Shown here: positions 1-64,000 of the stretch, piece after piece
Layout: each line of letters begins with the position of its first letter
Position numbering within the stretch: position 1 is the stretch's first letter
Source of the DNA: an uncultured delta proteobacterium
GTDB lineage: Bacteria; Myxococcota_A; Polyangia; Polyangiales; Polyangiaceae
Assembly: GCA_963716725.1 (NCBI GenBank)
Contig: CAVQUB010000003.1
Coordinates: 224,001-288,000, forward strand
Reading direction: 5' to 3'
Length of the DNA stretch: 64,000 bases
Position numbers and translations under genes: made by a program
The notes under the pieces: generated by a model
The model's database searches: none
The model's input: only the letters and a program-made list of their open reading frames with translations
What the model was told of the DNA's origin: nothing

Positions 1-587
1 ACCACTCGCTCCGCGGCCCGAGAGAGCTGATCGAGGGGCCGGACGATCAGGCGCGTCAGGGCAAAGTAGGCAGTGACGAGCAGCGCCAACGCGACCACCG
101 CGGTGTAGAGCCCGACCAGTCGCACCAACGGCGCGGCGCGCGCGGACTGGTCGTCCGTACGCACCACGGCGACCACCGCGCCTTCCGGATCGGGCACGGT
201 CACCGCGATGGCTCGCCCGTGGCTGGTGGTGAGCTCGAAGACGCGCTCCCGCGTCACGTCGACGGTTCCACCGATGGCCAGGGCGGCCACCGGATCTCCG
301 AGGCGCAGCACCGGCGCACCGGAACGGTCATAGACGCCGATGGCTTCGACGCCTTCGGTGCCGATTTCGGCCTCGAGCAAGGCCGACAGCTCCGTGGACG
401 AGCGCTGGACCCGGGCCTCCCCCACGTGACTGGCCACCGCACGCCCCAGCGACCGGGCGCTGCTCTCCCGCACTTGCTGAAGTGTCAGGCGCGTGTAGGT
501 CGCGACCGCAAAGAACAGCGGTACAAAGGCCAAGAGCATCAGCCCGCCGAGCAGCATCAGGATCTGGAGTCGGAGCCCCGGCTTCAC
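1..587 (-). CDS. Membrane sensor protein with HAMP domain, probably a histidine kinase (3' end outside window)
   Basis: Not in the ORF track; translated by hand from GTG at 587: VKPGLRLQILMLLGGLMLLAFVPLFFAV (TM1) ... LYTAVVALALLVTAYFALTRLIVRPLDQLSRAAERV (TM2 plus typical HAMP start). Confidence 0.8.
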   Translation of the reverse strand, partial: MKPGLRLQILMLLGGLMLLAFVPLFFAVATYTRLTLQQVRESSARSLGRAVASHVGEARVQRSSTELSALLEAEIGTEGVEAIGVYDRSGAPVLRLGDPVAALAIGGTVDVTRERVFELTTSHGRAIAVTVPDPEGAVVAVVRTDDQSARAAPLVRLVGLYTAVVALALLVTAYFALTRLIVRPLDQLSRAAERV

Positions 588-696
588 CGCGGGTCATTGT
601 CGCCGATCCGAGGTCAGAAGGCGGCGAATCCGGTGGGGCGCACGTGTCCCCGGAAAGTGGGCCGAAGTGCCCCGCGTCTGATAGCGGCATCCTCGA

Positions 697-2831
697 ATGG
701 ATCCTCTCGTCCGGGTCTCCTTGCGCATCCAACGAGCCCTGGCGCGCGTCACCGGGGTTGGCCTCGGAATCGGCTTTGGCGCGTACCTGGTCTTCAGCGT
801 CGCCGGAGCTCCCGGACTCGGCTGGGACCTGTGCGTCGGGGTGCTGCTGCTCGGGGCCATCGTGCTGGCCGTGACCCGCCGCCTGCGCCGGCTCGATCCC
901 GACGCGACGATTCGACTCGACCTGGAGCTGTTCACGCATTTGGTGGTCCTGGTCTTTGCGCTGGTGGCCCACGCACCGGGCAAGCTCGACGGCCCCTACC
1001 ACCCGGCGGTGTACGCCCTGGCCATGGTCGCCGCGGCCTTCGCCCGGCCGCCGGCGGCCCTCGGCACCGCAGCGTTCACGATCCTGCTCGAGTCCGCGCT
1101 GCGCATGATAGCGATGGGTCAACGGCTCGAGGAGTTCTGGCCCAACCTCGCCTTCGTGGGCTTGTTCGCGTTCCTGAACCTCAGCTTGTTCCGCGCCGAG
1201 ATTGCCCGCGTGAGGCGCCTCTCACGCGTTCACATCGAGGGCGAGATCGAGCGCATGAAGAACGCGGCACGCTCGTTCCGTCTGATCGGCGCGCCGAGCT
1301 CCGCCATCGATCGGAGTTCCATTCCGCCGCGGAACGAAGAGGACCGCCTGCTGCGCTCGGGAGTCGACGAGATCCACCAGGCGCTCGCCTTCGCCCTCGA
1401 CCTCTTGCGGCGCACGCTGGGCCTCCGGACGGCGGTATTGCTCTGGCTCGACTCGAACGGGCAGACCCTGCACATCCAGGAGATCTCCACCAGCGACGAC
1501 AGCATCGTGCCCGGGCCCTTCTCGGCCAAGGACGGCATCTTCGCTGCGGCCATCGGCGGAGCGCACGCCGGTCGCCCTGCACGGCGCCAAAGCCTCACAG
1601 CACACCCCCTACTACGGCGAGCTGCCCCGGGTCGGTGCCGTGTGTGCGGCCCCGCTGGTCGAGCACGGGCACGCCCGCGGGCTGGTCGTCGTCGATCGCG
1701 AGGGCGGCGAGCCCTTCACGGATCAAGAGCAAGAGCTCCTGGCCAATGCAACCGTGTTCATGCTGCGCGCCATCGAGAACGAGCGCGTCTTCGTCCAGCT
1801 CGAGCGGGCGAAGATCGAGCAAGGCAAGCTGTATCGAGCCGTGGACACGCTGAACACCGCACGCAGCGAGGCTCAGGTCATCGAGGCTTGCGTGGCATCC
1901 GCGCGGGAGTTCGCGGCCTTCGACTTCGCGGTGGTCACGCTCTTCGACACCAGCAGCGGCGAGCACGAGATCTGCGCGGTCAGTGGCGAAGGCCAAGATG
2001 ACCTGGTCGGCAAGCGCTTCCGCCACAACTCCGGCCTGGTCTCGATGGTGGTCGCGAACCGCCATCCGCTGCCCTACCGCGGTGACTACGATCCCGGCCG
2101 GCAGGTGGTGTTCTCCCGCCGCCTCGCGCCGCCCCCAATGCCGTCGCTCCTGGTCCTGCCGTTGCTCGTGCACGAGCGCGCGCTGGGCACGCTGGTGCTC
2201 GGCTCGCAGCGCCGAGCCGCCTTCGGCGAGAGCGTGCGTCCGACGCTCGAGGTCCTGGCGAGCCACGTGGCGGTGTCCTTGGCCAACGCCCGCATGCTCA
2301 AGCGTCTGGAAGAACTGGCCACCACCGACGGGCTCACCGGCCACTTCAACAAGCGCGCCTTGATCGAGGTCGCCAGCCAGAAGATCAGGAGTTCGAACCG
2401 CTTCAAGAAGCCGCTCAGTGTGCTGGTCTGCGACATCGATCACTTCAAGAAGGTGAACGACACCCACGGTCACGACGTGGGAGACATCGTGATCCGCGGC
2501 TTCGGTGACGTGCTGCAGCCGCGCCAAGCGTGACACTGACGTCGTCGCCCGCTTCGGTGGCGAAGAGTTCGTGGTGGTCTGCGAAGAGACCGACGCCGAA
2601 GGCGCCGCGTTGCTTGCCGAGCGGATCCGCTCCGAGCTCGAGAGCGCGACCTTCCACGGCACCAATTGCTCGGTGAAGGTGACCTGCTCGGTGGGGGTGG
2701 CGACCTTTCCGGCCGCCGGCCACGACTGGGACACGCTGTTCAAGGCCACCGACGAGGCCCTCTACGCGGCCAAGCGCGGCGGGCGCAATCGCGTCACCGT
2801 CTGGTCACCGCGCGTGGGCGCGGCGGCGTGA
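697..2831 (+). CDS. Membrane-anchored GAF-GAF-GGDEF diguanylate cyclase (two apparent frameshifts)
   Basis: N-terminal TM helices, two GAF-like segments, ATTDGLTGHFNKR, DIDHFKKVNDTHGHDVGD, RDTD I-site and ARFGGEEF. Split over ORFs 697-2001, 1640-2533 and 2505-2831 by single extra bases near 1555 and 2519. Confidence 0.9.
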
Positions 2832-2837
2832 CACGAC

Positions 2838-3959
2838 TCACCGATACGCGCCCTCGACCCGGCGCGGCGCGAGCGCACGGGCAACATCGCGCATCGTCGC
2901 GACCAAGGAGCCCAGCTCGTCGCGATCGCTGAGCGCACGGTCGACTGCGATCTCGATCTCGGTGGGGGACAGCACGAACCCGTCCACGGCCTGGGCGAGC
3001 CCGAGCAAGCCCTGCCGAGGCGCCTCGCCCAGCGCCGCTTTGACCTCGTCCTCGGGATCGCCCATCACCACGAACGCTGCGTCGAAAGCCGGGTCTCCCA
3101 GCTGAATGTCGCGTTTCCGAAAGCGCTCGATGCGCGAGCGCTCTGACTCGAGCCCAAGATGCAGATCGAAAGGCAGCGGCCGCTCGAAGACCAGGCGGAA
3201 CTGCGTGCGAAAGCGCTTCCCGCTGACGTGATCCACGTGGACGGTCAGCTCTCCCTCTTCGAGCTCGAGGCGCAGCTCGTCCACCTCGACTCTCCCGCCC
3301 AAGCTCTGAGCGAGCTCACCGAAGACATCCATCACCTTTTGCTCGAGCTCGGGCCGCTTCAGCCGCGCCCGCTCGGCCAAGATGGCCTGACCGGTTTCGC
3401 CCAGCCAGACCAGCGCCTGGGTGCAGCGCTCCACGCCGGCGGCCGCGTCCACCGAGACTTCGAGCGTGTCGTCGTCGAGGGAGAGGCGCAGCCCGCGAGA
3501 GTCGCCCGTCATCAACAGCTCGCCCGCCTCACCGGACAGCAGCTCTCGCGCCTGATCCTCGTGCACGGCGTCGACCCTGAAGACGTGATCGAAGTCGTCG
3601 GAGACGATTGCCTTGCCCGCGCGACCTCCAAGCACACCGCGGCGCGTCACCGAGAGTTCGAGGCCCAGCGCACGCGGGAAGCGAGCGACGCCGCTGAACG
3701 TCATCGGGCTCGTCCCGTCGGGCTGTGCGGCGAGCTCGATCCGCAGCTCGCCCACGCGCCCGCTGGCCACGTCCACCGCGTGCTTGATCCCGAGCTGCTC
3801 GGCCGCGCCCGCGAGCACTTCGTCGCCCAAGGTGTAGACCCGCTTGCTGCGCTCACGCGGGGGATTGGGCAGGAGTGGCGCCTCGGTGCCCGCGAGCATG
3901 GCGTACCAGAGCACGGCTGCCGCGGTGCCGACTCCCAAGAGCAGGACCAGTGCCTCCAC
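2838..3959 (-). CDS. Hypothetical membrane-anchored protein with an internally duplicated domain
   Basis: GTG start with upstream AGGAAGG; N-terminal TM; two similar segments (FDHVFRVDAVHEDQARELL / FDAAFVVMGDPEDEVKAAL); ends VEGAYR. Confidence 0.7.
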   Translation of the reverse strand: MEALVLLLGVGTAAAVLWYAMLAGTEAPLLPNPPRERSKRVYTLGDEVLAGAAEQLGIKHAVDVASGRVGELRIELAAQPDGTSPMTFSGVARFPRALGLELSVTRRGVLGGRAGKAIVSDDFDHVFRVDAVHEDQARELLSGEAGELLMTGDSRGLRLSLDDDTLEVSVDAAAGVERCTQALVWLGETGQAILAERARLKRPELEQKVMDVFGELAQSLGGRVEVDELRLELEEGELTVHVDHVSGKRFRTQFRLVFERPLPFDLHLGLESERSRIERFRKRDIQLGDPAFDAAFVVMGDPEDEVKAALGEAPRQGLLGLAQAVDGFVLSPTEIEIAVDRALSDRDELGSLVATMRDVARALAPRRVEGAYR

Positions 3960-3960
3960 G

Positions 3961-4590
3961 TCAGACCTTCCTGAAGCGCATGCCAGCAGAGCGCGCCGCA
4001 ACGCCGTCGGCGTCGTCACGATCGCCGATCACCAGGCAGTCGGCGGGATCGACGCCGAGCCGACGCGCGGCTTCGAGGTATCCCGCCGGATCGGGCTTGA
4101 GGCGACGCGGACCGCCGGCCTCGCCGCTGGCCACCACAGCGTCGAACAAGCCCGCCGCGTCGAGGGCCGCCAGCTTTCCACTGGCCGGGTAGTCGCTGAC
4201 CAGCGCGGTCTTGCCGCCCGAAGCGCGGAAGCTGGCGATCTCGTCGAGCAGCTCCCGGCGCTTGAAGCGACGGATCCACTTCTGCGGGCGCTCGATCATC
4301 CACTCGCTCACGTGGCGCTCGACCACCCGGGCCTCGACGCCGAGGGAGGCGGCGGTCCGTTCCACTTGCATCGCGAAGGGGCTCTCCACCTCGCGGTCCA
4401 CGTCTTCACGCATCAACTCGTGCTCATGCCGAAACCGCTTCAGCGTGCCAATGGCGCCCCAGCCCCCGAGCATCAGCTCCGCCGCCATGGCGAACTTCAC
4501 CCAGCGCGCGGTGTACAGCGTGCCGTCCAGATCCACGAGCCACGCCCGGGCGGTCTGGGAACTGGGATCGGCGGAGGGGGCGGGCGGCAT
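3961..4590 (-). CDS. HAD-superfamily hydrolase
   Basis: Motif I LVDLDGTL, motif II LVSD, KPDP, motif IV IGDRDDAD. Confidence 0.9.
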   Translation of the reverse strand: MPPAPSADPSSQTARAWLVDLDGTLYTARWVKFAMAAELMLGGWGAIGTLKRFRHEHELMREDVDREVESPFAMQVERTAASLGVEARVVERHVSEWMIERPQKWIRRFKRRELLDEIASFRASGGKTALVSDYPASGKLAALDAAGLFDAVVASGEAGGPRRLKPDPAGYLEAARRLGVDPADCLVIGDRDDADGVAARSAGMRFRKV

Positions 4591-4703
4591 GGCGGCTCGG
4601 TCCACCGATTCATCGCACAGCGCGCCCTCGATCGCGAGCGGCGCGCGGCGGAAGCCGACTCGAGTGGCGATTTCCTCTTGTCGCTCTGAGGCGGAGCCAG
4701 CTG

Positions 4704-5345
4704 CTAGCTCGGCTTACTCGCGCGGATGGTCAGCTTGATCACCACGTCGTCGCGGATCAGATCGTCGACCTTGCCCGGATAGTTCAGCCCAAAGTCCTTG
4801 CGGTTGATGCTGAACTCCGCGTCGACGGCGGCGCTGCCGGACTCGAGCTTGATGGTCGCCGGGAAGGTGATGCTCTTCTTCTGCCCGTGCAGCTCGAGGT
4901 TACCGGTCACGGTGTGGGTCGCGCCCTTGTCACCCCCGGCCTTGATACCAGTCGACTCGAAGCGGGCCTTGGGGAACTTCTCGACGTCGAAAAAGTCGGC
5001 GCTCTTCAGGTGACCGGTGAGCTTGGGGTTGTCGGAGTCGATGGAGGCAGAGTCGATCTCGACGCTCACTTGGCTCTTGGTCGGATCGCTGCCCACCAGG
5101 CTCACGCTGCCGGTGAAGGTTCCGAACGATCCATCGTGCTTGCCGGTGACCTTCGCTCCCACGAACTGCACCTTGGAGTCGGCGGCGGAGAAGCGCAGCG
5201 TCTCGGCGCCGACCGCCGCCGCCGAGGCCGCAACGGGAGCGGCCACTTCGGCCTTGGGTTTGTTCTTGGCGGGGTCCTCGCAGCCCACGGCCATCAAGAG
5301 TGAGAGTCCGAGGGTCAGGCCCAGGCTGGTTTGCATCGAGATCAT
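4704..5345 (-). CDS. yceI: YceI-family lipid/polyisoprenoid-binding lipoprotein
   Basis: AAGGAG RBS before ATG 5345; lipobox AVGC; HLKSADFFDVEKFPKARF, GNLELHG, INRKDFG typical of YceI. Confidence 0.9.
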   Translation of the reverse strand: MISMQTSLGLTLGLSLLMAVGCEDPAKNKPKAEVAAPVAASAAAVGAETLRFSAADSKVQFVGAKVTGKHDGSFGTFTGSVSLVGSDPTKSQVSVEIDSASIDSDNPKLTGHLKSADFFDVEKFPKARFESTGIKAGGDKGATHTVTGNLELHGQKKSITFPATIKLESGSAAVDAEFSINRKDFGLNYPGKVDDLIRDDVVIKLTIRASKPS

Positions 5346-5416
5346 GGTGGCTCCTTCGCGGCCGACAGCATGGGGCCGCGGACGGGCAAGGGCTAGCCGG
5401 CGGCGGAGGAACTCAC

Positions 5417-5434
5417 TGTTGCGTATTTGCAACA
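5417..5434. promoter_or_regulatory. Palindromic LysR-type operator (TGTTGC-N6-GCAACA, contains T-N11-A)
   Basis: Perfect 6-bp inverted repeat in the AT-richer gap between divergent yceI and LysR genes. Confidence 0.65.
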
Positions 5435-6410
5435 ATCGAACAGAATCGTTGCGGTGCCAGCGATCTCCCGCTCCGCGGCGGCTCCCGCCCTCGACGATCT
5501 CTCCGGCTTCGTGCGCGTGGTCGAGCTCGCCTCCTTCGCCCGGGCCGCCCGGGAGCTGGGCGTGCCCACTTCGACCCTGAGCCGCGCCGTCGGGCGTCTC
5601 GAGTCCAGATTGGGCGTCCGCCTGCTCCACCGCACCACGCGTCGGGTGCGCGTCACCGACGAAGGCGCCGAGCTGCACCTGCGCGTTGCTCCCGCACTGC
5701 TCGCGCTGCGCGACGCAGTCCGCGACGCCGAGGCCAGCGAGACGGTGCCGCGCGGTCGCGTACGGCTGACTGCCCCGAGCGACATCGCAGCCACCTTCCT
5801 CGCCGACGTGATCGGCGAGTTTGCCCTCGCCTACCCCGAGGTGGACGTTGAACTCTTGGTCACTCAACGCACCGTCGATCTGGTCGCCGAGGGCGTCGAC
5901 CTCGCGGTGAGGGCGGGCGTGTTGCGTGACTCGTCGTTGATCTCACGCCGCCTCGGCAGCGTCGAAGGCTGGCTCTGCGCTTCTCCCGAGTACCTCGCTC
6001 GCCGCGGGGTGCCGCGTACGCTGGCCGACGTCGTCGACCACGATCTGATCCTGTTTCGCGCGAACCGCGGGCGCGCCACCTGGCGACTCGAGATCGGCTC
6101 GCGGCAGTCCAGCCTCGACGTGCGCGGTCGCATCTCTTGCGACGACTTCACCTTCGTGCGCGCCGCTCTGCTCGCCGGCGCGGGCATGGGGCTGCTGCCG
6201 GCGCCCGTGGCCGCTCACGACATCGTCGAAGGCACGCTGGTCCACGTGCTCGACGCGCACAGCGAGGACCTCGGCGCGCTGCACCTGGTCTACCCCTCGG
6301 CCCGGCACCTACCGGCCAAGATCAGCGCGCTGCGCGACTTTTTGGCCGAGCGCTTTGTCAGCTACTGCGCGCCAGCGAAACCCAAGCAGCGCTCGCGCAG
6401 ATCGCGTTGA
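5427..6410 (+). CDS. LysR-family transcriptional regulator (CrgA-like); start uncertain
   Basis: FVRVVELASFARAARELGVPTSTLSRAVGRLESRLGVRLLHRTTR HTH; VDLVAEGVDLAVR; divergent from yceI. Confidence 0.95.
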   Translation: MQQSNRIVAVPAISRSAAAPALDDLSGFVRVVELASFARAARELGVPTSTLSRAVGRLESRLGVRLLHRTTRRVRVTDEGAELHLRVAPALLALRDAVRDAEASETVPRGRVRLTAPSDIAATFLADVIGEFALAYPEVDVELLVTQRTVDLVAEGVDLAVRAGVLRDSSLISRRLGSVEGWLCASPEYLARRGVPRTLADVVDHDLILFRANRGRATWRLEIGSRQSSLDVRGRISCDDFTFVRAALLAGAGMGLLPAPVAAHDIVEGTLVHVLDAHSEDLGALHLVYPSARHLPAKISALRDFLAERFVSYCAPAKPKQRSRRSR

Positions 6411-6437
6411 GCGCGGGCGCCCCGAGCTCCCAGACAG

Positions 6438-7199
6438 TCACCGGCTCTCGGCGACGCGCCGGAGCGCCGGGACAGGCAGGGCGAGTCTCTCGGCGTGAGC
6501 CAGCGCGCGCGCCAGACGCGCCGGCGCGCTCCGACCCGCGCAGGCATGTTCGGGATCGGCCGCGATGGCGCTCTCGAAGGCGGCGAGCATGACAGCTTCG
6601 TCCAACGACTCGTCGCAGAGGGCACGCTCGATAGCGAGCACGTCCCGCGCGACTCCGAGGGCGAGCTCGCGGTGGTCGCGCCACAACGCGGACACGGTGC
6701 CACCCTGGACGAGACCGGCGATGTTGGTCGTACCGATGTACAGGTTCTTGGACGCCAGCTCCCGAGTCAGCTCGGATTCGTCCCGGCAAACCCGGGTCGT
6801 GACCTGCACCGCGCGGAGGGCCTCCGTCAGCAGATCCGCGCGGGGGCCATAGATCAGCGTGGGCAGCAGCTCCTTGATCAGCGTCGTCGGCTTCTTCTCG
6901 AACCAGACCACCGCGACGCTCGGGTTCTCGATGCCGTGGGAACGCCAAGTCAGAAAACGTAGCTCGTTCTGCACCAGACCGACGCGCGATCGCCAGCGGG
7001 CGGGCAGGTCCGCCAACACGCTGTCGAGATCCGTCTCACCGACGGCGACGAGCGCCAAATCCGGCTCGGGCACGCGTGCCGCGACCTCCGACATGCTCAT
7101 GCCGCGCGTCACCGGCACCACCGTGTGGCCGCAGCGGAGCAGCCCCCGCGCGAAGACCGAGCCGAGCTCTCCGATGCCGACCACCACCACCCTTGCCAT
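6438..7199 (-). CDS. Rossmann-fold protein (ketopantoate-reductase-like)
   Basis: Begins MARVVVVGIGELG (GxGxxG); LVQNEL and KNLYI segments resemble PanE/ApbA-like proteins. Confidence 0.7.
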   Translation of the reverse strand: MARVVVVGIGELGSVFARGLLRCGHTVVPVTRGMSMSEVAARVPEPDLALVAVGETDLDSVLADLPARWRSRVGLVQNELRFLTWRSHGIENPSVAVVWFEKKPTTLIKELLPTLIYGPRADLLTEALRAVQVTTRVCRDESELTRELASKNLYIGTTNIAGLVQGGTVSALWRDHRELALGVARDVLAIERALCDESLDEAVMLAAFESAIAADPEHACAGRSAPARLARALAHAERLALPVPALRRVAESR

Positions 7200-7246
7200 A
7201 TTTTCGCGGATTGGTAGCACGGCGCGCGGCAGGGCGGTTCGACGGC

Positions 7247-8533
7247 TCAGACCGCCGCTGTGCGGTAGGGGCCCTCGTTCTTCACCTTCCTGGGGAAGAA
7301 CCCGGCGCCGCGGGTCGCGACCAAGGCGCCGATACCGAAGAGCACCACCGCTGCGGTGACGAAGCCGCCGACCCACGGAAGCCAGGAGCCGACCAGAAAG
7401 ATGGCGCAGCCCACCGCGAGATGCACATAGGGGCTCTTGCTGCGGTGGTGAAACACTGCCGCCCCCAGCGTGGTGAGCGCGGCGCAGATCCCGGCGTAGG
7501 CGCCGAGCACTCCGAGCAAGAGCGCGACGATAGCGATGGGGATGCCCACCACGGTCACGCAGAGCGCGATGAACGCCACGCAGGCGACCAGGGATCCGAC
7601 GATGCCCAGGGCGAGGGTGCGCATCGGGCGGGCTGCCACTTCGCCCTGCATCGCGTCCATGCGACCGGTGGCGAGGGCCAAGAGCACGGTGCCGAACACG
7701 AACAAGAGCGCCGTGCGGGTGATGCTGCCGCCGAGGTCGCTCAGCCACTGCATGAATCCCGACTTGGCCTCGTCGCCACGCGACACGCCGATATGCAGGT
7801 CGCCGTCGCCGCGACGAGCCTTGCCGCCGATGACGTCCACGTCCCCGTCAACCTTGGCTCCGTCGTCAGCGTCGAATGATCCGCCCACCACACTGACGTC
7901 ACCCCGCACGTGACCGCCCTTGCGCAGCTTGACCGAGCCGCCCATCACCGAGACGTCGCCGGTCACCGTGCCAAAGACCTCGGCCGAGCCGCCCATCACG
8001 ACCAGATCGTGCACCGTCTCGCCCGCCTCGACCCGCGTGCTGCCGCCGGTCACCACCCGGTCGTCACCGCGCTTCTCTACTCGATCGGGCTTCGCGGCCG
8101 GCGGCGGCTCGGGGGGAGCCGGCTCCGCCGCGGCTTCCACTGCTGCTGCGTCAGCAGCAACGGCAGTCGGCGCAGGAACTGGTGCCGCCGCGGGCGCTGC
8201 GTCGGCTACCTGCACCGCGGGCGCGATGGAGATCAGCGATCCATCGCGCTTGGCGACGTAGTGTCCATCCGAGAGCAACAACTCCAGGACTTTGTCGGCG
8301 GGTTGCTCGCTCACCTCTACATCCACCGGAGTCGACGAGGGCGCCTCGATCACCACGCTCCACCCGGCCTTCTGGGCCAGTCGCTTGACCGCCTCGGCAC
8401 GCGGCACTTGCTTCACCGAGAGCGAGACCTTGGGATCTTCGGCCGGCCACGTGCCTTGGCGCGAGACCTCAGCCAGCGCTGAGCCCGTGAGGCAGAGGAC
8501 CGCAATACCGGCCAGGATTCGACGAGACGTCAT
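7247..8533 (-). CDS. Signal peptide + STN-like domain + bactofilin-like beta-helix + multi-TM membrane protein
   Basis: Signal peptide MTSRRILAGIAVLCLTGSALA; VSLSVKQVPRAEAVKRLAQKAGWSVVI; repeated V-x-G-D-V-x-V-x-G-G units; 4-5 C-terminal hydrophobic helices. Confidence 0.75.
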   Translation of the reverse strand: MTSRRILAGIAVLCLTGSALAEVSRQGTWPAEDPKVSLSVKQVPRAEAVKRLAQKAGWSVVIEAPSSTPVDVEVSEQPADKVLELLLSDGHYVAKRDGSLISIAPAVQVADAAPAAAPVPAPTAVAADAAAVEAAAEPAPPEPPPAAKPDRVEKRGDDRVVTGGSTRVEAGETVHDLVVMGGSAEVFGTVTGDVSVMGGSVKLRKGGHVRGDVSVVGGSFDADDGAKVDGDVDVIGGKARRGDGDLHIGVSRGDEAKSGFMQWLSDLGGSITRTALLFVFGTVLLALATGRMDAMQGEVAARPMRTLALGIVGSLVACVAFIALCVTVVGIPIAIVALLLGVLGAYAGICAALTTLGAAVFHHRSKSPYVHLAVGCAIFLVGSWLPWVGGFVTAAVVLFGIGALVATRGAGFFPRKVKNEGPYRTAAV

Positions 8534-9036
8534 CAGCGTGCTCCCTTCCATTCCACTTGGCGCGGCACCTGGCGCGCGACCGCAAAGCCCAACACCGCCA
8601 GGACCAAGGTCGCCGACAGCCAGACGACCAGCAGCGACGGTCCCGCATTGGATGCGGCCTTGACCACCGACATGCCCACTCGAAAAGCGATGGGCGCGGT
8701 CTGAGCCACCGTCCGCGGCAACTCGTAGACGAAGCTCGGCAGCTGCCAGATGGCCGGTACCGCGCCGATCCCGGCGAGGATCATGCCGGCGGCGACAGCC
8801 CAGATCGGAATTGGCGCGGCGGGTCGCGCTGCCGTCAACGCTTCGGACACCGACAAGCTGAACATCGCCGCTCCCCCGAGCCGATGAGCGCAGTCCGCGC
8901 AATGCTCCACGTGGTCGGCCACTTCCCGAGTCACCAGCCCCGGCTCTCCATCGGCAAGAGCAGTGAGCGACAACTCGCTCGGATGCCCATCGGGCTGCCA
9001 GAGCTCCTCGTCCGAAAATCGTTGATCGCGCGTCAT
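8533..9036 (-). CDS. Zinc-finger (zf-HC2/ZAS) transmembrane anti-sigma factor
   Basis: HPSELSLTALADGE ... HVEHCADC (HxxxCxxC), two TM segments; ATGA overlap with the ECF sigma gene. Confidence 0.85.
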   Translation of the reverse strand: MTRDQRFSDEELWQPDGHPSELSLTALADGEPGLVTREVADHVEHCADCAHRLGGAAMFSLSVSEALTAARPAAPIPIWAVAAGMILAGIGAVPAIWQLPSFVYELPRTVAQTAPIAFRVGMSVVKAASNAGPSLLVVWLSATLVLAVLGFAVARQVPRQVEWKGAR

Positions 9037-9647
9037 GCAAACTTTCCTTCGTCTCCGAGCGCATCGGCTATGGAACGTCGACCGCGGGAAATCCACGTGC
9101 ACACCGTGCCCATGGGCACACCCAGCTTCGCCGCGATCTCGCGATAAGGCAGACCGTCGACGTGAAACATCTCCATGGCGCGGCGGTGGTCCGGCAACAG
9201 CGCCGCCATCGCGGCGCGGATCGCCGCGCTACGACGGGCATGCTCGAGGCGGTCGTCCGCCGCGGGCGTCGAGTCAGCGACACGGTCGAGCGGATCGTCG
9301 TCGTCGGCGTTCGGTCGGACGATGCGGGCTCGGGCTCGGCCCCGCGCACGCCCCATGTCGAGGGCGACATGGCGGGCGATCCCGAGCAGCCAAGGTCGCA
9401 GCGGCTCCCCCGTCCTCAACCGATCCGAGCCTTCGAGGGCTCGCTTCAAGGTCTCGTTGGTGCAGTCTTCGACGTCCGCGTGCATGGGGCTTTCTCGGAG
9501 AACGCTGGCCGCCACCGCGCGCACCAGGGGCCGGAGCGCCCCCACCTCGGCCCCGAAGACCCCCTCACGCTCGGCGAGTCCGAGCCCGCGGGCATCCCGC
9601 AGCGCGTCGCGTGGGGTCTCAGTGGAATCCATCCAGACGGCGAGCAT
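9033..9647 (-). CDS. ECF RNA polymerase sigma factor
   Basis: DVEDCTNETL, PWLLGIARHVALD (region 2); GLPYREIAAKLGVPMGTVCTWISRGR (region 4.2). Confidence 0.93.
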   Translation of the reverse strand: MLAVWMDSTETPRDALRDARGLGLAEREGVFGAEVGALRPLVRAVAASVLRESPMHADVEDCTNETLKRALEGSDRLRTGEPLRPWLLGIARHVALDMGRARGRARARIVRPNADDDDPLDRVADSTPAADDRLEHARRSAAIRAAMAALLPDHRRAMEMFHVDGLPYREIAAKLGVPMGTVCTWISRGRRSIADALGDEGKFA

Positions 9648-9659
9648 CCTCGCCCCTCT

Positions 9660-9686
9660 TTCGCCGCAGGCCCGAGGATTATTTCA
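9660..9686 (-). promoter_or_regulatory. Possible autoregulatory ECF promoter TGAAAT-N17-CGAA
   Basis: Minus strand TGAAAT (9686-9681) and CGAA (9663-9660) just upstream of the sigma gene; resembles SigW/SigX-type TGAAAC-N16-CGTA. Confidence 0.35.
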
Positions 9687-10592
9687 GGGGTCTGGGTCCG
9701 TCGCTGAGCTGGAATGAACCGGATCCAACAGGGCAAAAGCCGCGCTCGTGTGGTCGCCCTCGGGCTCGACCACCCGCACGATGCTCGGGCCCTCCAGGGC
9801 TTGGCCGCCGAGCGTGCGCAGGGCTGGCCGCTTCGGATCTTGGTTCGGCTCGGGGCCGACGACGCCCTGATCACGACTCGTGAGCTCGACCACGGTCCCC
9901 ACCGGAATGGCTCCAATGGCTCGCGCCAAGAGTCCGAGGGCGACGTGGTCAGCCCCTGGCTCGCTGCAGAGCTGACGGAGCGCCGTGAAGGGGGACAGGG
10001 CCTCATCACGCGTCTTGGGCGATACGCGCACGAGGAGCGCGCGACAGGCGACGATGATCCGGGACAAGAGGCGCGGAGAAATCTCGCCCTGGTAGAGCTC
10101 ACCCAGCCGCGGACGCTCGAGCCAGGCGACCTCGAAGGCGCTGAGCGCCGCCCACTGCCGAAGCTCGGATTTGGGCCCCGTGATGGCGAGCGCGACCGTC
10201 GCTGCCGGAGCCAGCACGTCGAGGGAGTCCGGCAGCTCACTGAACACATTCAGGTCGATGTCCGTTCCCGACGCCAGGCGCGCCCGCCCCGAATCCACCA
10301 GCAGCGCGGCGAGCACGGCGCCGACTGTGGCGGTCTCGGTCGCTCCCGCACGCTGCGCCACACGCGCGGCGATGAAGGCACACTGCACCGCGCGCGACGG
10401 GTCGTCATTCGCCGCGGCAGCCAGCGGCACCGCGATGGTGAGCGCCGGATCGTGCGCCATGCGCGCGATGCAACCAGCGACGTGGTCGAGCTCTGCGAGC
10501 GGGGGCTCGTGCTCGGCCAGCCGAGCAAAGCAGTGCCGCGTGGCGACCACAGCGCTCGCGTACAGCTCGAAGGCCAGCGTCGCGTCGGTCAT
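9684..10592 (-). CDS. Degenerate HD-GYP-like domain protein
   Basis: ATG 10592 overlaps upstream TGA; LLVDSGR in place of LLHDIGK; RLLSRIIVACRAL; C-terminal ALSPFTAL...IPVGTVVELTSRDQGVV typical of HD-GYP tails. Confidence 0.65.
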   Translation of the reverse strand: MTDATLAFELYASAVVATRHCFARLAEHEPPLAELDHVAGCIARMAHDPALTIAVPLAAAANDDPSRAVQCAFIAARVAQRAGATETATVGAVLAALLVDSGRARLASGTDIDLNVFSELPDSLDVLAPAATVALAITGPKSELRQWAALSAFEVAWLERPRLGELYQGEISPRLLSRIIVACRALLVRVSPKTRDEALSPFTALRQLCSEPGADHVALGLLARAIGAIPVGTVVELTSRDQGVVGPEPNQDPKRPALRTLGGQALEGPSIVRVVEPEGDHTSAAFALLDPVHSSSATDPDP

Positions 10593-12988
10593 CGACGCGC
10601 TCGTTGATTCGCGCGACGCTCCTGGACCGCGTCGCGCGCGACGAGCGCCGCTCGTCGAACTCGATCGCTGGTGCCCAGGTGCCGCCCTGCGTGGTGGGTC
10701 AAGGTCTCGAGGGCCGCGTCGGTCTTGCCGATCTCGCCCAGCGTCGCGGCGGCCAGAGCGCGCGTCTCCTCGTGGGCGCCGAGGCTCAGCAGCTTCTTGT
10801 GCCCGAGGATCTCGATGGCGATGGCCTCGGCCCGGGCCGGGGCCAGGACGGCCAAGGCGTGAAACAGCGCGCGGCGTTCCTCGATCTCGAGCCCGTCGAA
10901 GTGCGCAGATTTGAGCCGCAGCGCCACAAATGGGGCGGCGCACCGGACCTCGTGATCGGTCAGCGCGCGCAGGACGTGGATCCGTTCGATGGCCAGCCCG
11001 TCTTCGAGGCGAGCCTTGAGCTCGAGGCGAAGGGCTTCGCTCGTGGAGCCGCTCGCGCCCAGCGCCTCGATGCGAACCGCTGGGTGAGGACTCTGCGCCG
11101 CTGCTTTCAACGCTTCCAGGGAGGCAAGGGTCTCGATGCCCACGAGCAGCCGTACGACCTCGACCCCGAAGCTCGGCTCCGCTTCCCGGGCGAGCTCTCC
11201 GAGCGCGCGCTCGTGACCCGTGAGCTCCGATTCGAGGTGGTGTCGCACCTTGGCGTGCAGCGACAAATCCGAGATCTGAACCAGAGTGTTGGCGAGCACC
11301 GCAGCAAACTCGGGGCCAAGCGCCGGCAAGAGCGCCCCGAGCGCATCCAACGCGGTCGCGCTGGTCCCGTGAACACCCAGCCGCGCGAACAGCGAGCGCA
11401 CGAGCTCTGGTGGCGCGACGGCAGCCAGCACGCGCTGGCGCTCCGCCAGGAGCATGGCCGGTGGCGCACGCACCGAATCGCCGAGCTTCACCAGGAGATC
11501 CAGCGCCGCCGCGGGCCGGGAACTCGCGGCGGCCTCGAGGTGGTCACGCAGTGCGGGGCCGAAGGCGGCGAGGGTGGGGGCGAGGGCCGCGCCTTCGAGC
11601 GAATTGGAGATGACGCTCAGTAGACGGTCGGGCGACCGGGAGTCCACGGCGGCGAGCTCGTGCGCGAGGGCGCTGGTCGACTCGTCGTTCACCGCGAGCG
11701 CCGCGGTGATGACGGCAAGATCCGATTCGAAGGAGCTTTCGTCGAGCGGTGCTCCGTTGGGCGCAGCACGCCATTGTCGCAGCTCGAGGCCGGAAAACAC
11801 CTCGTCGCGCAGCGCCGCGAGCGCCGAGCCGCCCGCGAGGACCGCCAGCGGATCCAAATCGGCGGGCAGCGCGGCGCGGTGAAAGGTCCGGCGGCGGGCG
11901 CGCGGCGCGCCGCGTGGCGGGGTCGTGCTGCGGCGGGAGGGAGTGACGCCGGATGGTGGCGGGGGAGCGGACTGGCTCGCAGCTGGCGGCGGCGCGCCCG
12001 ACACGGGCTGCACGTTGCGCGCGGACGGGGACCGCGACGCCGGCATCGATGCGGGCGTCCGCTGCGGGCTCGCGGGTGGGACCGAGCTCCAGCTCGGATC
12101 GCCTTGCGGCGGTTGGGTCAGGCGCGCTGGATCCAGCATGGCGTGACTGCCCGATTCCGAGGCGAGAGCGCTCGCCAGAGGATGAGCGTACATCACCTCG
12201 CGCGTGTCGCTCGCTTGCTTCATCGCGGCGCGCAGCGTGCCCGCATCGGCAAAGCGCTGACCTGGGTCGATGGCGAGCGCGCGGTCCAACAGCTCCACCA
12301 AATCGCGCGGTGCGCGGGAGGTCACGTTCTCCAACGAGCGCACGCGCTCAGGATCGCGGAGCTCGCGCGGGCTCTGATCGGTCATCAGTGCGAAGAGGAC
12401 CGCCGCGACGCCCCACAAGTCGCCGCTGACGCTCGGCGCGCCGTGCTCCTGCTCGGGCGCCGCAAAGGCGCGATCGGCGGCCACTCCGAGCGCCACTCGA
12501 AGGCGTGCCTCACCAAAGCCGATGACGTGGACGCTGCCCCGGTCATCGAGCAGCACGTGCGAGAGCGACAGCGCGCCGTGACACACGTCGCGAGCATGGG
12601 CGGTCCCGACCAGCTCGACGAGCTCGAGGGCGATGCGCAGGGCCTCTGAAGGAGGGATCCTTCCCCGGCGTCGCTTCGCCAGCTGGCTCGCGCTCTCACC
12701 GAAGATCAGCGGCATCACCACGCCGGGAAGCGCTCCGCCGATGAAATCCACGGGGGCGACGACCTGCGGGTGGGCCACGTCGTCCGCGACCCGGAGCGAA
12801 GTCAGCATCTCCAAGGTGGGCCGGAGCTCGGGGTGAATCAGCTTGACCGCCGCGATCCCCGAAGGGTGCCCGTCGGCGACGTAGACCGCGCCCACGGCGC
12901 CGACGGCGAGCAGGCGGCTCAGCCGCAACCCGCCGTCCAGCTCGGTCCCGACTCGTGCGCGGGGACCCTCCTGATCTCGCTCCGGCAA
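10589..12988 (-). CDS. Ser/Thr kinase-like (pseudokinase) domain + Pro/Ser linker + HEAT-like repeats
   Basis: LAVGAVGAVY, AAVK, APEQ, DLWGVAAVLF, RALAIDPGQRF; catalytic HRD reads HGA and DFG reads GFG; helical repeats such as SPHPAVRIEAL, ETRALAAATLG. Confidence 0.85.
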   Translation of the reverse strand: MPERDQEGPRARVGTELDGGLRLSRLLAVGAVGAVYVADGHPSGIAAVKLIHPELRPTLEMLTSLRVADDVAHPQVVAPVDFIGGALPGVVMPLIFGESASQLAKRRRGRIPPSEALRIALELVELVGTAHARDVCHGALSLSHVLLDDRGSVHVIGFGEARLRVALGVAADRAFAAPEQEHGAPSVSGDLWGVAAVLFALMTDQSPRELRDPERVRSLENVTSRAPRDLVELLDRALAIDPGQRFADAGTLRAAMKQASDTREVMYAHPLASALASESGSHAMLDPARLTQPPQGDPSWSSVPPASPQRTPASMPASRSPSARNVQPVSGAPPPAASQSAPPPPSGVTPSRRSTTPPRGAPRARRRTFHRAALPADLDPLAVLAGGSALAALRDEVFSGLELRQWRAAPNGAPLDESSFESDLAVITAALAVNDESTSALAHELAAVDSRSPDRLLSVISNSLEGAALAPTLAAFGPALRDHLEAAASSRPAAALDLLVKLGDSVRAPPAMLLAERQRVLAAVAPPELVRSLFARLGVHGTSATALDALGALLPALGPEFAAVLANTLVQISDLSLHAKVRHHLESELTGHERALGELAREAEPSFGVEVVRLLVGIETLASLEALKAAAQSPHPAVRIEALGASGSTSEALRLELKARLEDGLAIERIHVLRALTDHEVRCAAPFVALRLKSAHFDGLEIEERRALFHALAVLAPARAEAIAIEILGHKKLLSLGAHEETRALAAATLGEIGKTDAALETLTHHAGRHLGTSDRVRRAALVARDAVQERRANQRARR

Positions 12989-13012
12989 CGACAGTGCCCT
13001 CCCCCCGTCCCG

Positions 13013-14392
13013 TCAGCGCGCGCGCAGCGCCTCGGGCAAGAGCTCGAAGTACTTGGCGAAGGTCTTGATGCCGCCGGATGCCTGTCCCCAATCGAAGTAC
13101 TCGTTGGGCGCGTGGTAGCCGTGGTCCGGCAGCGAGAGGCCGACGAGCTGGATCGGACACCGAAGGTGGCGCTGCATCGTCACCACGGCCCCGATGCTGC
13201 CACCCTCTCGAACGAACGCCGGCGACTTGCCGAAACCGAAGCGGAGGGCCCGACTCGCGACCTCCGTGAGCCGCCCCGCAGCGTTGCCACGAAACGGAGC
13301 CAGCGCGCTCTGTCGCTCGACGACCACGTCGGGGTTCAGACGCTTCACCTCGGCCTTCAACAGCTCGAAGGCTTTGGCTGGGGTTTGGTTCGGGACGAGC
13401 CGCAAGCTCACCTTGGCTTCGGCAAAGGGCGGCACGATGGTCTTGATGCCTCGCCCTTGGTAGCCGCCAGCGATGCCGTGCACCTCGAAAGAGGGCCGGG
13501 TCCAGATGGCCTGCATCACTTCGAGCGCGTCTGAAGATCGCAGCGAACGCAGACCGTAGACCTTCTTGAACCGGGACACCGAGAAGCCTGCGCGCGCGAA
13601 GGACTCGAGCTCCGCCCGAGTGGGCTTCACGACGTCGTCGTAGAAGCCCTTGATGCGGATCTTGCCTGTGCCTCCATCGTGGAGCGCGGCGATGACGTTC
13701 GCCAGCTCGACCATGGGGTTGCGTGCCGCGCCGCCCGTCAGGCCCGAATGCACGTCCTGCGTCCCGGTCTCGAGGCGCAGCGTCGCGCCCTGCAACCCGC
13801 GCAGTCCCGTGGACACGACCGGCTTGCCAGGGGCGAGCCAGACCGTGTCGGACACCACGACCAGATCCGTGCGCAGGGACTTGGCGTGTTGCTTCATGAA
13901 GCCCTCGAAGTTCGGGCTCCCGATCTCTTCTTCGAGCTCCCAAATGAACTGGATATTGAGGGGTACGCCGGCGTTTCGCGCGAACGCCGCGGCGTGCAGC
14001 ACCGCCAACGCCGGCCCCTTGTCGTCCGTCGCGCCACGCGCGTAGTAGCGGTCGCCCTCGATGGACATGCGAAAGGGCTCACGCTCCCAGGCGTCTCCGT
14101 CAGCGGGTTGCACGTCGAGATGGTTGTAAATGCTCACCGTGGGCTGCTTGCGGTCACTCACGAACCGGCCCACGACCACTGGGTTGCCACGTGTCTTCAG
14201 GATCTCGGCGCTGCCGCCCAGCCTGACCACCGCCTTGGCCGCGGCTTCGGCGCCTCGCGCGATGTCAGGGCGATGCTCGGGGGCAAGGCTGATGCTCGGG
14301 ATCTCGACCCACCGGCGCAGCTCTGACTCGTATTTCGATCGCACGCCGCGCACGTAAATGTCGAGCGCCTTCGGATCGATGCCGACAACCAT
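13013..14392 (-). CDS. M20/M25/M40 metallopeptidase (dipeptidase-like)
   Basis: YNHLDVQP, ARGATDDKGP, ELEEEIGS, DVHSG, REGGSIG, HAPNE. Confidence 0.95.
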   Translation of the reverse strand: MVVGIDPKALDIYVRGVRSKYESELRRWVEIPSISLAPEHRPDIARGAEAAAKAVVRLGGSAEILKTRGNPVVVGRFVSDRKQPTVSIYNHLDVQPADGDAWEREPFRMSIEGDRYYARGATDDKGPALAVLHAAAFARNAGVPLNIQFIWELEEEIGSPNFEGFMKQHAKSLRTDLVVVSDTVWLAPGKPVVSTGLRGLQGATLRLETGTQDVHSGLTGGAARNPMVELANVIAALHDGGTGKIRIKGFYDDVVKPTRAELESFARAGFSVSRFKKVYGLRSLRSSDALEVMQAIWTRPSFEVHGIAGGYQGRGIKTIVPPFAEAKVSLRLVPNQTPAKAFELLKAEVKRLNPDVVVERQSALAPFRGNAAGRLTEVASRALRFGFGKSPAFVREGGSIGAVVTMQRHLRCPIQLVGLSLPDHGYHAPNEYFDWGQASGGIKTFAKYFELLPEALRAR

Positions 14393-14496
14393 GCGGCGCA
14401 TCCTAGCAGGTCGGTCTCGAGTTCCGCGCGCAGATTGATCGCCTCGGATCGCCGGACGCGACACGTCGATCCGCTGACCGACGCCCTGGTTGCCGC

Positions 14497-15516
14497 TCAG
14501 GGGCAGTGCCACTTCAAGCCGCTGCCGTCATAGCGACAGCGACAGTACGAATTTGCGTACGGACACAGCGCTTGGCTGTCGCTACAGGCGCTCTCGGCAG
14601 CCGGCTTCGCTGTCGGGCAGGTCAGGCAACTCCAGTTGGTGGTCGTGCCGCCGCACCCGCAGGCGTTGTTGCCGTAGTTGCAGGTGTCATCGTAGCCGTT
14701 GCAGTTGGCTCCGTCGTTCGGCTCGCTCTGCGGGCACGGGTTGCAGTGCCAGGTCCCACCCCAGCAAGTGCACTGGTTGTTGCTGTACTTGCAGATCGTC
14801 CCAGGAGCGCTGCACGACGAGTTGTTCTGCGGCGCAGCGGGCGAACACGCGCTGGTCGTTCCACCGCTGCCACCCGCGCCGCCGCTGCCGCCCGCGCCGC
14901 CGGTCGTTCCACCGCTGCCGCCGGTCGTTCCTCCGCTGCCGCCGGTCGTTCCACCGCTGCCGCCGGTCGTTCCACCGCTGCCGCCGGTCGTGCCTCCGCT
15001 GCCGCCGGTCGTTCCACCGCTGCCACCGGTCGTTCCACCGCTGCCACCGGTCGTGCCGCCGCTGCCGCCCGCGCCGCCACTGCCGCCCGCGCCGCCCGCG
15101 CCGCCACTGCCGCCCGCGCCGCCACTGCCGCCCGCGCCGCCGCTGCCGCCCGCGCCGCCGGTCGTTCCACCGCTGCCGCCGGTCGTTCCACCGCTGCCGC
15201 CGGTCGTTCCACCGCTGCCGCCGGTCGCGCCGCCGCTGCCGCCGGTCGTGCCACCGCTGCCGCCGGTCGTTCCACCGCTGCCGCCGGTCGTGCCACCGCT
15301 GCCGCCGGTCGTGCCACCGCTGCCGGCAGACCCGCCCGTCGCTCCGCCGGAGCCACCGGTGTTCCCGGAACCGCCAGCGCCACCCGTGGCGCCGCCGCTT
15401 CCCCCGGTGTTCGAACTGCCTCCAGTTCCGAACTGGAACTCTTCGTAGTCGTTCGAACAGGCAACGGCCAGCGCGACGGTCGCGCTGACAACCCAAAGCG
15501 TGCGACGTCGGATCAT
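14497..15516 (-). CDS. Lipoprotein with long Gly/Thr/Ser linker and Cys-rich C-terminal repeats
   Basis: Lipobox AVAC; about 190 aa of GGSGGTT/GGAGGS; three CP-x-P...C...C-x-Y...C-x-C...W-x-C repeats. Confidence 0.85.
   Translation of the reverse strand: MIRRRTLWVVSATVALAVACSNDYEEFQFGTGGSSNTGGSGGATGGAGGSGNTGGSGGATGGSAGSGGTTGGSGGTTGGSGGTTGGSGGTTGGSGGATGGSGGTTGGSGGTTGGSGGTTGGAGGSGGAGGSGGAGGSGGAGGAGGSGGAGGSGGTTGGSGGTTGGSGGTTGGSGGTTGGSGGTTGGSGGTTGGSGGTTGGSGGTTGGAGGSGGAGGSGGTTSACSPAAPQNNSSCSAPGTICKYSNNQCTCWGGTWHCNPCPQSEPNDGANCNGYDDTCNYGNNACGCGGTTTNWSCLTCPTAKPAAESACSDSQALCPYANSYCRCRYDGSGLKWHCP
14854..15325. repeat. Coding tandem repeats of 21 bp (GGSGGTT) and 18 bp (GGAGGS)
   Basis: Repeated ccggtcgttccaccgctgccg and ccgcccgcgccgccactg units. 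Confidence 0.95.
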
Positions 15517-15537
15517 GGTCGAACCTTGGATCAGATT

Positions 15538-15553
15538 CGCACGCCGCGCGCCA
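15538..15553 (-). promoter_or_regulatory. Possible sigma54 promoter TGGCGCG-N4-GTGCG
   Basis: GG-N10-GC spacing, about 22 nt upstream of ATG 15516. Confidence 0.45.
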
Positions 15554-15595
15554 AAGTGCCAGCTACGTCCGCTCGCACCTCGGAGCACACGGTCG

Positions 15596-17488
15596 CTATT
15601 TCTTCTTCATGGTGGGGGGCGGGAGGGGATCCGGCGGCGGCGGCGGCGGCGGTCTGAAGCCGGTGTTCGTGGTGGTCGGCGGCGGAGGTGGATCCATGGG
15701 CGGCACCAGATCCGGCGGTGGCTGCGCGAACTCCGACGCATCCGGCTTGGGCTGGATCTCGAGGGCCTGACCCGCGTCTGCCAGGACGGGCGGGCCTTCG
15801 TGCTGCTCGCGCATGTGGGGCGGCGGCAGCGGATCGGGCGGCGGCGGCGCCAGCGGATCACAGGCCAAGGGAGTGAGCGCGATGGCAGCTGCGGCGGCCG
15901 CGCCCCAGCGCGGAACCGCGCGGGTCCTGGCCACGCCATGCACCGCACTCGAGATGGCGTGACTCACCTCGGCGACGCGGGCTCCAAGGGAGCGGTTCGC
16001 GCGCTCGACCTCCTCGAAGACAATGCCCGAGAAATCGTCGAAGGCCGCGGCATCGAGCGACGGCGGCGACTCGGCAAAATCGACGATCTCGTTCATGCGC
16101 GCCACCGAGTCCAGGTTCACCTGCCGGATGGTTTCGATCGTGCGAGCATGGAGCGTCGAGGTCCGCGCCTTCGGATAAAACTGCCGCAGCAAGTGCCAGT
16201 AGTAGCCGAGCGACAGGTTGCTGTTCATCAGCCCGTCGCAACGGAAGTTCCGATCGAGGAAGGTCCTCGCGAAAATGCGAAAGGCGCGCTCCGCCGCTGG
16301 GTCGCTGATCTCGTAGTCCCACCCGAAGACGTCGCCCACCAGCCGCTGCTCGCGCGCGAGCTTCTGGTGGAGCGGCGTGCCCGGGTAGATCTCGGTTCGG
16401 CAGAAGTTCATCGGCACGTCGGCGTTGCGCTTCAAGAAGGCGAGGCTCTCGCGCAGCGACCGAATGCGGGTCTCCGGATCGAAGATCAGCATGTTGAAGC
16501 AGGCGTAGACGTCGATCTCGCGCAAGAAATCCAGGGCGCGTTGGTTCTGCGCGATGTCCACGCCGCGCCCGAGAGTCTTGAGCCCCTGGGTGCTGCCGGC
16601 CTCGATCCCGATGTACATGCGCAGCAGCCCGATCTCCCGCAGCACGCGGAACACCTCGGTGTCGAGATCGTCGGGACGGGCTTTGAGCACCAAGGCGACG
16701 TCGTTCACACCACGCCGCCGGAATGCGTCGCGCAAGCTCGTGACGCGCGCCAGGTCGCGGACGGCGTTGCGGGTGAAGAAGTCGTCATCGTGAAACACGA
16801 GCATTCGTGCGCCGCGCTCGCTACGCACCGCGGCGACCTCGTCAGCGACGTTGTCTGCGCTGCGCGAGCGGTAGCGCTCTCCCCCTGCGTCGGCGATGTA
16901 GGCGTGGATGCAGCAGAAGGTGCAGTGGCCATAGCAGCCTCGGGTACCCACCAAGAACGCCGCAGGGATGCCCATGTGCAGCTGCGGCTCCCCGGTACGC
17001 ACCGGGAAGTGAATCGCGTCGAGGTCCGATGCCAGCGGCCGAGGCGGGGCTGCGTAGATGCTGCCATCCGGCCGGCGCTGCACCAGACCGGCCACGTCGT
17101 CCAGTGACGCACCGAGCCGCTCGCACAACTCGACCAGGGTCGACTCGCCCTCGTGTCGCACGACGCTGTCGATGCTGGGAAAGCGCTCCAGCACCTCGCG
17201 ATAGGCAAAGGTGGGGAAGTGCCCGCCAACCGTCAGGTGTCCCGAAAAGCCTCCGTCGCGCAGGCTTCCCGCGAGCTGCCCAAACTCCTCGGCACGCCGC
17301 TGAAACGTCATCGACAAGCCGATCACGTCAGGCTCGAAGCGACGCGCGGCCTCGTGCACCGTCGCCGTGTCCGCCGGCGATGAGAAGGGCGCCAGCTCGC
17401 TGCGATGCCCGGCCGCATCGAGCGCCGACGCGAGGTAACGAATCGCCAGGTTCTCCTCCAACTCCGACCCCACGAGCAGCACTTTCAT
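15596..17488 (-). CDS. Cobalamin-dependent radical SAM enzyme with C-terminal lipobox and Pro-rich tail
   Basis: B12-binding domain (ENLAIRYLAS, PDVIGLS, VGGHFPT, HEGE); TRGCYGHCTFC (CxxxCxxC); FHDDDF; YIGIEAGS; YPGTPL; tail AIALTPLACDPLAPPPPDPLPPP... Confidence 0.93.
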   Translation of the reverse strand: MKVLLVGSELEENLAIRYLASALDAAGHRSELAPFSSPADTATVHEAARRFEPDVIGLSMTFQRRAEEFGQLAGSLRDGGFSGHLTVGGHFPTFAYREVLERFPSIDSVVRHEGESTLVELCERLGASLDDVAGLVQRRPDGSIYAAPPRPLASDLDAIHFPVRTGEPQLHMGIPAAFLVGTRGCYGHCTFCCIHAYIADAGGERYRSRSADNVADEVAAVRSERGARMLVFHDDDFFTRNAVRDLARVTSLRDAFRRRGVNDVALVLKARPDDLDTEVFRVLREIGLLRMYIGIEAGSTQGLKTLGRGVDIAQNQRALDFLREIDVYACFNMLIFDPETRIRSLRESLAFLKRNADVPMNFCRTEIYPGTPLHQKLAREQRLVGDVFGWDYEISDPAAERAFRIFARTFLDRNFRCDGLMNSNLSLGYYWHLLRQFYPKARTSTLHARTIETIRQVNLDSVARMNEIVDFAESPPSLDAAAFDDFSGIVFEEVERANRSLGARVAEVSHAISSAVHGVARTRAVPRWGAAAAAAIALTPLACDPLAPPPPDPLPPPHMREQHEGPPVLADAGQALEIQPKPDASEFAQPPPDLVPPMDPPPPPTTTNTGFRPPPPPPPDPLPPPTMKKK

Positions 17489-17600
17489 GCGCGACCTCCC
17501 AGGCGGTGAGTCTGCCAGACTTCAATCGATCTGGAGGTCCAATAATGCGGTGGCGCCGGAGACGCGCTCGACCCACGCGGGCCTGTGCTATTTTGCGCTG

Positions 17601-18830
17601 ATGCGCGGTCGATTTCTGGGTGTTGCTCTGTTCACGCTGTCGAGCCTGGCGAGCGCCTACGACGAGAACCACGTGTTCATCACCAATCGCGGTGGCAACA
17701 ACGTGCTCGAGCTCGACGAGAACCTGACCTACGTCAAGAGCTGGTTCGACGGGGCGGCCCTCAGCGTGCCCAACGGCATGGCCTTCGATCCTCTCGACCG
17801 CCTCTACTTGGCCGACACGGGCAACGACCGCATCGTCGTGTTCGACGACAAGGGCGCCGTCGTCACGACCTGGGGCACGAAGACGCTCTTGGCGCCGCAG
17901 GTCGAGAGCTTGAACTTCAACGCGGCGGGCAGGTTGTTCGCCAGCGCCAACCCAGGCAACGGCACGGTCGCAAGCTGGAAGAACGACGGCAGCGACCAGA
18001 AGGTGTTTGTCAGCGACTCGTCCTACCTGAGCCTGGGCAACGTGAACTTCAGCATGGGCGGCAACGTGCTGCTCGCGGACTTCTCGGGCTCCCGCGGCGT
18101 GCGCGAGCTGAACCCAACGACCGGCGCGCTCATCACCGAGTTCGGACAGGGCACGAGCAAACACGAAGACATGGTCGTCGACGCCGACGACAACGTCTTC
18201 GTCTCGGCGTTCACCCAGAACAAGATCCTGAAGTTCGACGCCACGCGAAAGCAGGTGGGAACCTATTCTCCTCCGGGTTTGGTTCAGCCCACTGGCATCG
18301 TCTTGACCGCCGGCTGCAAGCTGCTCGTGGCCTCGTTTGGCACCCACGAGATCTTCGAGCTCGACTATGACGGCACCTTCATCAAGAAGTTCACGGTTCC
18401 CGGCTTGTCGCTGCCCGAGAGCTTGGTGATCGCGAAGCTCTCGGTGGCCGGATCGATTTCCCTCGGCAAGGCCGTGCCGGACTGCGAGGGGCCCGACGGC
18501 GGCAGCGGTGGCGCGAGCGGCGGCGCCGGCGGCAGCGCGGGCAGCGGTGGCGCGAGCGGCGGCGCCGGCGGCACCGCGGGCGGCGGCGGGGCGGCCGGCA
18601 GCGGCGGCGCCAGCTCGGGGGGAAGCGCCGGCAAGGGCGGCGGCTCCGCGGCGACGGGTGGCGCGGCGAGCGGCGGCGCTCCGGCGAAGGGCGCCACGAC
18701 CTCCGACGACGATGGCGGCTGCGGCTGTCGCGCGGCCCGATCAGATCCGCGTTCGAGCCTCGCCAGCGCCTTGATGCTGCTCGGGGTGGCGCTCTTGCGC
18801 CGGAAGCGCTCGCGTCTCGACGCCGAGTAA
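17601..18830 (+). CDS. Secreted NHL-type beta-propeller protein with Gly-rich linker and MYXO-CTERM-type sorting signal
   Basis: Signal peptide; PNGMAFDPLDRLYLADTGNDRIVVFD NHL repeat; ends DDDGGCGCR...ALMLLGVALLRRKR. Confidence 0.88.
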   Translation: MRGRFLGVALFTLSSLASAYDENHVFITNRGGNNVLELDENLTYVKSWFDGAALSVPNGMAFDPLDRLYLADTGNDRIVVFDDKGAVVTTWGTKTLLAPQVESLNFNAAGRLFASANPGNGTVASWKNDGSDQKVFVSDSSYLSLGNVNFSMGGNVLLADFSGSRGVRELNPTTGALITEFGQGTSKHEDMVVDADDNVFVSAFTQNKILKFDATRKQVGTYSPPGLVQPTGIVLTAGCKLLVASFGTHEIFELDYDGTFIKKFTVPGLSLPESLVIAKLSVAGSISLGKAVPDCEGPDGGSGGASGGAGGSAGSGGASGGAGGTAGGGGAAGSGGASSGGSAGKGGGSAATGGAASGGAPAKGATTSDDDGGCGCRAARSDPRSSLASALMLLGVALLRRKRSRLDAE

Positions 18831-18851
18831 AAGTCGCGCGAGGCTCGGCGC

Positions 18852-21344
18852 ATGCTTCAAGGCCTGCGTTGGCTGACGGCGCTTCCGCTCGCATTCGTGA
18901 CGATCGGCTGCGACGACGAACATCTCGAACGTGGCCCGCTCCTGGTGTCCGATGGCGCCAGCGTGCAGGTTCGGCTCTCGCCCTTCGGGCTCGAGATCCG
19001 AGATGCGGACCAGCGGCCCGTGCTGGAGACCACTCGCGGCAGCCGCGACGATGGCTACGGGGGTCCCGGCGTCACGGTGGACAGCCCCGACTTCGTCTCC
19101 CAGGTGTTGCCGGGCTGGGACGGCTACCGTGCCAATGAAGCACCTTGGCACAGCGGGCTGGTGGCCACGGTGCGCGAGGCGGACCAGACGTCGGTGGTGC
19201 TGGATCTCGATGGCGACGGCACACATATGGTGTTTCGCGTGCAGGTCGAGGCGTCCCGCGTGCGGCTGTCCCTCGGCGCCGGCGCCAGCGCGGGCGGCTC
19301 CGACGCGCTGAACAAGACCACTCTTGGATTTCGCTCTCACCCCGACGAGAGCTTCTTCGGGATGGGTGAGCGCTTCGGCGAGGTCGATCATCGGGGCTGG
19401 CCCATCTACAGCTACGCCGAAGAAGGGGCCCTGGGCAGAGGCGAGAACACACCCATTGGCGAGGAAAACCCCTTTCCGAACGGGCCGAGCATGACCTATT
19501 TCCCGGTCCCCTTCTTCATGTCGAGCCGCGGCTACGCCGTGCACGCCGACACGACCTACCGCAGCGAGGTGCACTTCACCTCCGAGCGCGAAGACGCCTG
19601 GCGCCTCGCCGTCAACGCCGATCACTTCGACGCGACGGTGTACGTCAACGCCGATCCACTGCTGAGCCTCGATCAGTACACGGAGGACACGGGGCGGCCG
19701 CCCGTGCCCGCGCAGTGGGTGTTCGGACCCCGACGCCGCGTGGGTTCGAATTCGATGGTCGACGGTGTGCCCGAGTGGAAGCTGATGCGCGACCGCGACG
19801 TGCCCTGCACCGGCGTGGACGACTCCGTGCATTTTCTGCCCGCGCTCTCCCACAAGGGCCGTGAAGCGGAGCTCTCCGCCTGGACCTCTGCCGCCCACGC
19901 CGCGGGCTACAAGGTCATGGCGTACAACAACCCCTACGTCGCCTCGAACCACGACAACGCGCTCGACGACTACGCCTACGGCAAACAGCAGGGCTTCTTC
20001 GTCAAAGGGCCCGACGGCCAGCCGACGCTCACCGAGTTCATCTCGGGACAGCTGCTCGAAGTCGCGGCCATCGATCTGACGAACCCCGCCGCCGACGCCT
20101 GGTTCCAGAGCCTGCTGAAGCGCACGCTCGATCTCGGCTACGACGGCTGGATGCACGACTTCGGCGAGTACACGCCGCGCGACGCGGTGTTCCACGACGG
20201 GCGGCGCGGGGACGAGGTGCATGACGAGTATCCCGTGCTGTCGGCCAAGTCGGCCCACGATCTGTTGGAGCGCGAACGACCGGGCGACTACCTCTTCTTC
20301 GTGCGATCGGGCTACAGCGGAACCCAGCGTTGGGTTCCCGCGGTGTGGGGCGGCGACGCCGAAGCAAACTTCGACGAGAGCCAAGGTTTGCCGTCAACGC
20401 TGCGCGCCGGCATCAGCCTGTCGATGAGCGGCGTGCCCTATTGGGGCAGCGACATGACGGGCTTCAAATGCCTGACCGCAGCGCCCCGTGACAAAGAGGT
20501 CTTCTTGCGCTGGGTCGAGTTCGGCGCGGTTTCACCGATCATGATGGAACAGAACGCCTGCTCGAACCCCCTCGGCAAGCAGACCAAGTGGTCGCTCTGG
20601 AAGGACGACGAAACCGTCGAGGTCTACTCGCGCTACGCGCGGCTACACACTCGCCTGCAACCGTACTTTCTCACGCTGGCGCGCGAGGCAAACGCCAGCG
20701 GTCGCCCGCTCTCGCTGCACCCGTTTCTGATCTTTCCCGAGTCGCCTGCGGCCCGCGCCGTCGACGATGCGTACTATCTCGGGCCCGCGCTCTACACGTC
20801 GCCGGTGGTGCGGCGGGGGCAGCTCGACAAGAAGACCTGGCTACCCCCGGGACGCTTCGTGCACTTCGACACTTACGAGCTCTTCGCCGGCGACCAAGTC
20901 GTCAGCATCGCCGCGCCCCTCGGCCGGCTCCCGCTCCTGCTCGTCGAAAACCAAATCCTCCCGCTGCTCGACCCCAGCATCGACACCTTGGTGCCCGCAA
21001 CCGACGCTGACGTGGTCAGCCTCGACGATGTCGCCGATCGCCTCGACGTGAAGGTCGTGCTCGGCGCGAGCGGGCAGGCGCGGCTCGAGCTCGCAGACGG
21101 CACGGTGCTGGAGGCGGTGCGTGCCAGCCAAGACGCGGGCAACCCCGACGCCCTGGCCAAGGTCACCGACAGTGAAATTGCGAATTGCACGGCCTGCTTC
21201 ATCGACGACCAGAAGGGCGATACGAAGCGAGTGCGCGTGACCACCGCGTTGGCGTCGGGCTCGGACCTGCGTTGGGGCGATCTGCGGCTGGTGGTCAGCG
21301 GCGGTCCGGCGCGCCGAGTGCGCTGGGAAGTGCTGCGGCTCTGA
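18852..21344 (+). CDS. Glycoside hydrolase family 31 lipoprotein
   Basis: Lipobox TIGC; FFGMGERF, YFPVPFFMSSRGY, IDLTNP, GWMHDFGE (nucleophile), WGGD (acid/base), WGSDMTGF. Confidence 0.93.
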   Translation: MLQGLRWLTALPLAFVTIGCDDEHLERGPLLVSDGASVQVRLSPFGLEIRDADQRPVLETTRGSRDDGYGGPGVTVDSPDFVSQVLPGWDGYRANEAPWHSGLVATVREADQTSVVLDLDGDGTHMVFRVQVEASRVRLSLGAGASAGGSDALNKTTLGFRSHPDESFFGMGERFGEVDHRGWPIYSYAEEGALGRGENTPIGEENPFPNGPSMTYFPVPFFMSSRGYAVHADTTYRSEVHFTSEREDAWRLAVNADHFDATVYVNADPLLSLDQYTEDTGRPPVPAQWVFGPRRRVGSNSMVDGVPEWKLMRDRDVPCTGVDDSVHFLPALSHKGREAELSAWTSAAHAAGYKVMAYNNPYVASNHDNALDDYAYGKQQGFFVKGPDGQPTLTEFISGQLLEVAAIDLTNPAADAWFQSLLKRTLDLGYDGWMHDFGEYTPRDAVFHDGRRGDEVHDEYPVLSAKSAHDLLERERPGDYLFFVRSGYSGTQRWVPAVWGGDAEANFDESQGLPSTLRAGISLSMSGVPYWGSDMTGFKCLTAAPRDKEVFLRWVEFGAVSPIMMEQNACSNPLGKQTKWSLWKDDETVEVYSRYARLHTRLQPYFLTLAREANASGRPLSLHPFLIFPESPAARAVDDAYYLGPALYTSPVVRRGQLDKKTWLPPGRFVHFDTYELFAGDQVVSIAAPLGRLPLLLVENQILPLLDPSIDTLVPATDADVVSLDDVADRLDVKVVLGASGQARLELADGTVLEAVRASQDAGNPDALAKVTDSEIANCTACFIDDQKGDTKRVRVTTALASGSDLRWGDLRLVVSGGPARRVRWEVLRL

Positions 21345-21377
21345 GCCCGGGAGGGGTCGCGACTCTCGGTCGTGGGC

Positions 21378-21743
21378 TCACTCCGCGGAGAGCGCTTGCG
21401 TCTTCACTTCGTCGAGCACCGTACTGAGCTCGGTGAGCGCGTTGGCCTTTCCGCTGGCTACCGATGAGGCCTGCTTCCGATATCCGAGATAGGCATTGCC
21501 GAGTCGGCGCATGGCACCGGTCAGTTGATCGACGCGCGCGGAGTCGGCCGTGGTTCCCTTGAAGACGCCCGCGGCGAGTCGATCCGTCGTTCCGAGCCGC
21601 GCGACCAAGCGCGACGCGCTGTCTTTGAGCGGATCAGGCGCAATGTCCGCCTCGTCCCAGTTTGCCAACCGAAGCGTGGCTTCGAGCGACTCGACGAGCT
21701 CCTCGAGAGCTTTTCGGAAAACCACGATCCGTTTGTCTTTCAT
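21378..21743 (-). CDS. Small helical hypothetical protein
   Basis: 121-aa ORF MKDKRIVVFRKALEELVESLE... with plausible composition, filling the gap between genes. Confidence 0.7.
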   Translation of the reverse strand: MKDKRIVVFRKALEELVESLEATLRLANWDEADIAPDPLKDSASRLVARLGTTDRLAAGVFKGTTADSARVDQLTGAMRRLGNAYLGYRKQASSVASGKANALTELSTVLDEVKTQALSAE

Positions 21744-22040
21744 GTTCGTGACGAACTCGTAGCACCAAAACACCCCAGGTCTGACGATTGATTCGAAAGC
21801 GGTGTGAAATGGCTCCGCGCCGCCAAGCTCGGGGCGAATTGCAGCTGCGAGCCGCCGACTTCGTCACTCTCGCCACCCGGACTGACGTACGCGCGTGCGT
21901 CACGGGCGACCGAGCAGCGCGCGTTCCCCTGGGGCCGGAGCGCTTCCCTTGATGAGCAAGCTGCAACCCGAAGACTCGCTCCCAGAAGAGGAAGGCCATC
22001 TTGGCTGACGTTCGCGGAGTGAAAAGGCCAAGCGCGTGGG

Positions 22041-23144
22041 CTATCGCACGACGAGGCGCGCCCAGTCGCCGGTCGGAAAACTCGTCTCGTTGGCGAGAAC
22101 CGCCACGGCATAGCCGAGCCTTGGGTAGACCCGAAGCTCGGAGCGATATCCGCCTCCGCCTCCCAGGTGGTACGCGAACGGCTCCCCGCCGATCTGCCCC
22201 AGGTGCCAGCCGAGCCCGATCTCGGTTGCCTTGCCGCCGGACGTGACGAACGGCGTGAGCATGGTCGAAATCGTCGCCGTGGAGAGGAACACCCCGCCAG
22301 GCCCAAGCCCGTCGGCCAACACCATCTCGGCGAGCGCGAGCAGATCGTCGACCGGGCCGCTGAGGCCACCGTACGGCGCCCCATCGACGTCGAAGGGTCT
22401 GAGAACGCGATACGGACCAGCGCTTCCGTCAAAGAAGCGCCCATCGAGCATCCAACGTGCCGCGAGGCCCATGAAGCTCAGGCGCCGCTGGTAGCCAGTA
22501 GCCCTCTCGGATCTACCCCCGAAGGCCGAAGCTGCGCAGCCCAGGGGCTCGAGCACGTCCTTGGTGATGTGCTCTTGGAAGGTTTCGCCCGACTCGCGCT
22601 CGACGATGAGCCCGAGCAACAGGTAGCCCAGGTTCGAGTACGAGGACTTCTCGCCAGGGACGAAGGCGAGGTCGGGAGCCGTGCCGACTCGCTGCCGAAC
22701 CATGTCGGCAAGCGAGGGAGGCGGTTCGGTGGTCAAGTGGACCCACGACACGGGAATCGGGTTTCTGAGCCCCGCGCCGTGCGCGAGAAGGTGCCGCACG
22801 GTGGCGTCGCGGCCCGAGCGCGCCACCCTTACTTCCGGCAGGTAGCGGCTCACGGGGGCATCGAGGTCGATGCGCTTGGCCTCGACCAGCCGCATGATCG
22901 CCATCGCCGTGAAGAGCTTGGTGATCGAGAACCATGCGAAGGGCGTCGATCGAGAGACCGGAGTGTTGCTCCTGACATCGGCGAGCCCGGCACTTCGCAC
23001 CGTTTTCGTGCCGCCGCGCCGCAGCGTCCCTACGACGACGCCAGGCGCGTCGGTCGCGCCGGCGAGCGCGCGTTCGAGCTCGCCCACGCCTACGTTCTCC
23101 AACCGCGTTGTCGCGCACCCGAACAGGTTCATGGCGATCACCAT
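22041..23144 (-). CDS. Serine hydrolase, beta-lactamase class C/PBP family
   Basis: FSITKLF (SxxK), YSNLGY (YxN), HLGGGGGY; start uncertain (23132/23144). Confidence 0.92.
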   Translation of the reverse strand: MVIAMNLFGCATTRLENVGVGELERALAGATDAPGVVVGTLRRGGTKTVRSAGLADVRSNTPVSRSTPFAWFSITKLFTAMAIMRLVEAKRIDLDAPVSRYLPEVRVARSGRDATVRHLLAHGAGLRNPIPVSWVHLTTEPPPSLADMVRQRVGTAPDLAFVPGEKSSYSNLGYLLLGLIVERESGETFQEHITKDVLEPLGCAASAFGGRSERATGYQRRLSFMGLAARWMLDGRFFDGSAGPYRVLRPFDVDGAPYGGLSGPVDDLLALAEMVLADGLGPGGVFLSTATISTMLTPFVTSGGKATEIGLGWHLGQIGGEPFAYHLGGGGGYRSELRVYPRLGYAVAVLANETSFPTGDWARLVVR

Positions 23145-23353
23145 CGCGGCCAGCTGGTGCGGTGGAACAACTAGGAGAACGGGCTGCTCGAGAACTCTCT
23201 CGGTGATCAACCCGCCTGGATCCCGGCCCGAAGGCAAGGTGGATGTGTATCATACCAAGCACGTGATCGTGCGGTGCGGTGCGACCAGGGTCGCGGCAAA
23301 CCGCTGTCGAACGGACCGGACACAGGGCCAGCAGCAGTCGTTGGCCCGCGCGA

Positions 23354-24433
23354 TCAATTCGATCGCGTGCACATCGACACGACGAGCTCGCTGCTGAACG
23401 GGCCAGACGGCCCCTGGCCCTTCAGCCGCGCGAAGAGCAGCGGTGGAGGCTCGGGGAAGGCTGCATCCATCGGCTGCTGCGCGGGGCAGGATTCTCCCAG
23501 CAGGTCCTGGTCGCTCGTCGCGTCGACGCTGGTCGAGTGCTCACCCGTAGCCGGGATCGTGGTCTCGATCAGGTGGAGGGACCAACCGCTGGTGTCGAAG
23601 GGCGCGATGGGAGCGGAGCTGCCGAATGAATACTGAAACGGCACGATACGGATGTCGCCCGAGACCGATCCCAGCCCGGGTCCGGCCGCATGCGGGACGT
23701 GACCGTGGAGCGTCGTCATCGTGAAGGGACCCGCCGGTTGCACCATCGCGTTGCCAAAGGCCGACGGATGGGTGAGCCCGCTGTGGCATGTCAGCACCAC
23801 GCGCGGCGGCCAGGCGCTTCCGAATTCGACGCCTGAGCCGCACTTGGCCTCGAAGCTGCCGCCGTCTGCCTTGCCCTTCACGATGATTCCGTAGGGCTCG
23901 ATGCGATCGAGCTCGTCTTTGCAGCGAGTGCCGATCTCCGGCGCGGCGTCGGCGCTCGCCCACAGCTTGTAGTCCCAGGACTTCTGGGCGCCGCCGCTGG
24001 CGGTGAGGGTCTGCGCGACGCTCTTGTCCGGGCGCACCAGCTCGATGCTCTCGGGCATGAGGCAGGTGTCATTGCCCGAACTCAGGCGACCCCTCACCTG
24101 CAGGTGCGCCGGCTTGCCCGGCATCTCGAGCAACGCGAGGCTGACATCGTCGCAGAGCACCGTAACCTTGGCGCTGCCGCTCGTGGGCGTGCAATCGGTC
24201 GCGCCGCCCGTGCCGCCGAGACCCGCGCTGCCGCCGACGCCCGCACCACCGGCCACGCCACCGCTACCGCCTGCGCCGGTGCCAGCATTGCCCGTTCCGC
24301 CGGTCCCGGCGCCGGCCCCGCTGCCGCCAGCGCCGCCAGCGCCGCCCGATGCGCCGCCCGACGATCCCGAGCTGCTGCACGCAACGCCCAGGCAACACAC
24401 CAAGAGTAAAGCGACCGACTGGGCTCGGAACAT
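23354..24433 (-). CDS. Hypothetical lipoprotein with Gly-rich linker
   Basis: MFRAQSVALLLVCCLGVAC lipobox, Gly-rich stretch, Cys-containing globular part. Confidence 0.8.
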   Translation of the reverse strand: MFRAQSVALLLVCCLGVACSSSGSSGGASGGAGGAGGSGAGAGTGGTGNAGTGAGGSGGVAGGAGVGGSAGLGGTGGATDCTPTSGSAKVTVLCDDVSLALLEMPGKPAHLQVRGRLSSGNDTCLMPESIELVRPDKSVAQTLTASGGAQKSWDYKLWASADAAPEIGTRCKDELDRIEPYGIIVKGKADGGSFEAKCGSGVEFGSAWPPRVVLTCHSGLTHPSAFGNAMVQPAGPFTMTTLHGHVPHAAGPGLGSVSGDIRIVPFQYSFGSSAPIAPFDTSGWSLHLIETTIPATGEHSTSVDATSDQDLLGESCPAQQPMDAAFPEPPPLLFARLKGQGPSGPFSSELVVSMCTRSN

Positions 24434-24579
24434 GATGGGTGCGCGTCTGATGCCCCGGCGGCTCGCCGCGTTCAAGCCAACAGGTTGGCGGCTGCGCTCA
24501 AGCAAGTCGGCGGAATCACGGGGGAACGACCCGAGGAATTTTTTTGGAATAGGCCCAGCCCCTGCGCGGTTGACCCAAG

Positions 24580-24783
24580 TGAACCTGCAAGGAGGTGTCG
24601 AAGAGTCAAGAGAACAACGGCCCTGCGTGAACCTACGAGAGCGAGCCATTGCGCGCCCTCCTCCCCGAGCCCGCCCAAACGCAAAGAAGGCGCGGCCGCC
24701 ACTCTCGAAGTGGTGAGGCTCCTGTCGTCCACGCACGGCTGCTCTCAAAAACCCCTGGTGCGCTGCACCGGGGGTTTTTTTTT
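24580..24783 (+). ncRNA. Candidate structured small RNA (about 200 nt)
   Basis: Intergenic; nested complementary segments tgcgtg/cacgca, acga/tcgt, gagcc/ggctc, cgcgcc/ggcgcg, cgccact/agtggtg; ends in a terminator with 9 T; no plus-strand gene upstream to need that terminator. Confidence 0.55.
24747..24783. terminator. Bidirectional rho-independent terminator
   Basis: AAAAACCCCTGGTG-CGCTG-CACCGGGGGTTTTTTTTT. Confidence 0.9.
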
Positions 24784-24805
24784 GCGTGCCTCGGGGCGAG
24801 CGAGC

Positions 24806-27346
24806 TCACTTCCAGTCGACGAGCAGCCGACGGAGCCGGCCTTCGCTGCCAGCTCGGTCCGCGATCAACACCTCACGACCCAACAGCGCCGGCGAGATCG
24901 TGGGCGGCACCGCCGAGCTGAGGCTCATCAGTCGCACTGCAGCACTTGCCTTGCCGCCCGCCCACTCGGACGCCCAGACCCCCGCGGCTCCGTCTCTCAC
25001 GGCGTTCATCAAGACCCGACAAGCGTCGTCTCGACACTCCAGCGCGAGCGCATTCGGAGCGCTGCCGCTGAGCGGGATCGTCAGTGACTTGCCGAGGGGA
25101 CGGGCATCGGCACCGAGCTCGACGACGCGGACCTCCGCATCGCCGGACGCTCCGCTCGGGGAAACGCTCTCCTCGATCCACGCCAGCAGCGCGCCCTTGC
25201 CAACCAAGGCGAGGGCCGGCGAGCGCGAGTGCCGGGGCGTCTTCTCGACCACTTGCTCGCTGCCGACGAGGGATGCATCCGACCCTTTCAGGGCAGCGAC
25301 GTAGATGTCGCCAACACCGGGCTGGTCCTTGTCGCGCGCGTCGGACCAGGCGATGAGGGCGTCTGGTCCCCGCGCGACCAGGGCGACCTCTGCCGCGGAT
25401 CCGGCCGCGCTGGTGATGCGCTTGTCCGGGCCGGCGCTCAAGAGCATGCGGTTGATCCGCGCCGCGTACACCTCGGCATCGCCGCTCCGCTCGTCGATCC
25501 AGGCCAGCAACCAGCCGTCGCCGACGCCGGTTGCCGCCACGTCGCTCTTCTCCCCGGGGGCGCGGGTCAGCATGCGTTGCCGGAGCTTCTTGCCCTTGTC
25601 GTCCACGACCGTGACAAACACCTGCGGCACCTTGTAGTCCATCGCGGTCCATGCGAGCAGCGCGTCGGGCTGCCCGGCGGTGCTGGCCGCGAGCGCAACA
25701 CCTCCCAGAGAGCGTGCACGGATCGAAATCGTCTCTGCGGCGAGCGGCGCGCCAGACCCAGGGAGCGCTCGCACTTGGAGCAACGCTCGCGTTGGATCCA
25801 TCCGCCCGTCAGGCGCAGCTTTGGTGGGCCGCACCCAGGGCGTGCTGGGATCGAAGTAGGTGACCCACGCCGCCAGGGACGTCGGACCCACCTTGGTCGA
25901 CGAGAGGTCGGCGAGCGGATCCGTCTTTGCGATCACTTCGATGGCGGCAGCGCGGGGCGGCGGCGGGCGCCCCGCTCGGCGCGCGGCCGGCACGAAGCCT
26001 CCCCGCTTGCCCTCGGCGCGGATCGCCCACACCGGGGTGGGGTTGGTGGCTTGCGCGCCCAGCACGCGACATGGCTTCATCTCGCAGGAAAGCCCCCACA
26101 CGAGATCCGGTGCCTCGCCCCGGAGCGAGGCGATCTTCAGCGGCTCCGACGCGACCACGCGGAGGCTCGCGTCGAGCTCGACGTAGGTGGGCAAGAGCGG
26201 CGCGTCCGGGCACTCCTGCTCTTTTCGACACACCTTCGCCACGGTGAGCGCGGTGAGCCCCGCCGGAAGCGCAGCCAGCTCCGGGATCGATCCGTCCCGC
26301 ACGCCGTGGTCCAAGGTGGCTCGGGCTTCGCCCAGCTTTCCGTCGCTCGAGATGGGTGCGAGGGAGATCTTGCGACCGGTCGCCGGACGCTCGAGCAGGC
26401 TCTCCCAGGCGAGGTAGGCGCTGCCTCCCTTCTCGTGGGGTGGGACGAGACGGATCAGCGCCTGCTCGCCGATACTGTCTTCGAGGACCGTGGGCGACGC
26501 CGCGAGCTTGCCCCCGGAGTTGATCGACGCGAACCAGAGCTTCTCGTGATCGGACCAAGCCAGGAGCAGCCCTCGTTCTATCCTCACCATGTCGAGTTCG
26601 CGCACCTTCGGTGCTGCGGACGTGACTTCGACCCGCGAGGATGGCGCCCCGTGGTCGTCGAGGATCTCGAGGTGGACTCGGCCGGTTTCGCCGACCGCGG
26701 CCACGGCGGCCCCGGCGCCGAACCTCACGGCCTGCCAGGCGCGAGCATTCTTGACGAAGGGCTCGGGCTGCATGCGCTCTTGTCCCACCAGCGCGGCAAA
26801 GAGATCGGCGCCGCCCGGATTCTTCACGCCCCAGAGCGCGAGCGTGCCGCTCGACGTGGCGACCAGATCGATCCAGACGACGTCGCCAACCACTTCCGTC
26901 AGACTGACCGGTAAGCCCTTCGGTCGCCCACGCAGATCGAGCTCGAGTGAGTCGAGGACGGTGCGCCCGCCGTCCTTTCGGGTCGAGAGCAGCGCGAAAC
27001 CGGCGGGCTCTGCCTCGACCACGGCCACGCCGACTTCACCCGGCGCGTTCGAGAGGCGCAGCGGCGCGCCGCGAGGCATCCCGATATCGTCGAAGCCGAC
27101 GCCGAACCAGGCCCGGCCTTTCTCCGCGGCCTGCGCCCAGACCGCGACACCCCCGGACGAGGTCGTCGCGACGTAGGGGCCAACTGTGCCGGCGGGCACG
27201 CTGGCGAAGCGCACGCTGTCGAGGGCGTCTTTGCCCGCGGACGCGCCGGCGCTCGGAGCCACGGGCCCAGGTCGCGCCGGCTTGGCGACCTCGCTCTGCC
27301 CCGCACAAGCGCCGACGGCGAGAGCCAACATGAAGATGCAACGCAT
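24806..27346 (-). CDS. Large hypothetical lipoprotein (beta-rich repeats)
   Basis: Lipobox VGAC; recurring L-L-A-W-x-D/E strands suggest beta-propeller repeats. Confidence 0.82.
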   Translation of the reverse strand: MRCIFMLALAVGACAGQSEVAKPARPGPVAPSAGASAGKDALDSVRFASVPAGTVGPYVATTSSGGVAVWAQAAEKGRAWFGVGFDDIGMPRGAPLRLSNAPGEVGVAVVEAEPAGFALLSTRKDGGRTVLDSLELDLRGRPKGLPVSLTEVVGDVVWIDLVATSSGTLALWGVKNPGGADLFAALVGQERMQPEPFVKNARAWQAVRFGAGAAVAAVGETGRVHLEILDDHGAPSSRVEVTSAAPKVRELDMVRIERGLLLAWSDHEKLWFASINSGGKLAASPTVLEDSIGEQALIRLVPPHEKGGSAYLAWESLLERPATGRKISLAPISSDGKLGEARATLDHGVRDGSIPELAALPAGLTALTVAKVCRKEQECPDAPLLPTYVELDASLRVVASEPLKIASLRGEAPDLVWGLSCEMKPCRVLGAQATNPTPVWAIRAEGKRGGFVPAARRAGRPPPPRAAAIEVIAKTDPLADLSSTKVGPTSLAAWVTYFDPSTPWVRPTKAAPDGRMDPTRALLQVRALPGSGAPLAAETISIRARSLGGVALAASTAGQPDALLAWTAMDYKVPQVFVTVVDDKGKKLRQRMLTRAPGEKSDVAATGVGDGWLLAWIDERSGDAEVYAARINRMLLSAGPDKRITSAAGSAAEVALVARGPDALIAWSDARDKDQPGVGDIYVAALKGSDASLVGSEQVVEKTPRHSRSPALALVGKGALLAWIEESVSPSGASGDAEVRVVELGADARPLGKSLTIPLSGSAPNALALECRDDACRVLMNAVRDGAAGVWASEWAGGKASAAVRLMSLSSAVPPTISPALLGREVLIADRAGSEGRLRRLLVDWK

Positions 27347-27439
27347 GCGGCTCGGAAGCTACGAGCGCGCCCTGCGGCGCGCAACAGGGAAGACGTGGAC
27401 CGGTTTCAGCGTTCTGGAACAATCAGCTAGGATCTGCCA

Positions 27440-29097
27440 GTGACACTTGCGCAGCGCCTGCTCGTCGCGACTCTGCTGCTCACCGTGGTCACCACGGTGA
27501 GCCTCGGATTCGGCGTGCGCGAAGCTTGGCGGCGCACGGAAGAAGAGCGATTCCGTGAGCAGGGCGCGGCGGCCTTCGCGCGCCTCGAGAGACAGCTGGG
27601 CACCGCGGTTCGGGACCTGCCTGAGCTCGTCGAGCCTCTGTGCAAGCACGATCCGATGGTGGACAGCGCGCTGGTGGGCCTCAAGGCGCGCGATCTCGAC
27701 TCGCGCCGGTTGTCGCTCAGCCTGCGCGTGCCCGAGCTGATGAAGGCCCTGCGCCTCGACGAGCTAGTGCTGGTGACCAGCGAGGGCGAGATCCTCGGCG
27801 CGGGGCACGCCGACGGGTTGGTGGGCAAGCGCGACAAGAAGCTGGCTCAGCGCATGCAGAGCGGTGTCGGTTCGGCCCGCGTGCGCACCTCCGATCCCCC
27901 GCTGGCCATCGAAGCCGGGTGTTTGCTCCGCGATCGCGAGCACGAACGGCTGTGGGTCGGCCTGTTCGCCGCGCGTCATCTGGATCCGATGCTGCAGGCG
28001 ACGGCGGAATCTCACGGGGTGCGCCTCTCGCTCTCGAGACCCGCAGGCGGGCAAGACATGGTGACGGCCGTCAACGTGGCCGAGCTCGGGGGCATGACGC
28101 TGTTTGCGAGTCAGTCACGCGTGCCGCTCGCGCGGGCGCTGAAGGCTCTCGACTCCGCCATTGTCGTGATCGGGGAAGCTCCTTCGGTGCCGCGCTGCTG
28201 ATTGCGCTCATGCTCTCCCGGGGCCTGGCGCGCCCCATCGTCAAGATGGCCGAGCAGGCCCGGGCGGTGATCGGGGGCGAGCCCAAACCGGTGAGGGGCA
28301 AGGGCGGCAAGGAGTTGGTCGAGCTGGCCAACGTGTTCAATCAAGCCATCGCGGACCTGACCCAACTTCGGAAGCGGCTGGCGGCCACGGAGCGCATCGC
28401 CGCACGCCGGGAGATTGCCCGGCGCGTGGCCCACGAGATCAAGAATCCGCTCGCGCCCATTCGAGCCGCCGTCGAGACCTTGCGCCGTCTGCGTGCGCGG
28501 AACGATCCAGCCTTCGACGAGTACTTCGACGAAGCGACCCGGACCGTGCTCGACGAAGTGACCCGTATCAACAACATCGTGTCGGAGTTCACCCGCTTCG
28601 CGCGCTTGCCCCCACCGAACCCGTCACCCATCGAACTGGCAGACGTGATTCGAAAGGTCGTGAACCTGCACGCGAGCAGCGGCGCCGACATCGAGCTCTC
28701 GGTCTCGCCCGTTGTCGTGGTGAACGCCGACGGCGACCAAATGGTGCAGGTGCTCACCAACCTGATCCAGAACGCCATCGACGCGGCCCAGGCGTCGAAG
28801 AGCCCCCGAGTCACGGTGACGCTCGCCCCGGAGGGAGCGGACAAGATCCGTCTCTCGGTGCGCGACAACGGCCCGGGTGTGTCTGCGGAGCTGCGCGGTC
28901 GTCTGTTCGAGCCCTACGTCACGACAAAGCCGGAGGGCACGGGCCTCGGCCTCGCCATCGTGCACCGCATCGTGCTGGAGCACGGCGGCGAGATCGTCTA
29001 CGCGGATGCCGCGGGTGGCGGCGCCGAATTCACGTTGGTGCTGCCTGTGGCGGGGCCGACTTTGCTGACCGAGGCTCCGGCCCCTTCTTCGGTCTGA
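27440..29097 (+). CDS. HAMP sensor histidine kinase, NtrY-like (one apparent frameshift near 28172)
   Basis: TM-periplasmic-TM-HAMP; VAHEIKNPL, QVLTNLIQNAIDA, DNGPG, FEPYVTTK, GTGLGL; one G missing in a GGGG run joins ORFs 27440-28201 and 27640-29097. Confidence 0.92.
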
Positions 29098-29138
29098 GGG
29101 AAGGGACTGGGCTCCCCCAGCGTGTAACTGATCAGAGC

Positions 29139-29711
29139 ATGTCGAAATTCGCGGTCAGCCTGTTGCTAGTGGCCTTCGCCAGCGGTTGTTCGTTTTCGAC
29201 CACCCTGGTCGCCGGGACGCCCGGCGGAGCGCAGGGAGCGCACTTCCCCCCGTACGCTGCCCAGACGACGCCCGCTGGGGAGCCTGCCCCGGCAGCGCAG
29301 CCGGCGGAGCCCGCTCGCCCCGCCCCGATCGCCGCGCGCCCTGCGATCGCGCCCCCCGCCGCGCAACCGCCGCTCGCGAACACCTCGCCGTGGTCGGTCC
29401 CGCCACGGATCAGGGAGCCCGCCGCGCCTGCGCCGTCTCCAGCCCCCCGGGCGGGCGCGCCCCCCCGGGCCACGACGCCCGCGACGCCCACGACTCCCCC
29501 GTCCCGTCCAGCGCCCTCCACCCACGCGGCGGCGGCGTCGCGGCCGCCCCATGCGGCACAGCCTGTCGCAGCGAACGCGCCGCCCACCGAAGCCAAGCCG
29601 GCGCCCCACAAGAAGCTGCCCAAGAAGCTCAAGAAGCCGGGCGGCAAGAACACCTGGCTGGTCGACCGAGACCCGAACACGCTGCCCCAGAACCCGCCGC
29701 CGCCCCAGTAA
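29139..29711 (+). CDS. Pro/Ala-rich low-complexity lipoprotein
   Basis: MSKFAVSLLLVAFASGC lipobox; disordered Pro/Ala body; Lys-rich end. Confidence 0.7.
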   Translation: MSKFAVSLLLVAFASGCSFSTTLVAGTPGGAQGAHFPPYAAQTTPAGEPAPAAQPAEPARPAPIAARPAIAPPAAQPPLANTSPWSVPPRIREPAAPAPSPAPRAGAPPRATTPATPTTPPSRPAPSTHAAAASRPPHAAQPVAANAPPTEAKPAPHKKLPKKLKKPGGKNTWLVDRDPNTLPQNPPPPQ

Positions 29712-29777
29712 TCGCCGAAGGCGCTTGGCGCTTCGCCCATAGCCCAATAATCTCGCCGCCATGCGCAGTGGGCGAGC

Positions 29778-31388
29778 ATGAACGGTCTGTCCCAGCGAAA
29801 GCTGATGGCTCTGGGGCTACCCCTGCTGGCGGGCATCGTCGTTGCGTTCGTGCGCCAAGACATCGCGAGCTACGCGCTCGCGGTCGGCGTGATCGGGGCG
29901 GTCGGAGCGTGGATGGCGGGTTCGGGTGAAGCGCCCTCCGGCTCCCTCGACGGGGTCGTGACGGCGCTGCGACGGCTGCGCGAAGGCAAGCGACCTGAGC
30001 TGCCGCCCAGCGCCGATCCGGCGATGAAGCCGCTGCACGACGAGATCAACGACCTGCACGAGACCATGGCCGATCTCGAAGCCCGCGACGAGCAGCGCGC
30101 CGGCGCTGTCGACGCTGCGTCGCTCGCGGTCTCCGACGCGCTGCGCACGCTGACCGAGGGCGTAGCGGGTCAACTCGACGCCAGCGAAGACACGGCGAAG
30201 ACCATCAAAGAGTCGACCTCGTCGCTGCGTGAGATCGCCCAGCACGTCGAGGTGCTGGCGGCGAGTGCCGAGGAATCGAGCTCGTCGATTCTGGAGATGA
30301 CGGCCACGAACGAAGAGGTGGCGACGAATATCGTCGAGCTCGCCTCCAGCGTTCGCGAGAGCGTCTCCAGTATCGAAGAGATGGCCTTCTCGATCAAAGA
30401 GGTCGCCAAGAACGTCGACGCGCTCTCGCTGACGGCTGAAGAGACCAGCTCGAGCATGAACGAGATGGATGTCTCCATCGACCAGGTCCAGTCGAACGCC
30501 AACGAGACGGCGAGGCTCAGCGAAGAGGTGGCTCAGGACGCCGAGCGGGGCGCCGAGTCCATTCTGAAGACGATTGGGGAGATCTATCGCATCAAGGAGA
30601 GCAGCCAAGAGGCGGTCGCGGTCATGTCCAACCTGGGCTCCCGCATCGACGCCATCGGTCAGATCCTCAACGTCATCGACGACGTCGCGGAGCAGACCAA
30701 CCTGCTCGCGCTCAACGCCGCGATCATCGCGGCGCAGGCCGGGGAGCACGGCAAGGGCTTTGCGGTCGTCGCCGACGAAATCAAGGATCTGGCGGAGCGC
30801 GCCGGCGCTAGCACCAAGGAAATCGCCGACCTGATCAAGACCATCCAGTCCGAGAGCCGCAACGCCATCGTGGCCGTCGAGCGCGGCGCTCAGAACGTCG
30901 ACCGTGGCGTCGAGGTCTCGAACGAAGCCGAGCGCGCGCTGAAGAAGATCCTCGAGAGCTCTCAGAAGAGCACCAACATGGTGAGAGCCATCGCCCGCGC
31001 CACGGTGGAGCAGGCCAAGGGCAGCAAGCAGGTCACCGACGCCATCGGGCGCATCGCGGAGACCGTCCAGCAGATCGCCGCGGCCACCGCTCAACAGGCG
31101 CGCGGCTCGGAGCTCGTGATCCGCACCAGTGACAAGATGCGGGCCATCTCCCAGCAGGTCGAGCGCTCGAGCCAAGAGCAGGCGCGGGGCGGGCGTCAGG
31201 TCACCCAGGCCATCGAGAGCATCAGCCACATGGTCAACCAGATCAACGCCTCGCACCGCTCGCAGACCCGTGGAACCGAGCACGCGCTCGTCACGGCGAC
31301 TCGGCTCGAAGAGACCGCGCGTCGGCAGGACGCCGCGCTGCGGGAGCTGATCACTCACACCGAGAAGCTGCGCAAAGCGCTGTCTTGA
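29778..31388 (+). CDS. Methyl-accepting chemotaxis protein
   Basis: IDDVAEQTNLLALNAAIIAAQAGEHGKGFAVVADEIKDLAER; two N-terminal TMs joined by a very short loop. Confidence 0.96.
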   Translation: MNGLSQRKLMALGLPLLAGIVVAFVRQDIASYALAVGVIGAVGAWMAGSGEAPSGSLDGVVTALRRLREGKRPELPPSADPAMKPLHDEINDLHETMADLEARDEQRAGAVDAASLAVSDALRTLTEGVAGQLDASEDTAKTIKESTSSLREIAQHVEVLAASAEESSSSILEMTATNEEVATNIVELASSVRESVSSIEEMAFSIKEVAKNVDALSLTAEETSSSMNEMDVSIDQVQSNANETARLSEEVAQDAERGAESILKTIGEIYRIKESSQEAVAVMSNLGSRIDAIGQILNVIDDVAEQTNLLALNAAIIAAQAGEHGKGFAVVADEIKDLAERAGASTKEIADLIKTIQSESRNAIVAVERGAQNVDRGVEVSNEAERALKKILESSQKSTNMVRAIARATVEQAKGSKQVTDAIGRIAETVQQIAAATAQQARGSELVIRTSDKMRAISQQVERSSQEQARGGRQVTQAIESISHMVNQINASHRSQTRGTEHALVTATRLEETARRQDAALRELITHTEKLRKALS

Positions 31389-32882
31389 GCCTCGCCGCCG
31401 CGCTCCCCGCTGTCGCTGCGGCGTTCGCGGTCACGCTGGTGCGCATCCAAGTCAGGCGCAGACTGGCGCCTGTTCGCTCCGCCGCGACGCGCGCCTGGCA
31501 GCCGCGGGATCTCGTGCTCGCGTTGGCGGTGGTCGGGGCTGCGCTCGCCACACGACTGATCCTGCTCGAGGCGCGCCCGATCGACAACGACGAGCCCGTG
31601 GGTCTCGGAATCGCTTCGCTCGGGGCTTGGGCAGCCGAAACGGATTCGCGTTTGCACCCGCCGTTGCCCGCGCTCTTGATGACCTGGCTGGGCGGCGCGA
31701 CGAAGATCGAGGCCGCGCGATCCGTGTCGGTGCTGGCCGGCACGGCCAGCGCGGCCATCGCCTTCGCGATGGTGCGTGGGAGCGCCGGGCGAGGGCCGGC
31801 GTTCTTGGCAGGCCTCTGGCTCGCGCTGATGCCCGCTGCCATCCACACCTCGCAGCTGGCTCGGGGCTACGCGCTCTGCGCCTTCGGCCTGATCGCTGCC
31901 CACGCGTGTCTAGAGAAGGCGCTCGCCACCGGCCGAGAGCGCTGGTTCGCGCTGTACTCCGTCGCAGCCGCTCTGGCTCTGACCAGCGAATACTGGGCGC
32001 TGCCGCCCCTCGTGGCCAGCGCGACCGCGGCAAGCTGGAGCACACGTCGTCACCCGACCTCGCTGGTGGGCGTGATCGGATCCCTGGGCGCGGCCCTGGC
32101 GCTCGCGGCGTTCTTCGCGCCCTTCGCGCTCCCGACGCTCTGGCTCGGCGTTGGCGGCGGATCGCACTCGCCCACCGGACCCGCTTCGCGCGCTCTCTGA
32201 CGCGATCGCGCTCGCCTCGGGCTCTGCCGCGCCCTTCAATGGGCTGGTCGCGCTGGGGCTGGTGCTCGCTGCCGCGCGTCGGCGCGCGCTCGGTCGATCC
32301 GAGCTGATGGCGCTCGCGGGGATCGTCGCCGCGATCTTCACGTTGCTGGTGGCCTCACACACCACGGCTGTGCGCGCGCGTTATCTCCTGCCCGTCGTCC
32401 CGCTCTTCGTGTGCGTGGTCGCGGCCAGCGCCCGCGGCATCGGAGTGGCGGTGCTGGTCGGAATTGCGCTGGGGCACGCTGGGCTCCTGCCCTCGTACTA
32501 CGCGGGCACCGCGCGTGGGCCCGAACTCTCGACTGGAGAGCGCACACCGCTCACGCTCGAGATGCTGCGCGCGGATCCGCACGCGCCGGTCGCTGTGGTC
32601 CCCGCTTGGGCCATCGCAGAAGCGAGCTACCGACTGGAGGGTCGCTTTCCCGATCGAGATGCCGGGGTCGGCTGCCCCGCCACGTTGTGCATACGCGGTG
32701 AGCGGTTGATCTTCGGAGCGACGTTGGATCAGGTTGGCTCGCTCGTGGCTAGTGAACCGAGGGTCTACGTCTGGGTCAGAAGTGGGTTGATCCCCGACAC
32801 CGACTCCTGCGGCGTGGTCCTGCGGGAAGGCAGCTCGACGCTGCTCCGATGTCAGCAACTGCGGACTATCTCTGGAGGCTGA
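31385..32882 (+). CDS. GT-C fold (ArnT/PMT-like) membrane glycosyltransferase (one apparent frameshift near 32180)
   Basis: RPIDNDE, HPPLPALL, ARSVSVLAG, SQLARGYAL, RYLLPVVP; many TMs; extra C joins ORFs 31385-32200 and 32151-32882. Confidence 0.8.
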
Positions 32883-32905
32883 CGCCGGAGTAGCCTCCGG
32901 TCGTT

Positions 32906-34135
32906 TTGGGAAAGCTTCACTCAGTTGCGCTGTCCTGCGCTCTCGTCGTGGTCACTCTTGCCGCGCCAACGCTCGCCCAGTCCGACGAGGAGAAGAAGGC
33001 CATCGAAGAGATCGACAGGAAGGCCGCAGCCGAAAAGAAGAAAACACTGGAGCGGATCCGCAAGAAGGCCGAGGAAGAGCAGAAGAAGGCCGCCGCCAAG
33101 GAGCGCGCCGAGGCCGCCAAGAAAGCGAAGGCCGAAGCGGAAGCCCGAAAGCAGGCCGAGCGCGAGCGCGCGAAAGAACCCAAGAGGGAAGAACCCAAAC
33201 CGACCGAGCCCGAGCCGACCCCGCCGCCGACAACCGAACCACCGCCACCGCCACCGCCGCCGCCACCGCCGGCGCCGCCGCTGAGGCCTACCGCCGTCGC
33301 AGTGGAGAGCGTCGGCGCCGCGCGCTGGACGAGCGTTGGTTTCGTGCAACCCGGGGAGGCCGGCGCCGCCACCGAATCCGGATCCAGCGGCCTGAAAGTG
33401 CCGAGAGTCGCCAACTTGGACAGCCTGAGCGTGGTGTCGCTGCGTCTGGGGTTGAGTCAGGCCACCTTCAATCCGATCAACGACGACCGCACCGACGACG
33501 ACACCGCGTTCAAGCTGGTGGACTTCGTCTTCGGAGTGAATGCCGAGTTCCGCAACGTCGGGCAGCTCGTGGTTCCGTGGTTCGACATCGACACGGGGAT
33601 CCTGTTCGGAAGTCGCAAAGAAGAGCTGGCCGGCAAGGAGACCGGGCGGGTGTTCAAGGCCTTCGCGACCCGGGCCAGCGGACTGTTCGGAGTGGACTTC
33701 GCTCCCATCGAGTTCGTTTCTGCGGGACCTTTCGTCGGCTACCGTGCAGAGCTCTACGTGATCTCCCTACAGAACGAGGAGAGCACCGAATCCGCCGGTT
33801 CCGCCACACACACCGGATTGCAGTACGGCCTGCACGCGAAGCTGCGCACCCGCGCCAAGCCGAAAGAGCCTTCGCGCTTCATCGCCGACGCGCGCTACGA
33901 GTGGCGCAAGGGCGAATACCAGACCGCGACCTACGCGAGCCTGCAAGCGGGTGTGCGCGCAGGCAACGTCTACTTCACCGCCTGGTACGAGAAGCGCCTC
34001 GGATCTTCTGGCGAGTTCAAGCCGGGCGACGTGGCGGAGCCGGGAGACCCGAACAAGTCCTTGGCCAACGCGGCCGCGGCCTCGTTTCCCATCGAGCAAC
34101 GCGTGGGCGGCGGCCTCTTGGTCAGCTTCTACTGA
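32906..34135 (+). CDS. Secreted protein: K/E/A coiled coil, Pro linker, probable outer-membrane beta-barrel
   Basis: Signal peptide; TolA-like charged helix; poly-Pro; amphipathic strands ending GGGLLVSFY (aromatic C-terminus). Confidence 0.75.
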   Translation: MGKLHSVALSCALVVVTLAAPTLAQSDEEKKAIEEIDRKAAAEKKKTLERIRKKAEEEQKKAAAKERAEAAKKAKAEAEARKQAERERAKEPKREEPKPTEPEPTPPPTTEPPPPPPPPPPPAPPLRPTAVAVESVGAARWTSVGFVQPGEAGAATESGSSGLKVPRVANLDSLSVVSLRLGLSQATFNPINDDRTDDDTAFKLVDFVFGVNAEFRNVGQLVVPWFDIDTGILFGSRKEELAGKETGRVFKAFATRASGLFGVDFAPIEFVSAGPFVGYRAELYVISLQNEESTESAGSATHTGLQYGLHAKLRTRAKPKEPSRFIADARYEWRKGEYQTATYASLQAGVRAGNVYFTAWYEKRLGSSGEFKPGDVAEPGDPNKSLANAAAASFPIEQRVGGGLLVSFY

Positions 34136-34151
34136 GGGGGAGACAGAACTC

Positions 34152-36338
34152 ATGCAACGACCCATCTCACGCGCCGTGACTTTGACAATCGGCCTCGCGA
34201 TCTCCGCCGGCTGTGCCGGTCCCGCAAAGACGCTGAGCCTGGCCAACTACGTGGCCACATCCGGCGACGCGCCCGAGAGCTGGAAGAGCCTCGAGCCTGG
34301 GACCAACTTCTTGCTCTACGCGCCGGCCGGATCGTGTCCGGTCTCGATGGCGAGCTCGCTCGCTGAGCTCGAGCAAGGCAAGGGCGTACCCGTGGCGGGA
34401 ACACCCGCAGGCACGAGCCTGAGCGTCCTCCAGATCAAGAACACCTACGTCCGCACGGGGAGCGACGCTTTCGCGGCCATCGAGGTGAGGGCCGGAGCCG
34501 GCGGCACCCATTGGCTCGCGCTCCCCGCGGGCGCGTCTCACGGCTGCCTGCAGCCCGTTCCCCCGGGGCTCGAGGCCGCGCGCCGGCTCGTGGGCACCCA
34601 ACTCGCGTTCACCCCCTGGGCACCAACGTGCACGGAGGTGCAGGCGACGGGTCGCGCCCCCACCGCGATGTTGGTCGACGCAGAGGGGGACTTGGTCTTC
34701 AAGGTCGACGGACTCGCACTCGGGCCCGCCAGCGCCCAGGCGAAGGCCGCGGGCAAGGTCGGCGACCGATTGTGGGCCAAGCTCGCCAGCGGCGCCCTCG
34801 AAGTTCGCGTCGACGTCTTGAGCAAGTGCTTCTCGGCGCCCGACTCCGAGCTGGCGGCGCGGCCGAAAGATCCGCTGAGCCAGCTACGGCTTCCGATCAC
34901 GCGCTGCGAGGAGGACACGGACGACGACAAGCGCCATGTCGCTTGCAGGACGACGCTCGGACTCTGGGAGGGAGTGATGAGCGACACCGCCGTCGAGCTC
35001 CGCGCCGTTCGCCGCACGCTCGGTGCGGTGCACTTCTTGGATGGGAAGCTCGTCGATGGAGGGCGTTACGCTCGGACCATCGTCGCGCTGACGGTGGGGC
35101 AGGCACCCGACCCTCGGCGCCGGCAACTGTACGCTGCGCTCACCCCGGCGATGCAAAAGGCGATGGCCCGCGATGCGGGCGGCGTGCGCGTCACCGCCAG
35201 CGGCGCCTCCGACGCGACCTACAGGATCGGCGTCGAGCTCGCCGAGGTCAGCATCGGGGAACTCCAAACCTCCGAAGTGCCGCAAAGCACCAAGTACAAG
35301 GTGCGCGACGAGCAACGGCCGAACCCCGACAAACCCGCCGCTCGCGAGCGCGCTGCGAACGCTCGCGCGCAACTCTCGACCGCAGAATCGGAGTACCAGA
35401 CTCGCAAACAAGACTTCGACCGGCTGAAGCGCGAGGCACGCGCCGAGTGCGATCGCATTGCCTCCGAGCAGAAAGAGGCCTGGGCACGCATCGCCGCCGG
35501 AACCGGCTGCGCCGCCGCCGACGCCATCATCCAGCCCAGCGACTCCGACGTTGTCTCGGCCCGCACCGAGCTCAGCACCGCCGAGACCGCGCTGACGAAC
35601 ATGCCCGACACCATCACGGTGCCGATCATGGCGGACTGGCAGTACACCAAGAAGCTGTTCTCGCGGTCGGTCACCAGCACGCTCAGCATCTCGCTTCAGC
35701 CCGCGGACTCGCCCACGCCGAAGACCTTCCAGACCCCGCTCCAATACACCTGGCAGGACTACGAGGTGCAAGCTGATGCCGCGCACAACGTCGAAGGTCA
35801 TGCCGCCGATCGCGGCCCTATCGACAACGCTGAAGCGCTCGTGCCGTACATCGCCGCGGCGGCGAGCGCAGCGGTCGCGACACGCTTCCGCGCAGCCATG
35901 GCCGAGGCTCAGATCGAGGCGGCGCGGCGCGCCATGACGGCGGCTGGCGTCGAGGCGAGTAAGCCAGGCTACGAGACCGTGGATGCCCTCGCTTACGACA
36001 TGGTGGGCAAGCGCCTCGAGAAACCGCTGCTCCGCGGCAGCTCGACGCTCGGCGCCGGCAAGGCCGTGCCACTTCCGGCCGATGCGCTCAACCTGAGCGA
36101 CGACCAATGCCTGTTGGTCGTCGCTGCCGGCACGGCCGAGTCGCCGCTGACCCTCGTGATCCGCACGCCGGACCGGAAGTTCGGAGACACTCGCGAGGGC
36201 GGCTTCGCGCTCCTGGAACTTTGCCATGCCGAGATCGGCGGCAAGCTCCCGACGCTGGAGCTGACCAGCAAGGCACCGGGCGGCGTGAAGTGGACGCTGT
36301 TTCGCACGCGAGTGGCTGCAACAGGAGGTGGATCGTGA
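34152..36338 (+). CDS. Large multidomain hypothetical lipoprotein
   Basis: GAGGGGGAG RBS; lipobox SAGC; central coiled-coil hairpin. Confidence 0.82.
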   Translation: MQRPISRAVTLTIGLAISAGCAGPAKTLSLANYVATSGDAPESWKSLEPGTNFLLYAPAGSCPVSMASSLAELEQGKGVPVAGTPAGTSLSVLQIKNTYVRTGSDAFAAIEVRAGAGGTHWLALPAGASHGCLQPVPPGLEAARRLVGTQLAFTPWAPTCTEVQATGRAPTAMLVDAEGDLVFKVDGLALGPASAQAKAAGKVGDRLWAKLASGALEVRVDVLSKCFSAPDSELAARPKDPLSQLRLPITRCEEDTDDDKRHVACRTTLGLWEGVMSDTAVELRAVRRTLGAVHFLDGKLVDGGRYARTIVALTVGQAPDPRRRQLYAALTPAMQKAMARDAGGVRVTASGASDATYRIGVELAEVSIGELQTSEVPQSTKYKVRDEQRPNPDKPAARERAANARAQLSTAESEYQTRKQDFDRLKREARAECDRIASEQKEAWARIAAGTGCAAADAIIQPSDSDVVSARTELSTAETALTNMPDTITVPIMADWQYTKKLFSRSVTSTLSISLQPADSPTPKTFQTPLQYTWQDYEVQADAAHNVEGHAADRGPIDNAEALVPYIAAAASAAVATRFRAAMAEAQIEAARRAMTAAGVEASKPGYETVDALAYDMVGKRLEKPLLRGSSTLGAGKAVPLPADALNLSDDQCLLVVAAGTAESPLTLVIRTPDRKFGDTREGGFALLELCHAEIGGKLPTLELTSKAPGGVKWTLFRTRVAATGGGS

Positions 36339-36748
36339 AACAGGCAGGCATCGTCGTGGCGGGGCTGTTGTTGCTCGGTTGCGAGGACTCGGGGCCAGTG
36401 CCGTTCACCGGTCCGGAGCTGTTTGGGACCGGCGCAGCGTCGGGCTCCGGCGGCAGCGGCGGCAAGAACACTGGCGGCTTCGGCGGTAGCAGTGGGGGCT
36501 CCGGCGGGAGCGGCGGCCACGCCGGCAGCGGTGGCGGATGCCTGGGTGGCCCGGGCACGCCGTGCGACTTCAAAAGTGACTGCTGCCAAGTGAGTACCTA
36601 CGGCGACACCTGCGTTGGCGATCCCATCAACCAGTGCGCAGGCCTGTGCTACTCGAGCAGCGATTGTCCGAGCGACTGCTGCGTTGCGCTCCAAGATGAA
36701 TCCTACGGAGCCTGCGTCTCCGTCTCGGGGTACACCTGCATGCCGTGA
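36335..36748 (+). CDS. Small lipoprotein with Gly linker and 12-Cys C-terminal domain
   Basis: AGGAGG RBS; GTGA overlap; lipobox LLGC; CLGGPGTPC...GYTCMP. Confidence 0.85.
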   Translation: MKQAGIVVAGLLLLGCEDSGPVPFTGPELFGTGAASGSGGSGGKNTGGFGGSSGGSGGSGGHAGSGGGCLGGPGTPCDFKSDCCQVSTYGDTCVGDPINQCAGLCYSSSDCPSDCCVALQDESYGACVSVSGYTCMP

Positions 36749-36797
36749 GCGCTCACGCCGTGCGTCTGACCCCTCGCCGACTCGTCCTGCTCGTGCT
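36514..36797 (+). repeat. Direct repeat copy A
   Basis: Matches 39094-39380; 36643-36797 is identical to 39226-39380 (155 bp), the 5' part is diverged. Confidence 0.95.
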
Positions 36798-36862
36798 TCA
36801 ATCAGGGTAACCGTTCGGGGGTGGTGTTGAGCGCCTGATCAGAATCATGCGATTCGGGCGCC

Positions 36863-37156
36863 ATGAGCAACACCAACAGCTCGCTGGACTTGGGCCAGTG
36901 CATCGAGAAGTTGATTCCGGAGCACCCGGCCGCAAGCCGGGTTTTCGCGCAAGAAAAGGTCGTGCGGGGATTCGCGGAGGCCTCGCGGCCGCCCCCCGGA
37001 CCGGCGCGTCGGACGAAGAGCAGCCCGGGAAAGAAGCGCCCGTCGGCAGACATCGCCGCGCTCGGGGAGCAGTTCTATAGAGCGGTCAGCGCCAAGCCCG
37101 GCGAGACGATGACCGTGCTGGGCGCTGAGGTCGGCGCGTCGGCTCGCGAGCTTGCG
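36863..37156 (+). pseudogene. Truncated small putative DNA-binding passenger gene
   Basis: MSNTNSSLDLGQCIEKLI...IAALGEQFYRAVSAKPGETMTVLGAEVGASAREL then runs into antisense transposase sequence. Confidence 0.5.
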
Positions 37157-37387
37157 CTCCTTCTGCTTCGCCTTGTTCTTGTTACGGCGCTCTCGACGCT
37201 CGTCCGGCGAATCCGTGGCCGGAGGCAAGTGAGACTTGGTCGAGTTCTGTCCGATCTTCGCGCTGAGCTTGGCCACCTGCTTCATCAGCGACCCGACCTG
37301 CTGCTCGAGCTGGGCGATGCGCTCGTCACGGGCGCGAAGCTGGGCCTCCAGCTCCTCTATCCGCTCGCCTCGCCAGTCGCGCCCCAC
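37150..37387 (-). pseudogene. IS66 transposase (TnpC-like) N-terminal fragment
   Basis: RIEELEAQLRARDERIAQLEQQV coiled coil then GQNSTKSHLPPATD (cf. NSxNSSxPPSSD) and basic patch; no DDE domain follows. Confidence 0.75.
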
Positions 37388-37557
37388 GCGCAGCGGAGTG
37401 CCCGAGCGGGCGCCTCATAGAAAGCGCAAGATCGCCAATGCAGTGATCTCGATCACCTACGCGTCGCACGCAGCCCAGCCCTGAACGGTCACGTCGATTG
37501 TCGCCCAAGCGAGGATTGGCCTGCGTGATGTCGTGGCGGTGCGCCGATCAGTTCTGC

Positions 37558-38577
37558 TCAATCCGAGGGAGTCCATGCCGAAATGCGAAGGATTGCGCGC
37601 GACGGGGCGTCGGCTCGGGATCTCGCTAGGAAGAAGACGTCGTCCGAACCCGTGGCCACTTCGAGTGCGTTGCAGAGCTCCGACGCCCACACGACCCGCT
37701 GCGAAGTCTCCAGGTCGACGCGCACGATTTGTCCGTTGCACAGGCCTTTGCCCTCGTCCGTGAAGAACAGGGCTGGCCCAGCCGCGAAATTCAGCAGCGC
37801 GCCGATGCCGACGTTTGTCGCCAGGACGCTCGGGAATCCGTCGTCCTCGGCGGTGCGACGAATATCCGACTGCAGGCCGTAGCCGGATGCCCAGTACACG
37901 AAACCATCGTGTACGGCGAGCGTGACCAACGACGCGTCGGTCGGCGCCAGCTCGCTGGCGGTCGTCCCGGAAAGCGGGACACGGTCGATGCGACTGGGGC
38001 CCTGGAAGTACACGTACGCGTCGGACGCCGCCAGCGTATGGTCGTGAGCGGACGACAGGATGGTCTCTGGCTGACCACCGGCCACCGGGATGCGCCGCAG
38101 CCGATTCACGTCCGTGAACCACACGTACCCGCCGGCGGCGACGAGCCGGTGGGGCGCGCTCGCATCGAGCTCAGCCAGGGTCGAGACCTCGCCTCCCGCG
38201 GTCGAGACGCGGCGAATCCACCCGGTGTTGTCGAAGCACTCGAGGCAGCCCTTCTCGCGCTCGGTGAAGAAGACGTCGGACTCCGTGACGAAGAGGTCGC
38301 CCAACGACCACTGCTGCCCGAGCTCCGCGACAACGCTCCGTGCGCGCGTTTGGCAATCGATGCGAACCACCCGACTGCCATGCTTCGTCAAGTCCAATGC
38401 GTGGACGAAGACGCCCGAGGAGTTGGTGCGAAGATAGCCCACGAAAGCCTCGTCGCTCGGATCGAAGACCAGGTCCGGCTGGGTTCCGCCGTCGCTCGTC
38501 GAACCATCGGACGGGTCGCCACAGGCGGGGAGACCGAGGACAAGCGCAGTCAGCAATGCGACAATGGTTCCTCGCAC
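37558..38577 (-). CDS. Beta-propeller-like lipoprotein
   Basis: GTG start, lipobox LPAC; repeats such as LAASDAYVYF...IDRVPLSG, LAVHDGFVYW. Confidence 0.78.
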   Translation of the reverse strand: MRGTIVALLTALVLGLPACGDPSDGSTSDGGTQPDLVFDPSDEAFVGYLRTNSSGVFVHALDLTKHGSRVVRIDCQTRARSVVAELGQQWSLGDLFVTESDVFFTEREKGCLECFDNTGWIRRVSTAGGEVSTLAELDASAPHRLVAAGGYVWFTDVNRLRRIPVAGGQPETILSSAHDHTLAASDAYVYFQGPSRIDRVPLSGTTASELAPTDASLVTLAVHDGFVYWASGYGLQSDIRRTAEDDGFPSVLATNVGIGALLNFAAGPALFFTDEGKGLCNGQIVRVDLETSQRVVWASELCNALEVATGSDDVFFLARSRADAPSRAILRISAWTPSD

Positions 38578-39093
38578 TCGAGGAAGGGTCCCTCGTAACG
38601 CGGCGTCGCGCAAGGCGCGAACGAGGCAATCCGGGTGTCGCGCCGCTCGGACCTCGAGCTGGTGCTGGGGTGCGTAGGAAGAACGAACTGCTAGAAGCCT
38701 GGGGGGCTGGCTGGGCACTAGTTGCCGCTGCTGACCGTGCCTGCGAGGCAGCATGCGCCAGCGCGCGTGGACCAGCGCCTCGGCGAGGCGCGCGACGGAA
38801 CCTCACCCCTGCCCGAACCCCAACACCAACTGCTCGGGCACATTGACCTTCGCGCGCTCGGCCCGCGGCGCTCGCGGCCCGAGACCGCCCCCCGTCGGAG
38901 CGGCTGCGGAACACCCGAAGGGTGTGGGACTTCCCAGGGTCGTCGATGGCGAGTTCGGGCGGCGTGTCGTCGCCGAACTCACGCAGCACAGCCGCAAAGC
39001 CCCGGGGGATTCGTTCGCCCACAGGCGGCGAAGTGGCGAAGTCAGGTGGCGATCACCACCCGGGGCGCGCTTTTCTCTCAGCGCAGACTATGC

Positions 39094-39380
39094 CGGCTAC
39101 GCCGGCAGCGGAGGTGGGACTTGCCTGGGCGGTCCGGGAACGCCCTGCACGGACGAGAGCCAGTGCTGCCAGGTGGACACGAACGGCGACACCTGCGTTG
39201 GCGGTCCCATCAACCAGTGCGCGGCCCTGTGCTACTCGAGCAGCGATTGTCCGAGCGACTGCTGCGTTGCGCTCCAAGATGAATCCTACGGAGCCTGCGT
39301 CTCCGTCTCGGGGTACACCTGCATGCCGTGAGCGCTCACGCCGTGCGTCTGACCCCTCGCCGACTCGTCCTGCTCGTGCT
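39094..39380 (+). repeat. Direct repeat copy B (start-less variant of the 12-Cys domain plus start of next gene)
   Basis: See copy A; offset 2583 bp in the identical block. Confidence 0.95.
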
Positions 39381-39822
39381 GCTCGGCGGCGCGCTGCTCG
39401 CGCCGCTGGTGGTCGGACGACAGCCGCGCGAGGCCCTCGAGCCGCCACCCGTCGCCAGCGAGGCCTACCCCAACGCGTGGCCCACTCCTCCTCCCGCAGA
39501 CGTCGCGGCGCTCTTCGGTGGGCTCGGCCCGGGGGCAGCGCTCACCCCACGCTGGCGCGTGCGCGGCATCAGCCCGGTGCACGAGCAGCGCATCGTGCTC
39601 GACGTCGCCAGCGGCGACCTGGGCTTCCGGGTCGCGGTGAAATTGAAGGAACGTGACGAACGGGTGCCGCCCAAGCGCACCGCGCGCTACGCGCTCTACA
39701 CCATCCAGCCACGTCCGAGCGCGGAGCAGATCCAAGACTCGGACTACGCGGAGGTGCTCACGGCGCTGGCTGCGATCTTGACCGACCGTGAAGGAAAGGC
39801 TCCGGTGCCCGCGGGTCTGTAG
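39328..39822 (+). CDS. Hypothetical membrane-anchored/secreted protein
   Basis: GTGA overlap with the Cys-domain stop; hydrophobic N-terminus RRLVLLVLLGGALLAPLVVG. Confidence 0.78.
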   Translation: MSAHAVRLTPRRLVLLVLLGGALLAPLVVGRQPREALEPPPVASEAYPNAWPTPPPADVAALFGGLGPGAALTPRWRVRGISPVHEQRIVLDVASGDLGFRVAVKLKERDERVPPKRTARYALYTIQPRPSAEQIQDSDYAEVLTALAAILTDREGKAPVPAGL

Positions 39823-39858
39823 CTCTCGTTGTCGCTTGGGCTCCGCGCTCAGCTGACC

Positions 39859-42800
39859 TCAACCCTGCTCGCCGTCGTTCATCTCGGGAGCACCGCCGAA
39901 GCGCACGTAGAGCGCAGGCAAGGCTAGGAGAGTGACCAGCGACGCGGTCACCAGGCCCCCGATCACGACCGTCGCGAGCGGGCGCTGCACCTCGGCGCCG
40001 GACCCCGTCGCGACGGCCATCGGGATGAAGCCAAACGCCGCCACCATGGCGGTGACCAGCACCGGCCGCACGCGCTCCTCCGCCGCCCCGAGCACCGCGG
40101 CCCGGGGCTCTTCGCCCTGAAGCTGTCGGTTGCGCACCGAGGCGAGCAGCACCACGCCGTTCAAGGTCGCGACGCCGAAGAGCGCGAGGAAGCCCACCGC
40201 GGCGCTCACGCTGAGATCGAGCCCCCGCAGCGCCAGCGCGACGAACCCTCCCGTGGCCGCGGCGGGCACGTTGACGAAGATGAGCAACGCCGGACGAATC
40301 GATCCGAACGCCAGGTAGAGCAGCACCAGCACCGCGGCCAAAGTCAGCGGCACCACCACGGCCAGCCGCGCGGTCGCGCTAGCGAGGTTCTCGTACTCGC
40401 CGCCATATTCCAGATAGTAGCCCGACGGCAGCTTCACCTTGGCGAGGCGTGCGCGAAGCTCCTGGACGAAGCCCGCCAGATCGCGACCGCGCACGTTCAC
40501 TTCGATGAGCACTCGACGTCGACCCTGTTCGCGGCTCACTTGCGCCGGCCCGTCCGAATGCGACACCGCGACGACGTCGCCGAGCAACACCGATCGGCCG
40601 TCGGCGAGCGGCACCCGCACACGTTGAATGGGCCCGTCGTCGGCCGCGGGCACGTTGGCCGATCGGAGCACCACGTCGAAGCGACGCTCTCCCTCGATCA
40701 AGTGACCTGCGTGGCGTCCGGTCCTCAGCGTCTCGATGAACTCCGTGAGCTCTGCCGACTTGACCCCGCGACGCCCCAGCTCGCGAGTGTCCGGGGTGAG
40801 CGTCAACATGCCGAGGCCGCTCATCGGCTCGACGCGCACGTCGGCCGCCCCGCGCGTGCCGCTGATGACCTGCGACAGCTCCTCTGCGAACTTGCGCAGC
40901 TTGCCGAGATCGTCACCAAAAAGCTTCACGCCCACGTCGGCCTTCACGCCACCGATCAGCTCGTCGACGCGCATCTCGATGGGCTGCGTGAAGCCAAAGG
41001 CGGCGCCGGGCAGCGCCTTGTTGAGCTCGGGGCCGAGCACCTCGGCAAATCCCGCCGCGTCCTTGGCCGTCACCCACTCGGCGCGGGGCTTCAGGATCAC
41101 GAGCACGTCGCTCTGCTCCGGACCCATCACGTCGGTGGCGACGTCGGGGCTACCGGTGCGGCTCACGACGCGCTCGACCTCGGGATAGCGGCGCAGCACC
41201 TGCTCGACGACGGTGGTGCCGCGCGAGGCTTCGGCGAGCGTGACGCTGGGCGGCCGCGTCACCTGAATGGCGAGGTCGCCCTCTTCGAGGCGCGGCACGA
41301 ACTCCGCACCGCGTGTGGCCGCCACCGCCGCGCCCAGCAGGATCAGCGTGACGACGGCGCCGGCGGCGAGCTTCCAACGATCGACGAGCAGCGTGACCAG
41401 CGGGCGATAGACGCGCTTCATCCAACGAACGATCCGCGGATCTTCGTGGTGGGCGCCCGTGAGCACGAGCCCTCCGATGGCCGGGACCCAAGTGAAGGTG
41501 AGCACCAGCGCGACGCCGAGCGCAAACAGCACCGTGAGCGCCATGGGGCGAAACATCTTGCCTTCGACACCCTCGAGCAGCAGCACCGGCACATAGACGA
41601 TGGCGATGATGAGCACGGCCATGGTCACCGCCCGTCCCATCTCGCCGGCGACCCGCCCCATGGCTTGTTTGCCCGTCAGGCGATGCGCCGCCATGGCGGC
41701 GAGCGCGCCTTCGACCACGACGACGGAGCCGTCGACCACCAGCCCAAAGTCGATGGCCCCGAGGCTGAGCAGGTTGCCGCTCACACCGAAGTAACGCATC
41801 AACGCGAAGGCGCCGAGCATCGACAGCGGAATCACCGATGCGACCAAGAGCCCGGCCCGCAGATTGCCGAGCATGATCAGCAGCACAATGGCCACGATCA
41901 CGCCGCCCTCGAGCAGGTTCTTCTTCACCGTGCCCAGCACTTCGTCGACGAAGGCGGAGCGATCGTAGAAGGGCTCGACCACCACGCCCTCGGGCAGACT
42001 GCCCTCGATCTCCGACAAGCGCTCCTTGACCCGGGCGACGACCTGATGCGCGTTGCCGCCGGCGATCATCTGCACCATCGTGTAGACGGTCTCGCCTTCA
42101 CCGTCAGCCGTCGCTGCCGCGAAACGCGGGGCCTTGCCGTCCACGACGTCCGCCACGTCCTGCACGAGCACTGCGCGAGTCACGCCCTCGTGCTCCCGCG
42201 TCGCCACGACCTGACGCGCCACGTCCTCGCGCGTGTGGTACGAGGCCTCGGCGCGAACGAAGGTGCCCTCTTCGCTGCGCTCCACGAAGCCCGCGCTGAC
42301 GTTCCTGCCCGCGCCCAGCACCGCCTCTTCGACCATCTGAGTCGTGACGCCGTTGGCGAGCAGCGAGCGTTCTCGCAGACGCACCTCGACCTGCCGCGTA
42401 TCGCCTCCCCACGAGTTGACCTCGACCACGCCTGGCACCGAACGCAGTCGGTAGGCGATGTCCCAATCCAAGAGCGTGCGGATCTCGCCCAGCGAGTGAC
42501 CGGGCCAACGCACGGTGAAGTGGTAGACCTCGCCCAGGCTGGTGGTCAGTGGTCCGAGCTCCGGTCGCCCCGCGCCCGCGGGGATCACCTCGCGCGCCGC
42601 CGGCAGCCGCTGGGCCACCAACTCCCTCGCGGTGGCCAGATCGGTGTCGTCGTCGAAGACCAAGGTGACGGCGCTGACGCCAGAGCGCGAGATGGAGCGG
42701 ATGCGGGCGACGTGCGGCACGCCCGTCATCGCCAGCTCGACGGGCTGCGTGACGAGCCGCTCGACCTCGGTCGGTGAGAGTCCGGGTGCGCTGGTCAGGA

Positions 42801-42945
42801 CCTGGACCTGCACGTTGGTCAGGTCGGGAACCGCGTCAATGGGCAAGGTCTGGTAGCTCCGCACACCGATCACGATCAGCGCGATGGCGCCCAAGATGGT
42901 CAGCAGCGGGTACTGAACGACGAGACGTGCGAGGCGCCCGATCAT
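39859..42945 (-). CDS. czcA: Heavy-metal efflux RND permease (CzcA/CusA family)
   Basis: LPIDAVPDLTNVQVQV, NLLSLGAIDFGLVVDGSVVVVE, EGKMFRPMA, GAEVQRPLATVVIGGL; 1028 aa. Confidence 0.97.
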   Translation of the reverse strand: MIGRLARLVVQYPLLTILGAIALIVIGVRSYQTLPIDAVPDLTNVQVQVLTSAPGLSPTEVERLVTQPVELAMTGVPHVARIRSISRSGVSAVTLVFDDDTDLATARELVAQRLPAAREVIPAGAGRPELGPLTTSLGEVYHFTVRWPGHSLGEIRTLLDWDIAYRLRSVPGVVEVNSWGGDTRQVEVRLRERSLLANGVTTQMVEEAVLGAGRNVSAGFVERSEEGTFVRAEASYHTREDVARQVVATREHEGVTRAVLVQDVADVVDGKAPRFAAATADGEGETVYTMVQMIAGGNAHQVVARVKERLSEIEGSLPEGVVVEPFYDRSAFVDEVLGTVKKNLLEGGVIVAIVLLIMLGNLRAGLLVASVIPLSMLGAFALMRYFGVSGNLLSLGAIDFGLVVDGSVVVVEGALAAMAAHRLTGKQAMGRVAGEMGRAVTMAVLIIAIVYVPVLLLEGVEGKMFRPMALTVLFALGVALVLTFTWVPAIGGLVLTGAHHEDPRIVRWMKRVYRPLVTLLVDRWKLAAGAVVTLILLGAAVAATRGAEFVPRLEEGDLAIQVTRPPSVTLAEASRGTTVVEQVLRRYPEVERVVSRTGSPDVATDVMGPEQSDVLVILKPRAEWVTAKDAAGFAEVLGPELNKALPGAAFGFTQPIEMRVDELIGGVKADVGVKLFGDDLGKLRKFAEELSQVISGTRGAADVRVEPMSGLGMLTLTPDTRELGRRGVKSAELTEFIETLRTGRHAGHLIEGERRFDVVLRSANVPAADDGPIQRVRVPLADGRSVLLGDVVAVSHSDGPAQVSREQGRRRVLIEVNVRGRDLAGFVQELRARLAKVKLPSGYYLEYGGEYENLASATARLAVVVPLTLAAVLVLLYLAFGSIRPALLIFVNVPAAATGGFVALALRGLDLSVSAAVGFLALFGVATLNGVVLLASVRNRQLQGEEPRAAVLGAAEERVRPVLVTAMVAAFGFIPMAVATGSGAEVQRPLATVVIGGLVTASLVTLLALPALYVRFGGAPEMNDGEQG

Positions 42946-42948
42946 CGC

Positions 42949-44061
42949 CTACTCCAGCCGCGAGCGCATCAGCTCGCCCTTCAAGAGCAGCGCTCCTCGC
43001 TCGACCACTCGCTCGCCAACCTGGACTCCGTCGTCGAGGAAGACTCGTGGTCCCGCGTACTCGGCGACGCGCACGCTCCGCGCTTCGAAGCGGCCGACTC
43101 CCTCTACGGCGACGAAGACCATCGGCACTTCATCGACGCTGACCACGGCGTCCCGAGGCAGCGAGATCAGCTGTTTGTCCCCGGCCGACGCGCGCTCGAT
43201 GGCCACGTCCACGAAGGCGCCGGCGTGAAGCTCCCCGCAATTGGCGCCGAGGCGGATACGGAAGGGCACCGTGCGCGTCTTGTCGTCCACATGCGGCGCG
43301 TGGGATTCGACCTTGGCCTCGCAGGCAAGGGGCTTGCCCGCCACCGAGAGCGTCGCGCTCGCCCCTTCGGGGACCAGGTCAGCGTCGTTCTCGGCCACGT
43401 CGGCCCGCGCCAGCAGGCGACTGGTGTCGACCAGACGGAAGAGCGGCGCCGTGGCCTCGACGGGCGCACCCACCACGCCGTTCACCGCGACGATGGTGCC
43501 GTCGATGGGCGCCCGGAGCACCAGCGCGGCACCGCCCGCAGCGCCGTAGCTGCGCAGGAGCGCACCCGCGGCCTGCTCGTCAGCGCGCGCCGTGTCCACT
43601 TCGCTCTTCGCGTCGGACAGCGCGCGTTCGCTGGTGGCCTTCTCGGCCATCAGCTTCTGTTCCTGCGAGAGCACGCGTTCGGAGTGGACTCGACGCGCTT
43701 TGGCGCGAGCCAGATCCGCTCGCACGCGTGCGATCTCGCCCGCGGCGAGCACGGCGAGCTTGTCGCCCTTCTTCACGTGGTCGCCGCGGCGCACTGCGAT
43801 CTCTTTCACCCGCGCCGTGATGGGCGAGGTGACGGCGGCCTCGCCGTCCGGCGGCGCCTCGATCTGACCGGTGGCGACGACAAAGCCTCCGACTGGCCGC
43901 TTCTCGGCAGAAATCACCGCGATGCGACCGCTGACGATCACGCTCTCGTCGACCACGAGGACACGCTTCTCGGGCTCACTGGTGGCCTGGACGGCTTCGG
44001 GCTCCTGCTTGGAGCAAGCCACGAGCAAGAGCACCACCAGCGGCAACAGAGACTTGGTCAT
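42949..44061 (-). CDS. czcB: RND efflux periplasmic adaptor subunit
   Basis: Lipobox LVAC; lipoyl half-motifs GDHVKKGDKL and LRAPIDGTIV; VDDKTRT; GERVVERGA. Confidence 0.93.
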   Translation of the reverse strand: MTKSLLPLVVLLLVACSKQEPEAVQATSEPEKRVLVVDESVIVSGRIAVISAEKRPVGGFVVATGQIEAPPDGEAAVTSPITARVKEIAVRRGDHVKKGDKLAVLAAGEIARVRADLARAKARRVHSERVLSQEQKLMAEKATSERALSDAKSEVDTARADEQAAGALLRSYGAAGGAALVLRAPIDGTIVAVNGVVGAPVEATAPLFRLVDTSRLLARADVAENDADLVPEGASATLSVAGKPLACEAKVESHAPHVDDKTRTVPFRIRLGANCGELHAGAFVDVAIERASAGDKQLISLPRDAVVSVDEVPMVFVAVEGVGRFEARSVRVAEYAGPRVFLDDGVQVGERVVERGALLLKGELMRSRLE

Positions 44062-45299
44062 CGTCCGCCTCCCGCTTTTCGACCACCACCCGTCAAACGC
44101 AGCAAGCGAATGTCCGCGCGCCGCACCTCCGCGGCCGCCTCGGCCCAGCGCTCCTCTGCGAGCAAGAGTTCGCGGCGTGCGGCGAGCACGAGCGCGGCGT
44201 CGGTGCTGCCAGCTTCGTACTGCGCCAGCGATTGCCGCAGGGCCTCGCGAGTCGGAAGGATGACCGTCTCGCGCAGCGCGTCGCGGATCTCACGCGCGTG
44301 CTGACGCTCATGGACCGCGAGGTCGAGCTCACGCTCCAAGTTAACCCGCACGTGGCGGACCTCCGCTCGCTGGACAGCAGCGTCCGAGCGCGCGCGCGCG
44401 GTGTCGAGGGCGGCGGGGTTCACCAGCGGCAACGGAAAGGACGCTCGCGCCAAGACGAGCCAGTCGCCGGTGCCCTCCCGAGTCACGCTGGGTCCGATCG
44501 ACAAGGACGGTACGCCAGCCGCTCGCGTGACCTCGATGGATCTGTCAAGACGCTCGGCAGCCGCTTCGGCCGCGAGCACGTCGGGTTGCGCCCCGCGGGC
44601 GCGGGCCAAGAGCGGGGCGAGGTCCATGGGTCGATCGGCGAGGGCGAGGGGTCCCGCAGCGTCTATGCTGCGACCGCGGATCCCGGTCAGGTGCCCCAAG
44701 GCGACCTCGGCGACGTGGGCCCTGCCCTCGGCTTCGATCACGTCGATGCGAGCGCGACCCGCCAGGGCCTTCGCGGTGGTCTCCTCGGATGGTGGAGCGC
44801 TTCCCGCACGAACCCGCGCGCCCGCGATCTTGGCGATGGTGAGCGCGTGTTCCAACGACTCGCGGCGCTTCTGTTCGAGCTCACGCGCGAGCCGCAAGTC
44901 GACCCACGACAGCGCGGCCTCGGCGCGAACATCGTGGACGCCCACGCGGAGCCGAGCGTCGGCCTCGCCCGAGGCGGCCCTCGCCCAGCGCTGACGCGCG
45001 GCGCCCACGCCGCCGAGGGGCAGGTCCTGCCAGAGGCCGAGGGTCGCGTCCACGCCGATCCGACTCGGGTCGGCTCGGAACCGCGGGCCGATCTCGACCT
45101 CGATCCGGGGCGGCTGCGACAGTCTCTGATCTGCCGCCCGCCGCAACCCTTGCGCGCTCCCGACCGCTGCTCGCTTCGGACCCAAGGCCGAGGCGGCCTG
45201 CTCGGCGCGACGCATGGCCTCGTTCAGGTCCATCGACACGGGTGCAGCGGCGGCTGTACCGGACAAAGACACGAGAGTGAGGACGAAGAGAGATCGCAT
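44058..45299 (-). CDS. czcC: TolC-family outer-membrane efflux protein
   Basis: Signal peptide; QPDVLAAEA, ASFPLPL, QYEAGSTDAALVLAARR; first gene of the RND operon. Confidence 0.88.
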   Translation of the reverse strand: MRSLFVLTLVSLSGTAAAAPVSMDLNEAMRRAEQAASALGPKRAAVGSAQGLRRAADQRLSQPPRIEVEIGPRFRADPSRIGVDATLGLWQDLPLGGVGAARQRWARAASGEADARLRVGVHDVRAEAALSWVDLRLARELEQKRRESLEHALTIAKIAGARVRAGSAPPSEETTAKALAGRARIDVIEAEGRAHVAEVALGHLTGIRGRSIDAAGPLALADRPMDLAPLLARARGAQPDVLAAEAAAERLDRSIEVTRAAGVPSLSIGPSVTREGTGDWLVLARASFPLPLVNPAALDTARARSDAAVQRAEVRHVRVNLERELDLAVHERQHAREIRDALRETVILPTREALRQSLAQYEAGSTDAALVLAARRELLLAEERWAEAAAEVRRADIRLLRLTGGGRKAGGGR

Positions 45300-45548
45300 G
45301 AGACTGTTGCGCGGAGCACGATCCGTGCGCGCCGGGACCATCCGTGCCTTCGGGCGAGCCAGGGCTCAATCCGTCGGATGGCGGATGCCGGGATTGGCAG
45401 CTGAATCGCCGCCCGTTTCTTCGGTCGCCCGGGCGTTCGGCGGCAGCGATCCGGGCGCCGCACGGGGGCAGTCCTCCCCGGGGGTCCCGCAGAAGTTTCG
45501 CGTGATGGCTCCTCGGGCGCACGCACGACTCCTGCTAGGTTCGAAAGG

Positions 45549-45938
45549 ATGCACGCCCCAGCGCGCTCCATCACCCTAGCTTTTGCGCTCGTCATTGCCT
45601 GCGCCTGCAACAAGACAGAACCGCCGGTCCCCTCCGGAGAGGGCTTCGGCTGCGTCAACATCGTCGCGAACAAGGACTTCAGCTGCACCGAGGTCGACGC
45701 GACCAGCACCCAGGAAGAGCGCGAGCGATTCGAGAAAGCCTGCGTTGACTCGGGGCGGCGAAACCTCCGCGGCCGCGTGGTCAGGCACTGCCCTTCCGAG
45801 AGCGTCGTGGCCGAGTGCGCATTGCCCGCAGAGAAGTCGACCATGCGCTACTACGAGAAAGAAATGTCTCCCGAGGCGCGCAAGGGCGCGGCGCTAGGCT
45901 GCAAGCTGCGGGCGGGGGTCTTCTCCGAGCGACCTTGA
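45549..45938 (+). CDS. Small Cys-rich lipoprotein
   Basis: Lipobox ACAC; six further Cys; CPSESVVAEC...RYYE...CKLRAGVF. Confidence 0.75.
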   Translation: MHAPARSITLAFALVIACACNKTEPPVPSGEGFGCVNIVANKDFSCTEVDATSTQEERERFEKACVDSGRRNLRGRVVRHCPSESVVAECALPAEKSTMRYYEKEMSPEARKGAALGCKLRAGVFSERP

Positions 45939-46020
45939 GCTTGCTGCTCGACCGAAGACGATCCGCCCAGACGCGGCTCGGATCATCCGCGAGCGCGGGG
46001 GAGGCGGCCGGTGGGGCCCG

Positions 46021-46965
46021 TCAGCGACTGCCGAGCGAACGGGTCGGTCCCGCCCACGAGCGAGCCTCGACCTTCGCAAGGGACAGCGCGCTCTGGACCG
46101 CGCGGAGCAGCTCTTCCGGTCGAGCCAGGGCACCAAGGCGAGGCACTATCAACAGGTCGCCCCCAGCGAGGGACAGCCACGGCAAGAGGGGGCCGCCGGG
46201 CTCGGTTCCGAGGGAGGCCAAGCTGGCCGCCAACGGCTCCTTGGCGGCAGCCGCCGAGAGCAGGCGCCGTCTGGCACGGCAGAGCCGGACCAGATCGCCG
46301 AGCTCGCCCGGCTCGGAGCGGCGCGCACAGAGGTCGGCGTCGACCACCAGCGCGATCGGTGACCAGGCAGACGGAACGGACTCTCGCAGCTTCGCGGCCA
46401 CACGGTCACGCTCTCCGCTACCACCCGTTCCAAGCCGGATCGCCCTCGAGACGGGCCACGCTGCAAAGCGCGCGCGCTCCGCCAACGGGTCCACGACGTC
46501 GCTCGACCACGCGGCGACGACTCGCTCTCCGGGGTTCGCAGGCTCAGTCGCGATACGAACCTCCAGGCCCGCACCGAGCCAGCTCTTGGCCAGAAGCTCT
46601 TGTGCCCCGTTGAGCACTGGCAGGAGCCAGGCGCGATCCCTGCGGAGCTCGCTCGTCACTTCCTCGGAAGTGAGGTCGACCAAGCCTGGAGTGCTCGACG
46701 CTTCGAGAGCCTCGACCAACGCACGAAGCGTTTGGCACAGCTCGACGCACTCCGCCGGAGGCAGCGCCGCGAGGGCGAGCCACACCGCGTCACCGGTGTC
46801 CCCCGCCGGGGACTTCCCAGGGTCGTCGCGACGCGCATCGTGCACGGATGCCGTCGTCCGATAGGCCAAGCGTGGGCCAGCACTGTTGCTGCGATCCACC
46901 GGCTCGCGTCCCGCGTATCGACGCCACCCCCAGACGCCCACGGCGCCCAGGGCAATGGCAGCCAT
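46021..46965 (-). CDS. Hypothetical protein with N-terminal anchor
   Basis: ATG 5 nt after the upstream stop; MAAIALGAVGVWGWRR; no recognised domain. Confidence 0.6.
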   Translation of the reverse strand: MAAIALGAVGVWGWRRYAGREPVDRSNSAGPRLAYRTTASVHDARRDDPGKSPAGDTGDAVWLALAALPPAECVELCQTLRALVEALEASSTPGLVDLTSEEVTSELRRDRAWLLPVLNGAQELLAKSWLGAGLEVRIATEPANPGERVVAAWSSDVVDPLAERARFAAWPVSRAIRLGTGGSGERDRVAAKLRESVPSAWSPIALVVDADLCARRSEPGELGDLVRLCRARRRLLSAAAAKEPLAASLASLGTEPGGPLLPWLSLAGGDLLIVPRLGALARPEELLRAVQSALSLAKVEARSWAGPTRSLGSR

Positions 46966-46969
46966 TCCG

Positions 46970-47707
46970 CTAACGACGCTGCGCCGAGAACTCGATCCCT
47001 GCACTGGTGAACCCGCTGAGCTTCGTCCCGTCGATCTCGACATGAAGCGAACCCTGGGTGCTCGCATGGCCCGCGCAGTTCGCGTCGATCACGTTGTCGT
47101 GGATATCGATCGTGCAGCTGCCAACGCCAGCCTGCTCGATCTTCCAGGTTCCTCCGAGATCGCCGAACATCGAAGGTTTGGCCGCCGTCCGCGTGCCGAG
47201 GATCTTCGTGAAGGCCGGACTCGGGAGCCACTTGGGAAGCGCCGGAGGCTTCGCGGCCGAATCGACAGCCAGACAAGTTGCCCCGAGCGTGGTCCCGCCG
47301 AGGTCCGTGATACAGCCGTACAGCGGGTCGCCGTCGAGATCGCTCGCCAACCACTGACCGGCGATGTTGATGGGCAGCGCTCCCACCGAGAAGTCGGGCG
47401 TGCCGGCGCGCTCCACGAAAAATGCCGAGTGGGCGTTGTCCCAAGCGTCGGTCCAGTAGTCGACCCGAAAGCCATCGCCTTCAGCCAGCGCGGTGACCCC
47501 TCCGGACTTGGTCTGGATACTGAATCGCGTCGGGTCGATGATTACCGTAGCGACGACCGCGTTCGTTCCGACACTAGTCCCAATGGCGTCCCACACCCCC
47601 GCCAGTTCAGTCGACGTCGCGCCCGACTCCGAGCCGGATCCCTGACACGACAACGCCCCCAACGCGAGGGCGGCCAGCCACCCCCTGCTTCCCCTCAAAC
47701 GCCGCAT
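46970..47707 (-). CDS. Hypothetical lipoprotein (beta-rich)
   Basis: Lipobox ALSC; three L-x-G-x-W repeats (LAGVWD, IAGQWL, LGGTWK). Confidence 0.78.
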   Translation of the reverse strand: MRRLRGSRGWLAALALGALSCQGSGSESGATSTELAGVWDAIGTSVGTNAVVATVIIDPTRFSIQTKSGGVTALAEGDGFRVDYWTDAWDNAHSAFFVERAGTPDFSVGALPINIAGQWLASDLDGDPLYGCITDLGGTTLGATCLAVDSAAKPPALPKWLPSPAFTKILGTRTAAKPSMFGDLGGTWKIEQAGVGSCTIDIHDNVIDANCAGHASTQGSLHVEIDGTKLSGFTSAGIEFSAQRR

Positions 47708-47782
47708 GCCTCAGCATAACTTGGTCGGGGCCGCCGCGGACAGCCCCTTGGCAACGCCCTGCCCTTGATCGGTGTAAGACCC

Positions 47783-48235
47783 TCAGTTCGGCGAGTCGCC
47801 CTCGAGCTCGTGCTTCAGCTCGAGCAGCATGCCGTGGAACCCGTCACAGACCAAAGGCCGCGCCGCCTTGGTCAACAATTTCCCAATCACTGGGATCGCG
47901 ATCTGGAACCGCGTGGTCCAGTGAACCTCGGTCCCCCGCCCCCGTTCGATGAGCTCGATGCGTCCCAGCTCGTGGTCGAAGGGCACCGTGCACTCAACGA
48001 CTCGATACTCGATCACGTGAGGCGGCTCGAAGCGGACGATATCTTCGAGGAAGCGCAGTCGCCCGAGCACCACTTCGCGCTGGGCCCCGACGCCGTTCGC
48101 GTGCTCCCGACCGGCCCGAAGCAGCCTGGCGGAGGTGACTCCTGAGAACCGAGCGAGCGCGCCGTGGTCCGTGATCGCCGCCCACACTCGGCACGCCGGC
48201 GCGTGAATGTACGTTTTCATCAATGCGGTCTGCAT
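47783..48235 (-). CDS. SRPBCC (polyketide cyclase/START-like) protein
   Basis: IHAPACRVWAAITDH, NGVGAQR, EDIVRFEPPHVIEY, GTEVHWT. Confidence 0.88.
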   Translation of the reverse strand: MQTALMKTYIHAPACRVWAAITDHGALARFSGVTSARLLRAGREHANGVGAQREVVLGRLRFLEDIVRFEPPHVIEYRVVECTVPFDHELGRIELIERGRGTEVHWTTRFQIAIPVIGKLLTKAARPLVCDGFHGMLLELKHELEGDSPN

Positions 48236-48424
48236 GCTGCCTCGGCTGCCGGCGCGCCCCGAGGTTAGCCCAAGCGAGCCAGTTTCGGCAGCGCCGCGTG
48301 GCGGACCGGGATGCCGCCGCCACACGGGGCACCGGCACGCCACTGACCCACTCGCGTACACTCGCTGGGAGCCGGCTTCGGTTGCTGCCCGCGCGCACCT
48401 GCCTTGCTAGGCTCGCGAGCTGAG

Positions 48425-49681
48425 ATGTCACAGCGCATCGCCATCATCGGTGGAGGCATCGCGGGGCTGACCACCGCGTATCTGCTCGCGCGTCGCCACG
48501 AAATCACGCTCTTCGAGAAGACCGGCCGAGTGGGCGGCAACGCCTACACGCACACCACGCGTGACGGCCACCAGGTCGACATCGCAGTGGCGGCCTTCGG
48601 TCGCGCCGGCTACCCGAATTTCTATCGGCTCATCGACGAGCTCGGCGTGCGCGCGCAGCGTTCCCCCGGCGCGTTCATGAGCCTGAAGAACCTCGACAGC
48701 GGCGAGGGGCTCTACATCACGCCGTGGAGCGCCCGAGGACTTTGGACTCAGAAGTTCGATCTGCTTCGCCCGCACCACCTCAAGGCGCTCTACGGTCTCT
48801 ACCGTGGGCTCGGCGCGCTACGCGGGCTGCTTCGCGACGGCAAGATCGGCAAGCTGACCCTGGCTGAGGCGATGGAACTTACCCCGGCCATCCGCGGCGA
48901 CGGGCGGCGGGTGCTGCTCTCTGCGCTCTGCCTCATGTCGTCGATGAGTGGGGACGACGTGCTGGCGGCGCCGGCGGAGTTCTTCGTGCGCAAGCTCGAC
49001 GTGCACAACGACGTGGTCTCACCGCGCGCGCCCTACTCGGTGCAGTGCATGGCCAACCGCACCGTGAGCTACGTGGACGCGCTCACTCGTCGCTTTCAGG
49101 ATCGCATGGTGCTGAGCGCGGATTTGCGACGCGTGCTCCGTGACGAGCGGAGCGTCACGCTGATCGACGGGGCCGGCGAGCGGCGCGAGTTCGACCAGGT
49201 GGTGTTCGCGTGTCCAGCGGACGAGGCCCTGCGGCTGCTCGATGCGCCGAGCGACGATGAGCGCGCCCTGCTCGGGGCCTGGCGGTATCGCGGAGGCCGC
49301 GTGGTTCTCCACCGCGATCACTCGGCGTTTCCCCCGAAGGAACTGATCCAGGCCTTCACCTTCCTCTACCGAGAGTCGGGGTCGCGCTTCGAGACCTCGG
49401 TCTCCGGCGCGCTCTGGCGCCAGCCGGGTGTCTCGCCCGACTGTCCCTATTTGAGCTCGCAGCACGCCAACTTTCCCATCGCGGTCGACCTCATCGAGCT
49501 GGACACCGTCCTGTACACGCCGATCTTCGACTTCGCTTCCTTCGCGACTCAGGCGCGGTTGCCGGATCTCAACGGCCGCCAGCGCACGTACTACTGCGGC
49601 AGCCACTTCGGTCACGGCCTGCACGAGGACGCCGTGACCTCGGCGATCAACGTGGCGCGCAAACTGGGCGCGACCTGGTAA
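48425..49681 (+). CDS. FAD-dependent oxidoreductase (amine oxidase-like)
   Basis: IAIIGGGIAGL, FEKTGRVGGNA, YPNF, YYCGSHFGHGLHEDAVTSA. Confidence 0.92.
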   Translation: MSQRIAIIGGGIAGLTTAYLLARRHEITLFEKTGRVGGNAYTHTTRDGHQVDIAVAAFGRAGYPNFYRLIDELGVRAQRSPGAFMSLKNLDSGEGLYITPWSARGLWTQKFDLLRPHHLKALYGLYRGLGALRGLLRDGKIGKLTLAEAMELTPAIRGDGRRVLLSALCLMSSMSGDDVLAAPAEFFVRKLDVHNDVVSPRAPYSVQCMANRTVSYVDALTRRFQDRMVLSADLRRVLRDERSVTLIDGAGERREFDQVVFACPADEALRLLDAPSDDERALLGAWRYRGGRVVLHRDHSAFPPKELIQAFTFLYRESGSRFETSVSGALWRQPGVSPDCPYLSSQHANFPIAVDLIELDTVLYTPIFDFASFATQARLPDLNGRQRTYYCGSHFGHGLHEDAVTSAINVARKLGATW

Positions 49682-49685
49682 ACCC

Positions 49686-50375
49686 TCAGCTCGTTCGAGA
49701 CCCGGGCGCGCTTCTCAGCGCGGCGGCGTCCATCGGAGCGCTGGGAGACGGCGTGCCTGGCAGCAGGTTGGACCCGTCGACCTCTGACCAGCGGCCACGC
49801 TGGAGGGCTTGGGCGGCGCTCTCGATCATCGAGAGGAAAGCGCGAAACCGCGCCGATCCTTCCCAAGGTCGATCGCGTGACTCGCGATCGAGAACATCCG
49901 TGAGCACGACCGCGGCCGTACCAAAGTGCGCTTTGAGCTCGGTCTGAGTGTAGAGCCCATTGAGCAGCACCGTGGTGTAGCCCACCTTCGTGCACAGCGG
50001 CATGCAGTGCGCGTCCAAGCTGCCGTCTCCCGAAGAGACCAAATGGTACGCCTGAGTCGACAGCGTGAACTCGGGGATCGGCGAGCTCCTCCTCGCCATC
50101 ACCATCATCACCGCGCCGAGGATGACGAGCACCCCGATCGCGGGGAGCGCAATCGCGACCCAGTCCACCCCGCTCGAGCTCAACCGTGAGATGCCCGCGA
50201 CGATCGCGATCAGGCCCCCGATGCCCAGAATTGCGACACAGCCCAGCTGGTCGCTCTTCAACCCCGACTTTGCGGCCCCGGCCGCGTTGGCGCGGGCCCG
50301 GATCCGCTCGACGTACTCGGGTGGCAGCGACCGTGAATCCACGGAGCGGTGAGCTGGAACAGTGTCGTCGACCAT
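49686..50375 (-). CDS. Hypothetical two-TM membrane protein
   Basis: Two hydrophobic helices followed by a soluble domain. Confidence 0.65.
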   Translation of the reverse strand: MVDDTVPAHRSVDSRSLPPEYVERIRARANAAGAAKSGLKSDQLGCVAILGIGGLIAIVAGISRLSSSGVDWVAIALPAIGVLVILGAVMMVMARRSSPIPEFTLSTQAYHLVSSGDGSLDAHCMPLCTKVGYTTVLLNGLYTQTELKAHFGTAAVVLTDVLDRESRDRPWEGSARFRAFLSMIESAAQALQRGRWSEVDGSNLLPGTPSPSAPMDAAALRSAPGSRTS

Positions 50376-50440
50376 GGCGCCGAGGCGGAGCGTATCAGAC
50401 GGACCTGGACGTATGTGCGCGCACACGCGATCATCGCCGG

Positions 50441-51970
50441 ATGACACCGGGGGAGCGCCGCCGCGGCCTGAGCGTCGCGCTCGTGGCGTTGACCGCCGCC
50501 TGCGGGGCACAACCCACGGCTCCGAGGGCCGTGGCGAGGCCGGCAACGCTCGAAGCTCCCGTCGCGTCGTCACGCCCGACCCCGCCGCAGCCGAATCCGA
50601 CGTGTGCGCCGCTGGGAGCCCGCGCGATCTCAACGGACGGCGCGCTGATGGCCGTGGTGGACGGCCCCGACTTGGTCGTCTGGGAGACTGCAAGCTGGCG
50701 CGCACGGCTTCGCATCCCTCTGCGCGGAATGAAGGTGGAGACCCTGCGCTTCGATCCCAAGAGCCGCTACGTCGCCGTCGCGGCGGATGAGCGCGATCCT
50801 CGGGCACAGAGCACCCTGATCCGCCTCAGCGACGGGAACATCGTCGCCAATTGGCCAAGCACGTTCGAGACCGAAACGACCTTTTCGCCGGACGGAAAGC
50901 ATGCGTTTGTCATCGCGCGCGACGATTCCGCAGGAGATGCCGACGGGCAGGTCGTCGCCGAGCTGTGGACGCTAGACCCACCCGCGCGACGCTCGACCTA
51001 CCCGCTGGCGGAGTACGACGGCATGACGGGTCCCGATTTCAGCCCTGATGGCAAGCACGTCGCGGTCGGTCGGGCAGAGCTGGTCGTGTTCGAGTTCGGC
51101 GCAAAGGCGCCGGTCGGCACGTTTCCGTTTCAATCGGGCGGACCCGTAGTGTTCTCGGCCGACGGCGCCAAGCTCGTGTACAGGGAAGAGCAAGCCGCAC
51201 GTCTCGTTGACGTTCCGAGCCGCCGCGGGCGCGTCGTCAAGGACCGCCATTGCGAAGGCCACGGCTTGGCGATCAGCCCGGACGGCAAGCAGTTTGCGAT
51301 GGGAGGCGGCTTCGGTCTCGTTTGTTTGTTCGACACCGCGTCGGGTCGCCTGCTGCGCACGCTCCCAAGCAGGCGACCCACCAAACGGGCTGAAGAGGAC
51401 AGTGCGCTTTGGGAGCCCATTCTGTTCAGCGCCGACGGACAAACGCTGGTCGTAGCGGAGCAAGTCGCCTACCTGGTCTTCGACACCAAGCTGGGACGCG
51501 AGCTCCCACCGCCGATCGCGGCGCGCCCGGACGACCCCGAGGCGCCAAACTTCGACTGGAACCGCGGGGACACGACCTTCGTGTCACGCAAGCGCGACGG
51601 CGCCATCTTCATCGTGCATCGGGGCGCGATCCAGGCCCGCATCGACCCGGGTGCCCGGATCCGGGCCGTCGACCTCGCAGCCGGTGAAGGCAGCGTGCTG
51701 GCCGCGAGCTCGGACGGCGAGCTCATCGTCCGGGCCAGGGGCGCTGTCGAAGTCGTGAACACGGGGACCCGCGCGCGGGTCGCGATGCTGGATGGGGCGA
51801 CACCCTCGACCGTGCTGGCGTTCGATCCCTCGGGACGCTTTGTCCTGTCCACCGGAGAGCTGGTTCGGGTCTGGGATGCCAAGACCGGCCGGCGAGTGGA
51901 CCCCTACGTGACCGCAGTGGACTGTCGGCCTAAGCCGACGCCTAAGCCCAAGCCTGCGCGGGCGCCGTGA
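50441..51970 (+). CDS. WD40-like beta-propeller lipoprotein
   Basis: Lipobox TAAC; FSPDGK/ISPDGK/FSADG repeats; VRVWDAKTG. Confidence 0.88.
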   Translation: MTPGERRRGLSVALVALTAACGAQPTAPRAVARPATLEAPVASSRPTPPQPNPTCAPLGARAISTDGALMAVVDGPDLVVWETASWRARLRIPLRGMKVETLRFDPKSRYVAVAADERDPRAQSTLIRLSDGNIVANWPSTFETETTFSPDGKHAFVIARDDSAGDADGQVVAELWTLDPPARRSTYPLAEYDGMTGPDFSPDGKHVAVGRAELVVFEFGAKAPVGTFPFQSGGPVVFSADGAKLVYREEQAARLVDVPSRRGRVVKDRHCEGHGLAISPDGKQFAMGGGFGLVCLFDTASGRLLRTLPSRRPTKRAEEDSALWEPILFSADGQTLVVAEQVAYLVFDTKLGRELPPPIAARPDDPEAPNFDWNRGDTTFVSRKRDGAIFIVHRGAIQARIDPGARIRAVDLAAGEGSVLAASSDGELIVRARGAVEVVNTGTRARVAMLDGATPSTVLAFDPSGRFVLSTGELVRVWDAKTGRRVDPYVTAVDCRPKPTPKPKPARAP

Positions 51971-52040
51971 GCACTCACGCCTTCGCCGATCCCGAGGGCG
52001 GGCTGGATCGACTCAGGTCGACGTGCGACCTTTAGGGCCG

Positions 52041-52979
52041 ATGACGCCGTCCATCGCGCGCGTGACCGCGCTCGTTCTCGCGATCGGAGTCTGGGTTTCG
52101 CCCTCGACCTCCCAGGCGTGCAGCTGTCAGCCACCAAAGCCGACCGTGCTGTTGCCTTCGGCTACGACCCTGGCCCCAGCCGCCGGACCCTGGTTGGTCC
52201 TGCACGAGGGTGATGGAGTCGGCAGCCTCCGGTCGGAGCTCGGCGATCTGGTTCCGCTCGAGTCGATGGGCAGCTTCGACGAGCTCAGCCTGTGCGGGCG
52301 GCGCTTCGAGCTCTTGCGTCCCACGACGCCGCTCGACACCGGGCTCTCCTACGAGCTGTCACTCGTCTCGGGGACCGTCGCAGATTCTCGGAAGTTCCGC
52401 GCATCGTCGCGTGAGCCCAAGCTCGTCGAGCGTGCCGTCCACCTGAAGATCGCGCACTTGGTGTTCGACGGCGAGATGAGCGAGGCGAGTTGCGCTGATC
52501 CGAAGTTCAACGGCCTTCATGCGAAAGGCTTCTTCCAAGCATCGATCGAACTCGACGCTCCTGCGCTGCTCTTCGTCGAGCTGTCCGCGGCCGACACTAC
52601 CTTCGGGCAACTCGTCGAGGGAAATGCGACGGTGGGCCAAGGGCAATCGAGCGCGGTCGCCTTGGAGGCGCGGGCGGTCGCTTCTCTCCCGCAGCTCGAC
52701 ACCACTGCGGACTGCGCGCGGCTCGTGATTCGCGACTCGCGGAACGAGGTCGTGCACGATCAGGAGTTGTGTCCGCAGCCCGGCGAGACGCTTGAATCGG
52801 ATCACACGTTGACCGTTCCGGAGCACCTGATCCGCGAGCCCGGCGAAGAACCCGAGGGCTGCGGCTGTCGCGTCGGACGTCGCGACGGCTCAGGGCTTGG
52901 CGCGGCCTGCCTGCTCGCACTGGCGGCGCTCAGGCGCTTGGCTTCGCCCGCCCGACCCAGAGCATCGCCGCGATGCTGA
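52041..52979 (+). CDS. Secreted protein with N-terminal CSC and MYXO-CTERM-type sorting signal
   Basis: SQA-CSC after signal peptide; ends EGCGCRVG...AACLLALAALRR. Confidence 0.8.
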   Translation: MTPSIARVTALVLAIGVWVSPSTSQACSCQPPKPTVLLPSATTLAPAAGPWLVLHEGDGVGSLRSELGDLVPLESMGSFDELSLCGRRFELLRPTTPLDTGLSYELSLVSGTVADSRKFRASSREPKLVERAVHLKIAHLVFDGEMSEASCADPKFNGLHAKGFFQASIELDAPALLFVELSAADTTFGQLVEGNATVGQGQSSAVALEARAVASLPQLDTTADCARLVIRDSRNEVVHDQELCPQPGETLESDHTLTVPEHLIREPGEEPEGCGCRVGRRDGSGLGAACLLALAALRRLASPARPRASPRC

Positions 52980-53418
52980 TCAGCGCGGCGCCCACCGGCC
53001 ACGCGATCCCATAGCCGCGACTGGGTGGAACCTCGGCTGCGGGTTCGGCGCGGGCTCGCCAGAATCCGCCCCGGTCATTGCGCTTGATGGCCGCGACCAC
53101 CGCCCCGATCGCGGCGCTCGACCCTGCATCGTTCTCGATCACGATGCCGAAGCTGGCGCTCCGCTCGGCGTGATTCGACCACTCGACCAAGCGCAGGCCC
53201 GCCCGCGCGTCCGTCGGCGAGCGCAGCTCGATCTCGATCTCGCGCGAACCGATGCGCACGTTCCACAGCTTCCAACCCTCCCTGACCTCCGCGCCGAGCC
53301 GATGGGGAGCGAGCAGGGCGAGCACGTCAGCCTCGCGGCCGCGCTCAATCACGGCACCCGCCTGCGCCGACGCCCAGGGGGCGAGCACGCTCGCGATCAC
53401 GAATGTCCGGCGCTTCAT
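52930..53418 (-). CDS. Small exported protein with C-terminal TM anchor
   Basis: MKRRTFV (Tat-like); ATGA overlap with upstream gene; C-terminal hydrophobic helix. Confidence 0.72.
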   Translation of the reverse strand: MKRRTFVIASVLAPWASAQAGAVIERGREADVLALLAPHRLGAEVREGWKLWNVRIGSREIEIELRSPTDARAGLRLVEWSNHAERSASFGIVIENDAGSSAAIGAVVAAIKRNDRGGFWRARAEPAAEVPPSRGYGIAWPVGAALISIAAMLWVGRAKPSA

Positions 53419-55283
53419 GGTCGGATCCGGTAGAGCGCCACGCGCGCGTCGCTGCCTACGTACGCGTGCCAGCGCATGCTCGGCCGCGCCGGCAAGATCC
53501 GCTCGGACACGAGCTCGAGCGACGCGCTGCCTTCGATGGCCGCGCACACGGGCTGGCCGTGGGGCGTCGAGCAGAGTGACGACCGGAAATAGTAGGCGGG
53601 AGCGGGGAGCGTGCCGAGATCGAAGCTCGAATCGCGATCGGAGAGGGGCGCGCGCTCGCCGGCGTAGAGCGGCAGCACGCTGATCTGAGATCCCGCGCGC
53701 TCCAGGTAGGCAACGCTTGCGTTCGGCGCAAGACCCGAGCGCAGCCCGCGAAACCAGCTGGCCTCGAGGCTGTCGGTGGCGGGTTCGGATCGGGTCAGGC
53801 CTGTGGGGATCGCGAGCAGCGCCGCTACCACCACGACCGCCGCGACCCCACGCTGCGACTGCTTCACGAAGCGAAGGCGCGTCGCGACGACGATCGCGAG
53901 GCACACGACAGCGGGCAAGAACATGCGTCGATGAGCGTCGGTCACCGCGGGGTTCGGATCGCTCATCAGATCACTCGAGCGAGCCACGAAGTACGTGATC
54001 GCCACCACGGCCACGAGCACGGCGCCGCGCCACGACCTGAGCGCGACGCCCGCGAGCGCCAGGAGCGCGAGCCCAATCCCAACCTTCCAGTCGGCGAAGA
54101 CCTCCCAACGCGGGCCCGCGCTGGGGAGCCACTTCTGACCGAGCGGCCCGCGCACTACCTCGAGCATCTGCGTTCCGCTCGCGATGAAGACGACGACGGC
54201 GATCACCAGCCCGCCGAGGAGCGTGACCCGAGCGCGCCGTTGGAACGAGCCAGGACCGAATACGAGCGGGATCGGCGCGATGATCGCCGCGGGCCACACC
54301 AGGGGATGCAGTCGCACCAGCTGCGCCAAGAGCAACGCCGCCGCGCAGACCGGGATCCAGAAGGCCGCACTCCGAGGGCGAGGCTCGGCGAGGGCGCAGG
54401 CCGCAGCCGCGAGCATCGCGAAGGACAGCGCGGTGGCAAAGTACGACTCGGACATGGCGAGGCGGCCGAGCAAGGGATCGATCGCGCAGGCGACGCCGAC
54501 CGCCGCGCCGAGCCAGGGTTCTGCACCGAGCCGACGCGCGACTAGCCACGCGGCGGGCACGACGCTCGCTGCGAGCACCGACTGCGTGAGCCAAATGCCG
54601 ATCTCGGGCCGCGTGCCGAAACTCAGGGCCGCAGCCGCGAAGATTTGGTGAAACCCCGGGCCGTAGCTGGAGAGCCCCGGATCGTCTCGCAACGCGTAGC
54701 CTACCCAAACCGGGCCCTGACCGTTCTGGTGAAAGTAGGTCCCGCCGAAGGCCCACCAGCGGAGCAAACCGGTGAAGACACCGAGCAGCACGGCCGCGAC
54801 CGCTTCTTGCGAGAGCCGCAAGCGCCGCAGCGCGACGCCGAGGGCGGCGACGGCGAACAACGAGAGCCAGGGCGGTGTGAGCTGGCGCGGCTCGCGGCGA
54901 TCGCTCCCGGCGTTGGCGCCCGTGCGATCAACCGGGAGATCGGCGTCGCGCGTCGCGCAGTGCTCGAGCGCTTTCAGCGCGGCCCGGCGCGCGTCCGATT
55001 CTTTCGACCAGTCGGCGAACTGTCCGACGGGCGAGAGCCCGATCTCGCCGGCGCTCACGAAGCTGCGTACGGCGCTGCTGCGAAGCTCGACGTCGAGGCG
55101 GGCATCCGCTGCGCGCACGACGACCACGCCCCCATCGCAGGTCACGATCTCGAGCCGCGTCCGCTCGGCACGGGCACAGCGCGCGACCCAGCTCTCGATG
55201 CCCGGGTCGCAGTGCGGCGCTGCCGCCGCCACCGACGGCGCAGCGCAGAGCACGAGCAGCAGCACGAGCAGCCCTTTCGTCAT
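53415..55283 (-). CDS. Multi-pass membrane protein, GT-C glycosyltransferase-like, with N-terminal exported domain
   Basis: GGAGG RBS; signal peptide; about 11 TMs; HQNGQG, YGPGF, DPLLGRLAMSESY, HRRMFLP. Confidence 0.65.
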   Translation of the reverse strand: MTKGLLVLLLVLCAAPSVAAAAPHCDPGIESWVARCARAERTRLEIVTCDGGVVVVRAADARLDVELRSSAVRSFVSAGEIGLSPVGQFADWSKESDARRAALKALEHCATRDADLPVDRTGANAGSDRREPRQLTPPWLSLFAVAALGVALRRLRLSQEAVAAVLLGVFTGLLRWWAFGGTYFHQNGQGPVWVGYALRDDPGLSSYGPGFHQIFAAAALSFGTRPEIGIWLTQSVLAASVVPAAWLVARRLGAEPWLGAAVGVACAIDPLLGRLAMSESYFATALSFAMLAAAACALAEPRPRSAAFWIPVCAAALLLAQLVRLHPLVWPAAIIAPIPLVFGPGSFQRRARVTLLGGLVIAVVVFIASGTQMLEVVRGPLGQKWLPSAGPRWEVFADWKVGIGLALLALAGVALRSWRGAVLVAVVAITYFVARSSDLMSDPNPAVTDAHRRMFLPAVVCLAIVVATRLRFVKQSQRGVAAVVVVAALLAIPTGLTRSEPATDSLEASWFRGLRSGLAPNASVAYLERAGSQISVLPLYAGERAPLSDRDSSFDLGTLPAPAYYFRSSLCSTPHGQPVCAAIEGSASLELVSERILPARPSMRWHAYVGSDARVALYRIRP

Positions 55284-55386
55284 CGACCTCCATTCAGCGT
55301 ATCCGGGTCCCGCAATCCATGTCGCGGATTGGCACACGCTGGGCCACTCGCGAGGCGTGAGGTCCGGTGAGAGGCTCCGCATGGCG

Positions 55387-55402
55387 TGGCACGGGCGTTG
55401 CT
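55387..55402 (+). promoter_or_regulatory. Sigma54 (-24/-12) promoter
   Basis: TGGCACG-GGCG-TTGCT, exact consensus match, intergenic and correctly oriented. Confidence 0.8.
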
Positions 55403-55414
55403 CAGTCACGGAGC

Positions 55415-56110
55415 ATGCGTGGTCTATTGGTGCTGGGCGCTCTCACGTGGACGACTCTGCTTGCGGGCTGCGGGGGCAGTTCGACGCTCGATGGGACCGG
55501 CGGCTCGGGCACCGGCGCCTCGAGCGGATCGGGCGGCAGCGCGGGCTCGACGGGTGGCAGCGCGGGCAGTGGCGGAACCGCGGGCAGCGGCGGAACCGCG
55601 GGCAGCGGCGGCTCCGCGGGCAGCGGCGGCCAGAACAGCTGCGGGCCCGAGACCAAGAAGTGCTCCGATCCGACCGAGTGCCTGCTCGTGACCCAGGACT
55701 GCTGTCTCTGCGGGATGCCCGAGCTGAAGGATTACCAGGCGGTCAACTCCAAGTACGAGGCTCAGTGCTCGTGCGGCGGCCCCATTTGCGACTGCATGTC
55801 GGGCAACAACGCCAACCTCGCGGCGACCTGCCGCAACAGCGCCTGCGAGGGCTTCGACGTGCGCAAGGTCGAGGCCTTCTCGGGCTGCACCAAGGACGAC
55901 GACTGCACCCTACGGATGGGGCTGGATTGCTGCGAGGGCTGCGGCTCGAGCGCTGCGGATCTCGTCGCGGTGGCGAAGACGGGCGGCCCCGCGCTGATGA
56001 AGGCCGTCTGCCCCGGCGGGCCCATCGGCTGCCCCGCCTGCGCGCCGCAGTACCCTGACAACAAGAAGGCCGCTTGCGTATCGAAGCACTGTCAGGTCGT
56101 CGACAAGTGA
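55415..56110 (+). CDS. Gly-linker, Cys-rich lipoprotein with two repeats
   Basis: Lipobox LAGC; two C-x4-C-x-L...DCC-x-C...AV...C repeats. Confidence 0.85.
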   Translation: MRGLLVLGALTWTTLLAGCGGSSTLDGTGGSGTGASSGSGGSAGSTGGSAGSGGTAGSGGTAGSGGSAGSGGQNSCGPETKKCSDPTECLLVTQDCCLCGMPELKDYQAVNSKYEAQCSCGGPICDCMSGNNANLAATCRNSACEGFDVRKVEAFSGCTKDDDCTLRMGLDCCEGCGSSAADLVAVAKTGGPALMKAVCPGGPIGCPACAPQYPDNKKAACVSKHCQVVDK

Positions 56111-57315
56111 CTCAGCTTTGCGGTGGGGCCCTTCGAGAGATGGGCCATGGCCTCCGCGAGCCCTTCGAGGGTCAGGTGGTGCATCGGAATCACCTCGGAG
56201 ATCGCCTTGGCGGTCCCGCCGTTCCAGTACTCGGGCGGATCCGGGTTTAACCACACGCTGCGCTCGAAGCGCTCGTGGATGAACGTGAGCCAGTCGAGCC
56301 CCGAGAGTGAGCGTTCCCCGGCCGGAGATCCCCAGGGGCCCGTGCCGAGCAGCTCCCCGGGCGCCATGGCCGCGTCGCCCACGAAGATGACCTTCCAGCG
56401 ACCGTTCAGCTGATCAACCAAGCGCGGCACCTCGATGGGATCCATCAGGCCGTCGGTAGAATATACGCGTCCGTAGACGGTGTTGTGGAAATAGTAGGTG
56501 CGGAGCTCCCGGAAGTTCGACGCCCGGCGGGCCGCGCTGAACAGCTGCGAGCAGGTGTGCGCAAAGGGGTCCATCGACCCGCCGACGTCCATCAAGAGCA
56601 GCACTCGCACGTTGCTGCGCCGCGGTGGACGCGTGACGATCTCGAGCTCTCCGCCGTTCTTGGCCGTGGCGTCGATGGTGCCTTCGAGATCGAGCTCGTC
56701 CACCGCGCCCTCGCGGGTGAACGAACGCAGCTTGCGCAGCGCGACTTCGATCTGTCGTACGTCGAGCACGAGATCGGAGCGGTAGCTGCGGTACCGGCGC
56801 GCGTCCGCCATGCTCATGGCGCTGCGACCACCGCGGCCCTGGGAGCCGGCGCGCATGCTGATGCCCGACGGGTGGTGGCCGCCGGTGCCGAAGGGGCTGG
56901 TGCCGCCGGTGCCGATCCAGCGGCTGCCGCCTTCATGGCGCTCCTTCTGCTCACGCATGCGCTGCTCGAGCAGCTCCCGCAGCTCGTCGAGGTCGAGCTC
57001 TTTCAGCGCCGCCTTCTGCTCCTCGGTCAAGCCCTCGAGGATCTTCGGATCCTTCAACCACTCTTCCAGATCCTTCAGGGCGCTCGCCGTCTCGAACACC
57101 ACGCCCTTGAAGTGAGAGAGAAAAGCTTCGTCGAACTTGTCGAGATCGCTCTCACGGTGCACGATCAGCGCCCGCGCGACGAAGTAGAAGCCGTCGAGGG
57201 AGTTCTGGTGCAGCCCCAACGACAGCGCGCGGGCCAGCTGAACGGCCTCCTGCGCGCCGACCGGCATCCGGCGTGCGCGCAGCGCGTACAAGAAGGGAAC
57301 GACAAACTCGCTCAC
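56092..57315 (-). CDS. VWA-domain CoxE-like protein
   Basis: RWIGTGGTSPFG, ELDLEGTIDATAKNGG, LLMDVGGSMDP (MIDAS), YYFHN, FVGDAAMAP, VWLNP. Confidence 0.92.
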   Translation of the reverse strand: MSEFVVPFLYALRARRMPVGAQEAVQLARALSLGLHQNSLDGFYFVARALIVHRESDLDKFDEAFLSHFKGVVFETASALKDLEEWLKDPKILEGLTEEQKAALKELDLDELRELLEQRMREQKERHEGGSRWIGTGGTSPFGTGGHHPSGISMRAGSQGRGGRSAMSMADARRYRSYRSDLVLDVRQIEVALRKLRSFTREGAVDELDLEGTIDATAKNGGELEIVTRPPRRSNVRVLLLMDVGGSMDPFAHTCSQLFSAARRASNFRELRTYYFHNTVYGRVYSTDGLMDPIEVPRLVDQLNGRWKVIFVGDAAMAPGELLGTGPWGSPAGERSLSGLDWLTFIHERFERSVWLNPDPPEYWNGGTAKAISEVIPMHHLTLEGLAEAMAHLSKGPTAKLSHLSTT

Positions 57316-58925
57316 TCGGCCGTCCCCGCGCCGCAGCGCGCGTCGCCCGGCGTCGACACGACGAGCTCGTACTCACCCACTTCCAGATTCTGGGGCACTA
57401 CGATGGCGCCGTCGTACTTGCCGTCGTCTCCGGCCGAGAGCGACTGAATGGGGATCATCTTGCCCGACTCGTGCCGGAGCGCGAAGTCCACCCGCACTCC
57501 CCGGCAGCCGTCCCCGCCAGACTCGATTCTGCCGCTCACGGCCAGCGGGTCGCCGCGCTTGACCGCGGGCTTGGCGAGCTTCACCTCGAGCTTCGAGGCG
57601 GGTCGGTCGTCGAACGCCGTCGCACCGGCGTCACCGACCCCCGGACCGGCGCTCGGGATGGGCACGGGCGTCATGCCAACGCCGGCGTCGCCCACCCCGC
57701 CATCGGCTCCGAGCTTGGCCGCGGTCGGCTGCGGACCGCCACCCGGGGACATGGTCCGATCCACGAGATCGCGCGCGCTCTCGGAGCCCGCCGGCCAGTT
57801 GAAGGGATCGCGCGGGGGTGCGTGCATGGGCTGGGAGGGGTCGCGATCGGTGTCGAGCCGCTCGGCCGCCCCACCGAGATCGATGCGATGCCAGATGCGA
57901 CCGTCGAAGGCCTCGACCCACGCGTGCGCCTCGTTGCGCACCATGCGCGTGGGCAGACCGAGCGCTTGGGCGGTGATGATGTAGGCGTAGGCGCGGTGAC
58001 GACACACGCCCTTCTTGCTGAGCGCGAGCTCCTCGTACAAGGCAGCGCCCGAAGACAGGGGCCGGTCGTCGGAAGGCGCAAACGAGCGGAAGTGCGCCAC
58101 CAGCGCGCCCACGGCCGCAGCCGGCGTCATCGCGCGCGACACGCCGATCTTCTCCAGCACTCGCTCGCCGGCGGCGCGGATCGACGGCGGCATGCGCGAA
58201 GTGAAGCGCGCCAGCGACACGAAGCTCGCATCCGGAGCGAAGACACTGCCGAAGGTCTCTCGCGGGATCGCGAGCTGGAGCACGAGCCGGACCCGCTTGT
58301 TGTCTGCTGCTCGCACGAACCAGTTCTCGGCGCCGTCGCGCTGAAGCTGAAACGCCGTCTCCGGAAGCGTATGAGCGGACAAGACCCGAGTGCCCGGGCC
58401 CACGCTGGGGATGCGCACGGGCGTATCCGCCACCAGATCGACGTTCATGTCGGCGTAGAACTGGTCGTCGCCGCTGCGCACGCTGCCGCCGATCATGAGC
58501 TTGGTGAGCCCCTTGTCGGCGACGCCGAGCTCGAGGGACTCCTCCACCACGTCGTAGGCGAACAGGCGTTTGAAGGGCGTGACTGCCGGAATGAAGGGAT
58601 CGTCGTAGCTGACCAGATCGGGTCGCGAGGTATTGCGGTCGATGCGGTAGGTCGCGTCCACGCTGGCGGGGGTGGACTTGCCGCCGTAGGTCGGCTCGTT
58701 CTTGCGGGGCGCGCGCAGCGGATCCGGCGCCTGGGCCACGCCGCTCGGGGTCTCGATGGCGGCGGGAAGCTTGCCATCGGTGGTGGTCGCGTTCAGGGCG
58801 AGGTCTTCGCCGGGATCGGGCTCGAAGAAGGTGTGCAAGATCGGGCCCGCGGCGTGGGCCGGCAGCGCCATCGCGGCGATCAACGCCAGGCAGAGCTTCA
58901 CGACGTGAAGGAGGCGTCGACTCAC
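57312..58925 (-). CDS. Secreted transglutaminase-like domain protein
   Basis: Signal peptide ...LPAHA; triad GVCRHRA / HAWVE / RIDL; C-terminal Ig-like segment; start uncertain (58901/58925). Confidence 0.88.
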   Translation of the reverse strand: MSRRLLHVVKLCLALIAAMALPAHAAGPILHTFFEPDPGEDLALNATTTDGKLPAAIETPSGVAQAPDPLRAPRKNEPTYGGKSTPASVDATYRIDRNTSRPDLVSYDDPFIPAVTPFKRLFAYDVVEESLELGVADKGLTKLMIGGSVRSGDDQFYADMNVDLVADTPVRIPSVGPGTRVLSAHTLPETAFQLQRDGAENWFVRAADNKRVRLVLQLAIPRETFGSVFAPDASFVSLARFTSRMPPSIRAAGERVLEKIGVSRAMTPAAAVGALVAHFRSFAPSDDRPLSSGAALYEELALSKKGVCRHRAYAYIITAQALGLPTRMVRNEAHAWVEAFDGRIWHRIDLGGAAERLDTDRDPSQPMHAPPRDPFNWPAGSESARDLVDRTMSPGGGPQPTAAKLGADGGVGDAGVGMTPVPIPSAGPGVGDAGATAFDDRPASKLEVKLAKPAVKRGDPLAVSGRIESGGDGCRGVRVDFALRHESGKMIPIQSLSAGDDGKYDGAIVVPQNLEVGEYELVVSTPGDARCGAGTAE

Positions 58926-58941
58926 GCCGGGAGCGTAGCAC

Positions 58942-59985
58942 GTGCTATTGCCGCTCCGTCCCGTGCCGCGACTCACCCCTTCCGTCTGTTTCGCTCTTGC
59001 AGCCTGCTCAGGCCCGACTCCGGCTCCCCGACCCGCGCCAGCGCCAGCGACCGCCGCGCAAACCGCAGCGCCATCTCCGAGCCCATCAGCGTCGGCGGCC
59101 ACCGCGCCCGCTGCGCCGCCATCTGCGAGCACCTCACCCGAGCCGCCCGCGCTGAAGCTGCTCGCACTCAGCCGCGTGCTCGAAGCTCCGGTTCACTCGC
59201 TGGCGCTCGGCCACAAGGGCCGTGTCGCTGCCCTGGGCGCCGACGCTTGGCTCGACGACGGCAGGGGCTGGCGCAAGCTGCCCAAGCCGCCCGCGAACGA
59301 CGCGACCGTGAAGATCTACTTTGGCCGGGACGACCAGCCACGATTGATGGGCTTCGACTCGGCGGCGCGGGGCGTCTACGCGCGCTTCCGCAAGGGCGCG
59401 TGGGAGAGCGGTGCGGCGGAGATCGGCAAGCTCGGCACCGCTCCGATGACGCCGCTCTTCGGCGTGCTCGGCTACGACGATCCCGAGGTCGTCTGCGCGC
59501 GCGATCGACTCTGCATCATCAAGCGCCACACGGGCTGGACCATGATCCCGCCTCCGCCCGGACCGCTGCGCGTCGAGCTCTGTGGCAAGGTGGCCTGGGC
59601 CTGGGACCGCGCGGGCGTTCACCGGCTGCACGACTCGGGCTGGCGCGCCCTCGACGTGAAACCCACGTTCTCGCGCGCGGAGCACCTGTGGGCGATCAGC
59701 GACTCCGACATCTGGCTCGCGGAGCGCGACTCGGGCCAACTCCACCACTTCGACGGCAAGGCGTGGAGGGCCGAGGCCTCACCGGTGCCCGGACCCCGCG
59801 CGCTGTGGGCGACGAGCTCGACCAACGTGTGGCTCGCGGCAGACGGCGGCATCGCTCGCTACGATGGCAAGTCGTGGCGCCGCGTCGACGGCGCCGCGCA
59901 GGCGGCGTTGGTCGTGACAGGGCGCAGCGCCCCGGAGATCTGGTTCGCCGGCGACTCCGGAGTGTGGACGGGATCCGCCGAGTGA
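58942..59985 (+). CDS. Hypothetical lipoprotein with Trp-rich propeller repeats
   Basis: Lipobox LAAC; LWAISDSDIW, HFDGKAW, LWATSSTNVW, RYDGKSW. Confidence 0.8.
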   Translation: MLLPLRPVPRLTPSVCFALAACSGPTPAPRPAPAPATAAQTAAPSPSPSASAATAPAAPPSASTSPEPPALKLLALSRVLEAPVHSLALGHKGRVAALGADAWLDDGRGWRKLPKPPANDATVKIYFGRDDQPRLMGFDSAARGVYARFRKGAWESGAAEIGKLGTAPMTPLFGVLGYDDPEVVCARDRLCIIKRHTGWTMIPPPPGPLRVELCGKVAWAWDRAGVHRLHDSGWRALDVKPTFSRAEHLWAISDSDIWLAERDSGQLHHFDGKAWRAEASPVPGPRALWATSSTNVWLAADGGIARYDGKSWRRVDGAAQAALVVTGRSAPEIWFAGDSGVWTGSAE

Positions 59986-59992
59986 CTGAGCT

Positions 59993-61282
59993 TCAGGGTG
60001 CGTAGCTGAGCACGATAGTGGGATCGAAGGCCGTCGAGTCGCAGTAGTTGTCCACCCCCTTGTTCAGAACGAAGTCGATCTTCTCGCCTGCCGCTACGCT
60101 CGAAGCCAGGTTGAAGGTGACTCCGATGTTGTCGTCGAGGGCGACGGCGCTCTGCCAGAGCAAGGTCGAGCCCTTGCGGATCGACACGTTGACCCCATCG
60201 GCGCCGCACTTGCCGTGAGCGTCGGAGGCCTTGCCCGTGATCTTCACGCTCCCGGCCTTCGGTGCTGTCCAGCGTCTCACAGCGTCCAACGCGGTTCCCG
60301 GATGTCCGCCGGTGGCGGTCACGGTCACGAAAGGGTCTGGCCCTTCCCACCAATTCTGGGCCGCGACGAAGGTCATCGGGCTGCCACTGGAGTCCCAATA
60401 GCTCCAGCCGTTCTTGCCCTGCACGTTCGAGAAGCCGACGGACGCCACGTAGGTCGCCACGCACGATCCGGCCTGGCACGGCTCACCGGTGGCGCAGGCC
60501 TTGTTGCACCCGCCGCAGTGGCTGCTATTCGACGCGGTGATCACGCACTGGCTGCCGCACAACGTGGTCCCGCCAAAACACGCCAGAACGCACGAGCCGT
60601 TGCTGCAACTGGCCACGCCATTGGCCGGGTCCGTGCACGCCTTCCCGCAGCCGCCGCAGTGTTGCTTGCTCGCCTTGGTGTCCGTGCACGCGCCCGCGCA
60701 GAAGGCGAGACCGGAGGGACAAACACACGCGCCGCTCTGACAGGTCTGCGCGCTGGCGCAGGCATTGCCGCAGCCGCCGCAGTGCTGGGGATCGGTCGCC
60801 GAGTTCACGCACGATCCGTTGCAGTTGGCCAGGGCGCCGCAGGTCGACGAGCACTTTCCCTCGAAACAAACCTCCGACGCGGTGCAGGCCTTGCCGCAGC
60901 CACCGCAGTTCCCGTGGTCGGCCTTGGTGTTGACTTCGCAGCCGTCGGTGGGCTGCTGGTTGCAGTCGGCGTAGCCCGCGTCGCATGCTTGCACCCCGCA
61001 CTGATCGGCCTCGCACTTCGCTGACGCCTGCGGCACGGCGCAGGCGTCGCATGCGCTCTGGGCGCAACCGTACTTGGGGTCGGTGGCCTCAACGCATCCG
61101 CCGCACCATTTCTGCGTGGGCCAGCACAGCGCGCCGTCCGGGGGCGGTCCCGAGTCGGCGCCTCCGTCCGGCGCCCCGCCCACGCCACCCGTGCCGCTGG
61201 GCGACTCGTTCGCCGGATCGACCGACATGCATGCGACCGCGGCCAACAGCGGCGTCGACATCCAGCCAGGCCAGCGCACCAT
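59993..61282 (-). CDS. Cys-rich repeat lipoprotein (D-x-x-H/N-CGGCG-x-x-C repeats)
   Basis: AVAC lipobox; four or more CGGC repeats; C-terminal beta-sandwich (GKNGWSY...GGHPG...AVRRWTAP). Confidence 0.88.
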   Translation of the reverse strand: MVRWPGWMSTPLLAAVACMSVDPANESPSGTGGVGGAPDGGADSGPPPDGALCWPTQKWCGGCVEATDPKYGCAQSACDACAVPQASAKCEADQCGVQACDAGYADCNQQPTDGCEVNTKADHGNCGGCGKACTASEVCFEGKCSSTCGALANCNGSCVNSATDPQHCGGCGNACASAQTCQSGACVCPSGLAFCAGACTDTKASKQHCGGCGKACTDPANGVASCSNGSCVLACFGGTTLCGSQCVITASNSSHCGGCNKACATGEPCQAGSCVATYVASVGFSNVQGKNGWSYWDSSGSPMTFVAAQNWWEGPDPFVTVTATGGHPGTALDAVRRWTAPKAGSVKITGKASDAHGKCGADGVNVSIRKGSTLLWQSAVALDDNIGVTFNLASSVAAGEKIDFVLNKGVDNYCDSTAFDPTIVLSYAP

Positions 61283-61444
61283 GGTCGAAGGATAGCGGCA
61301 GGCCGGGGCGCAGGCGAGGAGCGCGCGGTCCACACCACCCCGCTCCTGGGTTTGCCAGGGGACGGAGACGTGTTGCAGTTCGTTCTACGTTGCGGTTGGC
61401 ATCTGCCTCTTGCTCTTTGGCAAGAGCGGGGGTAGCCGGAACTC

Positions 61445-61789
61445 ATGATCCTTGTCGTGGATCCCGCTCACTGGCTCGATGAAGACGGCAATTTTCCAGA
61501 GGACGCGCGCCTTCGCCGCCGCATGTTGCGCATCGCTCGTTTCATCGAATACGGCGGGCCGATACCGAAGCGATCGATTCGGGAGACGCTCGTGGAGTGC
61601 GACCGACGCCCCAAGCGCATCGCGTGTCCGGGACTCATTTGGGTGCGCAAGGAGGCCGACGATTCAATCGTCGCGTTCTGCATCGTGTGCAGGACCGACC
61701 AGGTGCTCATCCATTCATGGCAGGAAACCCTCTGGGCCAATGGCATGATGGAGCCGGTGCTGGAAGACGATCTCCCATTGCTGCACTGA
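61445..61789 (+). CDS. Small hypothetical protein, probable Zn-binding
   Basis: C-x8-C...CxxC (ECDRRPKRIACPG...FCIVC), ISxW-like IHSWQETLW. Confidence 0.75.
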   Translation: MILVVDPAHWLDEDGNFPEDARLRRRMLRIARFIEYGGPIPKRSIRETLVECDRRPKRIACPGLIWVRKEADDSIVAFCIVCRTDQVLIHSWQETLWANGMMEPVLEDDLPLLH

Positions 61790-61814
61790 TCGTGTGCCCC
61801 GGGGATTGCCAGAG

Positions 61815-62273
61815 ATGGATGAAGCGCGCCTCCTAGACACGCTCTCGAAGATCGAGGCGCTCTTCGCTGGCGCAACTACCGACGGCGAGCGGGTCGCCGC
61901 CGGCGAAGCGCGCCGTCGCATCCTCGCGCGGCTCACCGAAGTCCGCGCCCTCGACCCGCCCGTCGAATACAAGTTCACGCTCTCCGATGCCTGGTCTCGG
62001 CGGGTGTTTCTAGCCCTGTGTCGGCGCTACGAACTGGTGCCGTACCGGCGGCGCGGCCAGCGCTTCACGACCGTGATGTTGAAAGTACCGCGACGCTTCG
62101 TCGACGAGACCTTGTGGCCCGAGTACGTGCAGCTCAGCGACACCTTGCGCGCGTACCTCGACCAGGTCACCGAGCGCGTGGTCAGCCAGGTTCTCCAAGC
62201 GGACAGCTCCGAGGCCGAGGAGACAGCGGAACCGCGCCAGCTCGAGCTCGGCACGGGGCGCACCAAGGGCTAG
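61815..62273 (+). CDS. Conserved-looking hypothetical protein
   Basis: LSKIEALFAGATTDGERVAA; WSRRVFLALCRRYELVPYR; TLWPEY; ends PRQLEL. Confidence 0.78.
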   Translation: MDEARLLDTLSKIEALFAGATTDGERVAAGEARRRILARLTEVRALDPPVEYKFTLSDAWSRRVFLALCRRYELVPYRRRGQRFTTVMLKVPRRFVDETLWPEYVQLSDTLRAYLDQVTERVVSQVLQADSSEAEETAEPRQLELGTGRTKG

Positions 62274-62305
62274 ATTTTGGGGGATCGCGGCGCGCCGTCC
62301 CGAGC

Positions 62306-64000
62306 TCAGGCCCCATCCTGCGGCGCCGCGGCCTGCGCCATGAGCCGGGCCATCCCATCGAAGAGCGCCATCAGCGACGCGGCGACTTCGGGGGGCGCTT
62401 CGATCGACACGCCGCCGCCTTCGGTGCGTCGCACGCGCACGCTGGACAGGAGCGCTGCAGGACCGATCGCATCCGTGGCCGCCGGCGGAGGGTGGGGCTC
62501 CCGGGGGTCCAGCGCGGAGTCCCGACGGACGATCGCGTCGCCCTTCGTCGAACCTGAGTCGGGCACGCGATCCTCGACGTCGTCGACGGAGCTGTCCGAG
62601 TCCAGCGGCGGCAGGGCCGCCAGCGCGGCGGGTGCGAGGGGGGATTCCGGCGCTACGAGCCGCTCCACATCGCGCAGGAACGACGCATGGCCGTCGAAGC
62701 GCACGCTGTCGCTCGTGCCGTCAAAGAGCCCCGAGAACAGCGCGCGCTTGTTCGACACGATGGCCGCGATGCGCGACTCGATCCCGTACTCCGAGACGAG
62801 GTTGTAGACGTCGATCGGCCGCTTTTGGCCGAGGCGGTAGATGCGACCGATGCGCTGCTCGAGCACGGCCGGGTTCCACGGCAACTCCAGGTTGATGCAC
62901 GCGCTCGCGGCGCGCTGGAGGTTCAATCCCACACCGCCGGCGTCGCTCAGGAACATGACGCGCGTGTCGGGCTCATCATGGAAGTCCACGATCGAACGCG
63001 TGCGCTGCGTTTGCGACTCGGCACCCGTGAAAAAAACCGCGGACGCGCCAGCGTCGCCCAGGATGTCACGCACGCTCCACGCCGCGAGCCTGAGCATGCG
63101 CCGCCACTGGCTGAACACGACGATCTTGCGCTCCTGCGCCAGCGCGATCTCCTCGATCAAGCGCCGGAACTCGAACAGCTTCGGCGCGAACAGCCCCTCG
63201 ATCAGCGCGTCGTCGGGGCGCGCGCCCTCGTAGGTCGGCCACAGGTCGTCGAACTGAAGTTGGCCGAGCCCGTTGGAGATGATGCGCTGCACCGTGAGCA
63301 TCTGCATCAGCTTGAGGAACTCCGGCTGGGTGAGCGGGCGCCGCGCTGCCCTGGCGACCATCGCCGCGATCGGCTGGTTCAGCTCGTCGTGCCTGGCGAT
63401 CTGCTGCTCGGTCATCGGTACCGGCACGCGCGTATCGGTGCGCGAAGGCAGCTGCTTCAGCACCTCCTGGCGACGACGACGCACCAGGCACGGCTCGAGA
63501 CGCGTTCGCAACGTGTCCAGATTGCGGGCGCCGGCGCTCCCGCTCGCCGCGTCGCCGCCCGCGTAGGTGTGCCACGGGTCGAGGCGCCACTTGGGCGCAA
63601 GCGCGACGTCGTCCACCCAGTCGAGAATGCTCGCCAGCTCTTCCAATCGGTTCTCCATTGGCGTGCCGGTCAACACGAGACGGAAGCGCGGCGCGAGCGC
63701 CTTGACGTAGGTAGCGCTCTTGGTCGCCCAGTTCTTGATGCGCTGCGCTTCATCGAGCACGACCATGTCCGGCTCGATCGCGCGCACCTGCTCGAAGTCC
63801 CGGAGGAGCTGCTCATAACCGATGATCAGGAAGCCCCGCTTCAATCTCCGGTATTGCTCTGCTCGATCCGCCGGAGCGCCGTCGACGACGCTGGCCGGCA
63901 CGTCGGTCGTGTCTTCCCACTCGCGGAGCCACTGCGGCTTGAGCGCCGCAGGCACGACCAGCACACCCCGCTTGACGACTCCGGCGTGGAAGAGCGCATG
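62306..64000 (-). CDS. SNF2-family helicase (5' end outside window)
   Basis: VVPAALKPQW, VVLDEAQRIKN, LTGTPMEN, VFSQW, SDAGGVGLNLQ, PWNPAVLEQRIGRIYRLGQ. Confidence 0.96.
   Translation of the reverse strand, partial: HALFHAGVVKRGVLVVPAALKPQWLREWEDTTDVPASVVDGAPADRAEQYRRLKRGFLIIGYEQLLRDFEQVRAIEPDMVVLDEAQRIKNWATKSATYVKALAPRFRLVLTGTPMENRLEELASILDWVDDVALAPKWRLDPWHTYAGGDAASGSAGARNLDTLRTRLEPCLVRRRRQEVLKQLPSRTDTRVPVPMTEQQIARHDELNQPIAAMVARAARRPLTQPEFLKLMQMLTVQRIISNGLGQLQFDDLWPTYEGARPDDALIEGLFAPKLFEFRRLIEEIALAQERKIVVFSQWRRMLRLAAWSVRDILGDAGASAVFFTGAESQTQRTRSIVDFHDEPDTRVMFLSDAGGVGLNLQRAASACINLELPWNPAVLEQRIGRIYRLGQKRPIDVYNLVSEYGIESRIAAIVSNKRALFSGLFDGTSDSVRFDGHASFLRDVERLVAPESPLAPAALAALPPLDSDSSVDDVEDRVPDSGSTKGDAIVRRDSALDPREPHPPPAATDAIGPAALLSSVRVRRTEGGGVSIEAPPEVAASLMALFDGMARLMAQAAAPQDGA

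Follow-up and report, generated by a model that had tools for sequence, protein, structure and literature searches.

An open reading frame (ORF) of a soil myxobacterium, located at 15596..17488 on the minus strand of the window (the 64,000-nucleotide stretch of DNA analysed here), joins in one polypeptide a class B radical SAM enzyme, an internal segment resembling a lipoprotein signal peptide and a proline-rich tail with repeated short motifs. The architecture is conserved among homologues, the tail is under selection, and tail-less relatives of the enzyme are genetically coupled to neighbouring genes for motif-bearing lipoproteins. The arrangement suggests an enzyme-substrate fusion, a reading that we hold to be evenly poised, in which the tail would be modified in the cytoplasm by a chemistry predicted from the enzyme class, and would then be exported, lipidated and possibly cleaved.

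The ORF starts with ATG, encodes 630 residues plus a stop codon and has a GC3 of 0.85 (ORF list and translation). Two Pfam domains, and no others, were identified: a cobalamin (B12)-binding domain spanning residues 12-121 (17126..17455; all features lie on the minus strand), which matches PF02310 with an E-value of 1.3e-18 and 67.4 bits (cut-off 32.1), and a radical SAM core spanning residues 181-341 (16466..16948), which matches PF04055 with an E-value of 3.3e-16 and 60.3 bits (cut-off 29.5). No SAM-dependent alpha-N-methyltransferase domain was detected in the ORF by Pfam. The stretch CYGHCTFC at residues 185-192 (16913..16936) is the CxxxCxxC [4Fe-4S]/SAM motif (C185, C189 and C192), present in all 121 sequences of the homologues among the matches listed and invariant in a 72-sequence alignment (A1). 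The C-terminal domain of the enzyme extends from residue 342 to 518 (15935..16465) and is conserved, with many invariant columns in A1 and pLDDT values mostly above 90 in the AlphaFold2 model, where a long helix (residues 480-518) closes the enzyme part and leads into the signal-like segment. The model has a pLDDT of 80.4, and its radical SAM core is confident except at the short low-confidence loops 186-191 and 297-307.

A Foldseek search with the model retrieved OxsB (8.7e-20), TsrM (1.5e-16), MgmA (1.2e-14), and CysS and TokK (both 1.2e-13), and sequence searches matched OxsB (9.4e-14) and MgmA (PDB code 9ccb; 8.9e-10). These known class B enzymes display the same N-terminal B12-binding domain and CxxxCxxC core, although in structural alignments OxsB/TsrM/MgmA-type enzymes are only 15-19% identical to the window's ORF. 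MgmA is the methyl-coenzyme M reductase glutamine C-methylase and, like TsrM, a peptide- or protein-modifying class B enzyme. By its domains, motif and predicted fold, the window's ORF is assigned to the class B (cobalamin-dependent) radical SAM enzymes. To our knowledge, both signal-like segment and substrate tail are absent from MgmA, TsrM, OxsB, CysS and TokK. None of the NCBIfam models, including the named class B equivalogs (BchE, HpnR, HpnJ, ApyD, ladderane-lipid radical SAM and MCR Gln methylase), reached its cut-off, the best scores being 105.5 bits for BchE (cut-off 481.35), 104.4 for HpnR (650), 90.1 for HpnJ (577.6) and 85.5 for ApyD (750).

From the enzyme the frame continues into a basic n-region, RTRAVPR (residues 521-527; 15908..15928), an Ala-rich hydrophobic h-region of 15 uncharged residues, WGAAAAAAIALTPLA (residues 528-542; 15863..15907), the candidate lipidated residue Cys543 (15860..15862) in the context P-L-A-C-D, and the Pro-rich tail. 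Translation verified the coordinates of this layout, which had been put forward in the original prediction together with four related Pro-rich motifs and a terminal KKK, likewise found in the translated tail. The length of the h-region equals the family median of 15 residues, and the median is 14 among the N-terminal lipoprotein signals that a regex predicted in the same genome, a pattern limited by design to hydrophobic runs of 10-25 residues. Judged by length and composition, the uncharged run fits a signal peptide rather than a stable transmembrane helix. The lipobox proposed originally stood only in part: Cys543 is present and Ala at position -1 fits the pattern [LVI][ASTVI][GAS]C, but Pro at -3 does not, the textbook lipobox being L-[AS]-[GA]-C. 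Among the homologues in the matches listed, a Cys follows the h-region in 118 of 121 sequences and is absent from two; Pro is found at -3 in 54 of 117 orthologues, and position -1 is occupied by A, G or S in 106 of the 117 and by D or N, which signal peptidase II should not accept, in the remaining 11. The paralogues in the same genome display the lipoboxes AAGC and ATGC, and both lspA (86.2 bits, cut-off 73.95) and lgt (168 bits, cut-off 118.9) score above cut-off there. The P-L-A-C lipobox, the D or N at -1, and the members that lack the Cys (2/121 here and 23/95 in the wider superfamily described below) count against a lipoprotein reading of the segment.

The 87-residue tail following Cys543 (15599..15859) contains 34 Pro residues (39%) and represents the candidate mature lipopeptide or substrate. 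It is predicted to be disordered, with pLDDT below 50 over most of its length, and is not docked on the enzyme in the AlphaFold2 model. Motif copy 1, DPLAPPPP (15836..15859), lies immediately after Cys543 and is followed by copy 2, DPLPPP (D552-P557; 15818..15835), in which P553 and P555 are invariant and D552 and P557 at least 90% conserved in A1. Copy 3, DPPPPP (D599-P604; 15677..15694), has D599, P600, P602 and P604 conserved at 90% or above in A1, while copy 4, DPLPPP (D620-P625; 15614..15631), with D620, P623 and P625 invariant in A1, is located five residues before the C-terminus and precedes TMKKK. Many orthologue tails, when viewed without a tally, likewise end in the motif plus a few mostly basic residues. 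Between copies 2 and 3, the stretch EFAQPPP (E586-P592; 15713..15733) resembles the E-M/F/Y-A-x-P-P motif of sister clades; an [FY]A[QE]PPP element recurs in many orthologue tails, its tie to the sister-clade motif being one of resemblance only. In the six-frame translation of the 7.9-Mb genome, the strict motif PPDP[LPVIM]PxP occurs twice in the window's ORF and once each in seven other ORFs. A relaxed motif within 25 residues after the Cys was found in 26 of 32 fused genome ORFs versus 17 of 632 regex-predicted lipoproteins of the window's own genome, single matches being weak evidence since the motif is short and Pro-rich and the genome is ~68% G+C. A Pfam scan of this tail and of two paralogue tails, at E-values up to 10, returned no family and no TonB_C, leaving a TonB-C-like domain considered for the tail of a paralogue on contig C12 unsupported. 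No stand-alone tail protein was found, all five short tail matches being fragments of the fused protein. A complex prediction between enzyme residues 1-520 and tail residues 543-630, derived from A1 and run without controls, gave a score of 0.01 (mark 0.32) and weighs neither way.

The fused layout is retained in homologues of 559-712 residues at 56-96% identity (120 listed of 296 found), and it is present in eight genome assemblies, the window's own and seven others with orthologues of 626-656 residues. Hydrophobic segment and tail are missing from just 1 of the 120 homologues listed, a cut or frameshifted entry. The original prediction had asked whether segment, Cys and motif tails recur in homologues with variable repeat number, and they do: in the homologues among the matches listed, DPxPxP copies number between 0 and 8, most often 4. 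Over six same-genus orthologues, dN/dS was 0.09-0.25 in the tail versus 0.13-0.18 in the enzyme part; the tail is thus under purifying selection like that of the enzyme. Neither of the other two reading frames across the tail is a conserved coding frame. A downstream gene for a Gly-rich lipoprotein, considered as a partner, was rejected: together with an M20 peptidase gene it is syntenic only in the two closest species examined (G002 and G005, not G003, G004 or G009), and no DPxP motif was seen in it by eye. No conserved partner gene adjoins the ORF among these five genomes.

The superfamily that includes this enzyme is large and unnamed, with about 1,000 representatives at E-values up to 1e-30. 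Of 149 representatives at no more than 50% identity, 95 display a hydrophobic segment after the enzyme; the n-region of this segment is net basic in 86 of the 95, a Cys is present in 72 and absent from 23, and G, A or S occupies position -1 in 61 of the 72 that bear the Cys. These sequence features support a lipoprotein-signal-like character of the hydrophobic segment and its Cys across the whole superfamily. The tails beyond it are variable and carry clade-specific short motifs, either [DE]P-x-P-x-P or T-H-x-x-E-M-A-P-x-P, the latter a consensus derived from 104 instances. Forty of the 95 tails contain the pattern E[MFY][AVI]x?P (shuffled mean 3.7, maximum 9). Along the enzyme tree, motif type changes 11 times over 78 motif-bearing rows, compared with a mean of 30.4 and a minimum of 22 after shuffling, a pattern that is consistent with co-evolution and no proof of it, since kin share motif labels. 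Tails of some relatives contain domains of extracytoplasmic type, such as a CE15 glucuronyl esterase (P0169) and bacterial TSP3 repeats (P0210).

Tail-less members of the superfamily provide the link between enzyme and motif. As the original prediction had allowed in naming adjacent genes as an alternative to fusion, an adjacent same-strand ORF bearing the motif was identified at 12 of 18 complete tail-less loci. In group A, an upstream ORF is present at all seven loci, and the block that it conserves best contains ..C..I[AC]EMAPxPI..; six of the seven partners display a basic, hydrophobic and Cys-containing N-terminus, and the motif lies ~270 residues away from the lipobox rather than adjoining it. 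In group B, three of four loci encode a lipobox followed by GY[AG]VVDP[MI]PxP, and both loci of group C encode ..TC followed by ..GAVDPAPxP. Where the N-terminus of a split partner was inspected, it is an ordinary lipoprotein signal peptide; the signal-like segment is N-terminal in the lipoproteins of split relatives and internal in the window's ORF, where it begins at residue 521 of 630. A split pair also occurs in the window's own genome, in which a radical SAM gene on contig C9 has a gene upstream of it for a lipoprotein with IAEMAPTPI. At the other 6 of the 18 loci no adjacent motif gene was found; among them, L021 encodes a 256-residue extension and is not truly tail-less, and L062 reaches the contig end. 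On the tree, the tail-less group A enzyme occupies a long branch with mixed neighbours, a position uninformative as to kinship with a fused clade that bears the EM-type motif. The fused and split forms together link the enzyme to a motif-bearing lipoprotein, and the enzyme of the window probably modifies its own tail before export, because its tail-less relatives have such a lipoprotein gene next door. This coupling points to the motif as the putative substrate of the enzyme.

In the proposed enzyme-substrate fusion, residues 1-518 would constitute a cytoplasmic enzyme, residues 521-543 a lipoprotein-type signal peptide turned internal, and residues 544-630 a mature, disordered peptide of 39% Pro in which PPP-D-P-(L/P)-P-P-P occurs three to four times. 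The enzyme would fold and load its cofactors, and would then modify one residue of the [D/E]-x-x-P-x-P motif, either in its own tail or in that of a second copy. C-methylation is the likeliest chemistry from the enzyme class, and a shift of +14 Da is a guess. The signal-like segment would subsequently insert in an N-in/C-out orientation, the tail would be translocated and Cys543 lipidated by Lgt, and LspA may cut before Cys543, so that the 88 residues from Cys543 to Lys630 would be set free as a lipopeptide and the enzyme would stay behind. The complete scheme, in which a 520-residue B12/radical SAM enzyme acts as the "leader" of its own lipoprotein, the motif is modified in the cytoplasm and exported via the internal signal, and signal peptidase II frees a lipidated, C-modified polyproline peptide, is advanced tentatively, as somewhat less probable than improbable. 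The built-in substrate of the original prediction is favoured by the conserved fusion, the lipoprotein-like segment across the superfamily and the split partners, and is weakened by the D or N at -1, the Pro at -3 and the occasional loss of the Cys. The undocked tail of the AlphaFold2 model, the six tail-less loci with no adjacent motif gene and the distance between motif and lipobox in group A also count against the fusion reading. So does its cost, since an enzyme severed from its substrate could serve for only one or a few rounds.

An unlikely alternative is a membrane-tethered enzyme, in which an uncleaved C-terminal anchor would be followed by a rigid polyproline-II rod that docks a periplasmic or outer-membrane partner, the substrate being another molecule such as a membrane lipid or a tetrapyrrole. 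In TonB-type proteins, too, a Pro-rich and probably extended stretch outside the cytoplasm comes after a hydrophobic segment, and the disordered, Pro-rich tail, the imperfect lipobox of many orthologues and the 23 of 95 relatives that have a hydrophobic segment without Cys all agree with such an anchor, as do the best NCBIfam matches (BchE and HpnR), which are lipid or tetrapyrrole enzymes. Those matches, however, score far under cut-offs of 481-650 bits, and the Ala-rich uncharged run of just 15 residues has signal-peptide length. TonB, in turn, is anchored at its N-terminus, has no enzyme domain and carries EP/KP repeats, in contrast with the specific [D/E]-x-x-P-x-P unit of the window's tail, which lacks a C-terminal folded domain, be it TonB_C or any other Pfam family. 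Furthermore, the split-form enzyme lacks any hydrophobic segment, the motif residing on a separately exported lipoprotein, so anchoring cannot be the common function. For a soluble, cytoplasmic split-form enzyme, contact with such a lipoprotein would be possible only until its export, which favours enzyme and substrate over anchor plus spacer.

The coupling of fused and split forms shows functional linkage, not catalysis on the motif, and a role without chemistry on the tail would also account for it: the enzyme may be a hold-back or chaperone by which lipoprotein export is delayed or regulated, or the motif may be a pseudo-substrate regulating the enzyme. The premature-export problem raised for signal-bearing precursors in the available text of one study (PMC12452194) lends this some appeal, but the invariance of the radical SAM cysteines and of dozens of enzyme-domain columns argues, from the alignment, for a catalytically active enzyme, and a chaperone would leave the conserved, short, clade-tracking motif unexplained; we regard such a role as improbable. 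Lower still is the probability that the proline runs are merely translational pauses (polyproline stalling relieved by EF-P) that give a late internal signal time to reach the membrane, the motif having no other role. PPP, DPP and APP triplets are strong ribosome-stalling contexts, and the last motif lies ~80 residues past the h-region, far enough for the signal to have left the ribosome tunnel by the time that this motif is translated. The sister motifs IAEMAPTPI and THxxEMAPxP, however, often lack consecutive prolines, the acidic residue and the spacing are conserved beyond the prolines alone, and the motif is also found in split-form lipoproteins with an ordinary N-terminal signal, where no pause is needed. 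Finally, the assembly indel that the original prediction had entertained, by which an error of assembly or annotation would have fused the radical SAM gene with an ORF downstream that has nothing to do with it, found no support beyond the long chance open frames that a G+C-rich region can give, and is refuted by the recurrence of the in-frame junction and tail in seven other assemblies and in the 120 homologues listed, which come from several sources, with a tail under purifying selection whose other two frames are not conserved.

Comparison with known systems places the proposed enzyme-substrate fusion among partial analogues. Bottromycin and the borosins are analogies and not relatives of the window's enzyme. 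Borosins (OphMA-type) likewise combine an N-terminal enzyme with a C-terminal peptide in one polypeptide, the latter being a candidate substrate in the window's ORF, and fused as well as split bacterial forms are described in the available text of two reports (PMC7878506; bioRxiv 10.1101/2021.12.24.474128). Borosin enzymes, in contrast, are ordinary SAM alpha-N-methyltransferases rather than radical SAM/B12 enzymes and have no internal signal peptide or lipobox, and self-modification has been demonstrated in borosins, whereas we infer it here. Bufferins share the proposed order of events: in these and other precursors modified by multinuclear non-haem iron enzymes (MNIOs), an export signal replaces the classical leader, and modification must take place in the cytoplasm before export. 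As the available text of PMC12452194 describes them, signal-peptide-bearing bufferin precursors are modified before Sec export, ~16% of Buf2 precursors are predicted lipoproteins, and the bufferin fusions join bufferin domains to other proteins, none of those presented there linking an MNIO enzyme to its precursor. Bufferins differ from the window's ORF in their enzyme, their Cys-based motifs, and their separate precursor gene and partner protein. NCBIfam includes, as TIGR04133 (rSAM_w_lipo) and TIGR04134 (lipo_with_rSAM), a curated but uncharacterised radical SAM enzyme-lipoprotein pair, in which the two are separate genes rather than fused. The TIGR04133 enzyme is, moreover, not known to depend on B12. 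In the window's own genome the TIGR04133 profile gave 21 matches, none at cut-off and none being the window's ORF, and TIGR04134 had no match there, Bacteroides thetaiotaomicron being positive as a control. A full-text literature search, which covered a minority of the subscription journals, returned no account of these motifs or of a radical SAM enzyme that runs into an internal lipoprotein signal.

If the enzyme-substrate fusion is correct, having the enzyme precede the signal would overcome the premature-export problem of signal-bearing precursors and would represent a new way of ordering modification first and export second. It would also mean that a signal peptidase II site works 520 residues inside a protein, with the enzyme as the discarded N-terminal part, and that radical SAM/B12 chemistry acts on exported lipoproteins at a Pro-rich motif beside the lipid anchor, which would be new to lipoprotein biology. 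In that case the superfamily would be the signature of a hitherto overlooked class of post-translationally modified lipoproteins in Myxococcota and, going by a single MAG label, in Planctomycetota, and its fused and split pairs, including the split pair in the same genome, would be ready enzyme-substrate couples for finding the chemistry. On a conservative reading, it is still a large enzyme family without a name that is genetically coupled to lipoproteins with the motif, and its members are currently annotated only as "radical SAM protein" or, wrongly, as "BchE/YgiQ".

The radical SAM ORF (15596..17488, (-) strand) encodes 630 residues from an ATG start, is a single entry in the ORF list and has a GC3 of 0.85, like neighbouring genes. 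In Pfam searches, residues 12-121 matched the B12-binding domain (67.4 bits against a cut-off of 32.1) and residues 181-341 matched Radical_SAM (60.3 bits against 29.5). Translation of the sub-range located the CxxxCxxC motif, CYGHCTFC, at residues 185-192, followed, beyond the enzyme part, by the basic stretch RTRAVPR (residues 521-527), the hydrophobic segment WGAAAAAAIALTPLA (residues 528-542) and Cys543 (15860-15862, (-) strand). The tail extending from Cys543 comprises 87 residues, 34 of them prolines, and displays the motifs DPLAPPPP, DPLPPP, DPPPPP and DPLPPP, the last of which lies five residues from the C-terminus (TMKKK). The original prediction had described the same domains, basic stretch, hydrophobic segment, Cys543 and Pro-rich motif tail, and this description is confirmed. 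The hydrophobic segment contains 15 uncharged residues, compared with a median of 14, within a range constrained by the regular expression used, for lipoprotein signals of the same genome, which encodes both lgt and lspA. Judged from its sequence, the segment appears shorter and richer in Ala than would comfortably suit a transmembrane helix, its length matching that of lipoprotein signals.

No NCBIfam model matched at its cut-off, the top scores being those of BchE (105.5 against 481) and HpnR (104.4 against 650), and a profile search of the genome placed the protein outside the curated radical SAM-lipoprotein pair TIGR04133/TIGR04134. Sequence matches in the PDB include OxsB (9.4e-14) and the MCR glutamine methylase 9ccb (8.9e-10). 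An AlphaFold2 model, built from an alignment of 72 sequences and presenting a pLDDT of 80.4, is largely confident over residues 1-520, save for two short loops, and falls below 50 in the tail. OxsB, TsrM, MgmA, CysS and TokK, all of them class B radical SAM enzymes, are the Foldseek neighbours of the model. With its B12-binding domain, CxxxCxxC core and fold, the protein displays the features of this superfamily, and is predicted to be a class B member of an unnamed family outside the named equivalogs.

A search of 5.8 billion proteins yielded 296 matches, the best 120 of which present 56-96% identity over lengths of 559-712 aa; those with names are labelled Polyangiaceae or Myxococcales, which, together with the MYXO-CTERM domain of the neighbouring gene at 17487-18830, marks the organism as a myxobacterium. 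In a scripted count over the query and these best 120 of 296 homologues, CxxxCxxC was present in 121/121 sequences and a Cys followed the hydrophobic segment in 118/121 (117 by script, plus P0094 from its sequence context). P0065 and P0075 lack this Cys, while in P0027 the tail is absent, the entry being cut or frameshifted. The same 121 sequences carry 0-8 copies of DPxPxP per tail: three copies in 28 sequences, four in 40, five in 28, six in 14, seven in 5 and eight in 3, with zero, one and two copies found once each. The Cys and the motif tail thus recur among homologues with variable repeat number, a recurrence that the original prediction had named as a check. Within the 72-sequence alignment, P540, P553, P555, D620, P623 and P625 are invariant, and conservation reaches at least 90% at D552, D599 and L622. 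When the protein was compared pairwise with six same-genus orthologues, dN/dS was 0.09-0.25 in the tail and 0.13-0.18 in the enzyme part; comparison with the most distant orthologue gave 0.58 and 0.36, respectively. The conserved positions and low pairwise dN/dS argue that the tail is selected coding sequence. Of 41 relatives searched, 7 other genome assemblies contain full-length matches of at least 62% identity. When 301 genomes were sampled across the phylum, full-length matches of at least 60% identity turned up in 8, which all belong to one family. An assembly or fusion artefact is ruled out by the recurrence in homologues and in these 7 other assemblies and by selection on the tail.

When proteins of fewer than 346 aa were searched with residues 515-630, no free-standing tail protein was found; the 5 short matches all begin inside the C-terminal half of the enzyme, each being a piece of the fused protein. 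Across six frames of the 7.9-Mb genome, PPDP[LPVIM]PxP occurs twice in the radical SAM ORF and once in each of 7 other ORFs. Comparison of gene order in five species identified no conserved partner gene beside the fused ORF, local order being retained in the two closest species examined only and lost in the other three.

An exhaustive phmmer search with residues 1-520 identified 1,030 superfamily representatives at E values up to 1e-30. Tails were scored in 149 listed representatives outside the protein's own cluster: 12 fall short of 470 aa, 41 lack a hydrophobic segment after the enzyme part, 1 has no scorable tail and 95 contain the segment. A net basic stretch precedes it in 86/95 and a Cys follows it in 72/95, with G, A or S at position -1 in 61 of these 72. 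The tails, 25 to about 500 aa in length, are unrelated apart from recurring short motifs. E[MFY][AVI]x?P is found in 40/95 tails (shuffled mean 3.7, maximum 9) and [DE]P[LVAPIM]P in 33/95 (shuffled mean 14.3, maximum 23). The consensus of the E-type motif over 104 instances is T-H-x-x-E-M-A-P-x-P, and many of the instances printed lie just after the Cys or a few residues from the C-terminus; EFAQPPP, at residues 586-592 of the protein described here, resembles it. Two paralogues in the same genome carry canonical lipoboxes, AAGC and ATGC, after which come either HPTEMVAIP or DPLP and DPPP. Recognisable tail domains were detected in 5 of the 18 long-tailed representatives scanned, comprising, after the segment, ankyrin repeats in three and a CE15 glucuronyl esterase and bacterial TSP3 repeats in one each (P0189, P0196, P0236, P0169 and P0210); the latter two domains are typical of exported proteins.

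When 50 superfamily loci were fetched from genomes and their ORFs scored with an HMM of the enzyme part, 52 ORFs matched, 32 of which have a fused tail, in every case with the Cys (32/32). Eighteen ORFs were complete and tail-less by our criterion, and inspection of same-strand ORFs within 1.5 kb identified an adjacent motif-bearing ORF at 12/18; recurrence of the tails, fused or as adjacent genes, was a check named in the original prediction. In Group A, an upstream ORF 15-181 nt away carries C-x-x-I-[AC]-E-M-A-P-x-P-I in 7/7 loci, and conservation in the partner alignment peaks at this motif block. The N-terminus is basic, then hydrophobic, then Cys in 6/7 of these partners, the seventh being lost to trimming of the ORF start; an eighth locus with the Group A motif occurs in genome G001. 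Group B displays an adjacent lipoprotein gene in 3/4 loci, exemplified by ...LLAISALAAAC-HPVDPGYGVVDPIPDP... and ...ALVGTVAC-NRCSSTTGGYAVVDPMPPP..., and Group C a downstream lipoprotein in 2/2, with GAVDPAPxP at most 6 residues after the Cys. At the remaining 5 loci no same-strand motif ORF was found within 1.5 kb; one of these has a 256-aa extension and is not truly tail-less, and another lies at a contig end. Where the N-terminus of a split partner was inspected, its signal is an ordinary N-terminal lipoprotein signal. The Group B partners at loci L034, L037 and L042 share the stretch T-[VIL]-A-H-[ML]-x-[RK]-L-[LV] ahead of the h-region, pointing to possible recognition of the signal region itself. 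One Group A pair belongs to the same genome as the fused protein (locus L024, contig C9): a Gly-rich lipoprotein (7509-8603, (-) strand) with an LGSC lipobox, carrying CKTIAEMAPTPILP, is followed 15 nt downstream by a tail-less enzyme paralogue (5875-7500, (-) strand), providing a handy experimental test case.

Because they are fused in some lineages and adjacent in others, a classic sign, enzyme and motif lipoprotein are predicted to form a functional pair. The split-form enzyme would be cytoplasmic, since it lacks a hydrophobic segment and depends on Fe-S, SAM and cobalamin; with its partner exported, the two could therefore meet only before export, as would an enzyme and the precursor that serves as its substrate. 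Fused and split forms have in common an acidic residue, two variable residues and then P-x-P, and we take this shared element as a candidate recognition or modification site. A relaxed motif lies at most 25 residues after the Cys in 26/32 fused ORFs, rows that are not independent as 6 of the 32 are orthologues of the protein, compared with 17/632 lipoproteins predicted by regular expression in its genome. On a FastTree phylogeny of 141 enzyme parts, the 78 motif-bearing rows require 11 changes of motif type, compared with a mean of 30.4 and a minimum of 22 in 500 shuffles, a clustering that, because kin share labels, is only consistent with co-evolution.

The best reading, to which we give an even chance, is that the protein is an enzyme-substrate fusion whose tail is modified in the cytoplasm, then exported and lipidated. 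The enzyme part would fold, the tail would be modified in cis or within a dimer, the signal-like segment would insert N-in/C-out and Cys543 would be lipidated, possibly with cleavage. With the enzyme ahead of the signal, export would be held back until the enzyme has been made; premature export is a problem raised for bufferin precursors (PMC12452194). Bufferins resemble the candidate tail in that their precursors are modified in the cytoplasm and bear an export signal. Borosins are likewise reported to combine enzyme and C-terminal substrate in fused and split forms, the substrate role being putative here, and differ in enzyme class. A literature search, with coverage outside subscription journals and supplements, returned no description of the fused architecture or the motifs. 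Enzyme-substrate fusions and signal-bearing modified precursors are kinds already known, and there is a real chance that the present architecture represents a new maturation route.

Several observations count against this reading: the Group A motif is far from the lipobox, the tail is undocked in the AlphaFold2 model, and a cleaved-off enzyme would be an expensive leader. The Cys is also missing in 23/95 superfamily members with a hydrophobic segment and in 2 of the 121 sequences counted above. The original prediction, a built-in substrate modified in cis and released as a lipidated surface peptide, is supported in part, through the fused and split coupling to motif lipoproteins. P-L-A-C, which is not a textbook lipobox, speaks against it; among orthologues within the best 120 of 296 homologues, Pro occupies position -3 in 54/117 and D or N position -1 in 11/117. 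The split forms weaken the chief rival, in which a tethered enzyme with a TonB-like spacer would act on another substrate; for this subfamily that explanation is the less probable one.

Further relatives and neighbouring genes were noted. P0156 (842 aa) contains six T-H-x-x-E-M-A-P-type motifs and is labelled as a Phycisphaerae (Planctomycetota) MAG; if the label is right, the superfamily reaches beyond Myxococcota. Another paralogue of the same genome (locus L023, G000:C15:317557-319201, (-) strand) is divided between two overlapping ORFs (HMM positions 1-350 and 344-520), by either a frameshift or an assembly error, and the second ORF keeps LGATGC and a tail with DPLP, DALP and DPPP. Paralogues in two other genomes (G034:C9:72302-74218 and G174:C3:3556682-3558580) have 3 in-frame TGA codons each and could reflect broken genes, frameshifts or recoding. 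Downstream of the radical SAM ORF, 14497-15588 ((-) strand, 363 aa) is lipoprotein-like: it has an LAVAC lipobox and a long run of GGSGGTTGG-type repeats, and its C-terminal part is rich in Cys. Neither Pfam nor NCBIfam gave a match, and only in the two closest species (G002 and G005) does it come after the radical SAM gene. The divergent neighbour (17487-18830, (+) strand) matches NHL/SGL beta-propellers and carries a MYXO-CTERM sorting domain. The ATG listed for it overlaps the start codon of the radical SAM gene; the internal signal-like stretch MRGRFLGVALF is a more probable start.

Follow-up and report, generated by a model that had tools for sequence, protein, structure and literature searches.

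Sigma-E-dependent sRNAs of enterobacteria, such as RybB, MicA and MicL, act as the repressing, non-coding branch of an ECF sigma regulon; they are Hfq-dependent, carry their seeds at the 5' end, and the target of MicL is a lipoprotein mRNA. In Gram-positive bacteria, the exposed C-rich loops of 6C and RoxS/RsaE are used as seeds against G-rich or Shine-Dalgarno sites. The SigH/SigR-type ECF circuit, which responds to thiol or heat stress, has so far been studied in Actinobacteria. The published promoter consensus sequences are GGAAYR-N17(-18)-GTT for M. tuberculosis SigH and GGAATA-N17-GTT for C. glutamicum sigma-H, and in the paper on the SigH regulon, the words 'sRNA' and 'small RNA' do not occur in the main text. 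GsrN of Caulobacter is described as an sRNA whose C-rich loop pairs with G-rich mRNA sites (PMC5869019). The cuckoo RNAs of alphaproteobacteria (alpha-r14, RSs0680/CcsR and NfeR1) are described as 2–4 adjacent hairpins with the motif in each hairpin loop (PMC4615179).

We analyzed a 64,000-nucleotide stretch of DNA (the window) and compared a plus-strand sRNA gene in it with these systems. The sigma-E-dependent sRNAs are unrelated to this sRNA in sequence and fold, and one likeness to MicL is that the syntenic neighbour is a predicted lipoprotein gene. The sRNA shares an exposed C-rich loop, here predicted, with 6C and RoxS/RsaE; those RNAs differ in consisting of several short hairpins and in belonging to other taxa, and the sRNA has no Rfam match. 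Like GsrN, the sRNA has a promoter of the consensus of a stress-regulon ECF sigma factor, conservation is highest in an exposed C-rich loop (predicted here), and both RNAs were located across relatives by genome position (PMC5869019). In contrast, GsrN depends on EcfG/sigma-T rather than on a sigma of the SigH/SigR type, belongs to another phylum, has about half the size, carries its loop on a 5' hairpin and not at the apex of a 30-bp stem, and is a processed activator of katG; the resemblance is functional only (PMC5869019). The cuckoo RNAs have the anti-Shine-Dalgarno-like word CCUCCUCCC in common with the sRNA, and their stress-induced expression (presumed for the sRNA) and conserved genomic neighbourhood are further likenesses; they differ in that the sRNA has one motif, in an internal or multibranch loop, and no tandem modules (PMC4615179).

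An earlier note on this DNA described a structured, non-coding plus-strand RNA, about 200 nt long, that has a terminator of its own and a promoter of the ECF type (SigR/SigH-like), and our analysis supports this description. All of its coordinates are correct in the sequence: GGAAT at 24546-24550, followed by 18 nt and GTT at 24569-24571; AAGGAGGT at 24589-24596; CCTCCTCCCC at 24657-24666; nine T at 24775-24783; and a GTG-initiated frame of 45 codons at 24579-24716. The unit also lies, as proposed, between two minus-strand genes, the ATG of one at about 24436 and the stop codon of the other at 24806. The self-contained unit at window positions 24546-24783 (+) consists of the promoter and a 5' AGGAGG, then a long stem and an apical C-rich loop, and finally a hairpin and the nine-U terminator. 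The 5' end of the predicted transcript was placed by promoter geometry (6–9 nt past the GTT), and the 3' end is the U tract. The features are as follows.

24539..24545, plus strand: A/T-rich run (7 T) directly 5' of the -35 element, a possible UP-like element
24546..24571, plus strand: ECF-type promoter, with -35 GGAATA at 24546-24551, a variable 17-nt spacer and -10 GTT at 24569-24571
24578..24783, plus strand: predicted sRNA transcript of about 205 nt (conservation boundaries, fold, covariation, metatranscriptome contigs)
24590..24595, plus strand: 5' AGGAGG, single-stranded and Shine-Dalgarno-like, without a properly spaced start codon
24610..24647, plus strand: 5' strand of the outer stem P1 (minimum free energy fold, compensatory changes, arm-swap)
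24652..24657, plus strand: 5' strand CGCGCC of the inner helix, which closes the C-rich loop; partner GGCGCG at 24689-24694
24657..24678, plus strand: C-rich core CCUCCUCCCCGAGCCCGCCCAA, putative seed (conservation, predicted accessibility)
24689..24694, plus strand: 3' strand GGCGCG of the inner helix, pairing with CGCGCC
24697..24715, plus strand: hairpin P3, CGCCACU/AGUGGUG (two-sided compensatory changes)
24717..24746, plus strand: 3' strand of P1 (fold, covariation, arm-swap)
24747..24783, plus strand: intrinsic terminator, a 15-bp G+C-rich hairpin and the 9-T run at 24775-24783 (terminator scan)
24806..27346, minus strand: convergent neighbour, a gene for a predicted 846-aa lipoprotein and syntenic partner of the sRNA gene

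The terminator scan gave a plus-strand site of 15 pairs followed by TTTTGCGTGC past the T run of the stem itself, with the first five T of the 9-T run counted as stem. Three terminator-like sites were found in the region, against 0.6 expected.

The unit is carried by all seven genomes of the genus, with full-length homologues in the six besides the source, and two more variants were obtained from metagenome contigs. Conservation sets in abruptly at GGAATAGG and extends as far as the T run. The -35 element is preceded by an A- or T-rich run in all nine genus-level homologues. Diverged copies built to the same plan are present in at least 8 of the family's 89 genera, and one architecture is common to all units. 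A composite pattern of promoter, AGGAGG and CCGAGCC matched 24 times, in 23 of the 383 genomes of the family and 8 of its 89 genera, versus one control match; it had no match in 210 genomes drawn from 23 other families in the order. A second pattern match in genome G002 (L301) was without a terminator or matching fold; it was left out of the unit counts for the strand z-score, seed exposure and arm swap given below. The covariance model R1, built from six genus sequences, found over 151 family genomes only the four genus members sampled and two weak partial matches (L029 and L030, 24–26 bits), which lack the core and were treated as chance. R1 missed diverged units that were later found by synteny, and its negative result therefore says little. 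The exact word CCTCCTCCC(N)GAGCCCGCCC occurred in 86 stretches of genome contigs and in 104 stretches of metagenome contigs, and in each set 4 of the 80 stretches examined passed R1; the others are chance matches in G+C-rich genomes.

The sRNA founds an RNA family that is so far undescribed and is shared by a group of environmental myxobacteria in part of one family. A scan of the 64-kb window against Rfam 15 at the gathering score, a check proposed in the earlier note, gave no match to 6S, Pxr or any other family, and 6S or Pxr membership is not supported. In E-value mode, the region 24300-24950 gave 10 sub-threshold matches, mainly driven by the terminator and in two cases also by the CCUCCUCCC word; the best was NsiR1 (30.2 bits versus a threshold of 39), through the terminator only. 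Kinship with cuckoo RNAs is not supported either, as the motif is single and outside a hairpin loop and ar14 scored 18.4 bits versus a threshold of 58.8. No paper on regulatory RNAs of Polyangiaceae surfaced in a literature search; with no such paper and no Rfam 15 match, the regulatory RNAs of these large-genome, natural-product-rich myxobacteria appear undescribed.

The fold of 24575-24785(+) has an energy of −87.1 kcal/mol (z = −3.19), and none of 200 shuffles folded as well. It reproduced the stems that had been named before: about 24610-24647 with 24717-24746, CGCGCC/GGCGCG, CGCCACU/AGUGGUG and the terminator. Among the genus homologues, 19 of the 33 modelled pairs showed compensatory (two-sided) changes, and the conservation and covariation named as a test in the earlier note are present. 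Paired cells amounted to 85.7%, versus 32–46% with the partners slid, and the observed values were reached by none of 500 shuffles. A second, independent set of seven sequences from three other genera gave compensatory changes in 11 of 37 pairs. The unit is more than a chance structure because it is conserved, with homologues, sharp boundaries and covariation. In the arm-swap comparison, the native 5' and 3' arms of P1 paired better with each other than with the arms of any other genus in 8 of 13 units; the native partner was not favoured in the other five (G119, G076, G210, G193 and G197), perhaps owing to the fixed distances used to cut the arms. The inner helix CGCGCC/GGCGCG is kept in all nine genus homologues, with a U.G pair in one, and is lengthened in two (CCUC/GGGG in L006; CCU/AGG past one U-U mismatch in L010). 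It shows no two-sided changes, so its support comes from conservation alone. An alternative inner helix, GUUG/CAAC, is broken in three of the nine. For P3, three of seven pairs carry two-sided compensatory changes and 93.7% of cells are paired; a hairpin of differing sequence occupies its position in other genera.

The promoter GGAATA-N17-GTT at 24546-24571 matches the published actinobacterial SigH consensus exactly, in a myxobacterial host. In nine of nine homologues, the GGAAT-N18-GTT spacing is kept without exception and the sequence of the spacer varies, and likewise in the units of other genera. The longer form GGAATAG-N16-GTT has only five sites in the 7.9-Mb genome, of which one is the sRNA unit and one lies directly 5' of a gene pair for an ECF sigma and a zf-HC2 anti-sigma. 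This sigma (G000:C8:153104-153748) has Sigma70_r2 and r4_2 domains, and among solved proteins it is closest to M. tuberculosis SigH (165 bits), followed by SigE (87 bits). GGAAT-N18-GTT was also found 5' of the sigma orthologues in six of six genus genomes and in five of five other genera tested (11/11). The likeness to SigR-type promoters seen in the earlier note is strengthened by the consensus match and by the same motif preceding the SigH-like sigma gene of the genome. The locus shares with the actinobacterial SigH/SigR (ECF12-type) regulons an identical promoter (GGAAYR-N17/18-GTT), SigH as the best solved relative of the sigma and an anti-sigma with the zinc-finger motif HxxxCxxC; it differs in its myxobacterial host and in the anti-sigma, whose translation shows a long C-terminal part and, by prediction, a membrane span. 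These results suggest that both autoregulation and the recognition of SigH/SigR-type promoters (GGAAYR-N17-GTT) have been conserved far beyond Actinobacteria. The motif identity points to this sigma as the candidate regulator of the sRNA, in a genome with tens of ECF sigma candidates (49 at first look). The bare motif GGAAT-N18-GTT had 45 sites genome-wide, with no enrichment over spacings of 14–23 (24–49 sites), and a regulon was not readable from these 45 sites.

The C-rich core is invariant within the genus except for a 1-nt C indel. The word CCUCCUCCC is kept inside the genus only, and UCUCCUCCCC, CCCCUCCC, UUCCUCCC or CACCC stands in its place elsewhere; the cross-genus element is YCCUCCC(C)GAGCC, not CCUCCUCCC, with YCCUCCC(C)GAGCC(A/G/C)(C/G)CC as the fuller consensus. 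Even CCUCC is not present in every genus, the core of G151 being CACCCGAGCC. The mean predicted unpaired probability over 23 units was 0.61 for the core versus 0.39 for the whole RNA. The AGGAGG is invariant in nine of nine genus homologues and recurs in most units from other genera, with a mean predicted unpaired probability of 0.45, and the homologue comparison gave no conserved ORF downstream of it.

We favour, with moderate confidence, the reading that this new sRNA family is the non-coding arm of a SigH-type ECF regulon and acts via an exposed C-rich seed. The SigH/SigR-type promoter GGAATA-N17-GTT would drive an sRNA of about 205 nt; given this promoter type, transcription probably rises once the SigH-like sigma leaves its HxxxCxxC zinc-finger anti-sigma, and would end at the intrinsic terminator of the sRNA itself. 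The long co-varying stem would hold the apical loop that displays YCCUCCC(C)GAGCC, and the sRNA most likely acts by pairing in trans with mRNAs at their G-rich or Shine-Dalgarno regions. The sRNA would thereby be a post-transcriptional arm of the ECF regulon, in the manner of GsrN, the sigma-E-dependent sRNAs or the cuckoo RNAs, and under stress it probably tunes how other genes are translated. It would be a further independent example of a C-rich-seed sRNA belonging to an ECF sigma regulon. With its promoter type, candidate sigma/anti-sigma pair, conserved putative seed and conserved neighbour, the unit offers a testable entry point.

The complementarity searches gave no target, only chance-level or intragenic sites. 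Exact complementarity of at least 11 nt was found at 344 sites, with two 16-nt sites at about chance by rough estimate, and duplexfold over 4,726 seeded sites was dominated by G+C-rich noise. The 13-nt complement GCTCGGGGAGGAG occurred 0–1 times per genome besides the sRNA gene, versus 0–4 times for the backwards control, and the extra sites were not orthologous. Several top complementary sites lay inside coding sequences, at a kinase glycine loop and a Nudix box.

The outcome of these searches also bears on another reading, which we regard as unlikely: the AGGAGG, the C-rich core or both bind a protein (CsrA at A/GGA, a poly-C-binding protein or Hfq) or the 30S subunit, and the RNA acts by titration, or the AGGAGG merely stabilizes it. 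It would account for the searches yielding no mRNA target, for an AGGAGG that is invariant in the genus with no start codon behind it, and for a CCGAGCC that is conserved more strictly than anti-Shine-Dalgarno function needs; moreover, the genome encodes CsrA (60.8 bits) and an Hfq-like protein (33.2 bits). However, the sRNA has only one conserved GGA-type site, and known CsrA sponges carry many. The target searches made here are weak in a genome of 68% G+C without annotation, and base-pairing sRNAs commonly have exposed C-rich loops as seeds, as described for GsrN and the cuckoo RNAs (PMC5869019, PMC4615179).

The 846-aa gene adjoins the unit in 13 of 14 genus-level loci (tblastn), the 14th being cut by a contig end, and most copies are arranged tail-to-tail with it. 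The gene is also adjacent to pattern-found units of six further genera, with 28–47% protein identity; units reached via the gene adjoin it by construction and give no independent support for synteny. The gene is present in 137 of 151 family genomes, and its product matched no Pfam or NCBIfam family. Such near-universal synteny is unexplained by action in trans and hints at a cis relationship, in which the mRNA of the convergent gene reads through the hairpin and becomes antisense to the sRNA, and stress-induced transcription of the sRNA alters the fate of that mRNA by duplex formation or transcriptional interference. The tail-to-tail order, and a hairpin that on the strand of the gene is trailed by only 0–5 U in the genus, fit this arrangement, to which we nevertheless give a low probability. 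In genus g71, the unit adjoins the gene in none of five loci, yet promoter, architecture and core are kept, and a plain antisense RNA requires neither a co-varying stem nor a conserved loop. This separation in g71 was counted for action in trans. RNA-library contigs of 153–154 nt, from three metatranscriptome runs of two studies (unstranded, with DNA carry-over possible), cover only 24591-24735, 24599-24752 and 24596-24744; as contigs they give a weak hint against the cis arrangement, ending inside the sRNA body with none reaching into the gene. A DNA run from one of the two studies spans 24374-24998. The core was predicted to pair no better with the region around the start of the 846-aa gene than with the gene body (z ≥ −0.05 in 10 of 10), a difference from the sigma-E-dependent sRNAs.

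In a speculative reading with slim odds, Polyangiaceae may possess a SigH/SigR-type thiol or heat-stress circuit with an ancient dedicated RNA arm that stays coupled to a family-wide lipoprotein gene; its Shine-Dalgarno and anti-Shine-Dalgarno-like loop could bind the 30S subunit by one end and mRNA ribosome-binding sites by the other, or could switch between self-masked and open forms. Self-masking as such, in which the AGGAGG pairs with the CCUCCU and hides the seed until opened, was proposed in the earlier note, and we consider it doubtful. The two elements are both conserved and are complementary over 5–6 nt; as neither varies within the genus, covariation gives no information on such pairing. 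However, such pairing was predicted by no fold, the 14-nt linker would need to span a stem of about 30 bp, and some genera keep the AGGAGG with a core that is without CCUCC (G151).

The conserved structure might instead belong to the minus strand, as a 3'-UTR element of the 846-aa gene, which we judge very improbable. The synteny would suit such an element, and raw fold energy was lower on the minus strand in eight of eight homologues. The counts of G.U versus A.C (24 versus 21 on the model alignment) did not discriminate the strands, nor did alifold, which yielded its own G.U pairs on either strand. In contrast, the fixed-spacing SigH-type promoter is on the plus strand, exactly at the onset of conservation, and so is the U tract. 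Six to nine T follow the plus-strand hairpin in 20 of 24 extracted units, with no T run within the search range in G141, G211, G151 and G002b. The opposite-strand U run is 0–4 in the genus homologues and 5 in the window, versus the 9 T on the plus strand to which the earlier note had drawn attention. The body MFE z-score was lower on the plus strand in 16 of 20 units (mean −1.42 versus −0.47 on the minus strand), the unit in g71 stands without the adjoining gene, and no minus-strand terminator-like site was found at the far end of the element, the sole internal one (24633-24619) having five pairs within a P1 arm. The polarity of promoter and terminator points to the plus strand.

That the unit encodes a 45-aa peptide (24579-24716) is refuted by the comparative data: the frame is open in the window, but its start codon is lost in two of nine homologues (L158 and L010, CGAAC for TGAAC), two others retain only 16 and 7 codons of it, 1-nt indels shift it, and the AGGAGG lies inside it, not ahead. 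The conservation of the unit does not track the codons of this ORF, the pattern that the earlier note had set against an sRNA. With the start lost, the start position reads TCG in G006.

The putative sRNA unit, whose predicted transcript is ~205 nt long, fills most of a 370-nt intergenic gap between the start of one minus-strand gene (ATG near 24436) and the stop of another (24806–27346, 846 aa), and it is single-copy in its own genome. When the sequence was re-read, every coordinate of the earlier note proved exact.

Features of the unit and its neighbours (window coordinates)
22041–23237, minus strand: ordinary beta-lactamase-family (PF00144) gene, 196 bits
23354–24436, minus strand: predicted lipoprotein whose signal peptide is followed by a long Gly/Ala/Ser/Thr-rich linker
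24546–24550, plus strand: −35 element GGAAT, followed by 18 nt
24569–24571, plus strand: −10 element GTT
24589–24596, plus strand: AAGGAGGT
24657–24666, plus strand: CCTCCTCCCC
24775–24783, plus strand: nine T
24806–27346, minus strand: predicted lipoprotein of 846 aa (N terminus MRCIFMLALAVGAC...) in which ...LLAW... segments recur

The unit is conserved, structured and non-coding. It has a promoter of the stress-sigma type, a terminator and a conserved C-rich loop that is predicted to be exposed. RNA folding of 24575–24785 (+) reproduced the stems proposed from the sequence alone: a long outer stem, the helix CGCGCC/GGCGCG enclosing the C-rich stretch, the helix CGCCACU/AGUGGUG and a 15-bp terminator (−87.1 kcal/mol, z = −3.19; none of 200 shuffles equalled it). 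An intrinsic-terminator scan also reported the plus-strand terminator.

BLASTN against 60 relatives gave full-length homologues (70–86% identity) in five of the six other genomes of the genus and only chance pieces of 22–50 nt outside it; the diverged copy of the sixth genome was recovered by a covariance model (51 bits). Exact-word scans of public collections contributed little: the model was passed by four of 80 loci fetched from genome contigs (titled Myxococcales bacterium, Polyangiaceae bacterium, twice, and uncultured delta proteobacterium) and by four of 80 from metagenome contigs, two of the latter being new variants. In the alignment, conservation sets in abruptly at GGAATAGG and ends at the T run, and both flanks are unalignable. 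The covariation suggested as a check was found in a model-based alignment of nine distinct sequences: 19 of 33 pairs carried two-sided changes, 85.7% of the cells were paired versus 32–46% with the 3′ partners slid by 1–3 columns, and none of 500 shuffles reached any of the measures. An alignment fitted to a model favours the structure, a bias that the slid controls carry equally. The candidate inner helix CGCGCC/GGCGCG was present in all nine sequences (once with a U.G pair) without two-sided changes, and was lengthened in two homologues, by CCUC/GGGG in L006 and, past one U-U mismatch, by CCU/AGG in L010. The rival inner helix GUUG/CAAC was disrupted in three of the nine, again without two-sided changes.

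Diverged units were sought in other genera in the 700 nt past the stop of the 846-aa gene, on the opposite strand. Ten of a first batch of 26 loci carried GGAA(T/C)-N17-19-GTT at the matching position, most of them also with AGGAGG ~40 nt on, a C-rich core and a terminator; the other 16, one only 73 nt long, were without such a motif. Among 20 more distant loci, units were found in three. Whole genomes were then searched with the composite pattern GGAAT-N18-GTT-N10-25-AGGAGG-N50-80-CCGAGCC, which gave 24 matches in the family (23 of 383 genomes, 8 of 89 genera; one match for the backwards control). Across the order, it matched 15 of 401 genomes (control, 0), every one in this family, and none of 210 genomes from 23 other families. 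A second pattern omitting AGGAGG, which the window's own genus is unable to match, matched 21 genomes of 10 genera (control, 0). Three of its new matches are candidates whose reported 80 nt contain no AGGAGG, which verified units have there. Because the patterns are strict, all of these counts are minimum values.

With the exception of G002b, the extracted units share a single architecture: a 5′ tail bearing AGGAGG, a long stem whose sequence is unrelated between units, an apical loop YCCUCCC(C)GAGCC(A/G/C)(C/G)CC beside a hairpin, and a terminator (the 3′ end being arbitrary in four units without a detected T run). In seven sequences from three other genera, 11 of 37 consensus pairs showed compensatory changes, and the native stem arms outpaired every other-genus arm in 8 of 13 units. 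The core was predicted to be unpaired at 0.61 versus 0.39 for the whole RNA (23 units, in one of which the regular expression took a different site). The element that the genera share is therefore CCGAGCC with its C-rich flanks, with CCUCCUCCC as its local form.

Two variants deserve mention. In the g90 genus (L278–L280), the long stem has UUGCUGUGGCUC in its 5′ arm; this sequence is complementary to the GAGCCA and CAGCAA that flank the CCC of the core region, and could form an alternative hairpin hiding the core; no consistent counterpart was seen in the units of other genera. One genome of the window's genus has a second composite-pattern match (L301, G002:C4:32819–32949) with a different fold and no terminator, which is probably a chance match, less probably a degenerate paralogue.

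Transcription from the plus strand is supported by several sequence features. The promoter lies at the onset of conservation; a run of 6–9 T comes after the hairpin in 20 of the 24 units, whereas the opposite strand has 0–5 U in the genus; the composition-corrected z is lower on the plus strand in 16 of 20 units (mean −1.42 vs −0.47); and in one genus the unit occurs away from the 846-aa gene. Counts of G.U/A.C, raw folding energy and unstranded RNA contigs were uninformative on strand. Thirteen of the 22 public runs listed contain at least half of the words sampled from 24350–25000, and three metatranscriptomes contain small shares. These three RNA runs, from two studies, each yielded one contig of 153–154 nt (24591–24735, 24599–24752 and 24596–24744) with zero coverage on either flank, and a DNA run of one of these studies yielded 24374–24998 in a single piece. 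This pattern weakly hints at an abundant small transcript, the contigs giving neither strand nor true ends and DNA carry-over being possible.

The 846-aa protein belongs to no Pfam or NCBIfam family and occurs in 137 of the 151 family genomes sampled, mostly as a single match. In 13 of 14 genus-level loci, its gene and the unit are arranged tail-to-tail, and a contig end truncates the fourteenth. The gene on the left differs from locus to locus, and the lipoprotein at 23354–24436, which has no Pfam family, has no counterpart adjoining the sRNA in any relative. This near-constant linkage keeps a cis-antisense component between the unit and the 846-aa gene as a rival reading. In genus g71 (L285–L289), the 846-aa gene stands beside the unit in none of five loci.

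Kinship with cuckoo RNAs, with which the earlier note associated such a loop, is not supported. The unit has one word in common with them, and every defining feature in the cuckoo descriptions consulted in part is absent; their family ar14 reached 18.4 bits versus 58.8 in a permissive Rfam scan of 24300–24950. The other best matches of that scan were NsiR1 (30.2 bits vs a threshold of 39, aligned only to the terminator) and anti-hemB (18.6 bits); neither 6S nor Pxr, also raised earlier, was among the best. With cmscan and Rfam 15, the whole window gave no match at gathering scores. A coding function is dismissed, since homologues do not keep the 45-codon frame that opens at GTG 24579: it is truncated in two of them (16 and 7 codons), has TCG at the start position in a third and has wholly altered residues past 1-nt indels in others. 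No homologue checked has ATG/GTG/TTG at ribosome-binding distance 3′ of AGGAGG.

The earlier note had likened the promoter to SigR-type ECF promoters, and the unit's GGAATA-N17-GTT equals two published forms, the consensus GGAAYR-(N17-18)-GTT established by experiment for M. tuberculosis SigH (PMC4803200) and C. glutamicum sigma-H promoters such as that of trxB1, GGAATA-N17-GTT (PMC10012870). On its own, GGAAT-N18-GTT shows no genome-wide enrichment relative to alternative spacings. GGAATAG-N16-GTT has five sites in the 7.9-Mb genome, one being the unit and another lying 14 nt ahead of the gene for a 215-aa ECF sigma (Sigma70_r2 + r4_2). The sigma start codon is only ~14 nt past the −10 GTT; therefore, the sigma mRNA would have little or no leader. 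Downstream is a ~280-aa zf-HC2 anti-sigma that contains HLADCECC and a hydrophobic span and has a long C-terminal part; the pair lies outside the window, at G000:C8:about 152250–153790 (L221). Among solved structures, SigH matched the sigma best (E = 1.8e-47, 165 bits; SigE, 87; SigR fragments, 81–85 bits). Orthologues (78–89% identical) occur in six of the seven genus genomes, including the window's own, all six with GGAAT-N18-GTT upstream, a conservation possibly inflated by overlap with the preceding ORF's stop codon; none was found in the seventh, which is 84% complete. All five other genera tested have orthologues (72–80% identical) with the motif 35–52 nt upstream, in one clear of the preceding stop codon. 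The shared motif suggests that this SigH-like sigma drives the sRNA.

In the SigR/RsrA and SigH/RshA systems, thiol-oxidative or heat stress is the trigger. By analogy, such stress would cause the HxxxCxxC anti-sigma to release the SigH-like ECF sigma and so induce the sRNA, whose C-rich loop would pair with mRNAs at G-rich or Shine-Dalgarno regions. Each complementarity search for mRNA targets yielded only chance-level or intragenic sites, and the core paired with the start region of the 846-aa gene no better than with the gene body. The invariant 5′ AGGAGG may bind 30S or CsrA (the genome has a CsrA gene), stabilise the RNA or pair with CCUCC. Judged by function only, the closest parallel to the unit may be GsrN, an sRNA that depends on an ECF sigma and has a C-rich loop that is conserved; the unit also resembles sigma-E-dependent sRNAs. 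No description of its RNA surfaced in the literature covered in part, supplements aside, on CCUCCUCCC, Sorangium/Polyangiaceae sRNAs and ECF-linked C-rich sRNAs, and we rate the unit as a new RNA family of an already known kind of regulator.

In L232, L233, L235 and L236 (g90 and g23), TTTGGCACGTTCC... lies ~25–35 nt upstream of the aligned start of the 846-aa orthologue and is similar to the GG element found in sigma-54 promoters; the window's genus is without it. Elsewhere in the window's own genome (G000), an identical stretch of ~55 nt (...GGTTCTGGTGCCCGCGGGCTCGGGTGACTATCAGCC...) occurs at no fewer than nine places on contigs C1, C9, C10, C11, C12 and C13, and is apparently the end of a mobile element present in several copies. 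A 70-nt segment recurs at ~1.7-kb spacing, five times on G000:C13:119473–126299 and twice on C5:about 794270–797763, which suggests tandem genes or domains.
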